Below are positions 1-64,000 of a stretch of DNA of 64,000 nucleotides, piece after piece. A program made the translations under genes and the position numbers. The stretch covers positions 519 through 64,518 of the forward strand of contig CAMUZZ010000002.1 in the NCBI GenBank assembly GCA_947165355.1, in the 5' to 3' direction. How positions within the stretch are numbered: the stretch's first letter is position 1; every line of letters starts with the position of its first letter. The DNA comes from an uncultured Clostridium sp. (lineage in GTDB: Bacteria; Bacillota; Clostridia; TANB77; CAG-508). The notes beneath the pieces were generated by a model, which was not told where the DNA came from, did no database searches, and saw only the letters and a list, made by a program, of their open reading frames with translations.

Positions 1-444
1 TTCTCTCATTGCAATAAAATTATTTAAAGCTTCATCTAAACATTCTAGTAATTCGCTTAATATTTCATCATTTTCTCCGTCATCTGCTTTTAACTGTAAT
101 ACATCTGGCATTTTTGAAATATCTATTGCTCTTAAATTTGCTTCTAATCCTTCTTCCTCAGCTAGCTCTTTTAATTGTTTAATATATATTTTTGCTAAGT
201 CTTTGTTTATGCATACGTTTTTCTCATCAGCAGAATAATTTGCATAATCTATAAAAATGTCAATTTTTCCTCTTGAAACTTTTTGTGAGACATATTTCTT
301 AATTTCATTTTCATAAAAGCTTATGCTTCTAGGAAGTCTAACACTTATATCGCAATACCTATGATTAACCGATTTTATTTCTATGCTATATGTTCGTCCA
401 TTCTTTTCGAGTTTGCTTTTCCCGAATCCTGTCATACTTTTCAT
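1..444 (-). CDS. yloC: YicC/YloC-family protein, N-terminal part (3' end runs off the window)
   Basis: Not in the ORF track because it is truncated. Reverse translation from the ATG at 444-442 gives MKSMTGFGKSKLEKNGRTYSIEIKSVNHRYCDISVRLPRS, the YicC-type N-terminus. SD AAAGGAG lies 8 nt upstream. Confidence 0.75.
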   Translation of the reverse strand, partial: MKSMTGFGKSKLEKNGRTYSIEIKSVNHRYCDISVRLPRSISFYENEIKKYVSQKVSRGKIDIFIDYANYSADEKNVCINKDLAKIYIKQLKELAEEEGLEANLRAIDISKMPDVLQLKADDGENDEILSELLECLDEALNNFIAMRE

Positions 445-457
445 TTATTTAGCTCCT

Positions 458-1795
458 TTATTCATCATCATCGTCATCTATATTAAATTCATTATCTGTT
501 TCTTCGTTTACTATACTTTCCTGTAATCTTAAGTATTTTGTTTGCTTTTTGTAGAATACAACTCCTAGCTTAATTATGTAATATCCCACTATTATAATAA
601 GTGCACTTACTATAATCTTTATAAAATTGTGGTTATATATTTGGTATATGTATGGTAATGCTAAATTAAATATTCCCATAACCAAAGTTTCTATTCCAGA
701 TAAACAGATTTGCGAATCATCTTTTTTGTATGAGACTTCAAATAAGAATATTGAAATTCCTAAAAAAACAAATGATAAAACATCTAAAATAACTATAAAT
801 TTAGGACCTGCAATTTTGTAAAATCCGAATATATTAAATAGTAAAAATATAACGTATCCAACTACATATATAACGCTCATTGATGAAGTTTTAAATAGTT
901 TGGTAAAATCATCTTTTGGAATAGAATTTTTTCTTTTTATTTCTTCATCTATTTCACTTAGATGAGATGCATTTAGCTCTGCTGCTTCTTCGTTTGCTTT
1001 ATTGCTCTCTTCTTCCATGTTCTCAGTAGCTTCTTCTTTTACTTCTTCTGGTTTTTCTTTTTTACTTTTTTTGTTAGATTTAATTTTTATCTTTGTTGAT
1101 TTTTCATCGCTTGCTTTAGAAACATCGTCTGCTGATTTCTTTTTACTACCAGGCGCTTTCTTTTCAGATTTGTTGTCTGTGTTTTTTGACGAGCTATTTG
1201 TTTTTTGGGTTGTTTTTTTAGCCGCTGCGTCATTCTTAGTTTCCTTCTTTTTAGCATCTTCTTTGGCTGTTTCTTTATTTATTTTTTTATCTGAAGTCTT
1301 CTTTTCATCAACCTGTTTATTTACTGTTTTCTTTTCTGTTTTTGCATCTACAGCCTTCTTGTTCTCTTTTAGTTCATTTTTTTGCTTACTAACACTTTTC
1401 TCTGACTTTGAATTTATAACATTGCTTGATGATTTTTTCTCTGAATTTGATTCTTTTACCTTATCTGATGCTTTTTTTTCTGCTGAATTTTGCACATTAT
1501 TGGAAGTAATTTTTGTAGATGTTTTATTCTCTTTTTTACTATTTTTTTCAACTTGGGCTTTTTTTGTTGTATCAGTTTTAGTCTTTTTCTTTTCATCTAC
1601 TCCATCTTTTGAAACATTAGCTTTATTCTTTGGATTGCTTTCCTTTTTGGCTACAACCTCTTTTTCATTTTTTACTACCTTTTTATTTGAAGTGCTCTTG
1701 CTTGTTGAAGATGCTGCACTTTTATTATTATTCTTTTTATTTACTTTTTCTTCTACTTTTTTACTATTTTTCTTTATAACTTCATCTTCTTTCAA
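458..1795 (-). CDS. Lys/Ser/Glu-rich low-complexity protein with C-terminal multi-TM anchor and acidic DDDDDE tail
   Basis: 445-aa ORF abutting the rsmE stop. About 300 aa are K/S/E/N-rich, followed by hydrophobic segments (VIYVVGYVIFLLFNIFGF, FVFLGISIFLF, IIVSALIIIVGYYII). No family recognised. Confidence 0.5.
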   Translation of the reverse strand: MKEDEVIKKNSKKVEEKVNKKNNNKSAASSTSKSTSNKKVVKNEKEVVAKKESNPKNKANVSKDGVDEKKKTKTDTTKKAQVEKNSKKENKTSTKITSNNVQNSAEKKASDKVKESNSEKKSSSNVINSKSEKSVSKQKNELKENKKAVDAKTEKKTVNKQVDEKKTSDKKINKETAKEDAKKKETKNDAAAKKTTQKTNSSSKNTDNKSEKKAPGSKKKSADDVSKASDEKSTKIKIKSNKKSKKEKPEEVKEEATENMEEESNKANEEAAELNASHLSEIDEEIKRKNSIPKDDFTKLFKTSSMSVIYVVGYVIFLLFNIFGFYKIAGPKFIVILDVLSFVFLGISIFLFEVSYKKDDSQICLSGIETLVMGIFNLALPYIYQIYNHNFIKIIVSALIIIVGYYIIKLGVVFYKKQTKYLRLQESIVNEETDNEFNIDDDDDE

Positions 1796-2551
1796 TTAAA
1801 TACAACCCCCAAACTCATACATAATAACACTTGTCATTGCCAAAGCTACTGTTTCTGTTCTAAGTATTCTTTTTCCTAACGTAACTATTTTTGCACCAGA
1901 TAATTTGAGTAGCTCTATTTCATGCTCTTCAAATCCACCTTCTGGACCAATTACAATACCTATTGAAATGTTTTCGTTACTCGATTCTTTTAAATCGTTT
2001 AATACACTATTAAATGAATTGTTTTCTTCCTTTTCATATGGAACAATTAGAACGTTATATTTGTTTATACTATTACAAAGATCTTTAACTTTAATACAAT
2101 TATTGATTTTTGGTATTATGTCTCTTCCAGATTGCTTTGCTGCAACCTCTGATATTTTCTGCCATCTTTCAATTTTCTTTTTTTCATCTTTTCCTGTGAT
2201 AATTGAAACGCACCTTTCCATTTGTACCGGTGTTATTTCCTTTACCCCTAGTTCAACCGATTTTTGTATTATTAACTCCATCTTGTCTGACTTAGGTACC
2301 CCTTGGAATATTGTTATACTAATTTTAGATTCCGCTTCCGATTCAATTTTTTCTAGTATTTTACACTTTATGCTTTCTTTTTGTATTTCGAATATTTCAG
2401 CAGAATAATTTGATGAATCATCTATATTACAAACATGTACTGAGTCTCCTATCTTAGCTCTTAATACGTTTGATATATGTTTTACATCTTCACCTAAAAT
2501 TGTAATTACTTCATTTTCTATTTGATTACTTTTTATAAAAAACTTTGGCAT
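1796..2551 (-). CDS. rsmE: 16S rRNA (uracil1498-N3)-methyltransferase RsmE
   Basis: MPKFFIKSNQI start is typical of RsmE. The C-terminal GPEGGFEEHEIELL...ILRTETVAL motif is present. Start moved to the internal Met at 2551. Confidence 0.85.
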   Translation of the reverse strand: MPKFFIKSNQIENEVITILGEDVKHISNVLRAKIGDSVHVCNIDDSSNYSAEIFEIQKESIKCKILEKIESEAESKISITIFQGVPKSDKMELIIQKSVELGVKEITPVQMERCVSIITGKDEKKKIERWQKISEVAAKQSGRDIIPKINNCIKVKDLCNSINKYNVLIVPYEKEENNSFNSVLNDLKESSNENISIGIVIGPEGGFEEHEIELLKLSGAKIVTLGKRILRTETVALAMTSVIMYEFGGCI

Positions 2552-2706
2552 AAATATCTCTTTTCTCTTATTTTCGTACAGTATTTTATCATATTTTACC
2601 GTTTTCTGTAAATAGTAAACCATAAAATATGTAAACAAATCAAACAAAAGAAAAAGAGCCCTTGGCTCCTTAATTCTTATCTATACCAATTATTGCTTCT
2701 GGCTCT

Positions 2707-3636
2707 TTAATTTCTAACTGCATCTATGATTGCTTCTGCATCAATTTTAAAATACTTTAATAGCTCTTCTGCTTTACCAGACTTTCCAAAGCTGTCATTT
2801 AATCCAAGTCTTGTAAGCTTTTTAGGATAGTTATCTGTTAATACCTCTGAAATAGCAGATCCTAATCCACAAGCTATACTATGATCCTCTACAGAAATTA
2901 ATTTATTTGTTTCCTCTGCACACTTTATTATGGTTTCTTTGTCAATTGGTTTAATAGAACACATATCAACAACACTCACGTTTATTCCTTCTTTTTCAAG
3001 TATTTCTTTCGCTTTAAGTGCTTCTGAAACTGTTATTCCTGTAGCAAATATCGTAGCATCCGTTCCAGTTCCATGTACAATTGATTTTCCAATTTCGAAC
3101 TTTTGATTTTCATCGTATATTGCTGAGGATTTTAGTCTACAAAGTCTAACGTATGCAGGACCTTCCATATTTGATATTTCATTTATTATCCATCTTGTTT
3201 GGGCATCATCTGATGGAGAAAAAACTTTCATATTTGGAAGTGCTCTCATCATTCCTAAATCCTCTAGCATTTGATGGCTAGCTCCATCTTCCCCAACTGT
3301 AACACCCGCATGTGTTGCACATATTTTAACGTTTAAGTTAGGATAGCATATGCTATTTCGTACTTGGTCATATGCTCTTCCAGCAGCAAAAACCGCAAAC
3401 GTGCTTACGTATGGAATTTTACCACATGTTGCAAATCCTGCAGCAGTTCCCATTAAATCTTGTTCAGCTATACCTACATCAAAAAATCTATTTGGAAATT
3501 TAGATGCAAAAATATTTGTTTTAGTTGCTGTAGACAAATCTGCATCTAGTACAACTATCTTACTATTTAATTCACCTATTTTAGCAAGTTCTTCTCCATA
3601 ACTTTGTCTTGTTGCAATTTTTTTATTTTCATCCAT
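2707..3636 (-). CDS. Transketolase, C-terminal subunit (split tkt)
   Basis: 309 aa with FFDVGIAEQDLMGTAAGFA and GASHQMLEDLGMMRALPNM, the pyrimidine-binding and C-terminal domains of transketolase. Confidence 0.9.
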   Translation of the reverse strand: MDENKKIATRQSYGEELAKIGELNSKIVVLDADLSTATKTNIFASKFPNRFFDVGIAEQDLMGTAAGFATCGKIPYVSTFAVFAAGRAYDQVRNSICYPNLNVKICATHAGVTVGEDGASHQMLEDLGMMRALPNMKVFSPSDDAQTRWIINEISNMEGPAYVRLCRLKSSAIYDENQKFEIGKSIVHGTGTDATIFATGITVSEALKAKEILEKEGINVSVVDMCSIKPIDKETIIKCAEETNKLISVEDHSIACGLGSAISEVLTDNYPKKLTRLGLNDSFGKSGKAEELLKYFKIDAEAIIDAVRN

Positions 3637-3655
3637 AATAACTCTCCTTATTTAT

Positions 3656-3693
3656 GTTTACTTTAATTTTTTGCTCCGTCCCCATTATTTAAG
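3656..3693 (-). repeat. Copy R1 of dispersed GGGGACGG-core repeat
   Basis: Minus strand reads CTTAAATAATGGGGACGGAGCAAAAAATTAAAGTAAAC. It overlaps the last 6 codons and stop of the tkt N-subunit and ends just 5' of the SD of the tkt C-subunit. Confidence 0.7.
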
Positions 3694-4502
3694 TCATTTA
3701 ATGCTTGATTGTACTCTTCTTCATTTGGCGCTTTTCCGTGCCATTCAGCTTTGTCTTCCATATAAGAAACACCTTTTCCTTTTGTTGTAATTGCAACAAT
3801 GGCTGTTGGTTTTCCCTTAACTGTTTTTGCTTTGTTAAAAGCTTTAATTAAGTCTTTTATTTTATTTCCGTTTACTGAAATTACGTTAAATCCAAAACTT
3901 TCGAACTTTTCTTCAATTTTATTTAAACCTTTAACTTCTTCAATTGAACCATCTATTTGTAAATTATTATTATCTACTACTACACATAAGTTGTCTAATT
4001 TGTATTTACTTGATGTCATTGCTGCTTCCCATACCTGGCCCTCTTCAATTTCACCATCACCTAAAATGCAATAAACTCTATATCCTAAGCCCTCCATTTT
4101 AGAATTAAGAGCCATACCGTTAGCTACAGATAATCCTTGTCCTAGTGATCCACTCGACATATCAACGCCAGGTACTTTATTTAAATCGGGATGACCCTGT
4201 AGAAAGCTATCTATTTTTCTAAAACTATTTAGTTCTGATTTATCAAAATATCCTCTTTGTGCAAGCACTGAATAAAGTGCTGGACAACAATGACCTTTTG
4301 ATAATATAAGTCTATCTCTAGATTCATCTTTTGGTTTTTCAGGGTTTATATTCATTTGATTAAAATATAATACTGTTAGAATATCTGCAACCGAAAGAGC
4401 TCCCCCTGGATGCCCAGATTGTGCAAAATAAACCTCGTCAATTATATCTTTTCTTACTTGTTTTGCAATATCATTTAGCTCTTGAATATTATCTATTTTC
4501 AT
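3663..4502 (-). CDS. Transketolase, N-terminal (TPP-binding) subunit
   Basis: SGHPGGALSVADIL and GDGEIEEGQVWEAAM motifs. Start set at MKIDNIQEL (4502) behind GGAGGAATCC. The C-terminus GDGAKN is encoded by repeat R1. Confidence 0.9.
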   Translation of the reverse strand: MKIDNIQELNDIAKQVRKDIIDEVYFAQSGHPGGALSVADILTVLYFNQMNINPEKPKDESRDRLILSKGHCCPALYSVLAQRGYFDKSELNSFRKIDSFLQGHPDLNKVPGVDMSSGSLGQGLSVANGMALNSKMEGLGYRVYCILGDGEIEEGQVWEAAMTSSKYKLDNLCVVVDNNNLQIDGSIEEVKGLNKIEEKFESFGFNVISVNGNKIKDLIKAFNKAKTVKGKPTAIVAITTKGKGVSYMEDKAEWHGKAPNEEEYNQALNDLNNGDGAKN

Positions 4503-4726
4503 ATGGATTCCTCCTTGTTTGATTAGCCAAAAATATAAGCTAACCTTCTGCTTTATTTTTATCAATATTTCATATTTTTAGCAATATGTTTTTGTAAATA
4601 ATTAATGAAATTTTTCGTTTTTAATTATATATTTGCTCTTACATTCAACATAAAAACAATCAACAAATTTTGTAAATTAATTGATATTATTACATTTTTA
4701 ATGTATAATAAATAATAGTTGAATAC

Positions 4727-5081
4727 GGGGGTGTAACGGTTTCGACAGTAATTTAGAAGTATAAATAGCGAGTAGTGGATGGTTGCTTCGGCCACTATAA
4801 AAAAGCAAAATAAATATAAACGCTGATAATACAGAATTAGCATACGCTGCCTAATTGCAGCGACGTCTTATCTTTAATGCCCACGTTTTAGAATAAGGCG
4901 ACGAATTTAGTGGGAAACGAAACTATTTCTTGCTATGGAAATAGCGGGTATTTTATAGCTACTCTATGCTAAGGTTTGTTTGTTAACCATAACTTAGGGG
5001 AATTTTAATAACAAACTGCACTCGGAGAAGTTTATATGGAAGAATTATTGGACAGGAGTTCGATTCTCCTCACCTCCACCA
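4727..5081 (+). ncRNA. ssrA: tmRNA (SsrA)
   Basis: 5' GGGGGTGTAACGGTTTCGACAG and 3' GGACAGGAGTTCGATTCTCCTCACCTCCACCA form the tRNA-like domain. The internal tag frame GCT GAT AAT ACA GAA TTA GCA TAC GCT GCC TAA gives ADNTELAYAA. The track ORF at 4625-4843 on the opposite strand is spurious. Confidence 0.9.
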
Positions 5082-5086
5082 AAAAA

Positions 5087-5115
5087 ACTGTAGACATAGT
5101 AGTCTACAGTTTTTA
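5087..5115. terminator. Bidirectional hairpin terminator (tmRNA / hpf)
   Basis: ACTGTAGAC-ATAGTA-GTCTACAGT, with a T-run on the plus side and an A-run on the other. Confidence 0.7.
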
Positions 5116-5135
5116 TATTGTAATTTTAATATATT

Positions 5136-5666
5136 TTATTCTGGTTCAACTAAACCAAAATTAACTCCATCTTTTAATTTAAATATAACATTAACTTTTT
5201 CTGTTTCAGCATTTACAAATGTTAAGAACATATCTTTTGAATCTTGTAATTCTAATTTAGCATCTTCAACTGCCATTGGTCTTACACTATAATATGTTGT
5301 TTTTAAAACTTCTTTTTCTACCTCATGGCTATCATCGTTAAAACTAATATCTTCTTGAGCTCTAATAGAACCTGAATTTATTTGTTTTTCTTTCTTAGTT
5401 TTTGTTTTTCTAATTTGACCTTCAATAATATCTATATCTTTATCTATAGATGCGTATAGGTCATTTTTCTCTGTTACAGCTCTGTATGAATTTCCATTTA
5501 TATTTGCAGAAATTTCAGCAACTTGATTCTTTCCCTCTGTTTTTATTGTTGCTCTAACATCTATTTCTTCTTCAGTGTATTTTTGTAGTCTTTCACACTT
5601 CTTCTCGATATACTCCTTAATTGCTTCTGTTGCTTTTAATTCTTTACCTGTTATTTTAATGTTCAT
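5136..5666 (-). CDS. hpf: Ribosome hibernation promoting factor (long HPF)
   Basis: MNIKITGKELKATEAIKEYIEKK S30AE-type N-domain plus a C-terminal dimerisation domain. ATG at 5666 lies 8 nt after GGAG. Confidence 0.85.
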   Translation of the reverse strand: MNIKITGKELKATEAIKEYIEKKCERLQKYTEEEIDVRATIKTEGKNQVAEISANINGNSYRAVTEKNDLYASIDKDIDIIEGQIRKTKTKKEKQINSGSIRAQEDISFNDDSHEVEKEVLKTTYYSVRPMAVEDAKLELQDSKDMFLTFVNAETEKVNVIFKLKDGVNFGLVEPE

Positions 5667-5923
5667 AAAAACCACTCCTTCCTAGTATCTTTAGTTTTGT
5701 AATTGCTGTAACTTCATTATATATTGTTTTTTTCATTTTTTCAAGATTTTTCCATCTTTTTTAAATCTTAAAAAGTATCTGGTATTTTTTTAATTTTTAT
5801 TCATAAAATGTAATAATATATTTTTATTCTAATTTACATGATATTTGCGTTACTACTTTACTTATGCAACTCCAATATGATATAATATGTAAACTAGATA
5901 TGTAAATTTGAGGAAGTGAATTT

Positions 5924-6271
5924 ATGGATAAAGAAATTTTTATTTTGAATAAACCAAATGAAATGTATTCAAAAGAAAACATAAATAAATTAATTGTTGA
6001 AATTAATAAGCTTAAAATAAGTAAAAATATGAAAAAATTCTTGTTAGTTGCTTGCCTTAATTTGCTTTCTTCAACGAAAACGCCTAAAGCAATAGAGTAT
6101 CAATTACAAACTTTTAAAAAGCAAGGAAGAATAATTCCAGAAAAAACAAAAAGCAAATATGTAAACAAGTTACTAAGCGAATTAAACGAATTATCTGAAG
6201 CAGATTTTACAACGGAAATAGATAATTTAGTTGAATACATTACTTCGAACGATATAAATATTAAAGCATAA
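5924..6271 (+). CDS. Hypothetical protein
   Basis: 115-aa ORF with SD GAGGAAG and a TGATATAAT promoter upstream. No family recognised. Confidence 0.4.
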   Translation: MDKEIFILNKPNEMYSKENINKLIVEINKLKISKNMKKFLLVACLNLLSSTKTPKAIEYQLQTFKKQGRIIPEKTKSKYVNKLLSELNELSEADFTTEIDNLVEYITSNDINIKA

Positions 6272-6359
6272 ATAGAATATTTTGATATCACTAAAAATAC
6301 TATGCAAAAAAGCAAAAGGCATATATATACCTTTTGCTTTTTTGTATCCTCAAAATTTT

Positions 6360-7226
6360 CTATTTATTGCTCTCTAGCAATTTTAATATGTCTTCTTTTC
6401 TATCCATTATTGCTTTATATCCAATGTCTATACACTTATCTATATCGTCAATAACCATTAAGCTTGTACCTTTTGCATCAATTTCTATTGCTAAATCTGA
6501 TTCTCTTTGACCCTTTTTAACATCTTTGATTGAAAAAATATCAACAGCTCTTAGAATTACGTCAAATATACTTTGATTCTCAACATCATAGTCATCTAGC
6601 TTAAAACTTAATCCAATTACAACATCTGCCCCCATATCTCTAAGAACTTCTGTTGGCAAGTTATCAACAGTTCCACCATCTATGAAATTGTATTTTTCAT
6701 AACGGGATGTTGTAAATATACCTGGGAACGCCATACTTGATCTTATAGCTTTTCCAACTGGAGCATCATATAGATAATCTATTCTGTCATTTTGTAAATT
6801 ATAATTTCTTGACATAAAGATGCATTCTTTTGTTGATATAGTATCAACCGTAGCAACTGCAAAAGGTATTTTTATATCTGACATTGTGTGAACATTTTTA
6901 TCTTCTGCTGCTTTTTGAATTAAGTTTTCAACACGCTCACCTGGAATTAAACCTTGAATTTTAATGCTCTTTTTTGTTAAAAACGTACATGCAGATGATA
7001 CTATAGGCTTTTTAGGAACCTTTACCAATTTCTTATAATTATTATATATTATTGCTCTCATTTCTTCTGGCGTATATCCTAGTGCAAATAGAGAAGCAGC
7101 CATTGAACCAGAGCTTGTTCCAGACAATATGTCTACATTTATTCCTAGTTCGTTAAATGCCTTAACTACACCTATATATGCTACTCCTTTTAAACCACCG
7201 CCTGCAAATGCTACCCCTAATTTCAT
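6360..7226 (-). CDS. Patatin-like phospholipase
   Basis: GGGLKG oxyanion loop, GTSSGS (GxSxG) and IDGG (DGG) motifs. Confidence 0.85.
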   Translation of the reverse strand: MKLGVAFAGGGLKGVAYIGVVKAFNELGINVDILSGTSSGSMAASLFALGYTPEEMRAIIYNNYKKLVKVPKKPIVSSACTFLTKKSIKIQGLIPGERVENLIQKAAEDKNVHTMSDIKIPFAVATVDTISTKECIFMSRNYNLQNDRIDYLYDAPVGKAIRSSMAFPGIFTTSRYEKYNFIDGGTVDNLPTEVLRDMGADVVIGLSFKLDDYDVENQSIFDVILRAVDIFSIKDVKKGQRESDLAIEIDAKGTSLMVIDDIDKCIDIGYKAIMDRKEDILKLLESNK

Positions 7227-7320
7227 TTATTTTACCTCATTTCATTAATTAACATGCATTATTATACTACTTTATTAATTTATTGTCTATAATGGAAAAT
7301 TTATCTATTTACAAATAAAA

Positions 7321-7758
7321 CTACAAGTATTTTTTTAAAGTTTCAACGCTATCTTCTTGCATTACTACAAAATCGTCCAATATCTGTCTAACATTTTGAT
7401 CTAAATGATCATCTTTATTTTGATTTTGAAGTCTTACACCTTCTATTATCCCCATACTAGTTCCCTGTACTAACAATTCTGAAAGCTTTTCATTACTTTG
7501 ATCTTTTATTGTTTTCATTTGTATACCATACCATGTCATTGCTTTATTCATTACATTTGTAGCGTGTGGTTGTTTAATTGAGTATTTGTTATACTCTTTT
7601 TCAACTCTTTGAGATATTTCTTTATACTTTCTGTATTCTCCATCTAAAACCTGTTTAAATGTTTGATCACCAACTTTATCGTAAACAAACAAAATTGCAT
7701 CCATTCCCATTGTTGCACCCCTGTTTATTTCATCTAAAACATTAACATTATTATCCAT
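7321..7758 (-). CDS. Hypothetical helical protein (possibly a ferritin-like/four-helix-bundle type)
   Basis: 145-aa ORF with SD AGGAGG. Family assignment is uncertain. Confidence 0.5.
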   Translation of the reverse strand: MDNNVNVLDEINRGATMGMDAILFVYDKVGDQTFKQVLDGEYRKYKEISQRVEKEYNKYSIKQPHATNVMNKAMTWYGIQMKTIKDQSNEKLSELLVQGTSMGIIEGVRLQNQNKDDHLDQNVRQILDDFVVMQEDSVETLKKYL

Positions 7759-7837
7759 ACTAATCCTCCTAAAATTAATTATTCATAATTAGTATGTTCG
7801 AATATATTTTTTTAATTCAATATTATAAATTTATTTT

Positions 7838-8581
7838 TTAGTACTCTACTTTTACTAAAAATAGCCCACTTGGAGATAGTGTTTTTCCTGCTTTAGTTCT
7901 ATCTTTGTCTTCAATTATTTTTGGTACTGTATCAACATCAATTTTTCCCATACCAACATCAACAAGTGTTCCAGCTATAATTCTTACCATGTTGTACAAA
8001 AATCCATTACCTGTAAGTTCTATGTAAATTCTATTATTTTCCATCTCTTTTATTTCCGCAGAATAAATGGTTCTTACACTTGACTTGCTACTTGTTCCGC
8101 TAGATTTAAAAGCTTTAAAGTCATGCTCTCCTTCAAAATATTTTATTGCTTTTTTCATTGCATCAACGTCTAATTTAACTGGCATATGATACTCAAGATT
8201 TCTGTATATTGCGCTCTCACATTCATTGTTATTTATTACATATCTGTATGTTTTCTTTTTACATGTATATCTACTGTGAAATCTTTCGTCAACTTCCTCA
8301 GCCTTTAAAATTCTAATTGATTTTTTTAATTTTGAATTTAGTGCAAGTGCCCATTTATCTATAGGAATACTCTCATTATCTGTTTTAAAATTTGCTATTT
8401 GACCAAGTGCATGAACACCTGCATCAGTTCTTCCAGATGCAATTAAATCAACCTTTTCTTCCCCAGTTAATTCACATATTGCTCTTTCTATTTCGCCTTG
8501 AATATTTAGTTTTTTAGGTTGTTTTTGCCAACCATTAAAATCTTTGCCATCGTATTCAATTGTTAAACGTATATTTCTCAT
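7838..8581 (-). CDS. truA: tRNA pseudouridine(38-40) synthase TruA
   Basis: MRNIRLTIEYDGKDFNGWQKQ and SGRTDAGVHALGQ motifs. Confidence 0.9.
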   Translation of the reverse strand: MRNIRLTIEYDGKDFNGWQKQPKKLNIQGEIERAICELTGEEKVDLIASGRTDAGVHALGQIANFKTDNESIPIDKWALALNSKLKKSIRILKAEEVDERFHSRYTCKKKTYRYVINNNECESAIYRNLEYHMPVKLDVDAMKKAIKYFEGEHDFKAFKSSGTSSKSSVRTIYSAEIKEMENNRIYIELTGNGFLYNMVRIIAGTLVDVGMGKIDVDTVPKIIEDKDRTKAGKTLSPSGLFLVKVEY

Positions 8582-8606
8582 TATTCCCACCCTTCAATGT
8601 TTCAAT

Positions 8607-8662
8607 GGGGACGGTTCTGTTTGACACACTTTTTTAATTTTTGTGTCAAAAGAACCGTCCCC
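8607..8662. repeat. Inverted pair of GGGGACGG-core repeats forming a ~21-bp hairpin
   Basis: GGGGACGGTTCTGTTTGACACA ... TGTGTCAAAAGAACCGTCCCC lies between the cdaA stop and the truA start. No T-run follows on the transcribed strand. Confidence 0.75.
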
Positions 8663-8670
8663 TATTTTGT

Positions 8671-9588
8671 TTATTCTTCTTTATTACTTTCATTTGTAGA
8701 TTTACGTTTTATTCTACGTCTGATGTTTTTTACACCTCTTGATTTCTCGTTGTATTTTTCAGCAAAATCTTTTAATAATATTTGTTTTAAAGTTTCTTCT
8801 TTAACGTCAACTAATAATCTTCCATTTCTTGCAAGCGAAATCTTTCCAGTCTCTTCTGAAACAACAATTGCAACGCTATCTGATTCTTTTGCAATTCCAA
8901 GAGCTGCTCTATGTCTTGTTCCAAGCTCTCTTGCTATATCTTGATTACTTGCAAGTGGTAAAATACATGCTGCCGCTACTATTTTATTTTCAGAAATAAT
9001 TACCGCACCGTCATGTAATGGCGTGTTTGGTACAAATATATTAACTAATAATTGTGGTGATATTTCTGAGTTTACCACAATTCCAGAATCTATTATATCT
9101 TTAATTTTTATATCTTTTTCAAGAACAATTAAAGCTCCAGTTCTAGTTTTAGCAAGCTCTGTAGCCGCTATTACTATTTTATAAATATCTTCCTTAGTTT
9201 GAACATACTTATCTTTTTCAATTCCTATAAATCTTGTTAACTTGTTAGATCCAAGCTGTTCTAATGCCCTTCTAAGCTCTGGCTGGAATATAACAATTAA
9301 TGCAATTACACCGTATGTTAAGAATTGTCTTAAAAAGTAATTTATTATTGTTAATTGGAAAATTGAGCTAAGTGCGGTTAATATAATGTACAAAAATATT
9401 CCTTTTACAAGTTGCATAGCTCTTGAATTTCTTGATATTTTGAAAAATTTATATATTAAAAATACCACAATTGCTATGTCTATTATGTGTGGAACTAATT
9501 TAATTGGATATTGGTACAATTCGTTTAGATAACTTACTATGTGCTCTTGATAATATGTGTTAATATTTGCTAAAAGATTATTAAACAT
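8671..9588 (-). CDS. cdaA: Diadenylate cyclase CdaA (DisA_N domain, 3 N-terminal TM)
   Basis: GALIVLEKD, LHDGAVII and RHRAALGIAKESDSVAIVVSEETGKISLA motifs. Confidence 0.85.
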   Translation of the reverse strand: MFNNLLANINTYYQEHIVSYLNELYQYPIKLVPHIIDIAIVVFLIYKFFKISRNSRAMQLVKGIFLYIILTALSSIFQLTIINYFLRQFLTYGVIALIVIFQPELRRALEQLGSNKLTRFIGIEKDKYVQTKEDIYKIVIAATELAKTRTGALIVLEKDIKIKDIIDSGIVVNSEISPQLLVNIFVPNTPLHDGAVIISENKIVAAACILPLASNQDIARELGTRHRAALGIAKESDSVAIVVSEETGKISLARNGRLLVDVKEETLKQILLKDFAEKYNEKSRGVKNIRRRIKRKSTNESNKEE

Positions 9589-9699
9589 ACTTTCCCCCCG
9601 TTCAAACTTTACTATCTATAAGTATGGCATTTATTTTTAACTATAAAATAAAATGTGCTTGAAACATCAAGCACTAAGCCATTCTCTTTTGTTTTATAA

Positions 9700-9861
9700 T
9701 TATTTATTTACTAAAAAAGATACTACTGTAGCAACTAATGATGCAACCATTAAAAATGCTAAAATTCCAGCAAGTATTCTTGTGCAAACTGTATTTTTTG
9801 ATACATAATGTTTTTTATTTTCTATTTTTACTACATTCTCTTCATTTAAATTTTCGTCCAT
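9700..9861 (-). CDS. Small (53 aa) tail-anchored membrane protein, unannotated
   Basis: Below the ORF-track size cutoff. MDENLNEENVVKIENKKHYVSKNTVCTRILAGILAFLMVASLVATVVSFLVNK. SD AAGGAGGAG sits 6 nt upstream, and a hairpin terminator lies at 9643-9674. Confidence 0.45.
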   Translation of the reverse strand: MDENLNEENVVKIENKKHYVSKNTVCTRILAGILAFLMVASLVATVVSFLVNK

Positions 9862-9962
9862 TTTAACTCCTCCTTAGTTAAACGTCATACAATTATTATG
9901 TTAGCACATAATAGTACTTTTTTCAACAAATTTTAAAAATTTTATGTAGAGCCGAACTTTTG

Positions 9963-10000
9963 CACAAAAAAGGAGCACACCATCTTTCTGGTGCGCTCCT
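9963..10000 (-). terminator. Terminator of cassette A1
   Basis: Minus strand reads AGGAGCGCACCA-GAAAGA-TGGTGTGCTCCT followed by TTTTTT. Confidence 0.7.
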
Positions 10001-10003
10001 TAC

Positions 10004-10231
10004 TCACTGCTCATCTTTCGTTTTGAGGTTGAGCAGGGCTTCGGCCATGCCAAGAAGAGTTTCCTCGTTGTCTCTTCGGGCTACTTCCCGGGGGTCTCCA
10101 GATGCGCTGCTTTTAGGCTCATGGTACCAAATTCCACGTGCGTGAAAATCGGCAATAATTGCCCTTAGCATAGACACATCTGCGCTTTCGATTTGAGCAT
10201 AGCGCTCATTGAACTCTTTGCGTGTGATCAT
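10004..10231 (-). CDS. GC-rich small protein A1 (75 aa), unknown family
   Basis: SD AGGAGG sits 6 nt before the ATG. About 50% GC by hand count (113/228). Paralog of 10457-10690 (shared TLLGMAE). Confidence 0.6.
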   Translation of the reverse strand: MITRKEFNERYAQIESADVSMLRAIIADFHARGIWYHEPKSSASGDPREVARRDNEETLLGMAEALLNLKTKDEQ

Positions 10232-10306
10232 TTGAACCTCCTGTTCATTTGTACCCTCAATTGAGGGGTTGGCCTATAGTACTATCAGAAGTACTGATAC
10301 ATTACT

Positions 10307-10335
10307 ATTATATCATATTATGTTTACTATTTCAA
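10307..10335 (-). promoter_or_regulatory. Sigma-A-type promoter of A1
   Basis: Minus strand: TTGAAA, 17 nt, TGATATAAT (extended -10). Confidence 0.55.
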
Positions 10336-10420
10336 ATAAATATAATTTTTATTCTATTAAATAACCAATATATTATTTAATCTTCAATTACATTCGATGA
10401 TAGAAAAGTAATTTAAAATT

Positions 10421-10450
10421 AGAAAAGCACACCAGCAAAACTGGTGTGCT
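10421..10450 (-). terminator. Terminator of cassette A2
   Basis: Minus strand reads AGCACACCAG-TTTTG-CTGGTGTGCT followed by TTTTC. The stem sequence is related to the A1 terminator. Confidence 0.65.
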
Positions 10451-10456
10451 AAAGTA

Positions 10457-10690
10457 TTAGGATTCTTCATCGTGCAACATATAAAGCTTATGCTCTGCCA
10501 TTCCAAGCAATGTTGCCTCTGCAGTTGCGCCTTCCATTACATCTGATTCTAAGTTTGTAAGATGGAAGTTCTCGTCTTTCAGAGCCTTTTTCATAAGAAC
10601 TCTGTAGCGTGCCGTGATTTCTAAAAGCCGTTTAAGACTGGCTTCTTCAATCTCAGCAACAGCTGCCTTAACTTCGTCTTTCGACATCAT
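10457..10690 (-). CDS. GC-enriched small protein A2 (77 aa), paralog of A1
   Basis: SD AGGAGG sits 8 nt before the ATG. It aligns with A1 without gaps. LLGMAE is encoded with synonymous differences (CTT GGA ATG GCA GAG versus CTT GGC ATG GCC GAA). Confidence 0.6.
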   Translation of the reverse strand: MMSKDEVKAAVAEIEEASLKRLLEITARYRVLMKKALKDENFHLTNLESDVMEGATAEATLLGMAEHKLYMLHDEES

Positions 10691-10766
10691 AAATTTAACC
10701 TCCTAATTTTGACACGATTTCATTCGAAATCTGGGCCTATGTACTTTCGTACGTCTAACAGCCCAT

Positions 10767-10795
10767 ATTATACCATTTTTTAGGTATTACGTCAA
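10767..10795 (-). promoter_or_regulatory. Sigma-A-type promoter of A2
   Basis: Minus strand: TTGACG, 17 nt, TGGTATAAT. A second AATTGACG direct repeat lies 24 nt upstream. Confidence 0.55.
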
Positions 10796-10889
10796 TTGTT
10801 GCAACATGTTTCGTCAATTCTACCTTTGCATTCTAGTATTTCTAATTTTATGTTATAACTATTTTAACTTTTTAAACACAACTTATTTA

Positions 10890-13262
10890 TTATTTTCTTA
10901 GTTTAACTCCACATTTGCTTTCTACAGTTTCAATTATTTTTTCGAAAACTGGCGTTATTTCTTCTTCAGTTAACGTCTTCTTTGGATCATTAAAAGTTAA
11001 AGAATATGCTATAGATTTTTCATTTTCTCCTACATTTTCACCAGTATAAACATCGAAAACCTCAATATTTGTAAGCAGGCTTCCTCCTGCTTTTTTTATG
11101 GCCATTTCAATGTCTTTTGATGTTTTAGTTTTATCCATAACAAAAGCAACGTCTTTATTGATATTTGGATATGCAGAAATTTCCTTGTACTTCATCTTTC
11201 CAACTCTTTTAGCTAATAATTTATCTAAATTTATTTCCATTACAAAAACAGGATCTTTTGCTTGAGATGGATGTAACTTTCCAACAATACCAACGCCTTC
11301 ACCATTTACGTTTATTTCCGCAACTTGACCTGGATGGAACTCTGATGGTATCTCCTTTGGTATTAAGAAGCTGTACCTGTTTGCGTATCCTAAGTAGTCT
11401 AACAATTCTTCTACAATACCTTTAATAATATAAAAATCAACATTTGATTGATTTCCAACACCAATATAATACTTTCCTGTCATTAATGCTGCAATTTTTT
11501 GATTTTCCCCATATTCTTCTCCTTTTTTGAAGAATCCTTTTCCAATTTCGAATATAGAAATATCTTTATTGTAGTGTGCTTTGTTATATTCATAGGTTTT
11601 AACAAGTGATGGAATAACACTGTATCTTAACGTATTACGCTCCTCTGTTATAGGATCTAGAAGTTTAAGCTCCTCAAACTTGTCTGTTGTGAACTTATGA
11701 ACATCTTTGTCGTTTATTAAAATATAAGTTAATGTTTCATTTAATCCAAGCTCAGACATTTTATGTCTTATTGATCTTATTGTATTGTCGTAATCGCCTG
11801 CTTTTTGACCCATAACTGGAATTGTTCCTTTGATGTTATCTACACCATAAATTCTACTTACTTCTTCAATTAAATCCTCTTTTATTGAAATATCTAATCT
11901 TCTACTTGGCACATTTACTGTAACTTCTGAATCATTTGCATCGTACGTAAATGCTAACTTACGAAATACATTTAATATTTCTTCTTTAGATATATCTGAT
12001 CCTAGTACATCGTTTATATTTTTATATGATATTGTAATTTTTTTATCTTCTGGAGAAGTTGCATCATACTGACAAATTCCAGTTTTAACAGTTCCACCAG
12101 CATATTTTTCTAGCATTTGACAAGCTCTTTCTATTGCCATGTATGTTCTATGACAATCTAATCCTTTTTCAAATCTATTGCTTGCTTCACTTCTTACTAT
12201 CTTTTTAGAAGTTTTTCTAACTTTTACACCATCAAATATAGCAGCTTCTATTATTATGTTCTTTGTTTCAGGAGTTACCTCTGTATCTAGTCCACCCATA
12301 ACACCAGCTAGTCCTACAGACTTTTCTTTATTTGCTATAACTATATCGTTGTCATCAAGATCTCTTTCAATATTATCTAGAGTTGTTAGTTTTTCTCCAT
12401 TTTCAGCCATTCTTACTACTATAGTGTCACCTAGTTTATCGGCATCGTAAAAATGTAAAGGTTGTCCAAGCTCTAGCATTACGTAATTACTTATATCTAC
12501 AACATTATTTATTGGTCGTATTCCACAAGCCATTAATCTATTTTTTATAAAATCTGGACTTTCTTTTATTTCGGCATTTTCAACCTTTTTAGCTAAGAAC
12601 AAACTACAGTTTTCAGTTTGAACATCAACTTTAAAGCTATTGTTGATGTCGTCGCCAGATTCACCATGGCTTAGATTTAGCTCTTTTACAGGCCTATCGT
12701 AAACAGCTCCAAGCTCATATGCCATGCCCAGCATGCTTAATAAATCTCCTCTATTTGCTGTTAATTCAAAATCAACTATCTCATCATCAAATCCTAAATA
12801 TTTAATTGGATCTTCACCAACTACACTATCTTCACCAAGCTCAGCTATTCCTTCCTTATCTTCTGGTTTTAAGAACTTGTTGTCCAAACCTAGCTCAGCA
12901 ATAGAACACATCATACCATTTGATTCAACACCTCTGATAGCACCTGCTTTTATTTCTCCTCCTGGTAATTTTGCACCTGGAAGTGCGACAATAACTTTAA
13001 TTCCGGCTCTTGCATTTGGAGCACCACAAACAATTTGCAATATATCTTTTCCAACATTTACTTTGCAAACATGCAAATGATCTGAATCTGGATGCTCTTC
13101 ACATGTAATTATTTCTCCAATTACCAAATTTGTACAATCAATAAAATTGCGTGCTTCATCGTATTCATTACCAACACGAGTCATATCTTCACCAATTGTT
13201 TTAATATCTATGTCATCTGGTAAATCTATATAATCTTTAACAAAATTTCTACTTAATATCAT
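10890..13262 (-). CDS. pheT: Phenylalanine--tRNA ligase beta subunit
   Basis: 790 aa with tRNA-binding, B3/4, B5 and FDX-ACB domain order. It lies immediately downstream of pheS. Confidence 0.95.
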   Translation of the reverse strand: MILSRNFVKDYIDLPDDIDIKTIGEDMTRVGNEYDEARNFIDCTNLVIGEIITCEEHPDSDHLHVCKVNVGKDILQIVCGAPNARAGIKVIVALPGAKLPGGEIKAGAIRGVESNGMMCSIAELGLDNKFLKPEDKEGIAELGEDSVVGEDPIKYLGFDDEIVDFELTANRGDLLSMLGMAYELGAVYDRPVKELNLSHGESGDDINNSFKVDVQTENCSLFLAKKVENAEIKESPDFIKNRLMACGIRPINNVVDISNYVMLELGQPLHFYDADKLGDTIVVRMAENGEKLTTLDNIERDLDDNDIVIANKEKSVGLAGVMGGLDTEVTPETKNIIIEAAIFDGVKVRKTSKKIVRSEASNRFEKGLDCHRTYMAIERACQMLEKYAGGTVKTGICQYDATSPEDKKITISYKNINDVLGSDISKEEILNVFRKLAFTYDANDSEVTVNVPSRRLDISIKEDLIEEVSRIYGVDNIKGTIPVMGQKAGDYDNTIRSIRHKMSELGLNETLTYILINDKDVHKFTTDKFEELKLLDPITEERNTLRYSVIPSLVKTYEYNKAHYNKDISIFEIGKGFFKKGEEYGENQKIAALMTGKYYIGVGNQSNVDFYIIKGIVEELLDYLGYANRYSFLIPKEIPSEFHPGQVAEINVNGEGVGIVGKLHPSQAKDPVFVMEINLDKLLAKRVGKMKYKEISAYPNINKDVAFVMDKTKTSKDIEMAIKKAGGSLLTNIEVFDVYTGENVGENEKSIAYSLTFNDPKKTLTEEEITPVFEKIIETVESKCGVKLRK

Positions 13263-13291
13263 TTTTTACCTCCTACTTATATTTTCGTTAT

Positions 13292-14341
13292 TTAAATATC
13301 CTTTCTGTCGAATTGCTTTAAGAATCTTACATCATTTGCATATAAATATCTCATATCTGGTATTCCATATTTAAACATTGCAAGTCTATCTATTCCAGTT
13401 CCAAATGCAAATCCGCCCCACTCCTCTGGGTCGTATCCATTCATTTTTAGAACATTTGGATGTACAATTCCTGAACCAAGAACTTCTATCCAACCTGTTT
13501 GCTTACATAAGCTACATCCTTTACCTCCGCATTTAAAACATGTACAATCAACTTCATAAGAAGGCTCTGTAAATGGGAAATAACTTGGTCTGAAACGTAA
13601 TTCCGTATTTTCTCCAAGCATTTTTTTCATAAATACTTCCAAAGTTCCTTTTAAATCAGCTAGAGAAACTTTATTTTCTTTTTTATCTATTACTAATCCT
13701 TCAACTTGATTGAATTGATGAGAGTGTGTTGCATCATCTTCTCTTCTATATGTTTTTCCAACGCAAATCATCTTTATTGGCTTTTGATCTTTTGCATATT
13801 TTAGCATCGTGTGAGCTTGTACAGCAGATGTTTGTGTACGAAGTAAATATTCATCAGTTATATAGAATGAATCTTGCATATCTCTTGCAGGATGTCCTTT
13901 TGGTAAATTTAATCTTTCGAAGCAAAACTCATCTGTTTCAAGCTCTGGACCATCTATAACCTCGTATCCCATTGAAACAAATAAATCTTCAATTTCTTCA
14001 ATTGTTCTATTTAGTGGATGCTCGCTTCCTCTTATAGCCTTTTTGCTTGGAAGAGTTATATCTATTGTTTCTTTTTCTAATTTTTTGTTTAATTCTTCTA
14101 ATTTAAAAGCCTCTTCTTTCTCATTTATAATAGTTTCTAACTCATCTCTTACTTCGTTTACCAAGCTTCCAATTATTGGTCTTTCTTCAGCAGATAAACC
14201 TCCCATTCCTCTTAAAACAGAAGTTAATTCACCTTTTTTTCCTAGATATTTAACTTTTAAATCAACTAAAGTTTTTAAATCTTCTACCTTAGAGATTTCT
14301 TCTTTAGCAGTTAATTTAATTTTCTCAATTTCTTCTTTCAT
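13292..14341 (-). CDS. pheS: Phenylalanine--tRNA ligase alpha subunit
   Basis: [23 protein letters not shown] and [13 protein letters not shown] class II motifs. Confidence 0.95.
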
Positions 14342-14401
14342 AATTTCTTCCTTTCTTGGCAGTTTGATTTTAGAATTTTATATTCTAAATTTTACGTTTT
14401 T

Positions 14402-14459
14402 GAATTTTTTGCACCGTCCAAAATTTGACTTAATTTTTTTTGTTCCGTCCCCAAAATTC
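14402..14459 (-). repeat. Tandem pair (R3a, R3b) of the GGGGACGG-core repeat in the pheS 5' UTR
   Basis: Minus strand reads GAATTTTGGGGACGGAACAAAAAAAATTAAG then CAAATTTTGGACGGTGCAAAAAATTC, between the T-box terminator and the pheS SD. Confidence 0.7.
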
Positions 14460-14463
14460 AAAA

Positions 14464-14727
14464 AGAGCTATTCATCCTTAATAGGACGAATAGCTCGTGG
14501 TACCACCTAATTTTATATATTTATGCCAATGCTAAAAAGCTTGCATTTATATACCTTGTTATAGTTTTAACGTAACAACCGTATTGCCTACTATTACTTT
14601 CAGCAAATAACCTAAAAAGTGAAATTTCGTACATATTATGCTTTTTGGATTCACAGCTTAATATCCAAATTCTCTTTAAACAAAACATATATACTACTTT
14701 GCTTTTTAATTGGCTTATTTTAAATAT
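14464..14727 (-). promoter_or_regulatory. T-box riboswitch leader of pheST
   Basis: The T-box sequence AGGTGGTACCACGAGC overlaps the terminator GAGCTATTCGTCC-TATTAAG-GATGAATAGCTC plus TTTTT. An AGAGA box sits in stem I, and a candidate UUC specifier lies in GAAATTTCAC. The promoter TTGTAC-17-TGATACAAT is at 14734-14762. Confidence 0.8.
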
Positions 14728-14779
14728 GTTTAGATTGTATCATACAATTACAAAAAGTACAAGCATACTTTGCAATAAA

Positions 14780-15190
14780 CTAGAATATGCTATAAGCTAC
14801 TAAAGTAATTATAAATCCTAAAACAGCTAAAGCTAAGTCTATTATACCTAGAACTATACCAGCTGTTGCCATACCTTTTCCTTTTTGCTCTGGGAAAATT
14901 TTTAGTTTATTTTTTGCAGCTATACCTAAGCTTAAAGCTATAATTCCAAGCCATAAGTTAGCAATAAAAATACCTACAATACCACAAACCATAGCAGCAA
15001 TTGCTAGTCCATTTGTTTTTGGTGCCACACCTGCTTGACTTGCATTTGTGTTTACTGTTTGTGTGTTATTAACTACTACTGGCTCCTCTTTTACTTCTGT
15101 TTTTTCAACTTCTGCTTTTGCTCCGCAGTTTGGGCAAAATTTTTCGTCATCTCCTAACATTGTTCCACAATGCATACAAAAATTACTCAT
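14780..15190 (-). CDS. Zinc-ribbon membrane protein (DUF4190-like C-terminus)
   Basis: CMHCG...CPNCG zinc ribbon plus Gly/Ile-rich TM hairpins. SD AAGGAGAG. Confidence 0.6.
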   Translation of the reverse strand: MSNFCMHCGTMLGDDEKFCPNCGAKAEVEKTEVKEEPVVVNNTQTVNTNASQAGVAPKTNGLAIAAMVCGIVGIFIANLWLGIIALSLGIAAKNKLKIFPEQKGKGMATAGIVLGIIDLALAVLGFIITLVAYSIF

Positions 15191-15204
15191 TTTAATCTCT
15201 CCTT

Positions 15205-15606
15205 TTATTTTTCGTTTACTATTGATTCTATTTGTGCTATACCTGATACAAGACCCATTCTCATAACAGAGTTCACATATATTTTACTATATTCTGAAGA
15301 AAAATCAATCTCTTTTTGATAAGCTTCTCCAAATGTATCGAATACAACCTTGTGAGTTCCTGCTGGCAATTCAACTTCAGCAGATGCTCCATTTTTAAGT
15401 GATGCAACATTATTTCCGTCAACAAAAATTCTTATTGGAATAGCACATCCCATTAGTCTTTTTCTTCTAGTGAATACAACTTTAACAGTTTTATTTTCTG
15501 GTGCTTTTATATTTTGCTCAAAAAGCGCTCTGTCTATTTTAGTTCCACAAAATTTACAAAATTCGCTTTCGTTTGGTATTTCTTTTCCACACTTATTACA
15601 AAACAT
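15205..15606 (-). CDS. Zinc-ribbon domain protein
   Basis: MFCNKCGKEIPNESEFCKFCG. Start moved to 15606 behind AAAGGGGA. Confidence 0.55.
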   Translation of the reverse strand: MFCNKCGKEIPNESEFCKFCGTKIDRALFEQNIKAPENKTVKVVFTRRKRLMGCAIPIRIFVDGNNVASLKNGASAEVELPAGTHKVVFDTFGEAYQKEIDFSSEYSKIYVNSVMRMGLVSGIAQIESIVNEK

Positions 15607-15732
15607 TAACTTATCCCCTTTCACCATTTTCCAAGATTTTATCATATATTCGCTGTTTTTTCAAGCTATATTGTGTTTTATTTACATAATTTAACATTAA
15701 TTTATATAGTTGTATTTTTTGCTTATCGTTAT

Positions 15733-15996
15733 TTACATCATTAAAAACTTAAGCAATATAATTAGTATAAATCCTGGAATACCTAATAATCCCGTGCAAA
15801 GTACCGTCCAAATGTTTATTCCTATGTGAAAGTTATAATTTGTACCAATTAAATTTGTAATCCATATTAATCCAGCACCCAATAAAGAATTTACTATTAA
15901 TTTAAATATTCTTTTTATTGGAAACAAAAATGATCTTCCAATAAATACTACTAAAGCTATGCATCCGATATATAAAAATAAAGCATAATTTTCCAT
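15733..15996 (-). CDS. bofA: Pro-sigma-K processing inhibitor BofA
   Basis: 87 aa with 2 TM and a C-terminal GLLGIPG motif typical of BofA. A yaaL-like gene is nearby, as in Bacillus. Confidence 0.65.
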   Translation of the reverse strand: MENYALFLYIGCIALVVFIGRSFLFPIKRIFKLIVNSLLGAGLIWITNLIGTNYNFHIGINIWTVLCTGLLGIPGFILIILLKFLMM

Positions 15997-16047
15997 AAAA
16001 TCACCTCTTTATTACTTATGTGATTTTGGACAAATTATGCTTATGTT

Positions 16048-17601
16048 TTACTCATTTTTTAATATTTCGATTGCACATTGTATACCATCTACAGCTGCAG
16101 ACATTATGCCACCTGCATATCCTGGACCTTCTCCGCAAGGATACAATCCATAAATATTCGACATTTTTATTTCGTTCCTTGTTATTTGAACAGGAGAAGA
16201 ACTTCTTGTTTCAACTCCTGTAAGTATCGCATCTGGATTGTCAAAGCCTTCTATTACAGTACCAAAATAATCTATTCCTTCGACCAAAGTTTTAGAAACG
16301 AATTCGGGCAATATTTCATTTAAATTACACATTGTAACGCCCGGCTTGTATGTTGGTTTTATATCTCCTATGTAACTAGTTTTTTTGTTTTCTTTAAAGT
16401 CTTCATATCGCTGTACTGGTGCATAATAATTAGATCCACCTAGCATAAACGCTTTTTCTTCCAATTGTTTTTGAAAATACATTCCTTCTAGCGGAGATTC
16501 TCCTTTAAAATCATCTGGTGTAACATTAACCAAAACAGCGCTATTTGCATTTTCCCCATCTCTTTTATATTTGCTCATTCCATTAGTAACAATTGTTCCA
16601 GGCTCGCTTGATGAAGCTATAACCTCTCCTCCCGGACACATACAAAAAGTATAGCATGATCTTTCATTACCATGATAAACCATTTTATACTCAGCTGGTG
16701 GAAGTTTTAGTTTTGTAATAGTTCCATACTGAGATGTATTTATTGTTGATTGTTTATGCTCTATACGAACACCCACAGAGAAATTCTTTTTTTGCATTTC
16801 CACACCTTTTTTATATAACATCTCAAATGTATCTCTAGCACTATGGCCTATTGCAAGAACTATAGTATCTGTTTCGATTCTTCCAGTATTACAAATAGCA
16901 GCACTTACTATTGAGTTTGTAATTTCTATGTCTATTAATTTAGTATTAAATAAAAACTCTCCACCTAGCTCAATTATTCTATTTCTCATATTTTTTATAA
17001 CTGAAACTAAATTATCTGTTCCTATATGAGGCTTGTTTATGTATAAAATTTGCTCTGGTGCACCAGATTTGTAAAACTCTTCTAAAACTTTTTTACATAG
17101 TGGACTGTTAATTCCGCTTGTTAACTTTCCATCTGAAAAAGTTCCAGCTCCACCTTCACCAAATTGAACATTGGAACTTGGGTTAAGTACACCTGTATTT
17201 CTAAATTTTTCTACATCTTCAATTCGCTCTTCTACTCTTTTTCCTTGCTCTATAACTATTGGTTTAATGCCATTTTGTGCAAGCACTAATGCACAGAACA
17301 ATCCAGCAGGACCAGCTCCAACAATTACCGGTCTCTTTGTAGATTTTCTTTTTACATCAATTTTTTCTTGCTTCTTTTCTTCTACAAGCTCTACATTTTT
17401 TATATGCTTTTCATTTTTACATTTAATTTCTACGCAATAATTGTAATGAACATCTTCTTTTTTTCTTGCATCAATAGATTTTTTTACAATTCTTTTCTCA
17501 GTAACATCTTCTTTTTTTATTCTATATTTTTTAAAAATTCTCTCAAATAAATCATTCTCATCCAAATCTTCTCTTATTTTTATATTACTTATTCTTATCA
17601 T
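16048..17601 (-). CDS. FAD-dependent dehydrogenase (COG2509-type)
   Basis: VIVGAGPAGLFCALVLAQNG dinucleotide-binding motif. ATG at 17601 follows GAAGGA; the track start is a TTG. Confidence 0.8.
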   Translation of the reverse strand: MIRISNIKIREDLDENDLFERIFKKYRIKKEDVTEKRIVKKSIDARKKEDVHYNYCVEIKCKNEKHIKNVELVEEKKQEKIDVKRKSTKRPVIVGAGPAGLFCALVLAQNGIKPIVIEQGKRVEERIEDVEKFRNTGVLNPSSNVQFGEGGAGTFSDGKLTSGINSPLCKKVLEEFYKSGAPEQILYINKPHIGTDNLVSVIKNMRNRIIELGGEFLFNTKLIDIEITNSIVSAAICNTGRIETDTIVLAIGHSARDTFEMLYKKGVEMQKKNFSVGVRIEHKQSTINTSQYGTITKLKLPPAEYKMVYHGNERSCYTFCMCPGGEVIASSSEPGTIVTNGMSKYKRDGENANSAVLVNVTPDDFKGESPLEGMYFQKQLEEKAFMLGGSNYYAPVQRYEDFKENKKTSYIGDIKPTYKPGVTMCNLNEILPEFVSKTLVEGIDYFGTVIEGFDNPDAILTGVETRSSSPVQITRNEIKMSNIYGLYPCGEGPGYAGGIMSAAVDGIQCAIEILKNE

Positions 17602-17652
17602 TTTATTTTCCTTCAATTTTTTTGATTATTATATTATAGATTTACATAAAAT

Positions 17653-17913
17653 TCAATATATTTTCTTGTTACCTATTATATCTAAAGTTAAGCCTCTTGC
17701 TTTTGCCTTTTCTATTAAGTAATCTAATTTTGCTTGCTCAGCCTTTAACGTGTATAAAAAGTAGTCTATAAGTTTTCCTTCAGCATATTGATAATTTTCA
17801 TTTGCATCCTGAATGCTTTTTTTGGTTTTTAAAATTGAAACCATTAATTCCTTTTCCTTTTCTTCCTCGCTTTTTTCAACGATTATGGTTTCTTTTATAT
17901 ACTCTGAACGCAT
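17653..17913 (-). CDS. yaaL: YaaL-like (DUF2508) protein
   Basis: 86-aa helical protein with SD AGGAGG. Size and proximity to bofA resemble the Bacillus recR-yaaL-bofA arrangement. Confidence 0.5.
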   Translation of the reverse strand: MRSEYIKETIIVEKSEEEKEKELMVSILKTKKSIQDANENYQYAEGKLIDYFLYTLKAEQAKLDYLIEKAKARGLTLDIIGNKKIY

Positions 17914-18015
17914 ATCGCCTGTCCTCCTAAAACAATATTCATATTATTCTATTCATAATCTATTTTGTTATGATTATTTTCGTATTACATAATCAAATTA
18001 AATATGACACTTATT

Positions 18016-18044
18016 TTGACATTATTAACATAATGTGCTAGAAT
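18016..18044 (+). promoter_or_regulatory. Sigma-A-type promoter of cassette B
   Basis: TTGACA, 17 nt, TGCTAGAAT. Confidence 0.5.
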
Positions 18045-18092
18045 TGTTCGTATGGGACAATGTTCCAAATTTAAATATGAGGGAGTGTTAAC

Positions 18093-18374
18093 ATGCTTCA
18101 AGAGGTTCCCAACTTCAAAGATGCTATCTTTGAAATAACGGAAAATGAGGGAAATCAGATAGCAACCATTTCTGTTTATGGTCACAAAAAGAGCATTACT
18201 GCTGCCGCGCTAATTAAGGTTATGCGGGATTTTGGCAGAAAGAAACGTTTCTTCAAGTACTATGACAGTTCTGATGTACCCGTAAAGCACCAGCAACTTC
18301 CGAGCAACTCTGACTGCTACTCTGCATTTGCATGCATGAGTATGGAAACTGGAGAGCTGCTCTACTACCTCTAA
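18093..18374 (+). CDS. GC-enriched small protein B (93 aa), unknown family
   Basis: SD GAGGGAG. Visibly higher GC than its neighbours. Convergent with proS. Confidence 0.5.
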   Translation: MLQEVPNFKDAIFEITENEGNQIATISVYGHKKSITAAALIKVMRDFGRKKRFFKYYDSSDVPVKHQQLPSNSDCYSAFACMSMETGELLYYL

Positions 18375-18380
18375 ATAGCA

Positions 18381-18430
18381 TGGAGACCAGGTAAGTGTAT
18401 TTTTACACATTGCCTGGTCTCCACTCTTTT
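18381..18430 (+). terminator. Terminator of cassette B
   Basis: GGAGACCAGG ... CCTGGTCTCC, then CTCTTTTT. Confidence 0.7.
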
Positions 18431-18449
18431 TATAATTATATTTTATATA

Positions 18450-19748
18450 CTACATTTCTATGTCTTTTTTAGTAATGCTCATATCTTTGAATGCTGAATA
18501 TACATCCTCAATTTTCATTACCATTTTCTTACCATCTTTAGTTCTCTCAACTTCAACGTATCCATCTTCAGTATTGTTACCTAGTATTGCAATATATGGA
18601 ATACCTAATATTTTTGCATTTCTTATTTTTTCTCCGATAGAACCCTTTACATCATCTATTATTACCTCAACATCATTGTCTAAAAGCTTTGTATACATAT
18701 CTTCTGCAACATCTTTCTTTTTATCGTTGCTAATTATGTATAAATAATATGGTGTTACAGATACAGGTAGTGAATATCCTACAACATTACCATTTTCAGT
18801 AATTATGTTGTTTTCGTAAATTAATCCTAAAACTCTGCTAACTCCTATTCCATAGCATCCCATGTAGAAAGGTGCTCTGTTATTATCGTTATCAATATAT
18901 TTTATGTCCATAGAATCTGAATATTTTGTTCCTAATGCAAAAATATGTCCAAGCTCGCAAGCTTTTTCTTCTTTTAATTTTTTAACATCATCAATATTAT
19001 ACGTTTCTTTTAAATATTCTTCTGCATTTTCTTTTTCTAAAACTTCAACATTTAGTCCTTGATTTGACTCTTTATCGTATAAAATAGTATCTTCTCCAAT
19101 TCTAGAAAGAGCCATTATTTCCTCTGATCTTTTTCCACCCATTGCACCATTATCTGCTGCAACTGCAACTATATCCATACCAATTTCACTAAATGTTTTA
19201 AAATATGTTTCTCTAACTTTGTTATAAGAATCCATCATTCCTTGTTCGTCTCTGTCAAAAGTGTATAAATCGAACATTAAGAATTCTTTTCCTCTTAGCA
19301 AATAACCTCTGTTTCTTATTTCATTTCTAAATTTTGCTCCTATTTGATAGTATCCAACTGGCATTTGCTTATGAGAAGTTACTCTATTTTCTGCAAACAC
19401 TGTTATTGCTTCTTCAGCTGTTGGAGCTAAGCAATATGTTCCTTTATCTGTTTCAGAAGTCATCATAACACCTTCTTCAACATATTTTTCAAATCTTCCA
19501 GATCTTTCCCATATTTCTTTTTGTTGAATTAATGGCATTTGAACTTCTATAAAATCTGCTCTGTTAAAATTTTTCTTTATAATTTCTTCTACGTTGTCTT
19601 GTACTTTAAGTGGTATGTTATCGTAGGCATACACTCCGCTTCCATATTGTTTTACTTGACTTGTTTGAATTAATATATCCTGTGCTGGATACATTTCGTC
19701 TAAATTACTTAATTTTACGCTTTTCATTCCCATTTTTGAAATTCTCAT
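18450..19748 (-). CDS. proS: Proline--tRNA ligase, short bacterial-type form lacking the INS editing domain
   Basis: 432 aa. LAPTAEEAIT, YQIGAKFRNEIRNRGYLLRGKEFLMFDLYTF (motif 2) and GCYGIGVSRVLG (motif 3). Start at MRISKMG (19748) behind AAGGGGAG. A T-box with a CCU specifier candidate lies upstream. Confidence 0.8.
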   Translation of the reverse strand: MRISKMGMKSVKLSNLDEMYPAQDILIQTSQVKQYGSGVYAYDNIPLKVQDNVEEIIKKNFNRADFIEVQMPLIQQKEIWERSGRFEKYVEEGVMMTSETDKGTYCLAPTAEEAITVFAENRVTSHKQMPVGYYQIGAKFRNEIRNRGYLLRGKEFLMFDLYTFDRDEQGMMDSYNKVRETYFKTFSEIGMDIVAVAADNGAMGGKRSEEIMALSRIGEDTILYDKESNQGLNVEVLEKENAEEYLKETYNIDDVKKLKEEKACELGHIFALGTKYSDSMDIKYIDNDNNRAPFYMGCYGIGVSRVLGLIYENNIITENGNVVGYSLPVSVTPYYLYIISNDKKKDVAEDMYTKLLDNDVEVIIDDVKGSIGEKIRNAKILGIPYIAILGNNTEDGYVEVERTKDGKKMVMKIEDVYSAFKDMSITKKDIEM

Positions 19749-19993
19749 AATTAATCTCCCCTTTACTTTTATTTTGCGTGAAAAAACAAAAAGGACAGTA
19801 CCTAAGGCGTGCATAGCACGGTACCATCCTCTATTTAACTTTATAATTTTAACGGTTTTAAACCGGAAATAGTTTTCTATTTCACTTATAGGTAGGAATT
19901 AAACAATATTATAATTTGGTTTTCACTGTCCCAAACTCACTATATATAAGAGCTTATTTAATTATGTCCTAATCAACGTTTTTTATTTAACTT
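19749..19993 (-). promoter_or_regulatory. T-box riboswitch leader (Pro specifier candidate)
   Basis: T-box AGAGGATGGTACCGTGC overlaps a terminator ending in TTTTTGTTTTTT. The candidate specifier is CCT in TTAATTCCTACC. The promoter TTGACT-17-TGATATAAT is at 20000-20028. Confidence 0.75.
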
Positions 19994-20030
19994 GCGTGCA
20001 TTATATCATTTCTAGTTTTAAAAGTCAACA

Positions 20031-20058
20031 AAAAACGGGGCGGACATACATCCACCCC
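20031..20058 (-). terminator. Terminator of cassette C
   Basis: Minus strand reads GGGGTGGA-TGTATG-TCCGCCCC followed by GTTTTT. Confidence 0.65.
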
Positions 20059-20066
20059 ATAGAAAC

Positions 20067-20330
20067 TCACTTGAACGCTTCCGCGTTCTCGGATTCTGCT
20101 GCCGACTGATTACAAACTTTTTCCGCAATCTTACGGAGAAGCTCCGTTTGCTTGCGCTGTTCATCCAGGAGTAACATAATGCAATTCTCTACGTTATGCA
20201 TCTCCTGCATAATGTCCTGGCTCTTATTTGCCGTATAGTCTGTTGCTTCCGAAGATTTTTTTACAATTCCCCGAATGTCCATCAGCGCCTCTAAAATCCG
20301 AGGCATTTCGTAATCGTAATTGCCGCCCAT
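20067..20330 (-). CDS. GC-enriched small helical protein C (87 aa), unknown family
   Basis: Start set at MGGNYDYEMPRILEAL (20330) behind AAAGGAG. The longer track ORF has no SD. Confidence 0.5.
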   Translation of the reverse strand: MGGNYDYEMPRILEALMDIRGIVKKSSEATDYTANKSQDIMQEMHNVENCIMLLLDEQRKQTELLRKIAEKVCNQSAAESENAEAFK

Positions 20331-20400
20331 GGTGAGCTCCTTTCTCCAGCAATGCTGGTTAAAAATTTTTACATGTGACATATCTGCCACATCCAATATA

Positions 20401-20429
20401 ATTATACCATTTTTATGTTAACCGGTCAA
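20401..20429 (-). promoter_or_regulatory. Sigma-A-type promoter of cassette C
   Basis: Minus strand: TTGACC, 17 nt, TGGTATAAT. Confidence 0.5.
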
Positions 20430-20481
20430 ATTTAAACCCTTATAACTATTGCTTTCAACATGCTTTTTCTTATTCTTCTTA

Positions 20482-21963
20482 TTATAATGAAAATATTTTT
20501 ATTCGCTTATCAATAATGCAACTTTGTATATTGTTCCTTCTATATGACTTAATTCTGTATTCATTCTTTCCATTAAATATAAATTTTACAACTTTTGTAT
20601 AATCAGTATCGCTTATTGGACCCTTTTCTTCTATTTCAATAGTTGCATTACACTGTTTTAAAGTCTCAAAAGTCGTAATAAAACCAATACCAGAACCTCC
20701 TGTATCTTTGTGAGTAGTTGCTGGCTCAATTCCTAATTTTGCTAAAGTTTCTATTTCAAACTCAATGCCAGTGTCTGATATACATAGCTCATAGTATTTT
20801 TCGTTTAAACCAATAAAAGTAAATATTTTTTTATTACTACTATCAATTGAATTAATTGCGATTATAGCATCTTTAATATGATCACCTATCATCGTTTCTA
20901 ACTGTTCTTTTGATATTAGCGCATTAATCATGTGATGTATGTTACCGCTTACTTTTAAGTTAAACTCTATGTTGTTTTGAACACACTCATCTTGCATGTA
21001 TTTGAACATATCATCAATTTCACTAATATCAGTTTTTGGAAGCTCAATTATCAATCTATTTTCTTTTAGCTTATTAGAATGTTCTTTTGTTAACTCTTGT
21101 ATTCTAGATAATATTTCGTTATCTTCAGCGAACTCTGTATCTGCTTTTTTTAATTTTTCATTTACCATTTTTTCAAGAGCTCTCTGACGATTATAAAACT
21201 CATGATTTATTTTACTAACACGGAATGATTCTTCAGTTAATCGTTTTATCTCTGAATCTTTCTCTTGAATTTTAAGCTCATAATCTTTTATAGTGTCGTT
21301 GGTTAGTTTTTGTTTATAATACATTACTATAGTTTTTTGAATTATAACTGTAGTTAATACTCCAAGTAGTATATAAAACCAAAATAACGATTTATATATC
21401 ATTTCATTAGCATAAGTAATAAATGTATACACTAACACTAAAACAATACTAATATTTATTACAGCAATATCAATGTATTCATTTTGTCTCTGTAAGAAGA
21501 TAAATCCATCCTTTAGCCTTCTGGTTTTAAAAATAAAAAACAAAAACATTGCTTCTACTACTTCAATTAAAATTACATTAATTACCAAGCTTATATTATT
21601 ATCTGCTTTAATCAATAATGCTCTTTGGAATACCACAAATTCAATTATTGCAGAAATAACCATTAGTATTAAGGAAACAGCATTGGAAATCATGATTCCA
21701 ACAGTTACGTTTCCCGTCTTTTTCTTGGTAATTGCTTTTATTGCAATTGTTTCAAATATACAAATCATTATCACACTTACAATAATATCAAACACTGTTC
21801 TAAGCAAAAGATACATAATTGTTGACAGAATAACTAGAATACCCATATAAATTTTTTGATATAGTTTAGTATTTTTATAGTTATTAATCTTAAAAAAAAT
21901 CAAAATTGCATAAAAATTTATAAATACAATTTTTACGATATAATTAAAATAATCTACGTTCAT
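20482..21963 (-). CDS. Polytopic sensor histidine kinase (about 6-7 TM, coiled coil, GHKL ATPase)
   Basis: Start at MNVDYFNY (21963) behind GGAGG. Candidate H-box SKINHEFYNRQ. C-terminal ISDTGIEF...GGSGIGF ATP-binding motifs. Confidence 0.8.
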   Translation of the reverse strand: MNVDYFNYIVKIVFINFYAILIFFKINNYKNTKLYQKIYMGILVILSTIMYLLLRTVFDIIVSVIMICIFETIAIKAITKKKTGNVTVGIMISNAVSLILMVISAIIEFVVFQRALLIKADNNISLVINVILIEVVEAMFLFFIFKTRRLKDGFIFLQRQNEYIDIAVINISIVLVLVYTFITYANEMIYKSLFWFYILLGVLTTVIIQKTIVMYYKQKLTNDTIKDYELKIQEKDSEIKRLTEESFRVSKINHEFYNRQRALEKMVNEKLKKADTEFAEDNEILSRIQELTKEHSNKLKENRLIIELPKTDISEIDDMFKYMQDECVQNNIEFNLKVSGNIHHMINALISKEQLETMIGDHIKDAIIAINSIDSSNKKIFTFIGLNEKYYELCISDTGIEFEIETLAKLGIEPATTHKDTGGSGIGFITTFETLKQCNATIEIEEKGPISDTDYTKVVKFIFNGKNEYRIKSYRRNNIQSCIIDKRIKIFSL

Positions 21964-21997
21964 GTAAACCTCCAATTTTATTGGGTTTATTATATCG

Positions 21998-22044
21998 AAA
22001 ATAAAAAAAATAATCAACATAACTGTTTAACCAATTATGTTGAT
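21998..22044 (-). terminator. Hairpin terminator between the 13-codon ORF and the kinase
   Basis: Minus strand reads ATCAACATAA-TTGGTTAAACAG-TTATGTTGAT followed by TATTTTTTTTATTTT. Confidence 0.6.
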
Positions 22045-22055
22045 TTTTCTTAAAA

Positions 22056-22097
22056 CTAGATACCCATTATATATCTTATCCACTCCCAGAAGCTCAT
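22056..22097 (-). CDS. Candidate 13-aa peptide MSFWEWIRYIMGI
   Basis: ATG lies 6 nt after GGGAGGTGA, the stop is TAG, and its own terminator follows. Very short, so speculative. Confidence 0.3.
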   Translation of the reverse strand: MSFWEWIRYIMGI

Positions 22098-22322
22098 ATC
22101 TCTCACCTCCCGTTTCCTTTTGTTATTTCAAAAATATCATTGATAACGGGCATTTGCGGTGATTTGATGGACTGCACTTTTAGTAGAAAAATGTTTATAA
22201 TATGACAAAATATGATAATCAACAACAAAAAAAGAGCAAACCTTATTTTATTTAAGATTTGCTCTTAGATAGATTTATTTACTGTAAAAAAAAGCTTATA
22301 CTAATCGTATAAGCTTTTTTTA

Positions 22323-23099
22323 TTAAATTGTCTTTTTAATTTTGTCTGCATAGTAATATATAAATTCTGTTGGAGTTGGAACTCCAGTTTCATAATTAAT
22401 TCTTGCTGTATATAAATTGGTTAAATCTTCTATTGAAGAAATTCTCCATGCATGTAGTATTGCATTTTGCATTGCTCTGCTAATTGTGCTGCTAGCTCTT
22501 TTGTATTTTGAAACTAAATACTGTACAACCGGAATTGTTTCACCGTTGTCTGCATTTTTAATAACGTAATATATTGCATCAGCCAGATACTTTCTTCCTT
22601 TTAAGTGCATAGCAACACCAATTAAATCAAGCTCTTCATTAATTCTTTTAGAAATTACATCTTCTTCAGAATCTTCAAAATCAAGTTTTGCTTGGTTGGC
22701 TGTAGTTATTTTTCCACCACATTCATTCAAAAGTAGTAATGTATTCAACACATTCTCATGAGAAAAGTTAGCTTGATTCTTATAAAATATAAAATCTATT
22801 TTGTTTTTGTGAAGATAATTATAAACTGATTCAGAATATATGTTAGTAGTTACGATAATTTGGGGCATTTTTTCAGGCTTTTGGTCTTTTAATCCTTGAA
22901 TAAAATCAAAACCGCTACCTTCTCCTTCAGTTAATTCTAAGTCCAGTATAACTGCATCTGGGCTAAAGTTCTTAACGTGTTTTAAGCCTTCTGTTGAAGA
23001 GTTTGTAACTGCTACAATTTCTATGTTGTCCTTCATTTTAGCAATATCAGTATACTTTTTACATTCATTTGCATCATCTTCTACTATTAATATTCTCAT
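22323..23099 (-). CDS. Spo0A-like response regulator (REC + Spo0A_C-type DNA-binding domain)
   Basis: The REC domain has DAVILDLELTEG. The C-terminal LIGVAMHLKGRKYLADAIYYV, STISRAMQNAILHAWR and PTPTEFIYYYADKIK parallel B. subtilis Spo0A IGVPAHIKGYLYLREAI, SRVERAIRHAIEVAW and PTNSEFIAMVADKL. Confidence 0.85.
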   Translation of the reverse strand: MRILIVEDDANECKKYTDIAKMKDNIEIVAVTNSSTEGLKHVKNFSPDAVILDLELTEGEGSGFDFIQGLKDQKPEKMPQIIVTTNIYSESVYNYLHKNKIDFIFYKNQANFSHENVLNTLLLLNECGGKITTANQAKLDFEDSEEDVISKRINEELDLIGVAMHLKGRKYLADAIYYVIKNADNGETIPVVQYLVSKYKRASSTISRAMQNAILHAWRISSIEDLTNLYTARINYETGVPTPTEFIYYYADKIKKTI

Positions 23100-23136
23100 A
23101 AATAATTTCTCCCTCTATTTATCAATTTCACCTTTT

Positions 23137-23153
23137 GTCATTTTTTGTCATTT
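23137..23153. promoter_or_regulatory. Tandem TGTCATT boxes (0A-box-like) in the RR/XRE divergent promoter region
   Basis: TTTTGTCATTTTTTGTCATTTT holds two copies 10 bp apart. A third TTTTGTCAT lies on the minus strand at 22202-22208, upstream of the 13-codon ORF. Confidence 0.35.
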
Positions 23154-23298
23154 TTTATTATCATTTCATATCATACAACATTTTCTTTAATTGTTTAAAC
23201 TACATATGATTAAAACTTTAATCACAGGTTTAAAAAAGTGAATTTTTACATGGTTAGTTTTATTCAAAATCAACATTTTCAGAAAAAGGATGATAAAC

Positions 23299-23613
23299 AT
23301 GAAGGAAGAAATTGGAAAAAGAATTAAAAATGCTAGAGAAAATATGCATATGACAAAAGAAAGCTTTGCTAAAGAAATTGGAATTACCGGACAATACCTA
23401 GGAATTCTGGAAAAAGGTCAAAGCTACTTATCAGTGGAAAAACTAAAGAAATTGTGCGACTTAACAGGCTTATCTGCAGATTATATTTTATTTGGAAAAA
23501 CTATAACTATTGCTCATGACACCCAAAAAGTACTTTCCGGTTTTTCAGACGAACAAATTGCCAATGCTTGCAATACTTTAAAAGATTTAGCTTTGCTTAT
23601 AAAAAATGCATAG
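23299..23613 (+). CDS. XRE-family HTH transcriptional regulator
   Basis: MTKESFAKEIGITGQYLGILEKGQSYLSVEKLKKLCDLTG is a Cro/C1-type HTH. Confidence 0.8.
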   Translation: MKEEIGKRIKNARENMHMTKESFAKEIGITGQYLGILEKGQSYLSVEKLKKLCDLTGLSADYILFGKTITIAHDTQKVLSGFSDEQIANACNTLKDLALLIKNA

Positions 23614-23732
23614 CCTTATAAAAAAACATTACCTACCTTGAATATATTGTTTTTATTTTGAAAATAATATATTGACACAAAAATAGTTTATTGTTAGAAT
23701 GCTCTCTATATTAATTAGGGAGTTTTTTAACA

Positions 23733-23930
23733 ATGGATAACACAAATGAAACAATAAACGACGTATTTAAATCTGAAGAATATTTAAACAATGCCATGAA
23801 AATTGATACAATTAGTAAAGTTTTAATTGAACACTCTGATGTTCCAGAAGAGCTTGTAAATTGGCTTATTGAAGCTGTTAAAGACAACACCTGGCTTGAA
23901 GCAAGAGCTAAATATAACATACACAATTAA
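23733..23930 (+). CDS. Small hypothetical protein (65 aa)
   Basis: Own promoter TTGACA-17-TGTTAGAAT, SD AGGGAG and a strong hairpin terminator (AAGTCACTTACCAAAA...TTTTGGTAAGTGACTT). Host-like composition. Confidence 0.5.
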   Translation: MDNTNETINDVFKSEEYLNNAMKIDTISKVLIEHSDVPEELVNWLIEAVKDNTWLEARAKYNIHN

Positions 23931-24010
23931 AAAAGTCACTTACCAAAAATAAACTTTTGGTAAGTGACTTAATTGTTGATGAAATTTTTTTTATTTCAAA
24001 TTTGTTTGTT

Positions 24011-24805
24011 TTATTTTAAACTCAATTTATTTCTAACATACTCGTAAATCATAATTCCTGCAGCAACAGAAGCATTTAAGCTTTCAGTTTTTCCAAGCAT
24101 TGGAATTTTAACTTTTTTATCAGCAATTTCTTTTATTTCTTCTGAAACTCCATTTGCTTCATTTCCGATAACAATTACTTTTTTCATATAGTTAACATCG
24201 TATATGCTTTCATTTGTATCTAACGCTGTAACTACAATATCAAATCCGTTATCTTTCATTTTCATTAAATCATCTACTAAATTTTCAGATCTGATAACAT
24301 TTACTCTAAAAATTGCACCCATGGTAGATCTAACAACTTTAGAATTAAAAACATCCGCAGTTTCTTCAGAAACTATTATTTGTTTTATGTTTGCACTATC
24401 AACTGTTCTAAGAATTGTACCTAAATTTCCTGGATCTTGTATTCCATCTAATACAATTATTACATCTTCTTTATAATTAATTTTTTGAGTTTTTTCTGCT
24501 CTTTTTATAACAGCTAAAATCCCCTGTGGATTCGAAACATCAGTCATAGTATTAAATACATTGCTACTAACATACACAATGTTTTCTTTTGCTATCTCGT
24601 ATACTAATTTTTTGCACAATGTGTCTTCTTTCATACAGTCTTCGCATACAACAATTGTTTCAATATTAGCCTTTTCTTGAATTGCCTCTTCTATTAGTTT
24701 AGCACCTTCAATAATATATTTTCCTGTTGCATCTCTGTATTTTTTTTCCTTTAACTTTTTTATAGTTTTAACTAATTCGTTGTCTTTGCTTGTTATAACT
24801 TGCAT
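24011..24805 (-). CDS. TrmH/SpoU-family RNA 2'-O-methyltransferase
   Basis: GNEANGVSEE and ESLNASVAAGIMIYE motifs. Start at 24805 behind AGGAGGTGG. Confidence 0.85.
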   Translation of the reverse strand: MQVITSKDNELVKTIKKLKEKKYRDATGKYIIEGAKLIEEAIQEKANIETIVVCEDCMKEDTLCKKLVYEIAKENIVYVSSNVFNTMTDVSNPQGILAVIKRAEKTQKINYKEDVIIVLDGIQDPGNLGTILRTVDSANIKQIIVSEETADVFNSKVVRSTMGAIFRVNVIRSENLVDDLMKMKDNGFDIVVTALDTNESIYDVNYMKKVIVIGNEANGVSEEIKEIADKKVKIPMLGKTESLNASVAAGIMIYEYVRNKLSLK

Positions 24806-24870
24806 TTTCCACCTCCTACTGTAATCTTTGTTTGACTTAAACAAAAACTTACTCAATACTTTAATTTTAC

Positions 24871-24908
24871 GTAAACTTTAATTTTTTGCTTCGTCCCCAA
24901 AATTCAAG
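24871..24908 (-). repeat. Copy R4 of the GGGGACGG-core repeat
   Basis: Minus strand reads CTTGAATTTTGGGGACGAAGCAAAAAATTAAAGTTTAC. It encodes the mfd C-terminus FGDEAKN and its stop. Confidence 0.7.
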
Positions 24909-27900
24909 AATTCTTTTATTGCTTGAAGTTTTTGTTTATCGTTTAATGCGTTTGTTTTTAACGTTATGTATGGATCTTTTCCTTGTGAAAACATTATTTG
25001 ATTTTTGTACTTTTCAACCAAAGATGCAATATCCATATCAAACTTTTTAGCATTGAAATAAAATACAAAATTTTGTCCTCTTTGAGATATCTTTGTTGCA
25101 TTTTTCTCTTTAGCTAAAATTTTAATTCTTGCTATATCAATTAAATTCTCAAGCTCTTCAGGCATTACTCCGTATCTGTCTATTATCTCATCAATTACAT
25201 CTTGAATATCCGCTTCATTTTTACACAATGCAATATCTTGGTAGATTTCAATTTTTTGACCTGAATCTGATATGTATTCATCTGGTATATAACTTGATAC
25301 ATCTATGTCTATTTGTACATCTGTATCTTCTTCCACCTCGTATCCTTGCATTTCTTTTACAACTTGGTCTAGTAATGTACAATACATATCATATCCTACT
25401 TGCTCTATATGACCATGCTGAATTTCTCCAAGCAGGCTTCCTGCTCCCCTTATTTCTAGGTCACGCATTGCAATTTTAAATCCAGACCCAAACTCTGTAA
25501 ATTCACGTATTGATTTAAGCCTTTTATTTGCTACTTCAGATAGTATTTTATCCCTTTTGTACATAATATATGCATAGGCCTGTCTATTACTTCTTCCAAC
25601 TCTTCCACGAATTTGATATAGTTGTGCTAAACCTAATCTTTCTGCATTTTCTACAATAATGGTGTTAGCATTTGGTATATCAATTCCCGATTCCAAAATT
25701 GTTGTACATACAAGCACGTTTATTTTTTTATTTACGAAATCTTCCATTATAGATTCAATTTCGTTTCCTGTCATTTGACCATGCGCATGTGCAACTTTGG
25801 CTTCATCAACTAAGTTAGATATCTCTGCGGCTTTCTTTGCTATATTTTCAACATTATTATATAGATAATATACCTGCCCTCCACGTTCTAACTCCTTAGT
25901 AATTGCTTCTTTTATAACTTCTGTATCATACTCCATTACATAGGTTTGCACAGGCTTACGATTTTGAGGTGGCTCGTATATAACAGACATATCACGCACC
26001 CCAACAATTGACATATGAAGTGTTCTAGGAATTGGAGTTGCTGTCATTGTTAATACATCAACTGTATTTTTTATTTGTTTAATTTTTTCTTTATCCTTTA
26101 CACCAAATCTGTGCTCTTCATCTATTATTAATAGTCCTAAATCCTTAAATTCAACATCATCGCTTAATACACGGTGCGTTCCAATTACAACATCAAGCTC
26201 ACCTAATTTTAGTTTTCTAACAATATCTTCTTGTTGTTTTTTTGTTTTAAATCTGTTTAATACCTCTACTCTTATAGGATATTCCTTCATACGATCACGG
26301 AAATTTTGATATTGCTGCTCTGCTAAAACTGTAGTTGGAACCAAATAAACAACTTGTTTTTGATCCATTACAGCTTTAAAAGTTGCTCTTATTGCAACTT
26401 CAGTTTTTCCATAACCAACATCACCACAAAGAAGTCTATCCATTGGTTTTTGAGATTCCATATCCTTCTTTACTTCTTGAATACAACGTAATTGATCCTC
26501 AGTTTCTGCATATTGAAAGCTATTTTCAAATTCTTGTTGCCATTCATTATCTTCAGAAAAAGCATGGCCTTTTGCATTTTGCCTTTTAGCATATAACTCA
26601 ATCAGCTCTTTAGCTACAGCTCTTAAATTATTTTTTACTCTTGTTTTTGTATTAGACCAATCTTTTCCACCTAGCTTATATATTTTTGGAGCAGCTTCCC
26701 CTCCAACATACTTTCTAACACTATCTAAAGAGCTTGTCGGAACATATAAAATATCATCATTTTTATATCTAATTTTAATGTAATCTTTTGTTGTATCTAC
26801 TGTTGTAACTGTGTCTACTCCTATGTATTGTCCTATTCCATGAACTTTATGAACAACATAATCACCTATTTTTAAATCTGCATAAACAACTTTTTCACTT
26901 TGTTTAAACACATTGTTTACTTTTTTACGCTTGCTTTTTGTTTCGAAAAATTCATCACTGCTTATTACTAAAAGCTTTGTATCTGAACACTCAAAACCAG
27001 CTGATAAAGCTCCAACAGATACTACAACTTCGCCATATTGAACATCTTTTAATTCTTTTGCATATCTATGGTTTATATCGTTATCTGTTAAAAGAATAGA
27101 TATTTTTCTAGCATTTTCTTCATTTCCGCCAAGTATTATTGTTTTTTTCTTTAAATCAATTGCTTCTCTTAAAGAATTAAGTAATATATCTGTTTCAGCT
27201 TTATAATAGTTTACATCTCTATACTTGAAATAATATATGTTGTTTCCAAAAGCCACATCATTTTTTTCTAGATTTATATAATTTATGTTTTCAAAGTTGT
27301 AATCAAAATTACACATATGCTCTATTGCATCTGGAACAATTCTGTTTTTATCAATAAGTGTTTTAACTAAATTGTTATTATCTATTTTTATATTTTCAGC
27401 TCTTTGCTTAATTTTAGTATCTTCATCTAGTATAATTAAATAATCATCTTTAATATAATCTAAAAAACTATTTGGGTTTTGATAAAATAAATCAAAATAT
27501 TTATCAACTTTGCTTAAGTAATTACCTGATAGAATTAATTCTTTATCTTCCTCGGTGCATTTTCCGTACAAATCAATTCTTTGTTTTATATCATCCAAAT
27601 CTTTCTCGAAAATAAACTCATGAGCTGGATATATTTCTATTTCTTCGCTCATCTCAGTTGATCTTTGTGATAGTATTTCAAATTTTCTTATTGAGTCTAT
27701 TTCGTCTCCCCAAAACTCAATTCTTATTCCATATTTATCATCTAATGAAATATCTACAATACCTCCACGTATTGCAAACATTCCTCTACCTTCAACCATT
27801 TCAGAACGCTCATAGCCAAGATTTATTAAGTAGTTTTTTAAATCGTCTATTTTACACTCGCTACCAACTTTTAGTTTAATAATGTTCTTGTACAATGTTT

Positions 27901-28291
27901 TCTTTGCAATCATTTTTTGCATTACAGCTTCAATTGTAGTAACAACAATATTTGCATCATTTTTTTGTATCTTATTTAGTACATCAATTCTCTCGTATGG
28001 CAGGTCTTTACTTGCAACAGCATAATCGTATGTTGCAATTTCTCTTTTAGGAAAAACATGTATATTATCAGAAAAGTATTTTAAATCTCTTGCTATACGT
28101 CTTGATTGCAATTCATTATACGTTATAATGCATATTTTTTTGTTAGTATTATTTTGAATAGCAGATATAAATTGAACTTCACCAACGTCAGATAAGCCCG
28201 ATATAACTACCGGGCCATCTTGTTTTTTTATATTTTGAACTATCTCTTTAAACTTTTCATTTGCAAGCAAATCTTTGTAAAGTTCGTTCAT
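24878..28291 (-). CDS. mfd: Transcription-repair coupling factor Mfd
   Basis: 1137 aa with a CarD-like RID (YVVHKVHGIGQY), the helicase motifs GDVGYGKTEVA and DEEHRFG, and a TRCF C-terminal domain. Confidence 0.95.
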   Translation of the reverse strand: MNELYKDLLANEKFKEIVQNIKKQDGPVVISGLSDVGEVQFISAIQNNTNKKICIITYNELQSRRIARDLKYFSDNIHVFPKREIATYDYAVASKDLPYERIDVLNKIQKNDANIVVTTIEAVMQKMIAKKTLYKNIIKLKVGSECKIDDLKNYLINLGYERSEMVEGRGMFAIRGGIVDISLDDKYGIRIEFWGDEIDSIRKFEILSQRSTEMSEEIEIYPAHEFIFEKDLDDIKQRIDLYGKCTEEDKELILSGNYLSKVDKYFDLFYQNPNSFLDYIKDDYLIILDEDTKIKQRAENIKIDNNNLVKTLIDKNRIVPDAIEHMCNFDYNFENINYINLEKNDVAFGNNIYYFKYRDVNYYKAETDILLNSLREAIDLKKKTIILGGNEENARKISILLTDNDINHRYAKELKDVQYGEVVVSVGALSAGFECSDTKLLVISSDEFFETKSKRKKVNNVFKQSEKVVYADLKIGDYVVHKVHGIGQYIGVDTVTTVDTTKDYIKIRYKNDDILYVPTSSLDSVRKYVGGEAAPKIYKLGGKDWSNTKTRVKNNLRAVAKELIELYAKRQNAKGHAFSEDNEWQQEFENSFQYAETEDQLRCIQEVKKDMESQKPMDRLLCGDVGYGKTEVAIRATFKAVMDQKQVVYLVPTTVLAEQQYQNFRDRMKEYPIRVEVLNRFKTKKQQEDIVRKLKLGELDVVIGTHRVLSDDVEFKDLGLLIIDEEHRFGVKDKEKIKQIKNTVDVLTMTATPIPRTLHMSIVGVRDMSVIYEPPQNRKPVQTYVMEYDTEVIKEAITKELERGGQVYYLYNNVENIAKKAAEISNLVDEAKVAHAHGQMTGNEIESIMEDFVNKKINVLVCTTILESGIDIPNANTIIVENAERLGLAQLYQIRGRVGRSNRQAYAYIMYKRDKILSEVANKRLKSIREFTEFGSGFKIAMRDLEIRGAGSLLGEIQHGHIEQVGYDMYCTLLDQVVKEMQGYEVEEDTDVQIDIDVSSYIPDEYISDSGQKIEIYQDIALCKNEADIQDVIDEIIDRYGVMPEELENLIDIARIKILAKEKNATKISQRGQNFVFYFNAKKFDMDIASLVEKYKNQIMFSQGKDPYITLKTNALNDKQKLQAIKEFLNFGDEAKN

Positions 28292-28350
28292 TATTTATCA
28301 AAACTCCTTTATTGGATTAATTTGACTTTACTATTCATACATCCTGCAAT

Positions 28351-28602
28351 TTAATTTTCTTTTTTAAATTCTTCTAGAGCTTTAGCAATTTGATCAGGGC
28401 ATGATGTAGGCTTAAATCCACACTTTATCCCCTTTAATTTTTCTATTACTTCATCTATTGTCATACCTTTTACAAGCTCAGATATTCCTTTTAAATTTCC
28501 ATCACAACCATTTATTACTTTTAGGCTTTTTACAACATTGTTTTCTATTTCAAAAATCATTTTTGTTGAACAAACACCTTGTGGGCTATAAATATACTCC
28601 AT
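28351..28602 (-). CDS. TSCPD-domain protein (TIGR03905-like)
   Basis: A literal TSCPD motif (KPTSCPDQIAKAL). Start at MEYIYSPQG. Confidence 0.7.
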   Translation of the reverse strand: MEYIYSPQGVCSTKMIFEIENNVVKSLKVINGCDGNLKGISELVKGMTIDEVIEKLKGIKCGFKPTSCPDQIAKALEEFKKEN

Positions 28603-28696
28603 AATTATTATTCCTTTCATGTATATTATTTACATAAAACTTATACTATATGATATCAAAATTTTGCATAATTGTCAATTATAGTGGCTTTTTAAC

Positions 28697-29479
28697 CTAC
28701 TCTGCTTTAGGAGTAAAATACCATCTAATAGAAGTTACAATTCCTTCATTGTTTATATCAAATACTAAACTTCCCATTTCATCTGAACTAGTTGCATAAT
28801 TTGAAACATATGGAGGTTCAGCATGACGATATTCTATCATATATGATGCATCAGGATTTGATGAATCGTAGTTGTAGTAATTGATGAACGCATAATCCAC
28901 ATTTCCAGATTCTTTAACACCATCTTTTACATCTTCTAAACCATGTCCGTATAGGTATTTTCCAAAAGCTTCTACACCTTCATATGCAGAGCTAATTTCT
29001 CTCATTTTATCTTCATCTGTTCCTTCGTTTTGGAAAGAAGATATTACTTGGTCTTTTGTATCACCAACACGTAATCCTTTAGTAAATACATAATCTCTAC
29101 TACCTGTATATGCACTGCTTAGTATCATTTTTCCATCATGTTTGTAAAAAGATAATTGTAAATCCTCAAAAAGATAATCTACAGATTCACCATATATGCT
29201 TTCTTCTGCTTTATTTTCAACTCTTCTTGGTGGCTCTCCAATTACTGCTTTTACCTCATCTTCAGTCATACCGTATTTTAAACTTCCTATAATCATATCA
29301 TCATACGAAAACTTTGCACTTGTATCGTATTCTTGATCTGGATCAACAACAAAATTTTTTATTGGGTTATTCTCTTTTACTTGTTCAGTTGAACTATTCT
29401 CTTTTTTTCCACATCCTGTTATAGCAACTACAACAATTGCAAGTAGTATGCATAAAACAATATCTTTTGTTCTTTTCAT
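28697..29479 (-). CDS. Putative lipoprotein
   Basis: Signal peptide with lipobox AITGC. Confidence 0.6.
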   Translation of the reverse strand: MKRTKDIVLCILLAIVVVAITGCGKKENSSTEQVKENNPIKNFVVDPDQEYDTSAKFSYDDMIIGSLKYGMTEDEVKAVIGEPPRRVENKAEESIYGESVDYLFEDLQLSFYKHDGKMILSSAYTGSRDYVFTKGLRVGDTKDQVISSFQNEGTDEDKMREISSAYEGVEAFGKYLYGHGLEDVKDGVKESGNVDYAFINYYNYDSSNPDASYMIEYRHAEPPYVSNYATSSDEMGSLVFDINNEGIVTSIRWYFTPKAE

Positions 29480-29620
29480 AATTTTTCCTCCTAGTATTTT
29501 AATTACTTATTATTTTATACTAAACAATTTTATATATCAATATTTTTCTAATATAAGAATTCAAAAAAAAATGCTAATAATTTTTAGCATTCTTTTTTAT
29601 TTGCTCTTATAAAGCAATAT

Positions 29621-30364
29621 TTATTTTACGTATTTGTCAATATTTTCATTAGTTAATGATGTCTTTACTTCAACGCAATCTTTTATTTGAGCTTCATATT
29701 TTTCCTTTGAAACCTTTTCGTCGTTAACGTAATAATATAAAGTGTCATTGCTATAGTCTAAATCTGCTTTTGCATATTTAACAAATTCAGTTCCTTCAAT
29801 ACGATACACTGAAGTAATTCCTGTTGGTTCATTAGTTACAGTTACAATATGTTTATTTAAATCTGCTTTAATAAAACTATATTCTCCAGATATTGTTTTG
29901 CTTGAAGCAACAACTTTTCCATCTTTATATGTTACAACTCTAGCATATTGGCTACCTGATGCACATTCAGAACATACTAAATATGCTGGATTTCCATTTA
30001 TACTAGCCATTTTAGCAAAATATGTATCTGTGTGTTTTTGGTTTTCAATTGCCCTGTCTTCACTTTGTTTAAAATACTCTGGTAACACATTTTCCTTTAA
30101 CCAACTTTCGTCTTTTAAAGCTTTTCTTATAGCTTCATTTGCAGTATTTACGCTTGTATTATTGTTATTATTATTCTCTGTAGTTTTGTTTTCTTTTAAC
30201 TCGTTATTTACAGTATTTTCAACTTGGCTAGCAACATTATTTAAAGTTTTTTCAAGTTCTTTTTCATAGTTTTTAATTTTATTTTCCTTTTTTCCACATC
30301 CTGTTAATAACACTACTGTGCTAAGAACTACTCCACCTACTAATAAAACATTTCTAATTTTCAT
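29621..30364 (-). CDS. Putative lipoprotein (paralogous N-terminus with 33515-34399)
   Basis: Lipobox LLTGC, then GKKENKIKNYEKELEKTLNNVASQVEN. Confidence 0.6.
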   Translation of the reverse strand: MKIRNVLLVGGVVLSTVVLLTGCGKKENKIKNYEKELEKTLNNVASQVENTVNNELKENKTTENNNNNNTSVNTANEAIRKALKDESWLKENVLPEYFKQSEDRAIENQKHTDTYFAKMASINGNPAYLVCSECASGSQYARVVTYKDGKVVASSKTISGEYSFIKADLNKHIVTVTNEPTGITSVYRIEGTEFVKYAKADLDYSNDTLYYYVNDEKVSKEKYEAQIKDCVEVKTSLTNENIDKYVK

Positions 30365-30382
30365 AATTATTTCTTCCTTTCT

Positions 30383-31306
30383 TTACTCCATTACATATAT
30401 TTGCGCTGTATCTATGTTAACAATTATTTTAGTTGACTCTCCACCAGCGATATTATATCTTTTTGCTATTACACATAACTGTCCATTTTTATTTAAGTAC
30501 ATATCGTTGTCTACTGAACAATTCTCTAATGATGTTGTTTTCTTGTATTGATTATTATAAAACTCGATTGGACTTGAACCTCTGTATGATAATTGCTCTT
30601 CGCTTGGTGTATACATTTCTTTAAGTTCTTCTGTTAAAATATTTGATAATTTACTTGGGAACTCTGATTCTGTTATTCCTTTTTTATTTAATAGCTCTGC
30701 ATTTGTTACTTCTTTACCAGTTTTAGCATCAATGTTGTATGCTGTTCTTTGTACAGAATCTCCATCCCAAAAGCTTGCCATTACAATAGAAACTACATCA
30801 CCATTAATATGGTATGCATATTCAATTTTCCAACATCCACCTGGATTTCCGTACTTATTGAATGCTTCTTTCATTTCGTTATATTCTTTTAAATATTCGT
30901 CTTGTATTTCTTGATTTAATTTATTTGCATCTTCAGAATCGATGTTAATTTGTGGAATTCTGTAACTGTATGAGTACTTTATTTCTCGTCCACTGTACTC
31001 TGAAACTTTAGTCCATTCCTTTGCATCGTTAACTAAATCGTAAACAATTTCTTTAGTACTATCTTTTTTTATGTTGGTAGTTATTTGATTTTCAGTTTGA
31101 TTTGAAACCTCATTATTTATATCGTTTCCAACATAACTTACTATACCATTTAGTATTTCTTTTGTTTCATCTTCTTTGTCATATACTTTAACATTTACAT
31201 CTGCTTTTCCACATCCGGCTAATGTTACTACAGTTGCTAATGCAACTCCGCATATTACTAAAATTCTTTTGTTCTTTCTTTCCTTCTTAAAATTCATTTT
31301 ATTCAC
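30383..31306 (-). CDS. Putative lipoprotein
   Basis: Lipobox TLAGC. Confidence 0.6.
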   Translation of the reverse strand: MNKMNFKKERKNKRILVICGVALATVVTLAGCGKADVNVKVYDKEDETKEILNGIVSYVGNDINNEVSNQTENQITTNIKKDSTKEIVYDLVNDAKEWTKVSEYSGREIKYSYSYRIPQINIDSEDANKLNQEIQDEYLKEYNEMKEAFNKYGNPGGCWKIEYAYHINGDVVSIVMASFWDGDSVQRTAYNIDAKTGKEVTNAELLNKKGITESEFPSKLSNILTEELKEMYTPSEEQLSYRGSSPIEFYNNQYKKTTSLENCSVDNDMYLNKNGQLCVIAKRYNIAGGESTKIIVNIDTAQIYVME

Positions 31307-31447
31307 TCCTTTTATTTTTATTTGAGAACGCTGCTTTTTTCTAACATTGTTCTGCTATCTCCTCAAACGTTAATTTTATTATAAATTCCATTTGTTTCAA
31401 AAAAATATAAAAGTTGTAAAAAAGTTGTAAATTAATCTTTTGTACAT

Positions 31448-32806
31448 TTATGCTGGAAATTCTAATATAAAAATACTTCCTTTTCCAAGTTCCGATTCAA
31501 TTTTAAGTTCTCCGTTATGCATATCCATAATGCTTTTACAAATTGAAAGACCTAGTCCAGCTCCTCCATTCTTTCTTGAACGAACTTTATCCACTCTGTA
31601 AAATGGCTCCGTTATTTTTTGAATGTTCTCTTTACTTATTCCTGGTCCTTGATCTGCTACTTGTATATATTTTTTATTGTTCATTTCAAATGCGTTAATA
31701 ACAATTTTACTTCCTCTGTCTGATACATTAATAGCATTTTTAATTAAATTAGATGTACTCATTATAATTAATGTTTCATCACCATATATAGTATTTAATT
31801 GATTGTTTATAATTAATTCTACACCAGCATTTTTTAATCTTTCTTCTAGCGTACTATGTATTTCCGAAAATGCTTTGTTCATATCTACGTTTGTTTTTTC
31901 AAAATCTGAATTTTTTTTATATGATAAAAGAAGTAACTTCTTATACATATCTTGTATTCTTTTAGATTCATCTTCTATGTATTTTAAATACTTACTTTTT
32001 TGTTCGTCTGTTAAATTTGCTTTTTCCATTAGTTCAGCATAACCCTGAATAGATGTTAGTGGCGTATTCATTTCGTGAGATAAATTGTCTATAAATAACT
32101 GTTTATTATTTGCCGCTTCTACTAGTTCATTATTTCTTCTTTCAAGTTCCTTTGACATGCTATTAAAATTTGCAGCAAGTTTTCCAAATTCACTATGACC
32201 TTCCTTTAGGTGAATATCATAATTTCCTTTAGAAAGTTTTGTCATTTCATTTTTCATTTTTTGTAATGGTTTAGTTATTGTTTTAGAAATAATATACGCA
32301 ATTAAAGCTATTGCAACTACCAAAATTATGCCAATGTATATACAGTTATTTATTAAATTCTTTCTTGTATCAAATACATCATCTATATTTTTAACCACTA
32401 TTAAATATCTTCCATCATCAACTTTTGATGCTGATGTTATATAATTTAGTTCATTAAAATTATTTGTTTCAGTTGAATATATATTTTCATTTACAGAGCT
32501 TATGAGTTTATTGTAGTCCATAGGATATAAGTTGTTATTATACAACACTTCATTATTCTTACTATATATAATGTAAATACCTTTTTTTTCGTATGCAGGT
32601 GCTATTAGCTCTATAATATCTTTATCGTAATTTATACCTGTATTCTTTAAATTACGCTCTATATCTTTAGCACTTTGAACTACAGCCTGTCTTTCATTCT
32701 CTATATTTGTTTCATGATTTGCATCTATTACTTTCATAGAAATTATAAGAATTGCAATTATTGAAGGAATGCATATGCCAAGGAATATTTTAAATGATAG
32801 TTTCAT
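31448..32806 (-). CDS. Sensor histidine kinase (TM-HAMP-HisKA-HATPase)
   Basis: H-box LSHEMNTPLTSI and G-box GGAGLGLSICKSIM. Confidence 0.9.
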   Translation of the reverse strand: MKLSFKIFLGICIPSIIAILIISMKVIDANHETNIENERQAVVQSAKDIERNLKNTGINYDKDIIELIAPAYEKKGIYIIYSKNNEVLYNNNLYPMDYNKLISSVNENIYSTETNNFNELNYITSASKVDDGRYLIVVKNIDDVFDTRKNLINNCIYIGIILVVAIALIAYIISKTITKPLQKMKNEMTKLSKGNYDIHLKEGHSEFGKLAANFNSMSKELERRNNELVEAANNKQLFIDNLSHEMNTPLTSIQGYAELMEKANLTDEQKSKYLKYIEDESKRIQDMYKKLLLLSYKKNSDFEKTNVDMNKAFSEIHSTLEERLKNAGVELIINNQLNTIYGDETLIIMSTSNLIKNAINVSDRGSKIVINAFEMNNKKYIQVADQGPGISKENIQKITEPFYRVDKVRSRKNGGAGLGLSICKSIMDMHNGELKIESELGKGSIFILEFPA

Positions 32807-32818
32807 CTTTTTCTCCTT

Positions 32819-33475
32819 TTATTTTATTTCTAATCTATATCCATATTTGAACACAGTAACTATTACATCATCCCAATCTAGTTTTTTTCTTAGCCTTTGA
32901 ATATGCATATCTACTGTTCTTGTGTCACCAAAATAATCGTATCCCCATGCAGACTCTAAAAGTTTTTCGCGTGAAAGAGCTAAATTTTTATTCTTTACTA
33001 GTACTTCTAATAAACTAAGCTCCTGAGCTGTCATTTCAACATGATTATTATTTACAAAAACTTCTCTTGTAGAAAAATCTATTTTAACATTTTTGTATTC
33101 AAATACTTCAGTATCTTTCCCTTTTCTTCTTAAAGCTACTTCAATTCTTGCAAGCAACTCCATAGATTCAAATGGCTTAACAATGTAATCTTCAGCACCT
33201 AGCTTTAAACCTTTAACTTTGTCTGCTACGCTATCTTTTGCTGTTAAGAATATAACTGGAACATCTGCTTTTATAAAGTCTTCTGCTATTTCATATCCAT
33301 TTTTCTTTGGAAGCATAATGTCTAGCAAAGCTAAATCTGGATTAAACTCTTTTATTTTTAAAACAGCTGCTTCCCCATCTTCTGCCTCATCACATTCATA
33401 ACCTGCAAGTTCAAGGTTCATTCTAATTAGTTCTCTTATTCTTTCTTCGTCATCAACAATCAATATTTTTCTCAT
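32819..33475 (-). CDS. OmpR-family response regulator
   Basis: MRKILIVDDEERIRE, LALLDIMLP, and a winged-helix C-terminus (RTVDMHIQRLRKKL). Confidence 0.9.
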   Translation of the reverse strand: MRKILIVDDEERIRELIRMNLELAGYECDEAEDGEAAVLKIKEFNPDLALLDIMLPKKNGYEIAEDFIKADVPVIFLTAKDSVADKVKGLKLGAEDYIVKPFESMELLARIEVALRRKGKDTEVFEYKNVKIDFSTREVFVNNNHVEMTAQELSLLEVLVKNKNLALSREKLLESAWGYDYFGDTRTVDMHIQRLRKKLDWDDVIVTVFKYGYRLEIK

Positions 33476-33514
33476 ATGCATCTCCTCTGTAGTTTATAAA
33501 AAAACTTTAATCAA

Positions 33515-34399
33515 TTATAGTTGGTATTTTTCAGCTAAATATGAATTAATAACTCCTTTTGAAATTTCAACAGTTTTTACACCGTCTGCTCCACTTCCAA
33601 ACGAATACTTAGGTAAAACAACAACAAATTGATCATCTAAAATTCCATAATTTCCGTTTTGATTTAATATTTCGTCAATTGATTTGTCTACATCATTTTG
33701 AATATATGAGAAATTGTTATTTACGTAATTTTTTATTATCTCACGCAAAGCATTTTTTAGCTCTGTTTCATTTTTAGCCATAGTTCCAATAGTTAAAAGT
33801 TCTCCACTTTGAGCATCGTATGTATAAAACTCTCTTGCTGTCCAGCTAACACCGCCCATGCTTCCGCTTTGATTAGCTTCTATGGTAACCACTTTACTGT
33901 TATTTGCAGCAGTTTTCATTACATAGCTTACCCCGTAAGGTGTATCATATGCTTTCATACCACCTTCGGTGTATTCATTAGCTGACTTTGTTAATTCATT
34001 CCAGTTTTTGTCTGATATTTCTCTTAGAGAATTTTCTATTTTAGTTGCAGCAGCTGAATTAGCTAAATTCTTTACTGTAGGTATGTTTCTTTTATTATAA
34101 AAAACTGTTTTGCCTTCTTTATCTTGTGTTGTATATTCTTCACTTCTGAATGAAATTTCAAACCCATTTTGATTTGTAGTACTTGATGAAGATGTTGCAT
34201 TATTAGTTGTATTTGTTGTATCAATTTGATTTTCTAAACTATTAACTTCATTTTCAATTTGCGCAGCAACATTATTTAATGTTTTTTCAAGTTCTTTTTC
34301 ATAATTTTTAATTTTATTTTCCTTTTTTCCACATCCTGTTAATAGTACTGCTGTGCTAAGCGCTACAACTCCTATTAATAAACCTCTTTTTACATTCAT
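33515..34399 (-). CDS. Putative lipoprotein
   Basis: Lipobox LLTGC. The N-terminal 30 aa are nearly identical to 29621-30364. Confidence 0.6.
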   Translation of the reverse strand: MNVKRGLLIGVVALSTAVLLTGCGKKENKIKNYEKELEKTLNNVAAQIENEVNSLENQIDTTNTTNNATSSSSTTNQNGFEISFRSEEYTTQDKEGKTVFYNKRNIPTVKNLANSAAATKIENSLREISDKNWNELTKSANEYTEGGMKAYDTPYGVSYVMKTAANNSKVVTIEANQSGSMGGVSWTAREFYTYDAQSGELLTIGTMAKNETELKNALREIIKNYVNNNFSYIQNDVDKSIDEILNQNGNYGILDDQFVVVLPKYSFGSGADGVKTVEISKGVINSYLAEKYQL

Positions 34400-34520
34400 T
34401 TGTATATCTCCTCCTTATACTATACAATAAGAAACCATGTCTTATTTTTTCCGATTATATCATACAAGCATTTCTATTGTAATAAAATTAAATAAATTTA
34501 TTTAAATTTGAGAGGTTATT

Positions 34521-35678
34521 ATGAGAATTTTTATTGTACTTAAGAAAAATGTTATTTCTATGTTGCTTTGTGCATTTTTGCTTTGTTTAGTTATTTTTTC
34601 TAAAACAAATATAAGAGCTGCAAAAGATGGATTAGTTTTATGGGCTACTTGTGTTGTTCCTTCATTATTTCCTTTTTTCATTGCAACAGAAATGCTAAAC
34701 TATACAAATGTTGCATTATATATTGGAAAAAAGCTTAACAAATTTATGAGACCGCTTTTTAACATCCCTGGCGAAGGCGCATATGCGTTTATAATGGGAA
34801 TTATATGTGGATGCCCTGTTGGATCACATATTGTTTGTAGCTTATATAATAACGGAATCTGCTCAAAGAATGAAGCCGAGAGAATGCTTGCTTTTACTAA
34901 TAACTCTGGCCCCTTATTTATTATTGGAACTGTAGGAATTCTTTTATTTGGAAACAAAACCATTGGAATTTTGCTCTTTTTAACTCATTTCTTTTCTGCT
35001 GTATCAGTTGGCTTAATACTTGGTGCTATATCCAACTGTTTTAAACAGTTTAAAACAGCTGTAAACAATTATAAAAGAGTTAAAAACACTAAAAAAACTC
35101 TCCAATTTACAAACTTAGGAGAAGTCTTAACAACAAGTATTTCTTTATCAATTACTAATGTACTTCAAATTGGAGGATTTATTGTTCTTTTTTCAATTAT
35201 GATTTCAATTTTAAAGCAAGTAAATTTCTTTACAGCATTTGGCTTGCCATTCTCATATCTGCATATTTCAAATAATTTTTCTACAGCTTTACTTGAAGGT
35301 ATTATAGAGCTCACAAACGGAGTTACTGCAGTATGTCAATTGCATTCAAAAGTTATTTCATCTAATGTTGTTTTGTGTGGATTTTTACTTGGATTTGGTG
35401 GAGTTTGCGTAGCTCTTCAAGTACTAAGCGTAATATCTAAATGTGGTTTATCTATAAAATCATATTTAAGAGGAAAACTATTACAAGGACTTACACAAGC
35501 TTTTTACACTCTGTTACTTGTAAAGAATTTATCTATTTTTAATTTTGACATTCCTACAAATAATAATTGCTTGGTCAGTAATTCTTTAATTTGGATATTG
35601 TTATTTATGATTCTTTTGCAAACATACATTGTTTTTGCCAATGAAAAAAGAAGTGTTGCTCATAATTTTAAAAAATGA
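34521..35678 (+). CDS. ylbJ: Sporulation integral membrane protein YlbJ-like (nucleoside-recognition/Gate domains)
   Basis: VVPSLFPFFIATEML and MRPLFNIPGEGAYAFIMG...AERMLAFTNNSGPLFIIG resemble YlbJ. Confidence 0.65.
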   Translation: MRIFIVLKKNVISMLLCAFLLCLVIFSKTNIRAAKDGLVLWATCVVPSLFPFFIATEMLNYTNVALYIGKKLNKFMRPLFNIPGEGAYAFIMGIICGCPVGSHIVCSLYNNGICSKNEAERMLAFTNNSGPLFIIGTVGILLFGNKTIGILLFLTHFFSAVSVGLILGAISNCFKQFKTAVNNYKRVKNTKKTLQFTNLGEVLTTSISLSITNVLQIGGFIVLFSIMISILKQVNFFTAFGLPFSYLHISNNFSTALLEGIIELTNGVTAVCQLHSKVISSNVVLCGFLLGFGGVCVALQVLSVISKCGLSIKSYLRGKLLQGLTQAFYTLLLVKNLSIFNFDIPTNNNCLVSNSLIWILLFMILLQTYIVFANEKRSVAHNFKK

Positions 35679-35742
35679 ATATATAATTTAGTATAAATGT
35701 TTTTGGAAAGGAGAGCATGATTTTTTTCTTGCAAATAAATAC

Positions 35743-35952
35743 ATGGAGTTTAATAATTATCAGCCATACAATCCATATGATATAAGTAATATTGATAGTC
35801 AAAATTTAAATGAATCAAACTTTTTTAATCCTTCAGTTCAGTATGAACAAGCTTATATGTATTATAGATATTTGTCTATGCAAATGGAATATAAAATTAA
35901 ATGTAAAGAATACGAAAATTTATGTGGTGCCAATGGGCAAAAAAAATGCTAG
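35743..35952 (+). CDS. Hypothetical N/Y-rich small protein
   Basis: 69-aa ORF with a terminator hairpin after the stop, but no clear SD. Confidence 0.3.
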   Translation: MEFNNYQPYNPYDISNIDSQNLNESNFFNPSVQYEQAYMYYRYLSMQMEYKIKCKEYENLCGANGQKKC

Positions 35953-35974
35953 AATTTTATAATTCTAGCATTTT

Positions 35975-36051
35975 TGGTAGCGAGAAGTGGATTCGAACCA
36001 CCGACCTGCCGGGTATGAACCGGATGCTCTAGCCAACTGAGCTATCTCGCC
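35975..36051 (-). tRNA. tRNA-Met (CAU anticodon, elongator type)
   Basis: Minus strand reads GGCGAGATAGCTCAGTTGGCTAGAGCATCCGGTTCATACCCGGCAGGTCGGTGGTTCGAATCCACTTCTCGCTACCA. It folds as a cloverleaf with encoded CCA. The anticodon arm resembles Bacillus elongator tRNA-Met; Ile2 (lysidine) is not excluded. Confidence 0.9.
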
Positions 36052-36163
36052 ATGAGCAGATTTAATTATAATTGCTTTTTTACATTTTGTCAATAAAAAA
36101 ACGAAATAATTTACATTATTTCGTTTTTGAAAACATTTAATTATTAACTTGATGTTATACTAT

Positions 36164-36454
36164 TTATCTGGTTTTGCCTTTATCTTTATCTGTGTTGTTC
36201 ATTTCTATATGTGGATTTTTATATATTTCATTAACTGTAATATTTTTTATTCTTAATACTTCTGTTTTTCTTGATTGACGTGCTTTTATATTTTCTTCTG
36301 AAGATTCTTGTACTTTCTTTAATGTATTTTGGAATTCTTCAACTTTTTCTTCGTCATCAACTATAAATCCGCTAAAGGCGTCTTTAATTCTTGCTGCAAA
36401 TGATTTTAATACAACCATCATGTTAGCTTTGTTTTCTACTCTGGAATTTTCCAT
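36164..36454 (-). CDS. Hypothetical protein
   Basis: 96-aa ORF with SD GGAGGTG. Confidence 0.4.
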   Translation of the reverse strand: MENSRVENKANMMVVLKSFAARIKDAFSGFIVDDEEKVEEFQNTLKKVQESSEENIKARQSRKTEVLRIKNITVNEIYKNPHIEMNNTDKDKGKTR

Positions 36455-36594
36455 TGCTAATTTGCACCTCCATTTTTTTCAAAATAGCATTCGTACATAA
36501 TATATGATAGCATATTTTTTTCGAAAAAGCAAATTTTACAGCTATAATTTGTATTTTTTGCTCTATTCAAAACTTACGTATAATAAATCTAATT

Positions 36595-36632
36595 GTAAAC
36601 TTAAATTTTTTGCTCCGTCCCCAAAATTTAAG
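36595..36632 (-). repeat. Copy R5 of the GGGGACGG-core repeat
   Basis: Minus strand reads CTTAAATTTTGGGGACGGAGCAAAAAATTTAAGTTTAC, starting 2 nt after the sigA stop. Confidence 0.7.
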
Positions 36633-36633
36633 T

Positions 36634-38400
36634 TTAGTTCATATAGTCTTTAAGTTTTTTACTTCTACTTGGGTGTCTTAGCTTTCTTAAAGCCTTAGCT
36701 TCAATTTGTCTAATTCTTTCACGAGTTACTTTAAACTCTTTTCCAACTTCTTCAAGAGTTCTTGCTTTTCCATCTTCTAATCCAAATCTAAGTTTTAAAA
36801 CTTTAGCTTCTCTTGGTGTTAATGTTTGCATTACTTCTTCTAATTGCTCCTTTAGTAATGTGTATGCAACTGAATCTTGTGGAGCTGGAGAATCATCATC
36901 TTGAATAAAGTCTCCTAAATGGCTATCATCTTCTTCTCCTATTGGAGTTTCAAGTGATACAGGATCTTGAGCAATTTTTTGTATTTCAATTACCTTATCA
37001 ACTGGAATTTCCATTTCTTTTGCAATTTCTTCAGCGGTAGGCTCTCTTCCAAGTTGTTGTAATAGATGTCTTGAAGTACGTATTAATTTGTTTATAGTTT
37101 CAACCATATGAACTGGAATTCTTATAGTTCTTGCTTGGTCTGCTATAGCTCTTGTTATAGCTTGTCTTATCCACCATGTAGCATAAGTACTAAATTTGTA
37201 TCCTTTTGTATAATCGAATTTTTCAACAGCTTTAATAAGACCCATATTTCCTTCTTGGATTAAATCTAGGAATAGCATTCCTCTTCCAACATATTTTTTA
37301 GCTATACTAACAACTAATCTAAGGTTTGACTCTGAAAGCTTCTTTTTAGCCTCTTCGTCACCTTTTAAAATTCCTTTGGCCAATTCAATTTCTTGTTCGT
37401 ATGTTAATAGAGGTATTTTTCCAATTTCTCTTAAATACATTCTAACTGGATCATCAACACTAACACCTTCAATGTTATTAACGTCTATATCTTCAAGCTT
37501 TATTTCTTCTACTTCTTCTAAATCTTCTAAATCTGGCTCTTCATCCAAATCTTCTTCTTTGTCAATTGAAATTCCCATTTTTTCGAATTTGTCAAATAGC
37601 TCTTCAATTTGATCTGTTGAAGCATCACTTAAGTTAGCTGCTAGCTCTCCGTATGTCATTCCACCTTGTTTTTGAGCTTTTTCAATTATTTTACCAATTT
37701 TGTCTTCAGGCTCTGCTTTTGCTTCGCTGCTCTTTGTATCTTCTGAATCATTTTCTTTTTCAGCCTTTTCTGACTTAGATTCTTTTTTAGATTTTACAGA
37801 TTCTTCATCGCTTTTTGTTTTATCTGAATTTTCATTTTCTGCTTTTTTTGTTTTAGCAGATTGCTCTTCTTTAATTGCTTTTTCTTTCTTTTCTTCTTTA
37901 CTTACCTTAGCTGGTTTTTCCTCTTTGCTTACTTTAGCTACTTTTTCTTCTTTGCTCATCTGTGCTGTTTTTTCTTCTTTTTCATTTTTTTCAGTATCTT
38001 TAGATTTTGTACTTTTTTTGTTTTCTTTTTCAACTACAGCAACCTCTGTTATTACCTTAATTACTATTGTTTGTTTTTTCTCGTTAATATTCCATTCAAT
38101 ATTGTTTGATATAGTATCTGGCTCTAATTCAACTTTTTTTCTGTCTACTACTACTTTTAGTTTTGTTTTTGCTGTATCGATTTTATCCTCATCTTTACAT
38201 TTAACAAAATTTAGTACTAGTTTTGTATCATTTAAATTTATGTTATATGTTTCTTTTTTCTGAAATTCGCTCTGTATAGAAAATTTTCCACTTCTACTTG
38301 ATGTTAATTCTTCTTTGTTTATAGTGCATGCTGTATCTTTGCTTTTTATTACTTTGCCTAATTTATCTATAAGTTCAATTTCAATACTATAATTTTCCAT
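36634..38400 (-). CDS. sigA: RNA polymerase sigma factor SigA/RpoD with ~230-aa N-terminal extension
   Basis: The C-terminal ~360 aa is a complete group-1 sigma ([27 protein letters not shown]; region 4 [26 protein letters not shown]). The N-terminus adds a ~115-aa beta-rich module and a KE-rich linker. Confidence 0.9.
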
Positions 38401-38417
38401 TTTTAGATTTATACCTC

Positions 38418-40274
38418 CTACTTCATTCTAGCCAATTTTATTATTATTTCGCTTAAAGATTTTTCTAAATTAGCTACTTCATCCTTTGTTAAATTTGCTG
38501 GATTCTCTAATTGTTTAATTATGCTATTTCTTTCATTTATTAATTTATCTTTCCCATAATTTAGTAAAACATCATCTATACACTTTGAAACCTCAACAAT
38601 TTCAAAATCTGTAGCCATAATGCCACTAAGATGATTTACAACTTCTTCATCAGAAAATAAGTCTAATATATTCTCAATATTATTACTATTTCCTTTTTCT
38701 AATTCTTCATACAATTTTGTAAGAATTTCCTTATTCTTTGGAGACTTAATGTCATCCACTCTAATATTTTCTTTTATTTTTTTGTATGATTGATCTGGAT
38801 AGTTTACAAGTAGATAAATAATAAGATTTTCTCTTCTTAAGATAGCTTCACCTATGTTCTGACTTTCATCACTAATTTTAGGTTTAGCAGCCGAACTTTT
38901 TCGCTCTAGTAACTTATTTGAATTTTCTTTTGAATATAAAATTTTATTTATTTCAGCATATATAGCTTCTTTTGAAATTTTGTAGTCTAGTGCTATTTTG
39001 TCTATATAAACTTCTTTTTCTATGCTATTTGTAACTTTTGATAGTTCTTTTGCAATTTCTGTTAAGAATTTTATTTTGTCATTTGCAACGTCTAAATTTA
39101 AGTTTTGTTTTAGATTTTTAATTTTAAATTCTACAAGTGATATAGCGTTATCTATGCATCTATTTAATCTGTCTGGTCCATACTTTAAAATGTATTCATC
39201 TGGATCTTTAGCGCCTTCTATTTGAAGAATTCTTACATCACATCCAAGATTTTGCAATATTTCTAGACCTCTTATTGTTGCAGCTTGACCAGCTCCATCT
39301 GCATCATATCCTACAATTACTTGCTCGCTTGATTTTCTAAGTAATCTTCCCTGAGCCTCTGTTAATGCAGTTCCTAGAGATGCTACAACATTTGTAATTC
39401 CTCTTTGATGAAGTGATATTGTATCCATGTATCCTTCAACAATTAGAATTTTTTTAAGGCTTGATTCATGCGCTACTTTTTTTGCAGCATACAAACCATA
39501 TAAATGTCTTCCTTTTGAGTATGCAATATTCTCTGTAGAGTTTATATATTTTGCTTGTCTTTTAAACGCCATTTTTTCTTCTTCACTTGCATCAGCCTTA
39601 GGTGGATCTATTAGAATTCTACCTCCGAAAGCAACAAATTTGCCTCTTTCATCTTGAATAGGAAACATTAATCTTTTTCTGAACCTATCTATAAATTCAC
39701 CTTTTTCGTTTTTATTTACAAGTGTTGAAGCTAAAATTTCTTCGTCTTTAAAACCTTGACTTTTTAAAAACTTATATAATTCATTATAATTTCCTGAATA
39801 CCCTATATAAAATGTTTTTAAAGTATTATTGTCTAACTTTCTCTTTTTTACGTATTCTTGTGCAATTTTAGATGATGGATTATATAAATTTTTATGATAA
39901 AAAAGTGCGGCAGCTTGATTTATTTCGTATATTTTTGATCTGATGTAATAGTTTTTATCGTCTTCGTCTGATGAAGATAAAGTTGGAAGCTGAACATTAG
40001 CCCTATTTGCTAAAACTTCAACTGCCTCTCTAAATCCTATTCCTTCTATTTTGCTTACAAAATGAAATACGTTTCCACCAACTCCACAGCCAAAACAGTG
40101 GAAAATTTGCTTATCTGGTGACACGGCAAATGACGGAGATTTTTCGTTATGAAATGGACATATACCAAAATAGCTTCTACCACTTCGTTTTAATGCAACA
40201 TAGCTTGAAATTACATCAACTATGTCATTTTTTGATTTAATTTCATCTAAGAGTTCATCTTCATAACGTACCAT
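38418..40274 (-). CDS. dnaG: DNA primase DnaG
   Basis: Zinc finger [30 protein letters not shown] and Toprim EGYMD. Confidence 0.95.
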
Positions 40275-40486
40275 CAAAAACTACCTTTCTTTCTTTTTCC
40301 ATATTATATAATTCGACACAAATTATGGAAATCCTTCTATAATTTACATAATTTGTTAAGTATGTTTTAATTAAATATATTAGGCTATATACCTTTATTT
40401 TTAACTATTTTAAAACCTACAAAAATCTACCAGGTTATTTTTGAGTTAACCTGGTAGATTTTATTTACTTTTTTTCTACCTATAAA

Positions 40487-41074
40487 TTATCCTTGTGATG
40501 TTCCTGTACTTTGTGCATCGAATGGAATAAATTTACTAACTATATTACTTGTATTTATATCATTTGCAATTCCATCTGCTGATCTGTTCTCTCTAAAAGA
40601 AACATCAATTTTGTTATCTACTAATTTTTCCATTTCTACTGTTGATGCATTTTCTACTAAAACTAGTTCACTTACTAAAATTTGCTTTGCATTGTTTAGC
40701 ATTTTCTTTTCTCCAGTAGATAGTCCTTTTTCTTTTTGTTTAAAGCTTAAGTTTCTAACTACATCTGCTACTTCGTAGATGTCTCCGCTTTTCATTTTAT
40801 CCATATTATCTCTATATCTTTTATTCCAATTATCAGACATCGCTGTTTCATCGTTTTCTAATATTGTAAATACTTTTCCAATTTCATCTTTAGAAATGAT
40901 ATTTCTTAAACCTTGTTTAGATGCTTGATTGCTTGGAACCATTACCTTTACTCCTCCAGGCATTGAAATATTTATATATTCTATTTCTTCATCTAAAATG
41001 TTCTTTTTATCTATTGAATCTATTGTCCCAGCACCATGCATAGGATATACGACTTTGTCCCCTACATTAAACAT
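40487..41074 (-). CDS. carD: CarD-family transcriptional regulator
   Basis: MFNVGDKVVYPMHGAGTIDSI (CarD_CdnL_TRCF N-domain). Start at 41074 behind GGAAGGAG. Confidence 0.8.
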   Translation of the reverse strand: MFNVGDKVVYPMHGAGTIDSIDKKNILDEEIEYINISMPGGVKVMVPSNQASKQGLRNIISKDEIGKVFTILENDETAMSDNWNKRYRDNMDKMKSGDIYEVADVVRNLSFKQKEKGLSTGEKKMLNNAKQILVSELVLVENASTVEMEKLVDNKIDVSFRENRSADGIANDINTSNIVSKFIPFDAQSTGTSQG

Positions 41075-41246
41075 GTAAGAATCAACTCCTTCCTCTTGCA
41101 ATTTATTGAAGTTAATAAAGGTATTTTCTTTTTCAACTACATTTATTATTATACTACAAAAAATGGCAAAAGTCAAAGCTTTTGCCATTTTTTATTGGAT
41201 GTATTTTAAAAAGTTTTTTTAATTATTTTCTAATAATCTCAAAGCA

Positions 41247-41468
41247 AATTTGAGTAATATTTCTATAAATTTAATAAAAAAAGAAGATAGATACATAACC
41301 ATTCAAACCTTACTGGTCGCTCCTACATAGTGGAAAAATATAGTGTTTCCCATCGTTATATATTGATAAATATTTTTTTAGTGGCAAGCTCCCAAACTGC
41401 GCGGTTTTCATTTATATATATCTATCTTCTTTGTATATTGGTAATATTTTAGAAATATTACTCAAATT
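41247..41468. repeat. Nested inverted-repeat element (MITE-like or long-stem RNA), 222 bp
   Basis: The outer IR AATTTGAGTAATATTTCT (41247-41264) pairs with AGAAATATTACTCAAATT (41451-41468) perfectly. The inner IR AAAGAAGATAGATA (41280-41293) pairs with TATCTATCTTCTTT (41419-41432). The ~120-nt core is GC-richer. Confidence 0.55.
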
Positions 41469-41928
41469 ATTTGTTGGTTGATCCGAAACCTCCAACTCTT
41501 TCTCCAACTGCATTGTCATTGTCTACTGTTAAAAACTTTTGGAACATTGCTTGTGCAATTGCTTCCCCTTTCTTTATTACAACATCTTCATCTTTTATGT
41601 TAATACATTGAACCATTATATGTCCATCATTGTCTATGTTTCCGTAATAATCTGCATCTATTATTCCAGCACTATGTGGAAACATAATTCCTTGTTTCTT
41701 TGGTCCTGAACTTCTTGGAAATAACATTAATACTTCATCATCTTGCATATAAGCTTTTAATCCTGTTGGTATTAATGTTGGCTTTTGGCCTAGCTTAAAA
41801 CTTGGTATTACAGTTTCTTCAGCAGCCTCTATATCGTATGCAGCAGATCTTGCTGTTTTTCTTACTGGCATATTAATTCCTTTATCTTCAAATCCTTTTG
41901 CTATTTCAAATCCTCTTGTCTTTTCCAT
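41467..41928 (-). CDS. dut: dUTP diphosphatase
   Basis: SAAYDI, RSSGPKK and AGIIDADYYG motifs. Start at MEKTRGFE behind AGGAGGA. Confidence 0.85.
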   Translation of the reverse strand: MEKTRGFEIAKGFEDKGINMPVRKTARSAAYDIEAAEETVIPSFKLGQKPTLIPTGLKAYMQDDEVLMLFPRSSGPKKQGIMFPHSAGIIDADYYGNIDNDGHIMVQCINIKDEDVVIKKGEAIAQAMFQKFLTVDNDNAVGERVGGFGSTNK

Positions 41929-41995
41929 TTTGAATCCTCCTAAATTAAATTTCACGCACATTATAATATTACGATTTTTAAGTGTCAATGTATTA

Positions 41996-43387
41996 TTATC
42001 TTTTTATAAATCTAGCTTTTAATAATCTTACTACATTATGATTTAGCAACACTGCATAAATAATTGTTAATATTAAAGCTATTACTTGTATAATTATATT
42101 TTTTGAATAATATGCTAAAAAAACTATTGCCGTTATTGTTGTTGAAACCAATAAAGTTTTTGATTTTTTTAGATTTACAAACTTTTTAATCTTTACCATT
42201 CTGTACGCATAAATGAAAATTGATGAAACTAACGTTGATATAGCTGCAGCGTATAATCCTATAAATTTTATTAGAATTATATTTACCCCTACATTGATAA
42301 TGGCTGAAATTACTGTTGTTTTACCAACAATTCTAGATTCCATATATGCCGCAAAAATTCCCCCAAAAAAGCTTGCCATATTTGAAAAATACACAGCAAA
42401 AACAAGTATTGGAATGTACATATATGCATCATTGTAGTCTCCATGTATTAATAACGTGAATACAAGAGGTACAGCTGCTATTACACCAACAGTTGCTGCA
42501 TACACCAAATTTCTTAATGATTTATATATTCGATTGTAGTATTGAGTGCTATTTTCTTCATGAAGTGCCTTGGCGGCCGATTCTTTCCATGCAACCGAAA
42601 AATAATTGTATACAGTATTTATTATTGTTGGGAACTTGTTTGATACTGCATAAATACCATTAAACGAAGCTCCTAACATCCATGTAACAATCATTCTGTC
42701 TGATAAAGTAATTACAATCCATGATAAACTATTTGGAATTAATGGAATTGAATATTTTATCATTCTTTTCATTGTTATTTTATCAAGACTTTTTACATCC
42801 ATATATTTTGGTAATTTAATTACAATTGCTAAAAGTACTGCAACTACCATATTTGCTATAATTACAGCTAAAAGTAATCCATCAACATTCATATTTGTTC
42901 CAAGAACAAATACAATGTTTAAAATAATTGTTAAAACGCTTAAAATAAAATTTGAAAGCGAATATAGCTTTATTTTTCCAAGACCTCTAACTAAACAATT
43001 CATCAGTGCCATTGCCACAACAGCAATAACATATGGTATGAAAAATACGCTTGTATGAATTGAAAAAACTTTTATAACTATAAATATTATAATACACGAT
43101 ATAAATGTGGTTGCCATTATTGTTAATATTGTTTCACTTATAATGGATTTTTCCTCTTGCTTGCTCTTGGCATCAATTAAAAATCTAAACATTGATTCTT
43201 CAAGTGTTAGAGTAATGATTGGTGTTAAAAATGTTATTATTGTTATTATTAAGTCGTACCTACCAAATTGCTCTGTTGTTAATCGCGCTGTATAAAGTGA
43301 TACAAGTAGAAAAGATACAATTTGTGTACTAAATTTTCCGAGAGCTATTATTACGGTATTTTTTATTAATTCTTTTTCTTGCTTCAT
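41996..43387 (-). CDS. Polysaccharide flippase (Wzx/MOP superfamily)
   Basis: About 14 TM with the typical N-terminus KNTVIIALGKFSTQIVSFLLVSLYTARL. Confidence 0.75.
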   Translation of the reverse strand: MKQEKELIKNTVIIALGKFSTQIVSFLLVSLYTARLTTEQFGRYDLIITIITFLTPIITLTLEESMFRFLIDAKSKQEEKSIISETILTIMATTFISCIIIFIVIKVFSIHTSVFFIPYVIAVVAMALMNCLVRGLGKIKLYSLSNFILSVLTIILNIVFVLGTNMNVDGLLLAVIIANMVVAVLLAIVIKLPKYMDVKSLDKITMKRMIKYSIPLIPNSLSWIVITLSDRMIVTWMLGASFNGIYAVSNKFPTIINTVYNYFSVAWKESAAKALHEENSTQYYNRIYKSLRNLVYAATVGVIAAVPLVFTLLIHGDYNDAYMYIPILVFAVYFSNMASFFGGIFAAYMESRIVGKTTVISAIINVGVNIILIKFIGLYAAAISTLVSSIFIYAYRMVKIKKFVNLKKSKTLLVSTTITAIVFLAYYSKNIIIQVIALILTIIYAVLLNHNVVRLLKARFIKR

Positions 43388-43529
43388 TTTAATTTCCTCT
43401 CTGTAGAATACTCTTCTGTAAAATTTTATCATAATAAAATAAAAAAGACAATTTTATAAATTATTATGTGTTATTTTAATAGCTCAAATAAAAATCATTT
43501 CATAAAGAAATGATTTTTATTATTACACT

Positions 43530-44486
43530 TTATTTCTTATAATTTTCATTTTCTTCTCTCTTGTCGTTATATTCTTTGACAAAATATAATGGTCTGTGTT
43601 TTGTTTCGTTGAAAATTCTTCCTAAATATTCTCCCATTATTCCAATTAGCATAATCTGTACACATGAGAAGAATAATATTAGTAGAATTCCCGCTTGGTG
43701 AATTTGTACCAATTGACCATTAACTATGCATTTAATAACAACATGAATTAAATATCCTAACAATAAAAGAAATGTTGGTATTGTTAGATATGTTGAAATT
43801 CTTAAAGGTGACGTTGTAAAAGAAGTAATACCATCAATTGCAAGATCAAATAACTTTTTGTAATTCCATTTTGTTTTTCCTGCAATACGTGGATCTCTAT
43901 CGTATAAAACTTCTTTCTTGTTGTATCCAATCCAACTAAACATACTCTTTGAACATCTGTGAGTTTCTCTTAATTGTAATAGGGCGTTTACACATCGTCT
44001 ATCAAGTAATCTGAAGTCTCCCGTATCTTTTTGTATTTCAACACCTGCTAGCTTCTGCAATACTCGGTAATACATTTTTGATGTAAACTTCTTAAAAAAA
44101 GATTCACCTTTTCTAGATTTTCTTCTAGCATACACATCGTCATAACCTTGTTCCCAGTATGTAATTAACTTTGGAATAAGCTCTGGTGGATCTTGAAGAT
44201 CCGCATCTAAAAATATCACTGCATCTCCAGTTGCATAATCTAATCCAGCAATCATAGCAACTTCTTTTCCAAAATTTCGTGAAAAATCTACATAGCTTAT
44301 TCTGTTATCTTTGGCTCGAAACTCTTTAATAAGTTGTAAAGTTTTATCTTTACTACCATCATTAACGAATAGCACTTCAAACTCATAATTTTCTATTTTA
44401 TTAATTACATTACTTAACCTTTCGTACAACATAGGAATTGCTTCTTCTTCATTGTATGCAGGTATTATTATTGTTATTTTCTTCAT
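43530..44486 (-). CDS. GT2 polyprenyl-phosphate glycosyltransferase (GtrB/ArnC-like, 2 C-terminal TM)
   Basis: IIIPAYNEEEAI, VNDGSKD, FLDADLQDPPE. Start at MKKITIII (44486). Confidence 0.8.
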   Translation of the reverse strand: MKKITIIIPAYNEEEAIPMLYERLSNVINKIENYEFEVLFVNDGSKDKTLQLIKEFRAKDNRISYVDFSRNFGKEVAMIAGLDYATGDAVIFLDADLQDPPELIPKLITYWEQGYDDVYARRKSRKGESFFKKFTSKMYYRVLQKLAGVEIQKDTGDFRLLDRRCVNALLQLRETHRCSKSMFSWIGYNKKEVLYDRDPRIAGKTKWNYKKLFDLAIDGITSFTTSPLRISTYLTIPTFLLLLGYLIHVVIKCIVNGQLVQIHQAGILLILFFSCVQIMLIGIMGEYLGRIFNETKHRPLYFVKEYNDKREENENYKK

Positions 44487-44496
44487 AAAACCCTCT

Positions 44497-45501
44497 CTAT
44501 TTATTTTTTTCAATATAATTCCATGAATCTTTACACATATCATCCAAAGTTTTTTCAGCTACCCATCCAAGCTCTTCTTTTGCTTTTGTTGGATCTGCAT
44601 AACATGTGGCAATATCTCCGGGTCTTCTAGGAGCAATTTTATATTTAACTTGTTTTCCTGTGGCTTTTTCAAATGCCTTAACCATATCTAAAACACTATA
44701 TCCTGTTCCAGTTCCAAGATTATAAATATATAATCCTTCATTTTCTTTATCTAGCTTTTCTAATGCCTTAACATGACCCTTTGCTAAGTCTACAACATGA
44801 ATATAGTCTCTAACACCTGTCCCATCTGGTGTTGGATAATCGTTTCCAAATACAGAAAGCTCTGGTAAAATTCCAGCTGCAACTCTTACAACATAAGGCA
44901 TTAAATTATTTGGAATTCCTTGAGGCTCTTCCCCAATTAATCCACTTTCATGGGCACCAACTGGATTAAAATATCTTAAAATACAAATATCCATTGTGTT
45001 ATCTGATGCATAAACGTCTTTTAATATTTGCTCAATAAATAATTTTGTTGTTCCATATGGATTTGTGGTTCCTCCAACATTGCATTCTTCTGTAATTGGA
45101 ATAACTTCTGGATCTCCATATACGGTCGCAGAAGAGCTAAATATAAATTTTTTACAATCATATTTTTTCATAACATCAAGAACTGCTAAGCATCCACCTA
45201 TGTTATTTTCGTAGTATTCAATAGGCTTTTTAACAGATTCTCCAACAGCTTTGTATCCAGCAAAATTAATTACCGAATCAATTTTATTTTCTGAAAAAAC
45301 CTTTTCTAACGCAGATTTGTCTTTATAGTCCATCTCATAAAACTTAAAGTCTTTTCCTGTTATAGTCTTTATTTTATCTAATACTTCTGGTTTACTATTT
45401 GAAAAGTTATCTATTATAATAATTTCCTTTCCAGAATTTAATAACTCTACAGCTGTGTGACTTCCAATGTATCCAGCTCCTCCTGGTAATAATACTGCCA
45501 T
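44497..45501 (-). CDS. galE: UDP-glucose 4-epimerase
   Basis: GGAGYIGSHT, YGTTK, and a typical GalE C-terminus. Confidence 0.9.
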   Translation of the reverse strand: MAVLLPGGAGYIGSHTAVELLNSGKEIIIIDNFSNSKPEVLDKIKTITGKDFKFYEMDYKDKSALEKVFSENKIDSVINFAGYKAVGESVKKPIEYYENNIGGCLAVLDVMKKYDCKKFIFSSSATVYGDPEVIPITEECNVGGTTNPYGTTKLFIEQILKDVYASDNTMDICILRYFNPVGAHESGLIGEEPQGIPNNLMPYVVRVAAGILPELSVFGNDYPTPDGTGVRDYIHVVDLAKGHVKALEKLDKENEGLYIYNLGTGTGYSVLDMVKAFEKATGKQVKYKIAPRRPGDIATCYADPTKAKEELGWVAEKTLDDMCKDSWNYIEKNK

Positions 45502-45542
45502 AAAATTCCCCCTCTTAATTTATTATTACAAATACTTATTTA

Positions 45543-46481
45543 CTAGTCTATATTTATTTTTTTCTTAATTATATACTGCGGTCTTTGTTTAGTTTCGTCG
45601 TATATTCTACCAATGTATTCAGATATTATTCTTAAAGATAGTAACTGAACTCCTGCAAAAAAAGTTATTCCTATCATTAGAGAAGTCCAACCTGCGGATA
45701 AGTCATTTAGCTTAAAAATGTACGATAATAAGGCATATACTAGTAATGCAAAAGATATGAATATGCTAAATACTCCCAAACCTCCAACGATTTTTAGAGG
45801 TTTATTTGAAAAACTAATTATTCCGTCGCTAGCTAGTCTAAGCATTTTTCTTAATGGATATTTTGTTTTTCCTGCAAAACGTTCTTTTCTTTCATATTCG
45901 TATGGAATCTGTTTGTATCCAACCCAACTAAACAAACCTCTTAAAAATTTGTTATGTTCTGGCATTTCATTTATAGTATCTACAACTTTTCTGTCTACTA
46001 GCCTAAAATCTCCTGTATCTTTTGGAATTTCAACGTCAGACAGAGCATTTAATGTTTTATAAAACATCTTTGCAGATAATAATTTAAATGGAGATTCTCC
46101 TGCTCTAGACTTTCTTTTGCCATATATTACTTCATATCCTTGCTCCCACAAATTTAACATTTCTGGTATTAGCTCTGGTGGATCTTGTAAATCCGCATCA
46201 ATAATTACTATTGCATCACCAGTTGCATACTTTAGTCCAGCAGTCACAGCTGCTTGATGTCCGAAATTTCTTGAGAATGAAATAACTTTTAAATTATCAT
46301 CATTTTGAGCAAGTTCTTCTAAAATATCTAATGTTTTGTCTTGGCTTCCATCGTTTACACAAACTATCTCATAGTAATACTCTTTTAAATTATTTAACGT
46401 GCTTGATAATCTTTTGTAGCATTCATTTACTACATCTTCTTCAAAGTACATTGGTACTATAATTGAAACCTTTTTCTTCAT
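45543..46481 (-). CDS. GT2 polyprenyl-phosphate glycosyltransferase (GtrB-like), paralog of 43530-44486
   Basis: IIVPMYFEE, VNDGSQD, IIDADLQDPPE, and 2 C-terminal TM. Confidence 0.8.
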   Translation of the reverse strand: MKKKVSIIVPMYFEEDVVNECYKRLSSTLNNLKEYYYEIVCVNDGSQDKTLDILEELAQNDDNLKVISFSRNFGHQAAVTAGLKYATGDAIVIIDADLQDPPELIPEMLNLWEQGYEVIYGKRKSRAGESPFKLLSAKMFYKTLNALSDVEIPKDTGDFRLVDRKVVDTINEMPEHNKFLRGLFSWVGYKQIPYEYERKERFAGKTKYPLRKMLRLASDGIISFSNKPLKIVGGLGVFSIFISFALLVYALLSYIFKLNDLSAGWTSLMIGITFFAGVQLLSLRIISEYIGRIYDETKQRPQYIIKKKINID

Positions 46482-46595
46482 TACGCCAGTTCTCCCTTAA
46501 AACTAAAGACGGTGCTAGACTCTAAAATTCTTACACCATCTTCTTTATAGTTACTGTTATGTTTTTACACGGAAAAATATTTTTTAAACTTAATT

Positions 46596-47561
46596 TTATT
46601 TTAACCAATCTGGATTTGCTAAGTACCAATCTATTGTTTTTATAATTCCATCTTCGAATTTTGTTTTTGGTTCCCATCCTAATTCATTTTTAATTTTTGT
46701 AGGATCTATAGCATATCTGTAGTCATGTCCTTTTCTGTCTGTTACATGCTCTATTAATGATTCTGGTTTGTTAAGATGTTTTAATATTAATTTAACAATT
46801 TCTATGTTTCTCTTTTCGTTGTGTCCACCAATATTATATCTTTCACCAGCTTTTCCTTTGTGTAATACTAGGTCTATTGCCTCACAGTGATCCTCTACAT
46901 ATAGCCAATCTCTTATGTTTAATCCTTCACCATATACTGGAAGCTTTTCATCTTTTAAAGCTAATTTAATCATATGAGGAATTAATTTTTCATTATGTTG
47001 ATATGGACCATAGTTGTTTGAACAGTTTGTTACTGATACGTTCATTTTATATGTTTCTTTGTATGCAAGAGCTATTAAATCTGAACTTGCTTTAGAAGCT
47101 GAATATGGTGAGTTTGGCTTAATTGGAGATTTTTCTGTGAAATATCCTTCTTCTCCTAAAGTACCATATACTTCATCTGTAGAAATGTGTACAAATTTGT
47201 TTGCACTACCTTCTCCCCAGAATCTTTTAGCGGCCTCTAATAAAGTATGTGTTCCTATTACGTTTGTTTGTGTAAATATGAAAGGTGTTTTTATGCTGTT
47301 ATCAACATGTGATTCAGCTGCAAAATGTACAACTGCGTCTATGTTGTATTTTTCGTATGTTTCCATTACTTTGTCTAGATCACATATATCACCTTGAACA
47401 AATTCTATTTTGTCCATTATTTTCTTTAAGTTATCCATATTTCCTGCATACGTTAGTTTATCGAATACTACAATGTTATATTCTGGATGTTTGTTTACCA
47501 TAAATTCTGCAAAGTTACTTCCTATAAATCCTGCAGCTCCTGTTACTAATATGTTTTTCAT
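46596..47561 (-). CDS. rfbB: dTDP-glucose 4,6-dehydratase
   Basis: TGAAGFIGSNF, STDEVYG, YSASKASSD. Confidence 0.95.
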   Translation of the reverse strand: MKNILVTGAAGFIGSNFAEFMVNKHPEYNIVVFDKLTYAGNMDNLKKIMDKIEFVQGDICDLDKVMETYEKYNIDAVVHFAAESHVDNSIKTPFIFTQTNVIGTHTLLEAAKRFWGEGSANKFVHISTDEVYGTLGEEGYFTEKSPIKPNSPYSASKASSDLIALAYKETYKMNVSVTNCSNNYGPYQHNEKLIPHMIKLALKDEKLPVYGEGLNIRDWLYVEDHCEAIDLVLHKGKAGERYNIGGHNEKRNIEIVKLILKHLNKPESLIEHVTDRKGHDYRYAIDPTKIKNELGWEPKTKFEDGIIKTIDWYLANPDWLK

Positions 47562-47586
47562 AATAATTATTCCTTCTTTCTTTTTT

Positions 47587-48492
47587 TTATTTTCCTACAA
47601 TTATGGTCTGATTACCATCTTTTTCAATATAATTTTCCTTAACGCCTAACTGATTCATCCATTCTCTTGTTTCTACTGTCTTATGCGGACCAGTATTATA
47701 TCCTTGTCCTATATTGTTATCCCATAACCATTGTGGCGTTGGCCATAAACAATATGTTGGACTAATTTCTTTATATAAATCAAATGTTGCTCCATTTTGT
47801 CCATGATGCGACATCTGAACATAATCGCTCTTTAGTTCGTCTTTGCAATTTTTTAATAATTTTTCACTACTTTCTTTACCTGTGTCGCCTAGAAACAAAA
47901 CTGTTTGCTTATCAATAAAAAATTTGTATACCGTACTTGTATTATTTCCAAAATTTTCTGTTATATCATTTTCGTATACATTAATTACCTTCACTTTTAT
48001 TTTTTTTGATATTTCAAACTCTTGTCCAAATTCAGGATTTATTATACTGTCTTTATCTTTTTGTTTTTCTAATGCATCATGTAATGAATCATATTGATTA
48101 ATTCTATCTGATTCATATTGTTCAACCATGCTCCTTGGCACTTCACGGTACACAATTGTGTCAATATCTATATCTGTATTGTTTATAATATCTACCAAAG
48201 CACCAGTATGGTCTGCATGATAGTGAGTTATAAACCAATAATCCACTTTTCCACCATTGTTGTTGATGTATTCTTGTAAATTATTAGAGTCTGCAGTTGT
48301 ACCTCCATCTACTACAATATTTTTGCCTGTACTAGTTTTGATAAAATATCCCATCATTTGTATTGGAGAATTATCTTTTAGCTGAGTTAATTCGACATAC
48401 TCTTTATCAGTGTGTTTAAAAGTTACTAATATTACAACAATGAGTAGTGTACTTGCTATACATGCTCTATAATATACGCTTTTGCTTTTCAT
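47587..48492 (-). CDS. Membrane-anchored/exported metallo-beta-lactamase-fold protein
   Basis: N-terminal TM and an HYHADHTG (HxHxDH) motif. Confidence 0.7.
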   Translation of the reverse strand: MKSKSVYYRACIASTLLIVVILVTFKHTDKEYVELTQLKDNSPIQMMGYFIKTSTGKNIVVDGGTTADSNNLQEYINNNGGKVDYWFITHYHADHTGALVDIINNTDIDIDTIVYREVPRSMVEQYESDRINQYDSLHDALEKQKDKDSIINPEFGQEFEISKKIKVKVINVYENDITENFGNNTSTVYKFFIDKQTVLFLGDTGKESSEKLLKNCKDELKSDYVQMSHHGQNGATFDLYKEISPTYCLWPTPQWLWDNNIGQGYNTGPHKTVETREWMNQLGVKENYIEKDGNQTIIVGK

Positions 48493-48511
48493 TGTTTTTT
48501 TTCCTCAATGA

Positions 48512-49090
48512 CTATATATTTTTAAATAAATCTGTTTCTTTTAATTCTTTTAATGATGGCCATAACGCATCTTTTTCTGATGTTAATAAATCTTCTGGTT
48601 TTAAATCTCCCATAGGCCAATTTATTGCTACATCTGGATCATTCCATTTTAATCCACCTTCAGCACTGTGATTATAAACATCGTCGCATTTATAAGCAAA
48701 TTCAGCTTCATCTGATAGTACTAAAAATCCATGTGCAAATCCCTTTGGAATCATAAACATTTTTTTGTTTTCTTCAGTTAGTATTACACCTTCCCATTTA
48801 CCATAAGTACTGCTTCCTGGTCTTAGGTCTACTGCAACATCAAAAACCTCTCCTTTAATGCATCTAACAAGCTTAGCTTGTGTATTTTCTTTTTGAAAAT
48901 GTAATCCTCTTAAAACACCTTTTTTAGATTTTGATTGGTTATCTTGTACAAAATCGTAATTTAATCCAATTTCTTCAAAATCTGCTTTACTATATGTTTC
49001 CATGAAATAACCTCTGTTATCTCCAAAAACTGTTGGTTCTACTATACATACACCTTCAATTGATGTGTCGGTTCTTTTAAATTTTCCCAT
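48512..49090 (-). CDS. rfbC: dTDP-4-dehydrorhamnose 3,5-epimerase
   Basis: DNRGYFMETY, RGLHFQ, PKGFAHGF. Start at MGKFKRTD (49090). Confidence 0.9.
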   Translation of the reverse strand: MGKFKRTDTSIEGVCIVEPTVFGDNRGYFMETYSKADFEEIGLNYDFVQDNQSKSKKGVLRGLHFQKENTQAKLVRCIKGEVFDVAVDLRPGSSTYGKWEGVILTEENKKMFMIPKGFAHGFLVLSDEAEFAYKCDDVYNHSAEGGLKWNDPDVAINWPMGDLKPEDLLTSEKDALWPSLKELKETDLFKNI

Positions 49091-49233
49091 GAATACTATC
49101 TCCTTAAAAAATATATTTTTGCAATTATATATTGCATCGATTGTGAGTATTTTATAACATAATTCAATATTTATCAATGGCTATTTTGTAAAATATGCAT
49201 GAAATATAAAAGAAACCTTGCTTAGGTTTCTTT

Positions 49234-50265
49234 TTATGTTATTGATCTTATAAAATACTCTAAACTATTTCCATCTGAAACTCTTACTCTTGGAAGTTTG
49301 TATTTATCGTCACCTGCTTTAACGCGTCCTCCTTCAACAGTAAAAGCCATAATAAATGGAGAATCTTTTAATGCGCTTATTGCTGTGTCGTTGTAGTGTC
49401 CAAAAGGATAGCAGAATATATTTGCATTACCAAGCATCTCTGATGATTTATTTAAATCTTCTAATATTTGGTCATGTGTCCAATTTACCATTCTTCCTTT
49501 TCCATTAGCACCTGCTTGATGCATGTTTACTGAATGAGATTCCCAAATAACACACTCCATTGTTGGGTCATATATGTCTGGATACATATCTAGTATTACG
49601 AAAGATGTTGCTGGAACATGATACTTTTGAAGCATTGGAACAGCAAACATAAAAAACGTTGGATTTCCATCATCTACTGTAAGAACAACACTTTTTGATG
49701 GTAGTTTTATTTTACCATCTACAAAGTCATTAACCTCTTCCCACGTTGGAAAATAAAAATCGTTCTCTGTCATATATTTTAATTGTTTTTCAAACATATT
49801 TATGTCTAAACAGTTATTGTCCATTTTGTCTTGTATATCATCATAGAAAAAATGATACATAAGAACTGGTAAACCATTTGTAAGCTCTTCTCTAACAATT
49901 ACCTTTTGAGTTTTTTCGGTTTTATTTCCAGCATTATCTGTTACGTACACTGTAACCTCGTACTCGCCTGCTTTTGAGGTATCAATTTCAGAATGTTGTA
50001 TTTTTGATGTTATATCTCCATCAATATCATCAGTTGCAGTTGCTTTAACTTTGTATTCTTCTCCAATTGCAATTATAGTTTTTTCATCTGAAAGAGTTAA
50101 CTCTGGGGCTACAGTATCTGAAACCTTGTTTTTTTCACCAACTAGAGTATTTTCCTCCTTGTTATTGAATTTCTTTGATATAAAAATTACAGCTACTACA
50201 ACAAGAGCTATAAATAATAAAAAAAATATTGGATTTTTTTGCTTTTTGCCATATCTCTTACTCAT
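49234..50265 (-). CDS. Polysaccharide deacetylase (NodB) with N-terminal TM and Ig-like domain
   Basis: LTVDDG NodB motif and an upstream DDIDGDITSKI Ig-like segment. Confidence 0.75.
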   Translation of the reverse strand: MSKRYGKKQKNPIFFLLFIALVVVAVIFISKKFNNKEENTLVGEKNKVSDTVAPELTLSDEKTIIAIGEEYKVKATATDDIDGDITSKIQHSEIDTSKAGEYEVTVYVTDNAGNKTEKTQKVIVREELTNGLPVLMYHFFYDDIQDKMDNNCLDINMFEKQLKYMTENDFYFPTWEEVNDFVDGKIKLPSKSVVLTVDDGNPTFFMFAVPMLQKYHVPATSFVILDMYPDIYDPTMECVIWESHSVNMHQAGANGKGRMVNWTHDQILEDLNKSSEMLGNANIFCYPFGHYNDTAISALKDSPFIMAFTVEGGRVKAGDDKYKLPRVRVSDGNSLEYFIRSIT

Positions 50266-50350
50266 TATTTTTCCCCCTTACTAAACTTTATTTATTTTAT
50301 CCAAAATGCTTATTTTAGTCAATATAAAACTAAATATATGCAGCGGCAAT

Positions 50351-50379
50351 TTGATAAAATTTACATAATGTGGTATAAT
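50351..50379 (+). promoter_or_regulatory. Sigma-A-type promoter of cassette D
   Basis: TTGATA, 17 nt, TGGTATAAT. Confidence 0.5.
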
Positions 50380-50457
50380 ATATTTACTGTTAGCAAATGG
50401 CTACAGTCGCTCTTCGGAGTGTAAACAAACCTACCACAATTAAGGGAGGAAACACAA

Positions 50458-50877
50458 ATGAAAAAGGCATTTCTGTTAGGTTTTGGCGTAATCGTTACCC
50501 TTCTGGGAACGATAGGATTTCTTCTTCTGCCGGTGTTTATACACTTGGTAGTTACAAAGTGCTTCGTCGACATGAGTGCTGGTACGAAATTAATTCTTTT
50601 CTGCATTGCAATTGAAGGATGTTTTGTACAAGCCGGTATACTCGAGTATTTATCCAAAAAAGAATACGGAGGAAGTCCTTGGGTGATACTGAGAGTATCG
50701 CTGATTCCCCTAGCTATAATAATATTTGCCACTATAGTAGCGTGGCCTGCAGTATTATTAGAGCACCTGGGATTCGGTAGCACGGCACAATATCTTGGCA
50801 CATTCATATGGCTTGTGGTTTTTATTTTTATTTTGATTGCAGTCGCAGTTTACGAACCCAAAACAGAAAAGCACTAA
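50458..50877 (+). CDS. GC-enriched 4-TM membrane protein D (139 aa), unknown family
   Basis: SD AAGGGAGGA. It is the only plus-strand gene inside the minus-strand polysaccharide locus. Composition is visibly higher in GC. The antisense track ORF at 50361-50807 is a shadow. Confidence 0.55.
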   Translation: MKKAFLLGFGVIVTLLGTIGFLLLPVFIHLVVTKCFVDMSAGTKLILFCIAIEGCFVQAGILEYLSKKEYGGSPWVILRVSLIPLAIIIFATIVAWPAVLLEHLGFGSTAQYLGTFIWLVVFIFILIAVAVYEPKTEKH

Positions 50878-50888
50878 AACACAAAAAA

Positions 50889-50918
50889 AGGAGTAGTGAA
50901 TTCTACTCCTCTTTTCTT
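50889..50918. terminator. Bidirectional terminator (cassette D / rfbA)
   Basis: AGGAGTAG-TGAATT-CTACTCCT, flanked by an A-run and a T-run. Confidence 0.7.
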
Positions 50919-50930
50919 TGTTTACTTATT

Positions 50931-51821
50931 TTACTCTTGACCAAATTTATTTTGAGATAAATCTTTTAAGTATTTTCCATAATCTGTTTTCATATATCTA
51001 TCTGCTAAATGAGATAATTGATCAGCTGATATCCATCCGTTTTTGTATGCAATTTCTTCTGGACAGCTTATTTGTAATCCTTGTCTTTTTTGTACAGTTT
51101 GTACGAAACTTACAGTTTCTTGAAGGGCATCATGTGTTCCTGTATCGAACCATGTCATTCCTCTTCCTAATTTTTCAACTTTTAATTTATTCTTTTTCAT
51201 ATACTCTTCATTAACTGTTGTTATTTCAAGCTCTCCTCTTGCAGATGGTTTAACATTTTTTGCAATTTGAACAACATCATTAGTATAGAAATATAATCCT
51301 GGTACCGCATAATTTGATTTAGGATTTGCTGGTTTTTCTTCTATTGATACAGCTTTACCATCATCTGCAATTTCAACAACTCCATAAGCTTTTGGATCTT
51401 TTACATAATATCCAAATATTGTAGATTCATCTTCTCTTGCCATTGCCTCTTTAAGCTTTTCTGTTAAATGCTCACCATAGAACATATTGTCGCCTAAAAT
51501 CATGGCAACATTATCATCACCAATAAATTTTTCACCTATTATAAATGCTTCAGCTAATCCATTTGGTTTATCTTGTATAGCATATTCAAAATGCATTCCC
51601 CATTGAGATCCATCACCTAATAGTTCTTTAAATGCTGCGTTATCTCTTGGTGTTGTAATTATTAATACTTCTTTTATACCAGCATTCATTAAAACAGAAA
51701 TTGGATAATAAATCATTGGTTTATCATATACTGGCATTAATTGTTTTGATACTGCTATGGTTAGCGGATATAATCTAGTTCCACTACCTCCTGCTAAAAC
51801 TATTCCTTTTCTATTCTTCAT
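50931..51821 (-). CDS. rfbA: Glucose-1-phosphate thymidylyltransferase
   Basis: [16 protein letters not shown]. Start at MKNRKG (51821). Confidence 0.95.
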
Positions 51822-51935
51822 AATATACTTCCTTTCCGTATTTATATTATATTTTAGGTTAATTTTTTTAACATCAGATACAAATATTATACTACTTTTC
51901 ATGTTTTATGTCAACTTTAGTAAGTTTTATTTAAA

Positions 51936-52796
51936 TTATTTACTTAGTTCTACCTTTAAATATCTGTCTAAAGCATCTTCCCAGGTTGGAACTTCAATTC
52001 CAGCTGCGTTTAGTTTTGCTTTTGATAATTGAGAATTTTCTGGTCTTTTGGCTTGAACTACGTTCATCATTTTAATATATTCCTCTGTTGTAACAGGATT
52101 TACTTTGCAAGTAATTCCTGCTTTTTGGAATATAGTTTTTGTAAAGTCATACCATGTTGTGAATCCTTCATTTGTTGTGTGATATACCCCGTATGGTATT
52201 TTCTTTTCAATAGCTTGTTTTATAATTTCAGCTAAATCTTCAGCATATGTTGGGCTTCCATGTTGATCTGCTACAACACTTATTTCGTCCTTTGTAGATC
52301 CTAATTTAAGCATTGTTCTAACAAAGTTGTTTCCTTCTCCATATAACCAAGCTGTTCTGAAAATATAGTATTCTTTAGTATTTTCTTCAATTGCTTGCTC
52401 TCCTAATAATTTTGTTCTTCCATACTCTGTAACTGGCGCCTTTGGATCATCTTCATTATGAGCTTTATCTATTGATAAGTTTCCTCCGAATACGTAATCT
52501 GTGCTTATATGTACAAGTTTTGCTCCTACCTTATTTGCTGCTATTGCTAGGTTTCTAGGTCCATCTGCATTTATTTTTTCTACTATGGGTCCAGCTGTTT
52601 CTGCTTTATCAACAGCTGTATATGCAGCACAGTTTATTATATATTCTGGTTTGTTTTCTTCTACAAATTTAATTACTGCTTCTTTATCTGTTATATCTAA
52701 ATCTGCAACATCCGTTAAAATCAATTCTTCGTTTGCAAGCTTTGATTTAACTGAATTTGCAAGCATTCCATTTGCTCCTGTTATTAATATTTTCAT
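51936..52796 (-). CDS. rfbD: dTDP-4-dehydrorhamnose reductase
   Basis: MKILITGANGMLA, STDYVF, YGRTK. Confidence 0.9.
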   Translation of the reverse strand: MKILITGANGMLANSVKSKLANEELILTDVADLDITDKEAVIKFVEENKPEYIINCAAYTAVDKAETAGPIVEKINADGPRNLAIAANKVGAKLVHISTDYVFGGNLSIDKAHNEDDPKAPVTEYGRTKLLGEQAIEENTKEYYIFRTAWLYGEGNNFVRTMLKLGSTKDEISVVADQHGSPTYAEDLAEIIKQAIEKKIPYGVYHTTNEGFTTWYDFTKTIFQKAGITCKVNPVTTEEYIKMMNVVQAKRPENSQLSKAKLNAAGIEVPTWEDALDRYLKVELSK

Positions 52797-52885
52797 AAGC
52801 CTAAAACCTTCTTTCATTATTAATATGCGATTATAATATCACTAAAATAGGAAAAGTACAAGTGTTAGCTTGTACTTTTCTTATT

Positions 52886-53575
52886 TTAGTGCTTTTTAAA
52901 TGATTTTATATAACTTTCACCTGTTACAGTATTTTGCACTGTAGACATTGTGTATTTTCCCATATATTCCTCTTGTCCTGATGCATATTCTTTGTATAAA
53001 TCAAATTCCGTGTATGATGTACCAGCAGCGGAATCTCTGCTTATGTTTTCAGTCATATATACATATCCAGCTTTTTTAGGAGAAATTTTATACATACCAT
53101 TATCGTATTTCATACCGTCTATAGATTTGTTTTCGTTTAATTCTGTTCCGAACATAGTGTAAACTATATTATTAACTTGCTCTTTTGATATCTCGTTTTT
53201 TTCTTTTACACTATCTATTTTGATGTATCCATTACAAATTGCGTTGTACACTACTTCTAAATACTGATCTGTAGTTAGATTTTTTCCATTTTCAAAATTA
53301 TTTAGTATTGCGGCTGCATATATTTGGTTTTCCGTGCTAATTTCTACTCGAACTATGTCTGCTGGCTTTTCTTTATCGTTTTCTGTTTTTTCTTCTGTTT
53401 GGCCTTTTGGCTGTTCTACTTGCTGGTCTGTTTCATTTGCTTGTTCAGCCGTTTGTACTGCCTCATTTTCATCGGTTTGTTCTTGATTCTTTTTTGGGAT
53501 TGAATAACCAATCCCTATAGCAATTAAAACTATAATTATCAAAACAATAACTTTTTTAATATTTAGTTCTTTCAT
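52886..53575 (-). CDS. Membrane-anchored hypothetical protein
   Basis: N-terminal TM, a Q/E-rich linker, and a globular C-terminus. Confidence 0.45.
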   Translation of the reverse strand: MKELNIKKVIVLIIIVLIAIGIGYSIPKKNQEQTDENEAVQTAEQANETDQQVEQPKGQTEEKTENDKEKPADIVRVEISTENQIYAAAILNNFENGKNLTTDQYLEVVYNAICNGYIKIDSVKEKNEISKEQVNNIVYTMFGTELNENKSIDGMKYDNGMYKISPKKAGYVYMTENISRDSAAGTSYTEFDLYKEYASGQEEYMGKYTMSTVQNTVTGESYIKSFKKH

Positions 53576-53599
53576 ATAACCTCCACACCTTATAAAAAG

Positions 53600-56321
53600 C
53601 TATCTATACAGATAATTCATGTCAACATTTCCTTTAATTCCATTAACACTACCTGTTGAAGTATATTGCCACATTTTATAAGGTTTAGTATAACTACATC
53701 TGCTACTCCATTGAGCTACCCATTTGTCGTATGCGTCCAGTTTGCTATCATTTAAGCTTGTTACCATCCAATAGTAACTTGCATATATTCCAACGTCATA
53801 TCCGTTTGCTTTTATTGTGTCACAAAAAGTTTTACATATATTAACTAACATAGCATCTGAAGGCATTCCCTTTCTTTCTTTATATCCATCAGCATCTTCC
53901 ATATCAAACCAAACTCCCAATGGTACTCTATGTCCTCTTATTAATCTTAAAACATGGTTTGCCTCTGAAATAGCACCTGCTTCATTTAATGCATACGAAT
54001 ATAAATATACTCCATAGTCAATACCTAATCTTTCACATTCATTCATATTTCTTACAAAACGAGAATCATCTTGCTCAGGTAAATTTTCACCATATCCACA
54101 CCTTAGTATTGCAAAATCAATTCCTGAATTCTTAACAGTATTCCAATCAATATTTCCTTGGTGGTTAGATACATCTATACCTTTTAATTGTTTTTTTGTT
54201 GGAATATTAATACTAAAAATTTGAGCATCTGTACCATTTGATTCATATACCCCTACGTTAGTTCCATTCGCTGAATTAGCGCCATCCACATCTAAATATA
54301 AACCATTTTTTCTAGACACTATACTATATTTATTATTCTCAACTTCTATAATCGACCATTGTTGTGAAACACTCTCATTCCAATCATATTGAACTACATT
54401 TCTTTCATTTGAATCTAATGTCAACACCTTGTTAGAATGCAATGCTTCAATTTTATAATAACCATCCTTTAAATAACTAATTCTAAATTTTTGTTGGTTA
54501 ACGTCGTCTTTAGACCATATTTGTAAATTAGCGCTATTTGACATTCCTCCACCTGATATGTCTAAAACCATATTACTTTTTATTTTGGTTTCTATTTGAT
54601 AAGTTCCTTCATCAATAGCTCTTTTACTTGTTTTTTCAAGAATAAACTGTTGCGCTAATGTTCCATTTCCTTTATATGTTTGCAAGCGCGTACCAACTTC
54701 TGTGTTTCCACCACATAAATCAGCATATAAATTATTGCATTTTGAAATAAAACTATACTTATTATTTCCTAAGTCTTTTATTATCCATTTTTGCGCATCA
54801 GTTCCATTGCTATCGTACTGCTGTATTCCAACTTCCATGTCTAATGATGCACCAGGAATATCTAAACTTCTTCCGGAATGTACTAGCTTAATGCTATAAT
54901 AACCGTTATCTAAGTATTTTATATCAAATTTTTGACAATTTGCGTCTGTATCATTACACACTACTATCTGTGCAGAGTTTTCTTTTTTTCCATTAGCTGC
55001 ACCTAATACTTTTGATGTATCTTTTGCCGATTTAATTTTATATATTCCATCATCTATTGATTTTTGACCTTTCTCATTTTCCACACTTTCAAACGTAAAA
55101 TGTTGTGCTAATGTTCCATTCATACCATACATCTGAACTTGAGTTCCGATTATTGTCTCTTCCTCCAGGTATATCCCAACATAAATCATTGCATTTCGAT
55201 ATTACTGTATATCTGTTTTCTTCAACTTCCCTTATTATCCATTTTTGTGCATCAGTACCATTTGAACTATATTGTTGTATTTTTATTTCCATATCTCTGC
55301 TTGCACCTGGCACATCTATTGATTTATTAGATTTTACTGATTTAATTTCATAATATCCATTATTTAAATACTTTACATTAAATACTAAATTTGAATCTTC
55401 AGTATAATCTTTAACAACAATTTTTGCTCCATCTTTTTTAGATTCGTTCTCTAATCCTAAATACTTATTGCTGTTTATTCCTAAACTAATTTTATAATCC
55501 CCATCTTCAATTGTCTTTGTTCCTTGCTGATGAATTACTTTTTCAAAAACAAATTGTTGCGCAACGGTTCCATTTCCATAATACATCTGTATCTTAGTTC
55601 CAACTTCTGTTGATGCACCTGGTAAGTCCCAATATAAATTATTACACTTTGATATTAAGCTATATGAACCATTGTCATTTGGGGTTATTTTCCATTTTTG
55701 AGCATCTGTTCCATTGGATTCATACTGATGTAGTTTTGTTTCTATGTTGTGACTTGCTCCTGGAACATCGATTACTTTAGATGAATTAATTGCTGTAATT
55801 GTGTAGCATCCATCATCGCAGGATTTTATTCTGAATATATAATTTGACTCATTTGTATAATTTTGCAAAACAATTTTTGCTTCATTGTTGTTTGAATTAT
55901 TTTCTATGCATAAATACCTTTTATCATTTTTTTGAGACTTTATTCTATATTCCCCATCTTCTAAAACTTTTTCGTATTCTTCTGTACTCTCTATATTAGA
56001 TTTATATAGTTTCGCCGTATTTTTCTTAACAATTAGTTCTTCTTTATTTTCACTGCTTTCTTCTGGTTCTTCAGATTTTTTTTTCTGAATATTGTTTTCT
56101 GATTTTTCTTCTTGTTTTTTTATTTCTTGCTCATCAACTTTAGCGTCCTCTAATGTATTCTTTTCATTTTTATCTTCATGTTCTACACAATTCAATATAT
56201 CTGTCGACTCAACTTTTATACTATTGTCACTTATTGATTCTTCTGCAAAAACAAAAATCGGATTTAAACATAAAATTGTTATCAAAGCAACAAAAACTAG
56301 TATTTTATTTGTTCTTTTCAT
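53600..56321 (-). pseudogene. Secreted multi-ricin-lectin (beta-trefoil, QxW) GH25 muramidase, interrupted by a 1-nt frameshift near 55160-55168
   Basis: Track ORFs 55089-56321 and 53600-55189 overlap in different frames. Deleting one G in CCTGGAGGAAGAG restores DIPGEETIIGTQVQMYGMNGTLAQHF, colinear with the sister repeat DLPGASTEVGTKIQMYYGNGTVAQQF. The signal peptide is at 56321. The GH25 domain (GIDVSNHQG...WQYTS) is at the C-terminus. Confidence 0.65.
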
Positions 56322-56391
56322 TACAAAATATCTCCTTCTTCATTGCTACAAATTTATTGTATATTTATTTTTTTATTTTGACAATGGTAAT

Positions 56392-57330
56392 TTATTCCTT
56401 ACTCCTATCTTCAATTTGTTTATATCTTAGTAAGTTTAATTGGTAGTTTTCCTTGTTTGTTCTAACAACAGTATCTAGTATTACTCCGCACTGTGCAATA
56501 ATTACAGATAGTATAATAAACCCTGTAGCTAAAATTGCAGAAGGAACTTTTGTTATGTATTGAGTTTTGAAAAACTCAACAATAACTGGTATTCCAATAA
56601 TTAATCCTATTAAAAACATTATAATTGCTATTCTGAAATAGAATTTTAAAGGATTGTAATCTTTGTACATTCTTATTATTGTTTTAATTACCTTAAATCC
56701 ATCTTTTACAGTATTTAATTTTGATTCACTACCTTCTGGTCGGTCTCTGTAGTCAATAGGAATTTCTTTAATAGTTAAACCTTTATCTAGTGCATACAAT
56801 GACATTTCAGTTTCAATCTCAAATTTTGGACTCATAACTGGCATATTTTTAACATATTTTTTATTAAAAACTCTATAGCCTGTCATTATATCTTTTAATT
56901 TAGTTTTAAATAGTATGTTAATTGATTTTTTAACGATGTTGTTTCCGAACTCATGAAATGGCCTTTTATTCTCTTTTTGATATGTTCCATTTGATAATCT
57001 ATCCCCAATGCACATATCAACTTCACCATTTACAACCGGTTCCATTAATTTATGAACGAATTCTGCAGGATATGTATCATCACCATCTACCATTATATAT
57101 ATATCTGCATCTATATCGTAAAACATTGACCTAACAACATTTCCTTTTCCTTGTTTGTACTCATGTTTTAGTATAGCACCATTGTTTAATGCAATTTCAG
57201 CAGTTTTATCTTTAGAGTTATTATCATATACATATATATCTGCATCAGGAAGCTCTCTTTTGAAATCTTTTATAACTTTTTCTATCGTTAATTCTTCGTT
57301 ATAACATGGTATTAATACGGCAACTTTCAT
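56392..57330 (-). CDS. GT2 polyprenyl-phosphate glycosyltransferase (C-terminal TMs)
   Basis: VLIPCYNEE, DNNSKD, MVDGDDTYP. Confidence 0.8.
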   Translation of the reverse strand: MKVAVLIPCYNEELTIEKVIKDFKRELPDADIYVYDNNSKDKTAEIALNNGAILKHEYKQGKGNVVRSMFYDIDADIYIMVDGDDTYPAEFVHKLMEPVVNGEVDMCIGDRLSNGTYQKENKRPFHEFGNNIVKKSINILFKTKLKDIMTGYRVFNKKYVKNMPVMSPKFEIETEMSLYALDKGLTIKEIPIDYRDRPEGSESKLNTVKDGFKVIKTIIRMYKDYNPLKFYFRIAIIMFLIGLIIGIPVIVEFFKTQYITKVPSAILATGFIILSVIIAQCGVILDTVVRTNKENYQLNLLRYKQIEDRSKE

Positions 57331-58613
57331 TCTTTTTCTCTCCTTATCATCTTTATATATTTTCCTATTTTACTTATATCGATTGTTTCTCCATATAACG
57401 CTAATATTGCAAATGCAGTAATAGCTTGTATTCTATTTGTAAACCAAGCATGAATTCCTGAGTGACCTGCAAATATAAAAAACCAAACGTATGGAATAAA
57501 TGATACAATAATTAAAGTAATTGCAACTTTGCATTCTTTTATTTTTTTTCTGTACAAACAAAATAATAATGCCCACATTCCAGTTAAAATAATCATAATT
57601 TTTTGTGCAATTGGTGTAAAAAAATAGTTGAAGTTCATTTTTATTGTATCTAATCGACTTACAGGATATTTTTCATTACCATTAACTCTAAATAAAATCT
57701 GATCCAAAGCTAGAGTAATCGCATCTTTTTTTAGTACAAAAGAAGCAAAAACCCATTTTGTAAAAAATAATGATGCATAACCAAGTACCCACAATATTCC
57801 TAATTCAATTACCATTAATATTTGCTTAAAAAAACCTAAACCTTTTCTGCTTTCAAGTAGAATAATTAAAATAATTGGCATTCCAAATGTAACTAACGGA
57901 TAGGTTAGTAAATCAAAGAACGTTGCAAATGCCCCTATAATAAAGAAAGCAGCATATATATTACTTTCCTTATTATATTTGTACAATAGTAAAACACTAA
58001 TCATTGCTAATAGCGTAACAACAAATATGCATGTGTACTGTATAGAAACTGGTATAACCACAATAAACATCATGCTAATTGCCAGTGCAAAAGCTATTGA
58101 AACCCTTGTACCTAATTGCTTTCCTATTAAAGATAATGTTATCGCTAAGAATATAAATACAGTAATCATCATAATGTATCTTATATCTGTATAGGTAAAG
58201 AAAATTAATAATGGTCTTATTACAACTTGGACGCCATGCCAATATCTTGAATATTCATGATTGTTAACATCTTCATTCAATGCGCTTTCTAATGAAGAAA
58301 TTCCTCCTCCAGTTTCATCTTCGTAAAAAGAATTTTCCATCGAATTTTTCAAGTTGCTCTCGTTAATTCCTTTATTCATTGCAATATTTAATATTAATGC
58401 ATCTGTATGACTATCTAATAATGCCCCAGATTGTTTGAAAAAAGGGATATAACATATTCCTTCTTCCTTAAAAACATCTATAGAAGCTTCTACATTTTTT
58501 CTTATTCTATTATTGGGTAACGAATACGTTACTATCATAGAAATAGAAAACGCTGCTGCCAAAATTACATATATTATTGCATATTTTAAAATCTTTTTTC
58601 CAATGTTTTTCAT
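57327..58613 (-). CDS. Polytopic membrane protein (candidate polymerase or GT-C-type transferase)
   Basis: 428 aa with more than 10 TM. Its stop overlaps the downstream GT2 start by 4 nt, which suggests translational coupling. Confidence 0.5.
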   Translation of the reverse strand: MKNIGKKILKYAIIYVILAAAFSISMIVTYSLPNNRIRKNVEASIDVFKEEGICYIPFFKQSGALLDSHTDALILNIAMNKGINESNLKNSMENSFYEDETGGGISSLESALNEDVNNHEYSRYWHGVQVVIRPLLIFFTYTDIRYIMMITVFIFLAITLSLIGKQLGTRVSIAFALAISMMFIVVIPVSIQYTCIFVVTLLAMISVLLLYKYNKESNIYAAFFIIGAFATFFDLLTYPLVTFGMPIILIILLESRKGLGFFKQILMVIELGILWVLGYASLFFTKWVFASFVLKKDAITLALDQILFRVNGNEKYPVSRLDTIKMNFNYFFTPIAQKIMIILTGMWALLFCLYRKKIKECKVAITLIIVSFIPYVWFFIFAGHSGIHAWFTNRIQAITAFAILALYGETIDISKIGKYIKMIRREKE

Positions 58614-58619
58614 AAGTGT

Positions 58620-59006
58620 TTATCCCCTTTTTATATTCATAATTAGTAAACCTATTATTATTATACTTGCACCAATAATACCTTGAACCGTAATATTCTC
58701 TTTAAAAATAATCTTAGATGCAATTAAAGTTAGTACTTGAATTATTCCAGTACATATCGGTGTAATATAGCTTAAATCAAATATTACAACCATTCTAGTA
58801 TAAAGAAAGAAACTTCCTATGTAACAAATAAAACCAATTAAACTTATTGGACTTATGCTGAAGTTTACACCTCCATCAACCATAGAAAAACTACCTGTAT
58901 TTCCACCTAATTTCATAAGTATTAGTCCTGATAGCGATAAAACCAAATAAACAATTATTAATGCAATTTTCATACTTTTTTTACTCCTTTTTAATGTCAT
59001 TTCCAT
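58620..59006 (-). CDS. Small 4-TM transporter-like protein (EamA/SMR/GtrA-like; candidate lipid-linked sugar flippase)
   Basis: About 128 aa with four hydrophobic helices. The start is uncertain (59006 or 58973). Confidence 0.5.
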   Translation of the reverse strand: MEMTLKRSKKSMKIALIIVYLVLSLSGLILMKLGGNTGSFSMVDGGVNFSISPISLIGFICYIGSFFLYTRMVVIFDLSYITPICTGIIQVLTLIASKIIFKENITVQGIIGASIIIIGLLIMNIKRG

Positions 59007-59032
59007 TACTATTTCCCTTTCTTGAATACAAA

Positions 59033-60070
59033 TTACCACTTTATATCTTTTTTCATAATCTTAGTTAAAAATTTATAAAAGGCAATAAATGCTCTAAATA
59101 AATGTAATATGTATATTTTCTTAACAATAGCAATTTTAAAATTACTTTTCTTATGCTTTAGTGAATAAATTATGTTCAAATACTTAGTCTTTTTCCATCT
59201 CGGAAAATTTTCATTTAAATATTTGTAATTATTTTTATAACAATCTTTGTATCCTTCAGAATTTGATACTCTCAGCATTAAAGAAACTCCTAAATGTAAA
59301 AAAGCTTGTGCTGATAATATATCGATCATGCTTTTAGATGCATTATTTTTAATATATACGTTTTCGGTTTCTTTCATTGTTTTTTGTGCTTCGTATATTT
59401 CGTCCACTTTTGTACTAACTATCATTGAACCTTCACGTACATTATAGTTATACAAATAATCATCAACAAAAGTAATTTTATCAATGTTTAAATAATTTAA
59501 AGACAAAAACAACATATCATCTAAAGCTTTTGGAGTACTTTTTATATTTGGCATTTTCTTTAGTACACCCGATTTAAATATTTTATTCCATAAAGATGTA
59601 TTTACGGAGATAACCTCTTCAAAATTAACGTTTTTTTGTATAGTTCTGTTCTCATATTTCATTTCTTTAGATAATATTTTTCCGCTTTTACTATCAATTC
59701 TGTAAAAACCGCAAACACACATTTCTGCATTGCTCTTCGTAATTTCTTTGTACATTTTTTCAACAAAACATGTGTCAACTGTATCATCCGAATCTACAAA
59801 TGTGATGTAATCGCCTGTTGCTTTCTTTATGCCATCCATCCTTGCTTTCCAAACGCCTTCATTTTTTTTATCAACTAATATAAATCTGTGTTTTTCATCA
59901 TTTTTGACATACTCATTGATTATATCTTTTGATGAGTCTTTAGAGCCATCATTTACACAAATAACTTCAAAATCTGTGTATGTTTGTCTACTAATGCTCT
60001 CTAATGTTTCAGACAAATATTTTTCAGCATTGTATATCGGGATTATTATACTAACACTGGGATTTTTCAA
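59033..60070 (-). CDS. GT2 glycosyltransferase
   Basis: SIIIPIYNAEKYL, VNDGSKD, FVDSDD. Confidence 0.8.
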   Translation of the reverse strand: MKNPSVSIIIPIYNAEKYLSETLESISRQTYTDFEVICVNDGSKDSSKDIINEYVKNDEKHRFILVDKKNEGVWKARMDGIKKATGDYITFVDSDDTVDTCFVEKMYKEITKSNAEMCVCGFYRIDSKSGKILSKEMKYENRTIQKNVNFEEVISVNTSLWNKIFKSGVLKKMPNIKSTPKALDDMLFLSLNYLNIDKITFVDDYLYNYNVREGSMIVSTKVDEIYEAQKTMKETENVYIKNNASKSMIDILSAQAFLHLGVSLMLRVSNSEGYKDCYKNNYKYLNENFPRWKKTKYLNIIYSLKHKKSNFKIAIVKKIYILHLFRAFIAFYKFLTKIMKKDIKW

Positions 60071-60418
60071 TTATTTTTCCTCCTTATTTTGCTCTTTTTC
60101 TTTGATTGCAATATAATGATTCAAATCTTTTATTTTATCATTTAACTTACTTATTCTAATTCCATCAATAAATACTTCTATTAGTAAAAATACAATAATT
60201 ATAAAAAACACAAAATTTACAGGTGCAATAAACCCTAGTAAATTAGAAAACCATTCAACTATGTTTGAAAATATACTCATAAATATAAGCAAAATACTTC
60301 CTAACATCCATATAATAGAGCTTTCCATTTTTAATTGAGATTTTTTAATCTTTTTTACGCATAGAAAAAAAGATATAAACGAAAGAACAATTAGAATAAT
60401 TTTTAAAGTGATAGACAT
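60071..60418 (-). CDS. DUF2304-type small membrane protein (GacJ-like)
   Basis: 115 aa with 3-4 TM, directly downstream of and abutting a ~230-aa GT2, as with GacI/GacJ. Confidence 0.6.
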   Translation of the reverse strand: MSITLKIILIVLSFISFFLCVKKIKKSQLKMESSIIWMLGSILLIFMSIFSNIVEWFSNLLGFIAPVNFVFFIIIVFLLIEVFIDGIRISKLNDKIKDLNHYIAIKEKEQNKEEK

Positions 60419-61119
60419 TATATTTCACCTCTCTTATATTTTCTAGTAACAGCTCTTATGAAAATAATAGATAATATCATATTTGCCATATATTTTATCG
60501 ATTTAATAGGATTTAAGTAGCTCTCTCCAAATTCTCTATCCTTCATTTCAACTTGTACTTCAGTTACTTTGAATCCTTTCTTTATCATATATACAATTGT
60601 ATCTGGCTCTGGCGTTAGGCTATTGTTTATTATAAATTCTTTAATTGCCCTTCTTCCAAAAGCTCTCATTCCTGATGTAGGATCTTTTATTCTCTTAAAT
60701 GTCGTTAGTTTTATACTACATGAAATTAACCTGCTACCTAACATCCTCATAGAAAACGGCTTTTTATTTTCAACAAATCGAGAGCCTATTGCAACATCAA
60801 AATTTTCTTTTTCTATTTTTTCTACTAGTCTTTTTAGGTATTTTGCTTCATGTTGTCCATCACCATCAAATTGTATTGCAACGTCATATCCATTTTTATA
60901 TGCATACTTCATTCCTAGTTGTATACCAGATGTTAATCCCATATTTATTGGTAATGAAAGCATATTGAATTTATTTTTTCTACAAACATCTTCTGTATTA
61001 TCTCGAGAACAATCGTTTATTACAACATAATCATAGCTTGTATTTTCAGTTACGTCTTTTACTGTTTTCTCAATATTCAAAGCCTCGTTATAAGCTGGTA
61101 TTATAATTAAAACCTTCAT
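60418..61119 (-). CDS. GT2 polyprenyl-phosphate sugar synthase (GacI-like)
   Basis: IIIPAYNEALNI, INDCSRD, QFDGDGQH. 233 aa with no TM. Confidence 0.8.
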   Translation of the reverse strand: MKVLIIIPAYNEALNIEKTVKDVTENTSYDYVVINDCSRDNTEDVCRKNKFNMLSLPINMGLTSGIQLGMKYAYKNGYDVAIQFDGDGQHEAKYLKRLVEKIEKENFDVAIGSRFVENKKPFSMRMLGSRLISCSIKLTTFKRIKDPTSGMRAFGRRAIKEFIINNSLTPEPDTIVYMIKKGFKVTEVQVEMKDREFGESYLNPIKSIKYMANMILSIIFIRAVTRKYKRGEI

Positions 61120-61140
61120 TTTTAAATCCCCATTCTTATA

Positions 61141-63264
61141 TTAATTTATTTCATATATATACTGATTTCTATCTTCGTCACTATAAATAATGTTTAGATG
61201 AAACATTTCCGCATCCTCATCCGATACTTTGGATAGAGAAAAATAATACTTTACATTCAAATCTTTTAGATTTTGGTACGTTAAGTTTGCAACATATGCA
61301 TCTGGAGCAATATTATCAAACCTCATTTCATCAGATAAGTTGATGCTTATATGAGCAAAACGATTATACACATCGTTATATTTTTTTTCTGGATCCACAA
61401 TGTTTAGCCATTTAAAACTTGGATATGTATGAACTCCATTCAATGAGTTTGCACCGTTAGCAATTAGATATTGTCCAGTTATATTATTACTGCCAATCCA
61501 CAATGCATCTTCGTCTTTATCAACAATACTTTTTATTTGATTTGAAATATCAGTTTTAGTAACCGGACCAATACCAACAGATACTGGATTTACTTTTACA
61601 CCAGCCATTATTGCAACGGCAAACATGACAAATGCCCATTGCTTTACTTTTCCTTTTATAGAAAAATAGGTTAAACAATACACCATGGCTAAAACTATTT
61701 CATATTTTAATAAGGTAAAAAAACTATTGTATATAGACTGTCTTATCATTATATATGAGAATAAAGCTACTACTAACGAAATAATAATCGCTTGGGATTT
61801 TGAAAATAATTTGTTATCCTTAAATCTTTCAATTAGCATTATAGATAATACTATTCCAATTATTCCTGTAATAATATGTGTTCTTGGCGCAGGTGAAAAA
61901 TATAGTAAAGAAAGCTTTGCTAATAAACTATTAAATCCAACAAATTCCCATACTAGATATACTATATATAAAACAATTAAAGCTAAAGTTAATCCATAAA
62001 AATTAGATTTTTTTTCATTTTTTAAATCTTTAAAAAAAGCTATACCTAATATAACTAATCCTGTGAACGAATAAATATATGTACTTGGCTCACATGTATT
62101 TACAATTTGTTCCGTATATGGAAAAAATATATTAGCCGTGTACCCGATAAAATAGTTAAAATCTAAGCTACCCCCAAGATCCATCCTCTTACCTGGATAT
62201 ACTGTTCCCATCATTGTTTTTATATCATCCAGTGATAACATCACAAATCTTGATACAAGCACACCTACTGCAATCAATGTAATTGAAATAATTAAATAAT
62301 CAGATTTTTTTAGTTTTCTCCAATTTTTAATCAAACTATTTAACATAAAAATTGCCATCAAAAATCCAAATGGGACCTGAAAAGCTGGATATAACATAAA
62401 TGCAAATCCTGGTAAGCAAATTATTATTCCTAATGCTAATAATAATTTTTTCCATATTTTATAATCTAAATGATTCATGTAACAACAAAACAATACAATT
62501 GTAGCTGCTCCATATATATAGCTATCAACAACCGCCGTACTCATCCACCACATCATAGGAGGCGCTATAGCTAAAGTAATACCTCCTACAAGCACTAATA
62601 AGCTGTTATCCTTCCTTGTTATTATTCTTACCAATTCTATAGAAACTAAAACTAGAGCTATCATTTTCAAGCACCAATAAAAAGAAAAACCTCTTTCCAC
62701 ACTCAAAAAATGGAACCCCCACAATAAAGGACGACATATCTCTAATACATCTGAAACAGGTGCTGATATCATAAGCATATTACCTGTTCCTTCTGCTATA
62801 TTTTTATTATGCACATCGTAATGTTTACTTGATGCTTGTCCTATCATAAAAGAAGATTGTGTGAGCCATTCATCAGATCTAATTCCTCTAGCTTCCCCCA
62901 ACACCTCATTTGATGTATCAGGTTCATTCATATATTGACTCCACATTCCTATAGAAGAAAAATTTACTTTAAATATTACCATAAGGACAAAAAGTATACC
63001 TGCAATAACATATCTATACTTCATAATGAAATCACAAATCTTCTTAACTGTCTTAGAAAACTTGTTTAATAGCCAAAAAATTCCTAAAGCAATGTAAATT
63101 CCATATATATAAGCCACTCTTGTTATCATTTGCATATTAAAATCAATTTTTTCAAATTTATATAGCTCTATAATAAATGGAAGTATAATAGCCATTATTC
63201 CCCATATAATCTTATTTGTAACAATTTTTTTAAATGCATTCTTTATTTTATCCTTATGTATCAA
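61141..63264 (-). CDS. Large polytopic membrane protein (GT-C-like; GacL/YfhO-type candidate)
   Basis: 707 aa with about 14 TM followed by a soluble C-terminal domain. Confidence 0.55.
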   Translation of the reverse strand: MIHKDKIKNAFKKIVTNKIIWGIMAIILPFIIELYKFEKIDFNMQMITRVAYIYGIYIALGIFWLLNKFSKTVKKICDFIMKYRYVIAGILFVLMVIFKVNFSSIGMWSQYMNEPDTSNEVLGEARGIRSDEWLTQSSFMIGQASSKHYDVHNKNIAEGTGNMLMISAPVSDVLEICRPLLWGFHFLSVERGFSFYWCLKMIALVLVSIELVRIITRKDNSLLVLVGGITLAIAPPMMWWMSTAVVDSYIYGAATIVLFCCYMNHLDYKIWKKLLLALGIIICLPGFAFMLYPAFQVPFGFLMAIFMLNSLIKNWRKLKKSDYLIISITLIAVGVLVSRFVMLSLDDIKTMMGTVYPGKRMDLGGSLDFNYFIGYTANIFFPYTEQIVNTCEPSTYIYSFTGLVILGIAFFKDLKNEKKSNFYGLTLALIVLYIVYLVWEFVGFNSLLAKLSLLYFSPAPRTHIITGIIGIVLSIMLIERFKDNKLFSKSQAIIISLVVALFSYIMIRQSIYNSFFTLLKYEIVLAMVYCLTYFSIKGKVKQWAFVMFAVAIMAGVKVNPVSVGIGPVTKTDISNQIKSIVDKDEDALWIGSNNITGQYLIANGANSLNGVHTYPSFKWLNIVDPEKKYNDVYNRFAHISINLSDEMRFDNIAPDAYVANLTYQNLKDLNVKYYFSLSKVSDEDAEMFHLNIIYSDEDRNQYIYEIN

Positions 63265-63287
63265 AAGATTTCTCTCCCTTCTTAATT

Positions 63288-64000
63288 TTAAACTTTTCTA
63301 ACATCATAATTTGGAGAATTTAAACTGAAGTTTGGATTATAGTATCTGTCACCTTTTTCATATATATCGTGCCATTTTTCTTTAAATTTTCTTATTTCTT
63401 CTTCAAATCTAGCAACTTTTTCTGGTGTATCTTCATATCCTCTTGTTTTTGACTCGTAGTGAATAACATTAACAAAAGGATCATATACAATTAATTTTCC
63501 TAACTGTCTGATTTTTAAACAAAAATCTAAGTCATTAAAAGCAACTGGCATGCCTTCATCCATATATCCAACTTCTTCGTATATTGATTTTTTTGTCATT
63601 ATACATGCTGCAGTAACAGCATTAAAATCTTGAATGGTTCCTTCTCTAGCGAAGTAACCATGTTGATATCTTGGTAAACCTCTGAATAAATGTATAGCAA
63701 CATTATCAACTCCAAATATAATTCCAGCATGTTGTATTGTATTGTCTGGATAATATAATCTCACACCAACAGCTCCAATATCATCTCTTGATGCAAAACC
63801 AAGCATATCTTCTAACCAATCTGCAGTTTCAATTTCTGTGTCATTATTTAGTTGTACAATAAATTCACCTTTGCTGTTCTTTACACCTAAATTTATTATT
63901 TTTGAATAGTTAAAACCTTGATCTTCATATTTTATAACTCTTATTCTATCATCCTTTTGGATGTTATCGTAGTATTCCCAAATATCTTTCGTCTCACTGT
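63288..64000 (-). CDS. GT2 glycosyltransferase (5' end beyond the window)
   Basis: The frame stays open upstream of the track Met. It translates ...GVKNSKGEFIVQLNNDTEIETADWLEDMLGFASRDDIGAVG, a typical GT2 DxD region. Confidence 0.7.
   Translation of the reverse strand, partial: SETKDIWEYYDNIQKDDRIRVIKYEDQGFNYSKIINLGVKNSKGEFIVQLNNDTEIETADWLEDMLGFASRDDIGAVGVRLYYPDNTIQHAGIIFGVDNVAIHLFRGLPRYQHGYFAREGTIQDFNAVTAACIMTKKSIYEEVGYMDEGMPVAFNDLDFCLKIRQLGKLIVYDPFVNVIHYESKTRGYEDTPEKVARFEEEIRKFKEKWHDIYEKGDRYYNPNFSLNSPNYDVRKV

Follow-up and report, generated by a model that had tools for sequence, protein, structure and literature searches.

The DNA directly downstream of sigA in an uncultured Clostridium sp. 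carries a short repeat (R5) that recurs at other gene ends of the same contig, and the question raised by this locus is what kind of element it represents: the initial annotation had proposed a site of RNA processing or stability, a decoy binding a protein or the ribosome, or a miniature element of the REP/BOX type. The analyzed stretch, further referred to as the window, comprised 64,000 nt of contig CAMUZZ010000002.1 (GCA_947165355.1, positions 519–64,518). The dispersed repeat proved to be real, since every locus reported for it was recovered on the minus strand where it had been placed. A search for WTTTTGGGGACGRARCAAAAAATT that tolerated up to 3 mismatches gave four matches (3665, 14434, 24880 and 36604), all on the minus strand, against 0.00 expected from 100 shuffles, and a covariance model (CM) trained on 44 units from other genomes plus the window produced exactly four matches, again all minus (36594–36635, 24870–24911, 3655–3696 and 14424–14465), with E-values from 3.7e-10 to 3.2e-6, the fifth-ranked match having an E-value of 0.24. 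The shorter motif GGGGACGR was found six times against 0.12 expected, including the two members of an inverted pair at 8607(+)/8655(-). Altogether, the window has four strong copies, a fifth that is decayed and stands in tandem, and an inverted pair, all of which carry GGGGACGG; the density is approximately 1 per 10 kb, with about zero expected by chance.

The best-preserved copy is the REP-type singlet R5 (36595–36632, minus strand), located 2 nt past the stop codon of sigA, an ORF with Sigma70 domains. It consists of a perfect 10-bp stem CTTAAATTTT/AAAATTTAAG, a 13-nt loop GGGGACGGAGCAA and a 3' tail GTTTAC, scores 53.9 bits with the CM (E 3.7e-10) and folds as RNA at -6.7 kcal/mol (z -3.1). 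It is also the only copy in the window with a well-kept stem; the window singlets are old. R4 (24871–24908, minus strand), another REP-type singlet, is mismatched at one stem position and has G replaced by A in the loop (45.8 bits, E 3.6e-8), and its degraded stem folds at only -2.8 kcal/mol. It covers the final codons and the stop of mfd (…LNFGDEAKN*), followed downstream by a gene for a SpoU-type methyltransferase. The third REP-type singlet, R1 (3656–3693, minus strand), with a degraded stem and TTTT changed to TAAT, scores 42.6 bits (E 2.2e-7) and has no stable fold (0 kcal/mol). It overlaps the 3' end of the transketolase N-subunit ORF (…LNNGDGAKN*), with the start of the transketolase C-subunit 25 nt downstream. 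Hence, R1 and R4 do not lie in intergenic spaces, as had been assumed for part of the copies, but cover the last 8–9 codons plus the stop of the transketolase-N and mfd ORFs. The similar C-terminal peptide LN(N/F)GD(G/E)AKN*, which both encode in frame, was considered as a possible conserved feature and rejected: at the same mfd|spoU junction of a related genome the mfd gene crosses the unit in a different frame, the same nucleotides giving MFLGTEQKNIAK*, while R5 is not in the frame of sigA, so the peptide is a by-product. At two further related loci a unit is present 5' of the orthologous tkt-C gene, as at R1.

The remaining copies are arranged in groups. R3a (14429–14459, minus strand) is a REP-type unit and the first of a tandem pair, placed directly after the T-box terminator of pheS (terminator at 14496–14465; T-box RF00230 at 14479–14719), the U-tract of which coincides with the 5' arm and T-run of the unit (37.9 bits, E 3.2e-6). 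The second unit, R3b (14402–14427, minus strand), with the loop GGACGGTGCAA, is decayed and lies about 60 nt before the pheS start. It has 5 mismatches in 23 positions and gives no match with the CM; the initial list of copies thus stands for the four strong ones and is weakened for R3b. The outer arms of R3a and R3b are able to pair, with a joint fold of -16.5 kcal/mol (z -3.95), and a weaker second copy is also frequent in tandem (+) units elsewhere, both at four other loci and in the upstream flanks of the transposase genes described below. The pair at 8607–8662, between cdaA and truA, is present and inverted as had been described, but its distal loop GGGGACGGTTC differs and it was therefore assigned to a sister subfamily with this head. 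It is REPIN-like, represents the only inverted doublet in the window and forms a hairpin of about 21 bp with a DNA fold of -22.7 kcal/mol (z -7.9). A lone GGGGACGGAGC unit occupies the orthologous cdaA|truA junction of a related genome, and heads like that of the pair flank transposase genes at four other loci.

As seen at 114 loci in MAGs of related gut Clostridia, the family unit is a hairpin with a variable, covarying AT-rich stem of 9–10 bp (for example, CTTAAATTTT or GATGATTTT) and an invariant 13-nt loop GGGGACGGAGCAA. In an alignment of 44 distinct units, 86.8% of the stem cells were paired compared to 67.8% in shuffles, the covariation score reached 0.46 compared to 0.13 in shuffles and at most 0.14 in slid controls, and compensatory changes were present in 6 of the 10 stem pairs. 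The lengths of the T-run and A-run covary across the family, and the columns outside the stem are not conserved. The loops range from 11 to 19 nt with a mode of 13, and among 136 distinct heads of the GGGGAC type 45% followed the 5' arm of a perfect stem (6 bp or longer) at a distance of 0–3 nt, in contrast to 5% of the controls. The description of the structure as a weak AAUUUU/AAAAUU stem consequently fails, because the stem is a perfect 10 bp in R5 and, family-wide, is 9–12 bp long and covaries strongly. The conclusion that the unit is not an intrinsic terminator was correct, because the run of T comes before the stem and that of A after it; the stem is AT-rich, and a terminator scan returned no units. 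The proposed role of the SD-like GGAG as a ribosome decoy finds no support, the downstream genes having their own SD and many sister families being without GGAG. Sigma-54, sigma-B, nut/boxB, ops, CsrA and SD-decoy motifs were considered as well and dropped, owing to a mismatch of either the motif or the genomic distribution.

The element also appears to be new to the literature and databases, as the initial annotation had supposed for Clostridia. The literature search for the repeat sequence, covering 8 million papers, returned only unrelated eukaryotic primer matches, no published description of such an element in Clostridia was found, and there is no Rfam family for it: in the Rfam search of the window only tmRNA, T-box and tRNA reached gathering scores, with the best local match at R5 having an E-value of about 5. 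An exact search with an 18-mer of the repeat gave zero matches in viral contigs, therefore indicating no phage link.

In related genomes the family was found at no less than 90 low-GC loci from gut Clostridia MAGs, several loci per MAG being present among the matches listed; the same core also occurs in three Bacteroidaceae MAGs of 46–49% GC. Among the matches listed, 180 units in 91 low-GC sources comprised 64 singlets, 98 units in inverted pairs and 18 in tandems. The neighboring opposed units had a fixed polarity, 48 being arranged as (+,-) and none as (-,+), with a median spacing of 72 nt among the loci listed, and the local density in the relatives reached 4–5 units per 3 kb. Comparison of orthologous junctions showed that units were gained and lost between genomes. 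On the other hand, three junctions, mfd|spoU, tkt-C and cdaA|truA, have kept a unit with a nearly invariant core in genomes with flanking genes of only 69–76% identity, and the stems are homogeneous inside one genome and different between genomes. Such a combination of junction persistence and genome-specific stems has no simple explanation in vertical inheritance alone or in random transposition alone.

The orientation of the units needs to be considered on two levels. Inside the window, the claim of strict co-orientation with transcription holds, but for the family it fails, because about half of the copies are in inverted pairs and the singlets elsewhere are split into 18–19 co-oriented and 4 anti-oriented ones. 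The co-oriented singlets were all on the G-rich strand and the anti-oriented ones all on the C-rich strand, so that the orientations relative to transcription and replication are inseparable. The window singlets are all on the G-rich strand, which, according to the GC skew, is the leading-strand sequence. Together with the G-rich nature of GGGGACGG, this would fit a chromosome-polarity or recognition signal (KOPS/SRS-, Chi- or uptake-sequence-like) standing out in an AT-rich context, and the hairpin-like inverted pairs resemble those of the Neisseria DUS, which are likewise inverted and hairpin-like. Such a signal is, however, extremely improbable as the nature of the repeat: what is conserved is not a mere octamer but a unit of about 35–40 nt with a covarying stem, its density in the window is low, the frequent inverted pairs would cancel any polarity, and the association with a transposase gene accounts better for the distribution.

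A more serious alternative, albeit still an unlikely one, is a host-selected RNA stem-loop functioning at cistron ends in mRNA stability, processing or translation termination, the transposase link being secondary. It would agree with the uniform co-orientation in the window, with the prevalence of co-oriented singlets elsewhere, with the count of units that contain the upstream stop codon, 19 of 37 among the singlets and 20 of 48 among the paired units, and with the retention of units at the three junctions named above despite the divergence of their flanking genes. In addition, E. coli REPs are reported in a preprint as 3'UTR regulators (bioRxiv 10.64898/2026.03.23.713779). Against it, about half of the copies form inverted pairs, thereby presenting the opposite strand in any transcript, and orthologous sites differ by gains and losses of units. 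Furthermore, the stems of R1 and R4 are degraded while the loop stays, and the gene orientation cannot be separated from that of the GC skew.

The decisive observation came from the genes that the hairpins flank in related genomes, where they bracket an HUH/Y1 transposase of about 250 aa. This enzyme (RAYT) was found by tblastn with approximate probe sequences and then verified by Pfam, NCBIfam and fold searches. The Pfam domain Y1_Tnp was recognized in the ORFs of two loci, L034 (6482–7255, E 1e-14) and L022 (4570–5325, E 2e-11). With the NCBIfam model REP_Tyr_transpos (NF047646) the former scored 83.4 bits, above the cutoff of 80, and the latter 69.7 bits, below it, while the IS200 model NF033573, with a cutoff of 55, gave no more than 28 bits. 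Both enzymes possess the HUH motif NHAH and the tyrosine motif YIH(M/R)NP. In the AF2 model of the RAYT (pLDDT 85.6) the C-terminal domain is predicted to be helical; a Pfam search with the C-terminal ~100 aa found no significant match. The top PDB match of the model in Foldseek was 4ER8, the E. coli TnpA-REP bound to a REP hairpin (E 2.8e-6, TM 0.68).

At L034, a (+) unit lies about 50 nt 5' of the RAYT gene and a (-) unit immediately past its stop, and the arrangement at L022 is similar. In 80 further metagenomic RAYT loci the CM units were (+) upstream and (-) downstream around the closer homologues, with CM matches on both sides of the gene at ten loci. The polarity is maintained clade-wide: upstream of the RAYT gene GGG[AG]C was present on the sense strand in 67 of 74 loci (125 occurrences vs 15 antisense), and downstream on the antisense strand in 63 of 68 loci (96 vs 17). 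The clade comprises 1,199 clusters at 90% identity. Its more distant homologues are flanked by other hairpins that retain GGGGAC on the 5' side of the loop. Such fixed-polarity bracketing of a transposase gene throughout a clade is not predicted by an RNA stability element. An earlier claim that the RAYT is fixed at one chromosomal site was downgraded, since the ABC-F upstream context is common to only 14 of 70 RAYT loci, the RAYT identities being 37–66%. An IS200 TnpA encoded at one of the other loci is an ordinary IS200 enzyme that adjoins no unit and is unrelated to the repeat.

The same evidence bears on the possibility that the units form the terminal inverted repeats of a conventional IS or MITE of the DDE type, with an unrelated transposase mobilizing the inverted pairs as MITEs. 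The pairs do have inverted ends of about 35 nt, an AT-rich spacer and a total length of about 105–115 nt, and certain spacer subfamilies recur inside one MAG (three cases). But ORF clustering over 91 loci revealed no recurrent neighboring transposase, DDE-type or other, the recurrent neighbors being ABC ATPase paralogues and housekeeping genes, and the Y1/HUH enzyme is the only gene systematically bracketed by the units. Each end is itself a covarying hairpin, many spacers are wholly different inside one MAG, and no target-site duplications were seen in a non-systematic look. We regard a MITE origin as very improbable.

The most probable explanation, in which we have high confidence, is that the repeats are REP-type non-autonomous DNA hairpins of a REPtron system. 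Its RAYT, a domesticated HUH/Y1 enzyme of the long TIRYT type, is encoded between copies of these hairpins and presumably disseminates them. Of the three options considered initially, it is the REP/BOX-like miniature element that is favored, because the same hairpin both brackets the RAYT gene and forms doublets of fixed polarity. The inverted doublets look like RAYT-less REPtrons (REPINs), because the same units flank the RAYT with the same polarity. Of the features of a REPtron in a broad sense, the following are present: dispersed palindromes, a covarying hairpin, fixed inverted doublets, a RAYT gene flanked by the units (in the relatives) and a RAYT identified by model and fold. Since there is no RAYT gene inside the 64-kb window, the source genome is linked to the enzyme through relatives that share only 69–78% identity with the window in their flanking DNA; the RAYT of the source genome is probably located elsewhere in its genome or has been lost.

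Similar to canonical REPs, the Clostridia units are short extragenic palindromes occurring as singlets and inverted doublets, mostly downstream of ORFs and some of them intragenic (cf. the text of PMC3733652), their RAYT gene is placed between inverted copies, repeat and enzyme co-evolve, and the enzyme matches REP_Tyr_transpos and has 4ER8 as its best fold match. The differences are nevertheless substantial. Canonical REPs have a 5' GT[AG]G positioned 0–2 nt from the hairpin foot, a GC-rich stem and a loop of 2–5 nt (Quentin et al., 2018, PMC6006769), in contrast to the Clostridia units, which are without GTAG or GTGG and have AT-rich stems and sequence-conserved loops of 11–19 nt, with the conserved GGGGAC inside the loop. 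The enzyme, with about 250 aa and a helical C-terminal domain, is larger than the canonical RAYTs of approximately 150–165 aa, and its sequence similarity to the E. coli TnpA-REP is weak (E 0.018; 2e-7). It is the long TIRYTs that it resembles most: six of them matched in blastp with E-values from 3e-30 to 5e-23, in comparison to 4e-11 to 2e-7 for three classical RAYTs, the best being sml_1152 (ORF 1152 of S. maltophilia K279a, E 3e-30) and pca_3049 (E 4e-28).

TIRYT genes, as described in the text of Di Nocera, De Gregorio and Rocco (2013, PMC3733652), are flanked by TIRs sharing GGGGWSAS, some of which are self-complementary and dispersed as singles, dimers and clusters. The resulting TIRtrons were described in Proteobacteria and Acidobacteria, and the main text contains neither 'Clostridi' nor 'Firmicutes'. 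The Clostridia RAYT gene is likewise flanked by inverted repeats that are also dispersed as a family, and the sister families with GGGGACAC (three loci) fit GGGGWSAS exactly, while the window head GGGGACGG and the variants GGGGACGT and GGGGTCGG depart from it at position 7. Among the differences, the Clostridia head stands on the 5' side of an 11–19-nt loop of a covarying hairpin, and the copy density can be as high as 4–5 units per 3 kb. The CGTC-tagged REPs, according to the text of the same paper, have the tag at the unpaired end, an 8–9-bp stem, a 4–5-nt loop and a CCA tail, and are without a transposase. The Clostridia head does include GACG (CGTC on the other strand), and both are short palindromes often forming head-to-head dimers, but their identity was rejected: GACG sits in a 13-nt loop, a transposase is associated, and the architecture differs in each of these respects.

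The long RAYTs are known as subclass 2.1 (Quentin et al., 2018) or Group 1 (Bertels et al., 2017), with a mean length of 238 aa, a C-terminal extension, the HuH motif NHxH and the tyrosine motif Y...NP. Group 1 was 'also found in the Clostridia', and both surveys reported no REP-like sequences with this class. The Clostridia enzyme appears to belong here: the TIRYTs resembling it carry the 2.1 signatures NHVH and YIELNP. It differs by having NHAH and YIH(M/R)NP, and by the pervasive repeat association. The existence of RAYT lineages with differing hairpins but a retained GGGGAC head indicates, from sequence data, enzyme-repeat co-evolution.

The strand-specific binding and cleavage of single-stranded REPs by TnpA-REP has been shown for the enzymes from E. 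coli, S. maltophilia and Marinomonas (PMC8266576). By analogy with TnpA-REP and IS608, the Clostridia RAYT would bind the strand with GGGGAC once this is exposed as single-stranded DNA, as in the lagging-strand template, would recognize the shape of the hairpin together with the conserved loop head, and might cleave and rejoin nearby, thereby copying or moving the units. Strand-specific action on single-stranded DNA would account for the window singlets being all on the G-rich strand. Many units adjoin or overlap a stop codon and are part of the transcript; RNA-level side effects are hence possible, and the position of a unit may alter C-terminal residues, translation termination or the stability of the mRNA 3' end.

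A further-reaching interpretation, which we put forward only as a tentative and rather doubtful possibility, is that this is the first REP system of the long RAYT class, with recognition of the loop head, possibly a novel logic, and with units co-opted at mRNA and coding ends. Recognition, and perhaps nicking, by the enzyme would in such a system be directed at a conserved GGGGAC-headed loop of 11–19 nt on a stem that is free to vary, rather than at a GTAG 'guide' at the foot. This would resemble the origins of rolling-circle replicons, where a variable stem presents a conserved loop to the HUH Rep protein; the architecture is alike, but the Clostridia enzyme is Y1 transposase-like and not a Rep, and nicking in the loop is hypothetical. 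The units, about half of which lie on or beside a stop codon and which are retained at orthologous junctions across genera, might then regulate translation termination or mRNA 3' ends in the reduced genomes of gut Clostridia.

Genomic passengers of this kind are known, but the form found here is undescribed and atypical. A highly conserved and otherwise unannotated intergenic motif of uncultured low-GC gut Clostridia gains a concrete system, which averts its mis-annotation as a riboswitch, sRNA or terminator, and a large, unnamed clade of Y1 transposases is tied to its cognate repeats, contradicting the published impression of long RAYTs as being REP-less. The pairs of enzymes and hairpins with an invariant GGGGAC head provide a natural mutational series for DNA recognition by this class. 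Finally, mfd and transketolase, both essential, are examples of genes that take their final codons and stop from REPs, a direct case of coding ends being reshaped in compact genomes.

All repeat sequences quoted in the initial annotation were present where it had placed them, and the repeat proved real and non-random: in the window, which has ~29% GC, a strongly negative GC skew on the plus strand and nearly all of its genes on the minus strand, a degenerate 24-mer pattern matched four times, always on the minus strand, against 0.00 expected, and GGGGACGR six times against 0.12 expected. Exactly four significant matches were obtained with a covariance model, all on the minus strand (E 3.7e-10 to 3.2e-6; next best E 0.24). 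The copy R5 (36594-36635) begins 2 nt past the sigA stop codon, R4 (24870-24911) overlaps the end of mfd with a SpoU-type methyltransferase gene downstream, and R1 (3655-3696) overlaps the end of the transketolase N-subunit ORF, the C-subunit gene following just downstream. R3a (14424-14465) and its decayed tandem copy R3b (14402-14427) sit past the T-box leader terminator of pheS and ahead of the start codon of that gene, while an inverted pair of related but distinct sequence (GGGGACGGTTC…) occupies 8607-8662 between cdaA and truA. R5 alone still folds well, stem pairs having been lost in R4 and R1. R1 and R4 continue the upstream reading frame into LN(N/F)GD(G/E)AKN*, but a conserved C-terminal peptide was ruled out, as the frames differ elsewhere: at the orthologous mfd end in L072, a locus from another genome, the same nucleotides are translated as MFLGTEQKNIAK*, and R5 does not share the sigA frame. 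What the copies have in common is the nucleotide sequence and not an encoded peptide.

Scanning for TGGGGACGRRRCAAAAAA with one genome per species returned at least 114 loci, most of those listed being from uncultured gut 'Clostridia', 'Clostridium sp.' or 'Eubacteriales' MAGs with 25-32% GC; the window itself originates from a metagenome assembly. Among the matches listed, low-GC gut MAGs carried several loci each, and the high-GC single matches were scattered and, by our estimate, about as numerous as expected by chance. The core in these genomes reads TTTT-GGGGACGGAGC-AAAAAA between arms that are genome-specific yet complementary (GATGA/TCATC, GATGT/ACATC, GCTGT/ACAGC and CAACT/AGTTG elsewhere, TTAAA/TTTAA in the window), and the lengths of the T- and A-runs covary (T4/A6, T5/A7). 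In an ungapped alignment of 44 distinct units, i.e., single repeat copies, with helix columns 4-13 set against 27-36, 86.8% of the helix cells were paired (67.8% in shuffles), the covariation score reached 0.46 (0.13 in shuffles, at most 0.14 in slid controls) and 6 of the 10 helix pairs had changes on both sides. Because its stem covariation exceeds that of shuffles and slid controls, the unit is a hairpin with a stem free to vary and an invariant 13-nt loop, GGGGACGGAGCAA. The sequence has no Rfam entry, and its occurrences in the literature were confined to unrelated eukaryotic studies.

Clustering of all ORFs near the units revealed no recurrent transposase. A tblastn search with rough probes (approximate sequences of the IS608 TnpA and of an E. 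coli REP-associated tyrosine transposase, RAYT) matched ORFs in two loci from other genomes, L034 and L022, lying between inverted units. Their ~250-aa products match Pfam Y1_Tnp and the NCBIfam 'REP-associated tyrosine transposase' model (83.4 bits in L034 and 69.7 bits in L022, with a cutoff of 80), fall far under the cutoff of the IS200 model and contain the motifs NHAH (HUH) and YIH(M/R)NP (tyrosine). In the AlphaFold model (pLDDT 85.6) a helical C-terminal domain comes after the HUH core; the best PDB match of the model, 4ER8 (E 2.8e-6, target-normalised TM 0.68), is the E. coli TnpA-REP in complex with a REP hairpin and outranks the ISDra2 and IS608 transposases. The L034 gene has a (+) unit ~50 nt upstream of its start codon and a (-) unit right after its stop codon; the L022 gene is likewise followed by a (-) unit and preceded by a loop-less hairpin. 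No RAYT homologue was found in the 64-kb window. A MAG carrying the REP family also encodes an ordinary IS200-type TnpA (L035, 6403-6954; Y1_Tnp, E 1.4e-40), which was rejected as the cognate enzyme since it adjoins no unit. Among the options raised initially, that of a REP/BOX-like miniature element is borne out by the inverted units bracketing a REP-associated-type transposase gene in relatives: the repeat is a REP-type element with REPIN-like inverted pairs (RAYT-less REPtrons), the parts together making up a REPtron system.

The generality of this pairing was assessed in 80 metagenomic loci encoding homologues with 36-67% identity. Around the closer homologues, the covariance model placed (+) units before the gene and (-) units after it, and the more distant homologues were flanked by different hairpins with unchanged polarity (e.g., GATGATTTTGGGGTCGGAGACAAAAATCAT, GAACATTGGGGACGTTCCTAAAATGTTC, TGTCAATGGGGACGCCCCTTTTTGACA, GTGCCATTGGGGACGGAGAATTTTGGCAC and GAAACATTTGGGGACGGTCTTGTTTTGTTTC, the last resembling the 8607-8662 pair of the window). 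In 67 of 74 loci, the 300 nt upstream of the gene contained GGG[AG]C in sense orientation (125 times, vs 15 in antisense), and in 63 of 68 the 200 nt downstream contained it in antisense orientation (96 vs 17). For 45% of 136 distinct heads, a head being the G-rich start of the loop, and for 5% of control positions, a perfect stem of 6 bp or more had its 5' arm ending 0-3 nt before that point; loops were 11-19 nt long across the clade. The homologues belong to a large clade of proteins, none of them named (1,199 clusters at E <= 1e-10), and only 14 of 70 loci shared a chromosomal context, after an ABC-F gene. In several REPtrons (L122, L123, L125) the upstream ABC-F gene (…LGIF*) ends on a TAG inside TTTTAGGGACGG, the REP head itself providing the stop codon. 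Separately, Bacteroidaceae-labelled MAGs with 46-49% GC (L031, L047, L059) contained the identical core GGGGACGGAGCAAAAAA in inverted pairs with GC-richer arms (e.g., CTCGGGCTATTTGGGGACGGAGCAAAAAAT…) and no RAYT within the 8 kb examined per locus, which could mean that the system crossed phyla by horizontal transfer, or that the binning was wrong.

The 180 units from 91 low-GC sources among the matches listed comprised 64 singlets, 98 members of inverted pairs and 18 of tandems. All 48 adjacent inverted pairs in this set were ordered (+) then (-), never (-) then (+), at a median start-to-start spacing of 72 nt, and 18-19 of its intergenic singlets were co-oriented with both neighbour genes as against 4 anti-oriented. 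The proposed constant co-orientation with transcription therefore applied to the window, where the significant copies are all on the minus strand, but not to the family, with its anti-oriented singlets and numerous inverted pairs. Since gene direction and local GC skew agreed for every listed singlet, transcription- and replication-linked polarity are inseparable here. Among the matches listed with a co-oriented upstream ORF, 19 of 37 singlets and 20 of 48 paired units contained the stop codon of that ORF, and some MAGs had 4-5 units in ~3 kb. Five loci (L006, L018, L032, L087, L093) carried a further hairpin repeat, of TGTCCA-AAAGGAAACGTCCCCGA-TGGACA type, whose GGGGACG head is on the opposite strand, often directly beside a standard unit; thus, composite clusters of different REP subfamilies exist. 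The palindrome of some inverted pairs (L001, L012, L099 and others) reaches past the unit, running on into the locus-specific flank in L001 (TATGATGAGCTGG…) or including an extra partial core (GGGGACGAAGC-GATGA-TTTTGGGGACGGAGC), which suggests local inverted duplication or nested insertion. In the window, the U-tract of the pheS T-box terminator (TTTTTGAATTTT, 14465-14496) also serves as the 5' arm and T-run of R3a, so that this REP is fused to a functional riboswitch-type terminator; a unit in L025 likewise directly follows a terminator-like hairpin.

Canonical REPs are defined by a 5' GT[AG]G foot, a GC-rich stem and a 2-5-nt loop (PMC6006769), and the present family differs in all three; nor does it fit the CGTC-tagged REPs, which have the tag at the unpaired end, small loops and no transposase (PMC3733652). 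The closest description is that of TIRtrons, presented by Di Nocera et al. (2013; PMC3733652) as RAYT-like 'TIRYT' genes between TIRs; some of these TIRs are self-complementary and occur dispersed, singly or as dimers, and the motif GGGGWSAS is common to some of them. Against the TIRYT and RAYT sequences from the supplement of that paper, the present enzyme matched the long TIRYTs with E 3e-30 to 5e-23 and the classical RAYTs only with E 4e-11 to 2e-7. The long TIRYTs bear the signatures of Quentin's subclass 2.1, equivalent to Bertels' Group 1, and we infer that the present clade belongs to this subclass. Di Nocera et al. use neither 'Clostridi' nor 'Firmicutes' in their main text. The family consists of REP/REPIN-type hairpins paired with a long RAYT/TIRYT of their own; its loop-headed form is atypical and has no known description in Clostridia.

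Synteny with the window was seen in several loci of other genomes, with nucleotide identities of only 69-78%. A unit was found in L072 at the mfd|spoU junction in the same place as R4, and upstream of the orthologous tkt-C gene in L028 and L039, as for R1, with different upstream genes; the junction of the window's inverted pair had a single unit in L025. L077 contained two units at a junction empty in the window, inside an otherwise conserved promoter-like block. The units are thus both long-lived, being kept at orthologous junctions, and prone to gain and loss, L077 differing from the window. The stems are uniform within one genome and different between genomes, though the units occupy orthologous junctions, and this needs re-insertion or conversion at existing sites, or a strong target preference.

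Several other features were recorded in the window. A ~60-nt intergenic block, TAATTTACAACTTTTTTACAACTTTTATATTTTTTTGAAA(C/T)AA…, with a direct repeat of TTTACAAC, is almost identical in the window (31340-31460, minus) and L077 (2440-2560) between genes only ~76-78% identical, and may serve a lipoprotein-like gene downstream as promoter or operator. Two adjacent large ORFs (53600-56321, minus) with internal repeats of ~453-nt period and 73-93% identity (families D1, D4, D9 and D13) probably encode repeat-domain surface proteins. Two pairs of dispersed direct repeats at or in ORFs (30205-30374 vs 34240-34409, 170 nt, 82% identity; 44068-44285 vs 46060-46277, 218 nt, 72% identity) are most likely paralogous gene segments. 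The tmRNA gene (4727-5081) is on the plus strand, against nearly all genes; a single tRNA (35978-36051, minus) follows sigA, whose ORF (36634-38400, minus) is unusually long: counted from its first start codon it has 588 aa, with region 1.1 not starting until about residue 232.

TnpA-REP enzymes bind and cleave only one REP strand, as ssDNA, and then rejoin it (PMC8266576); by analogy with these studied relatives, the active strand would be the one that carries GGGGAC. The singlets in the window without exception occupy the G-rich strand, whose sequence is that of the lagging-strand template. For the host transcripts, plausible effects of the units could include altered C-termini, termination-proximal hairpins and changes in 3'-end stability.
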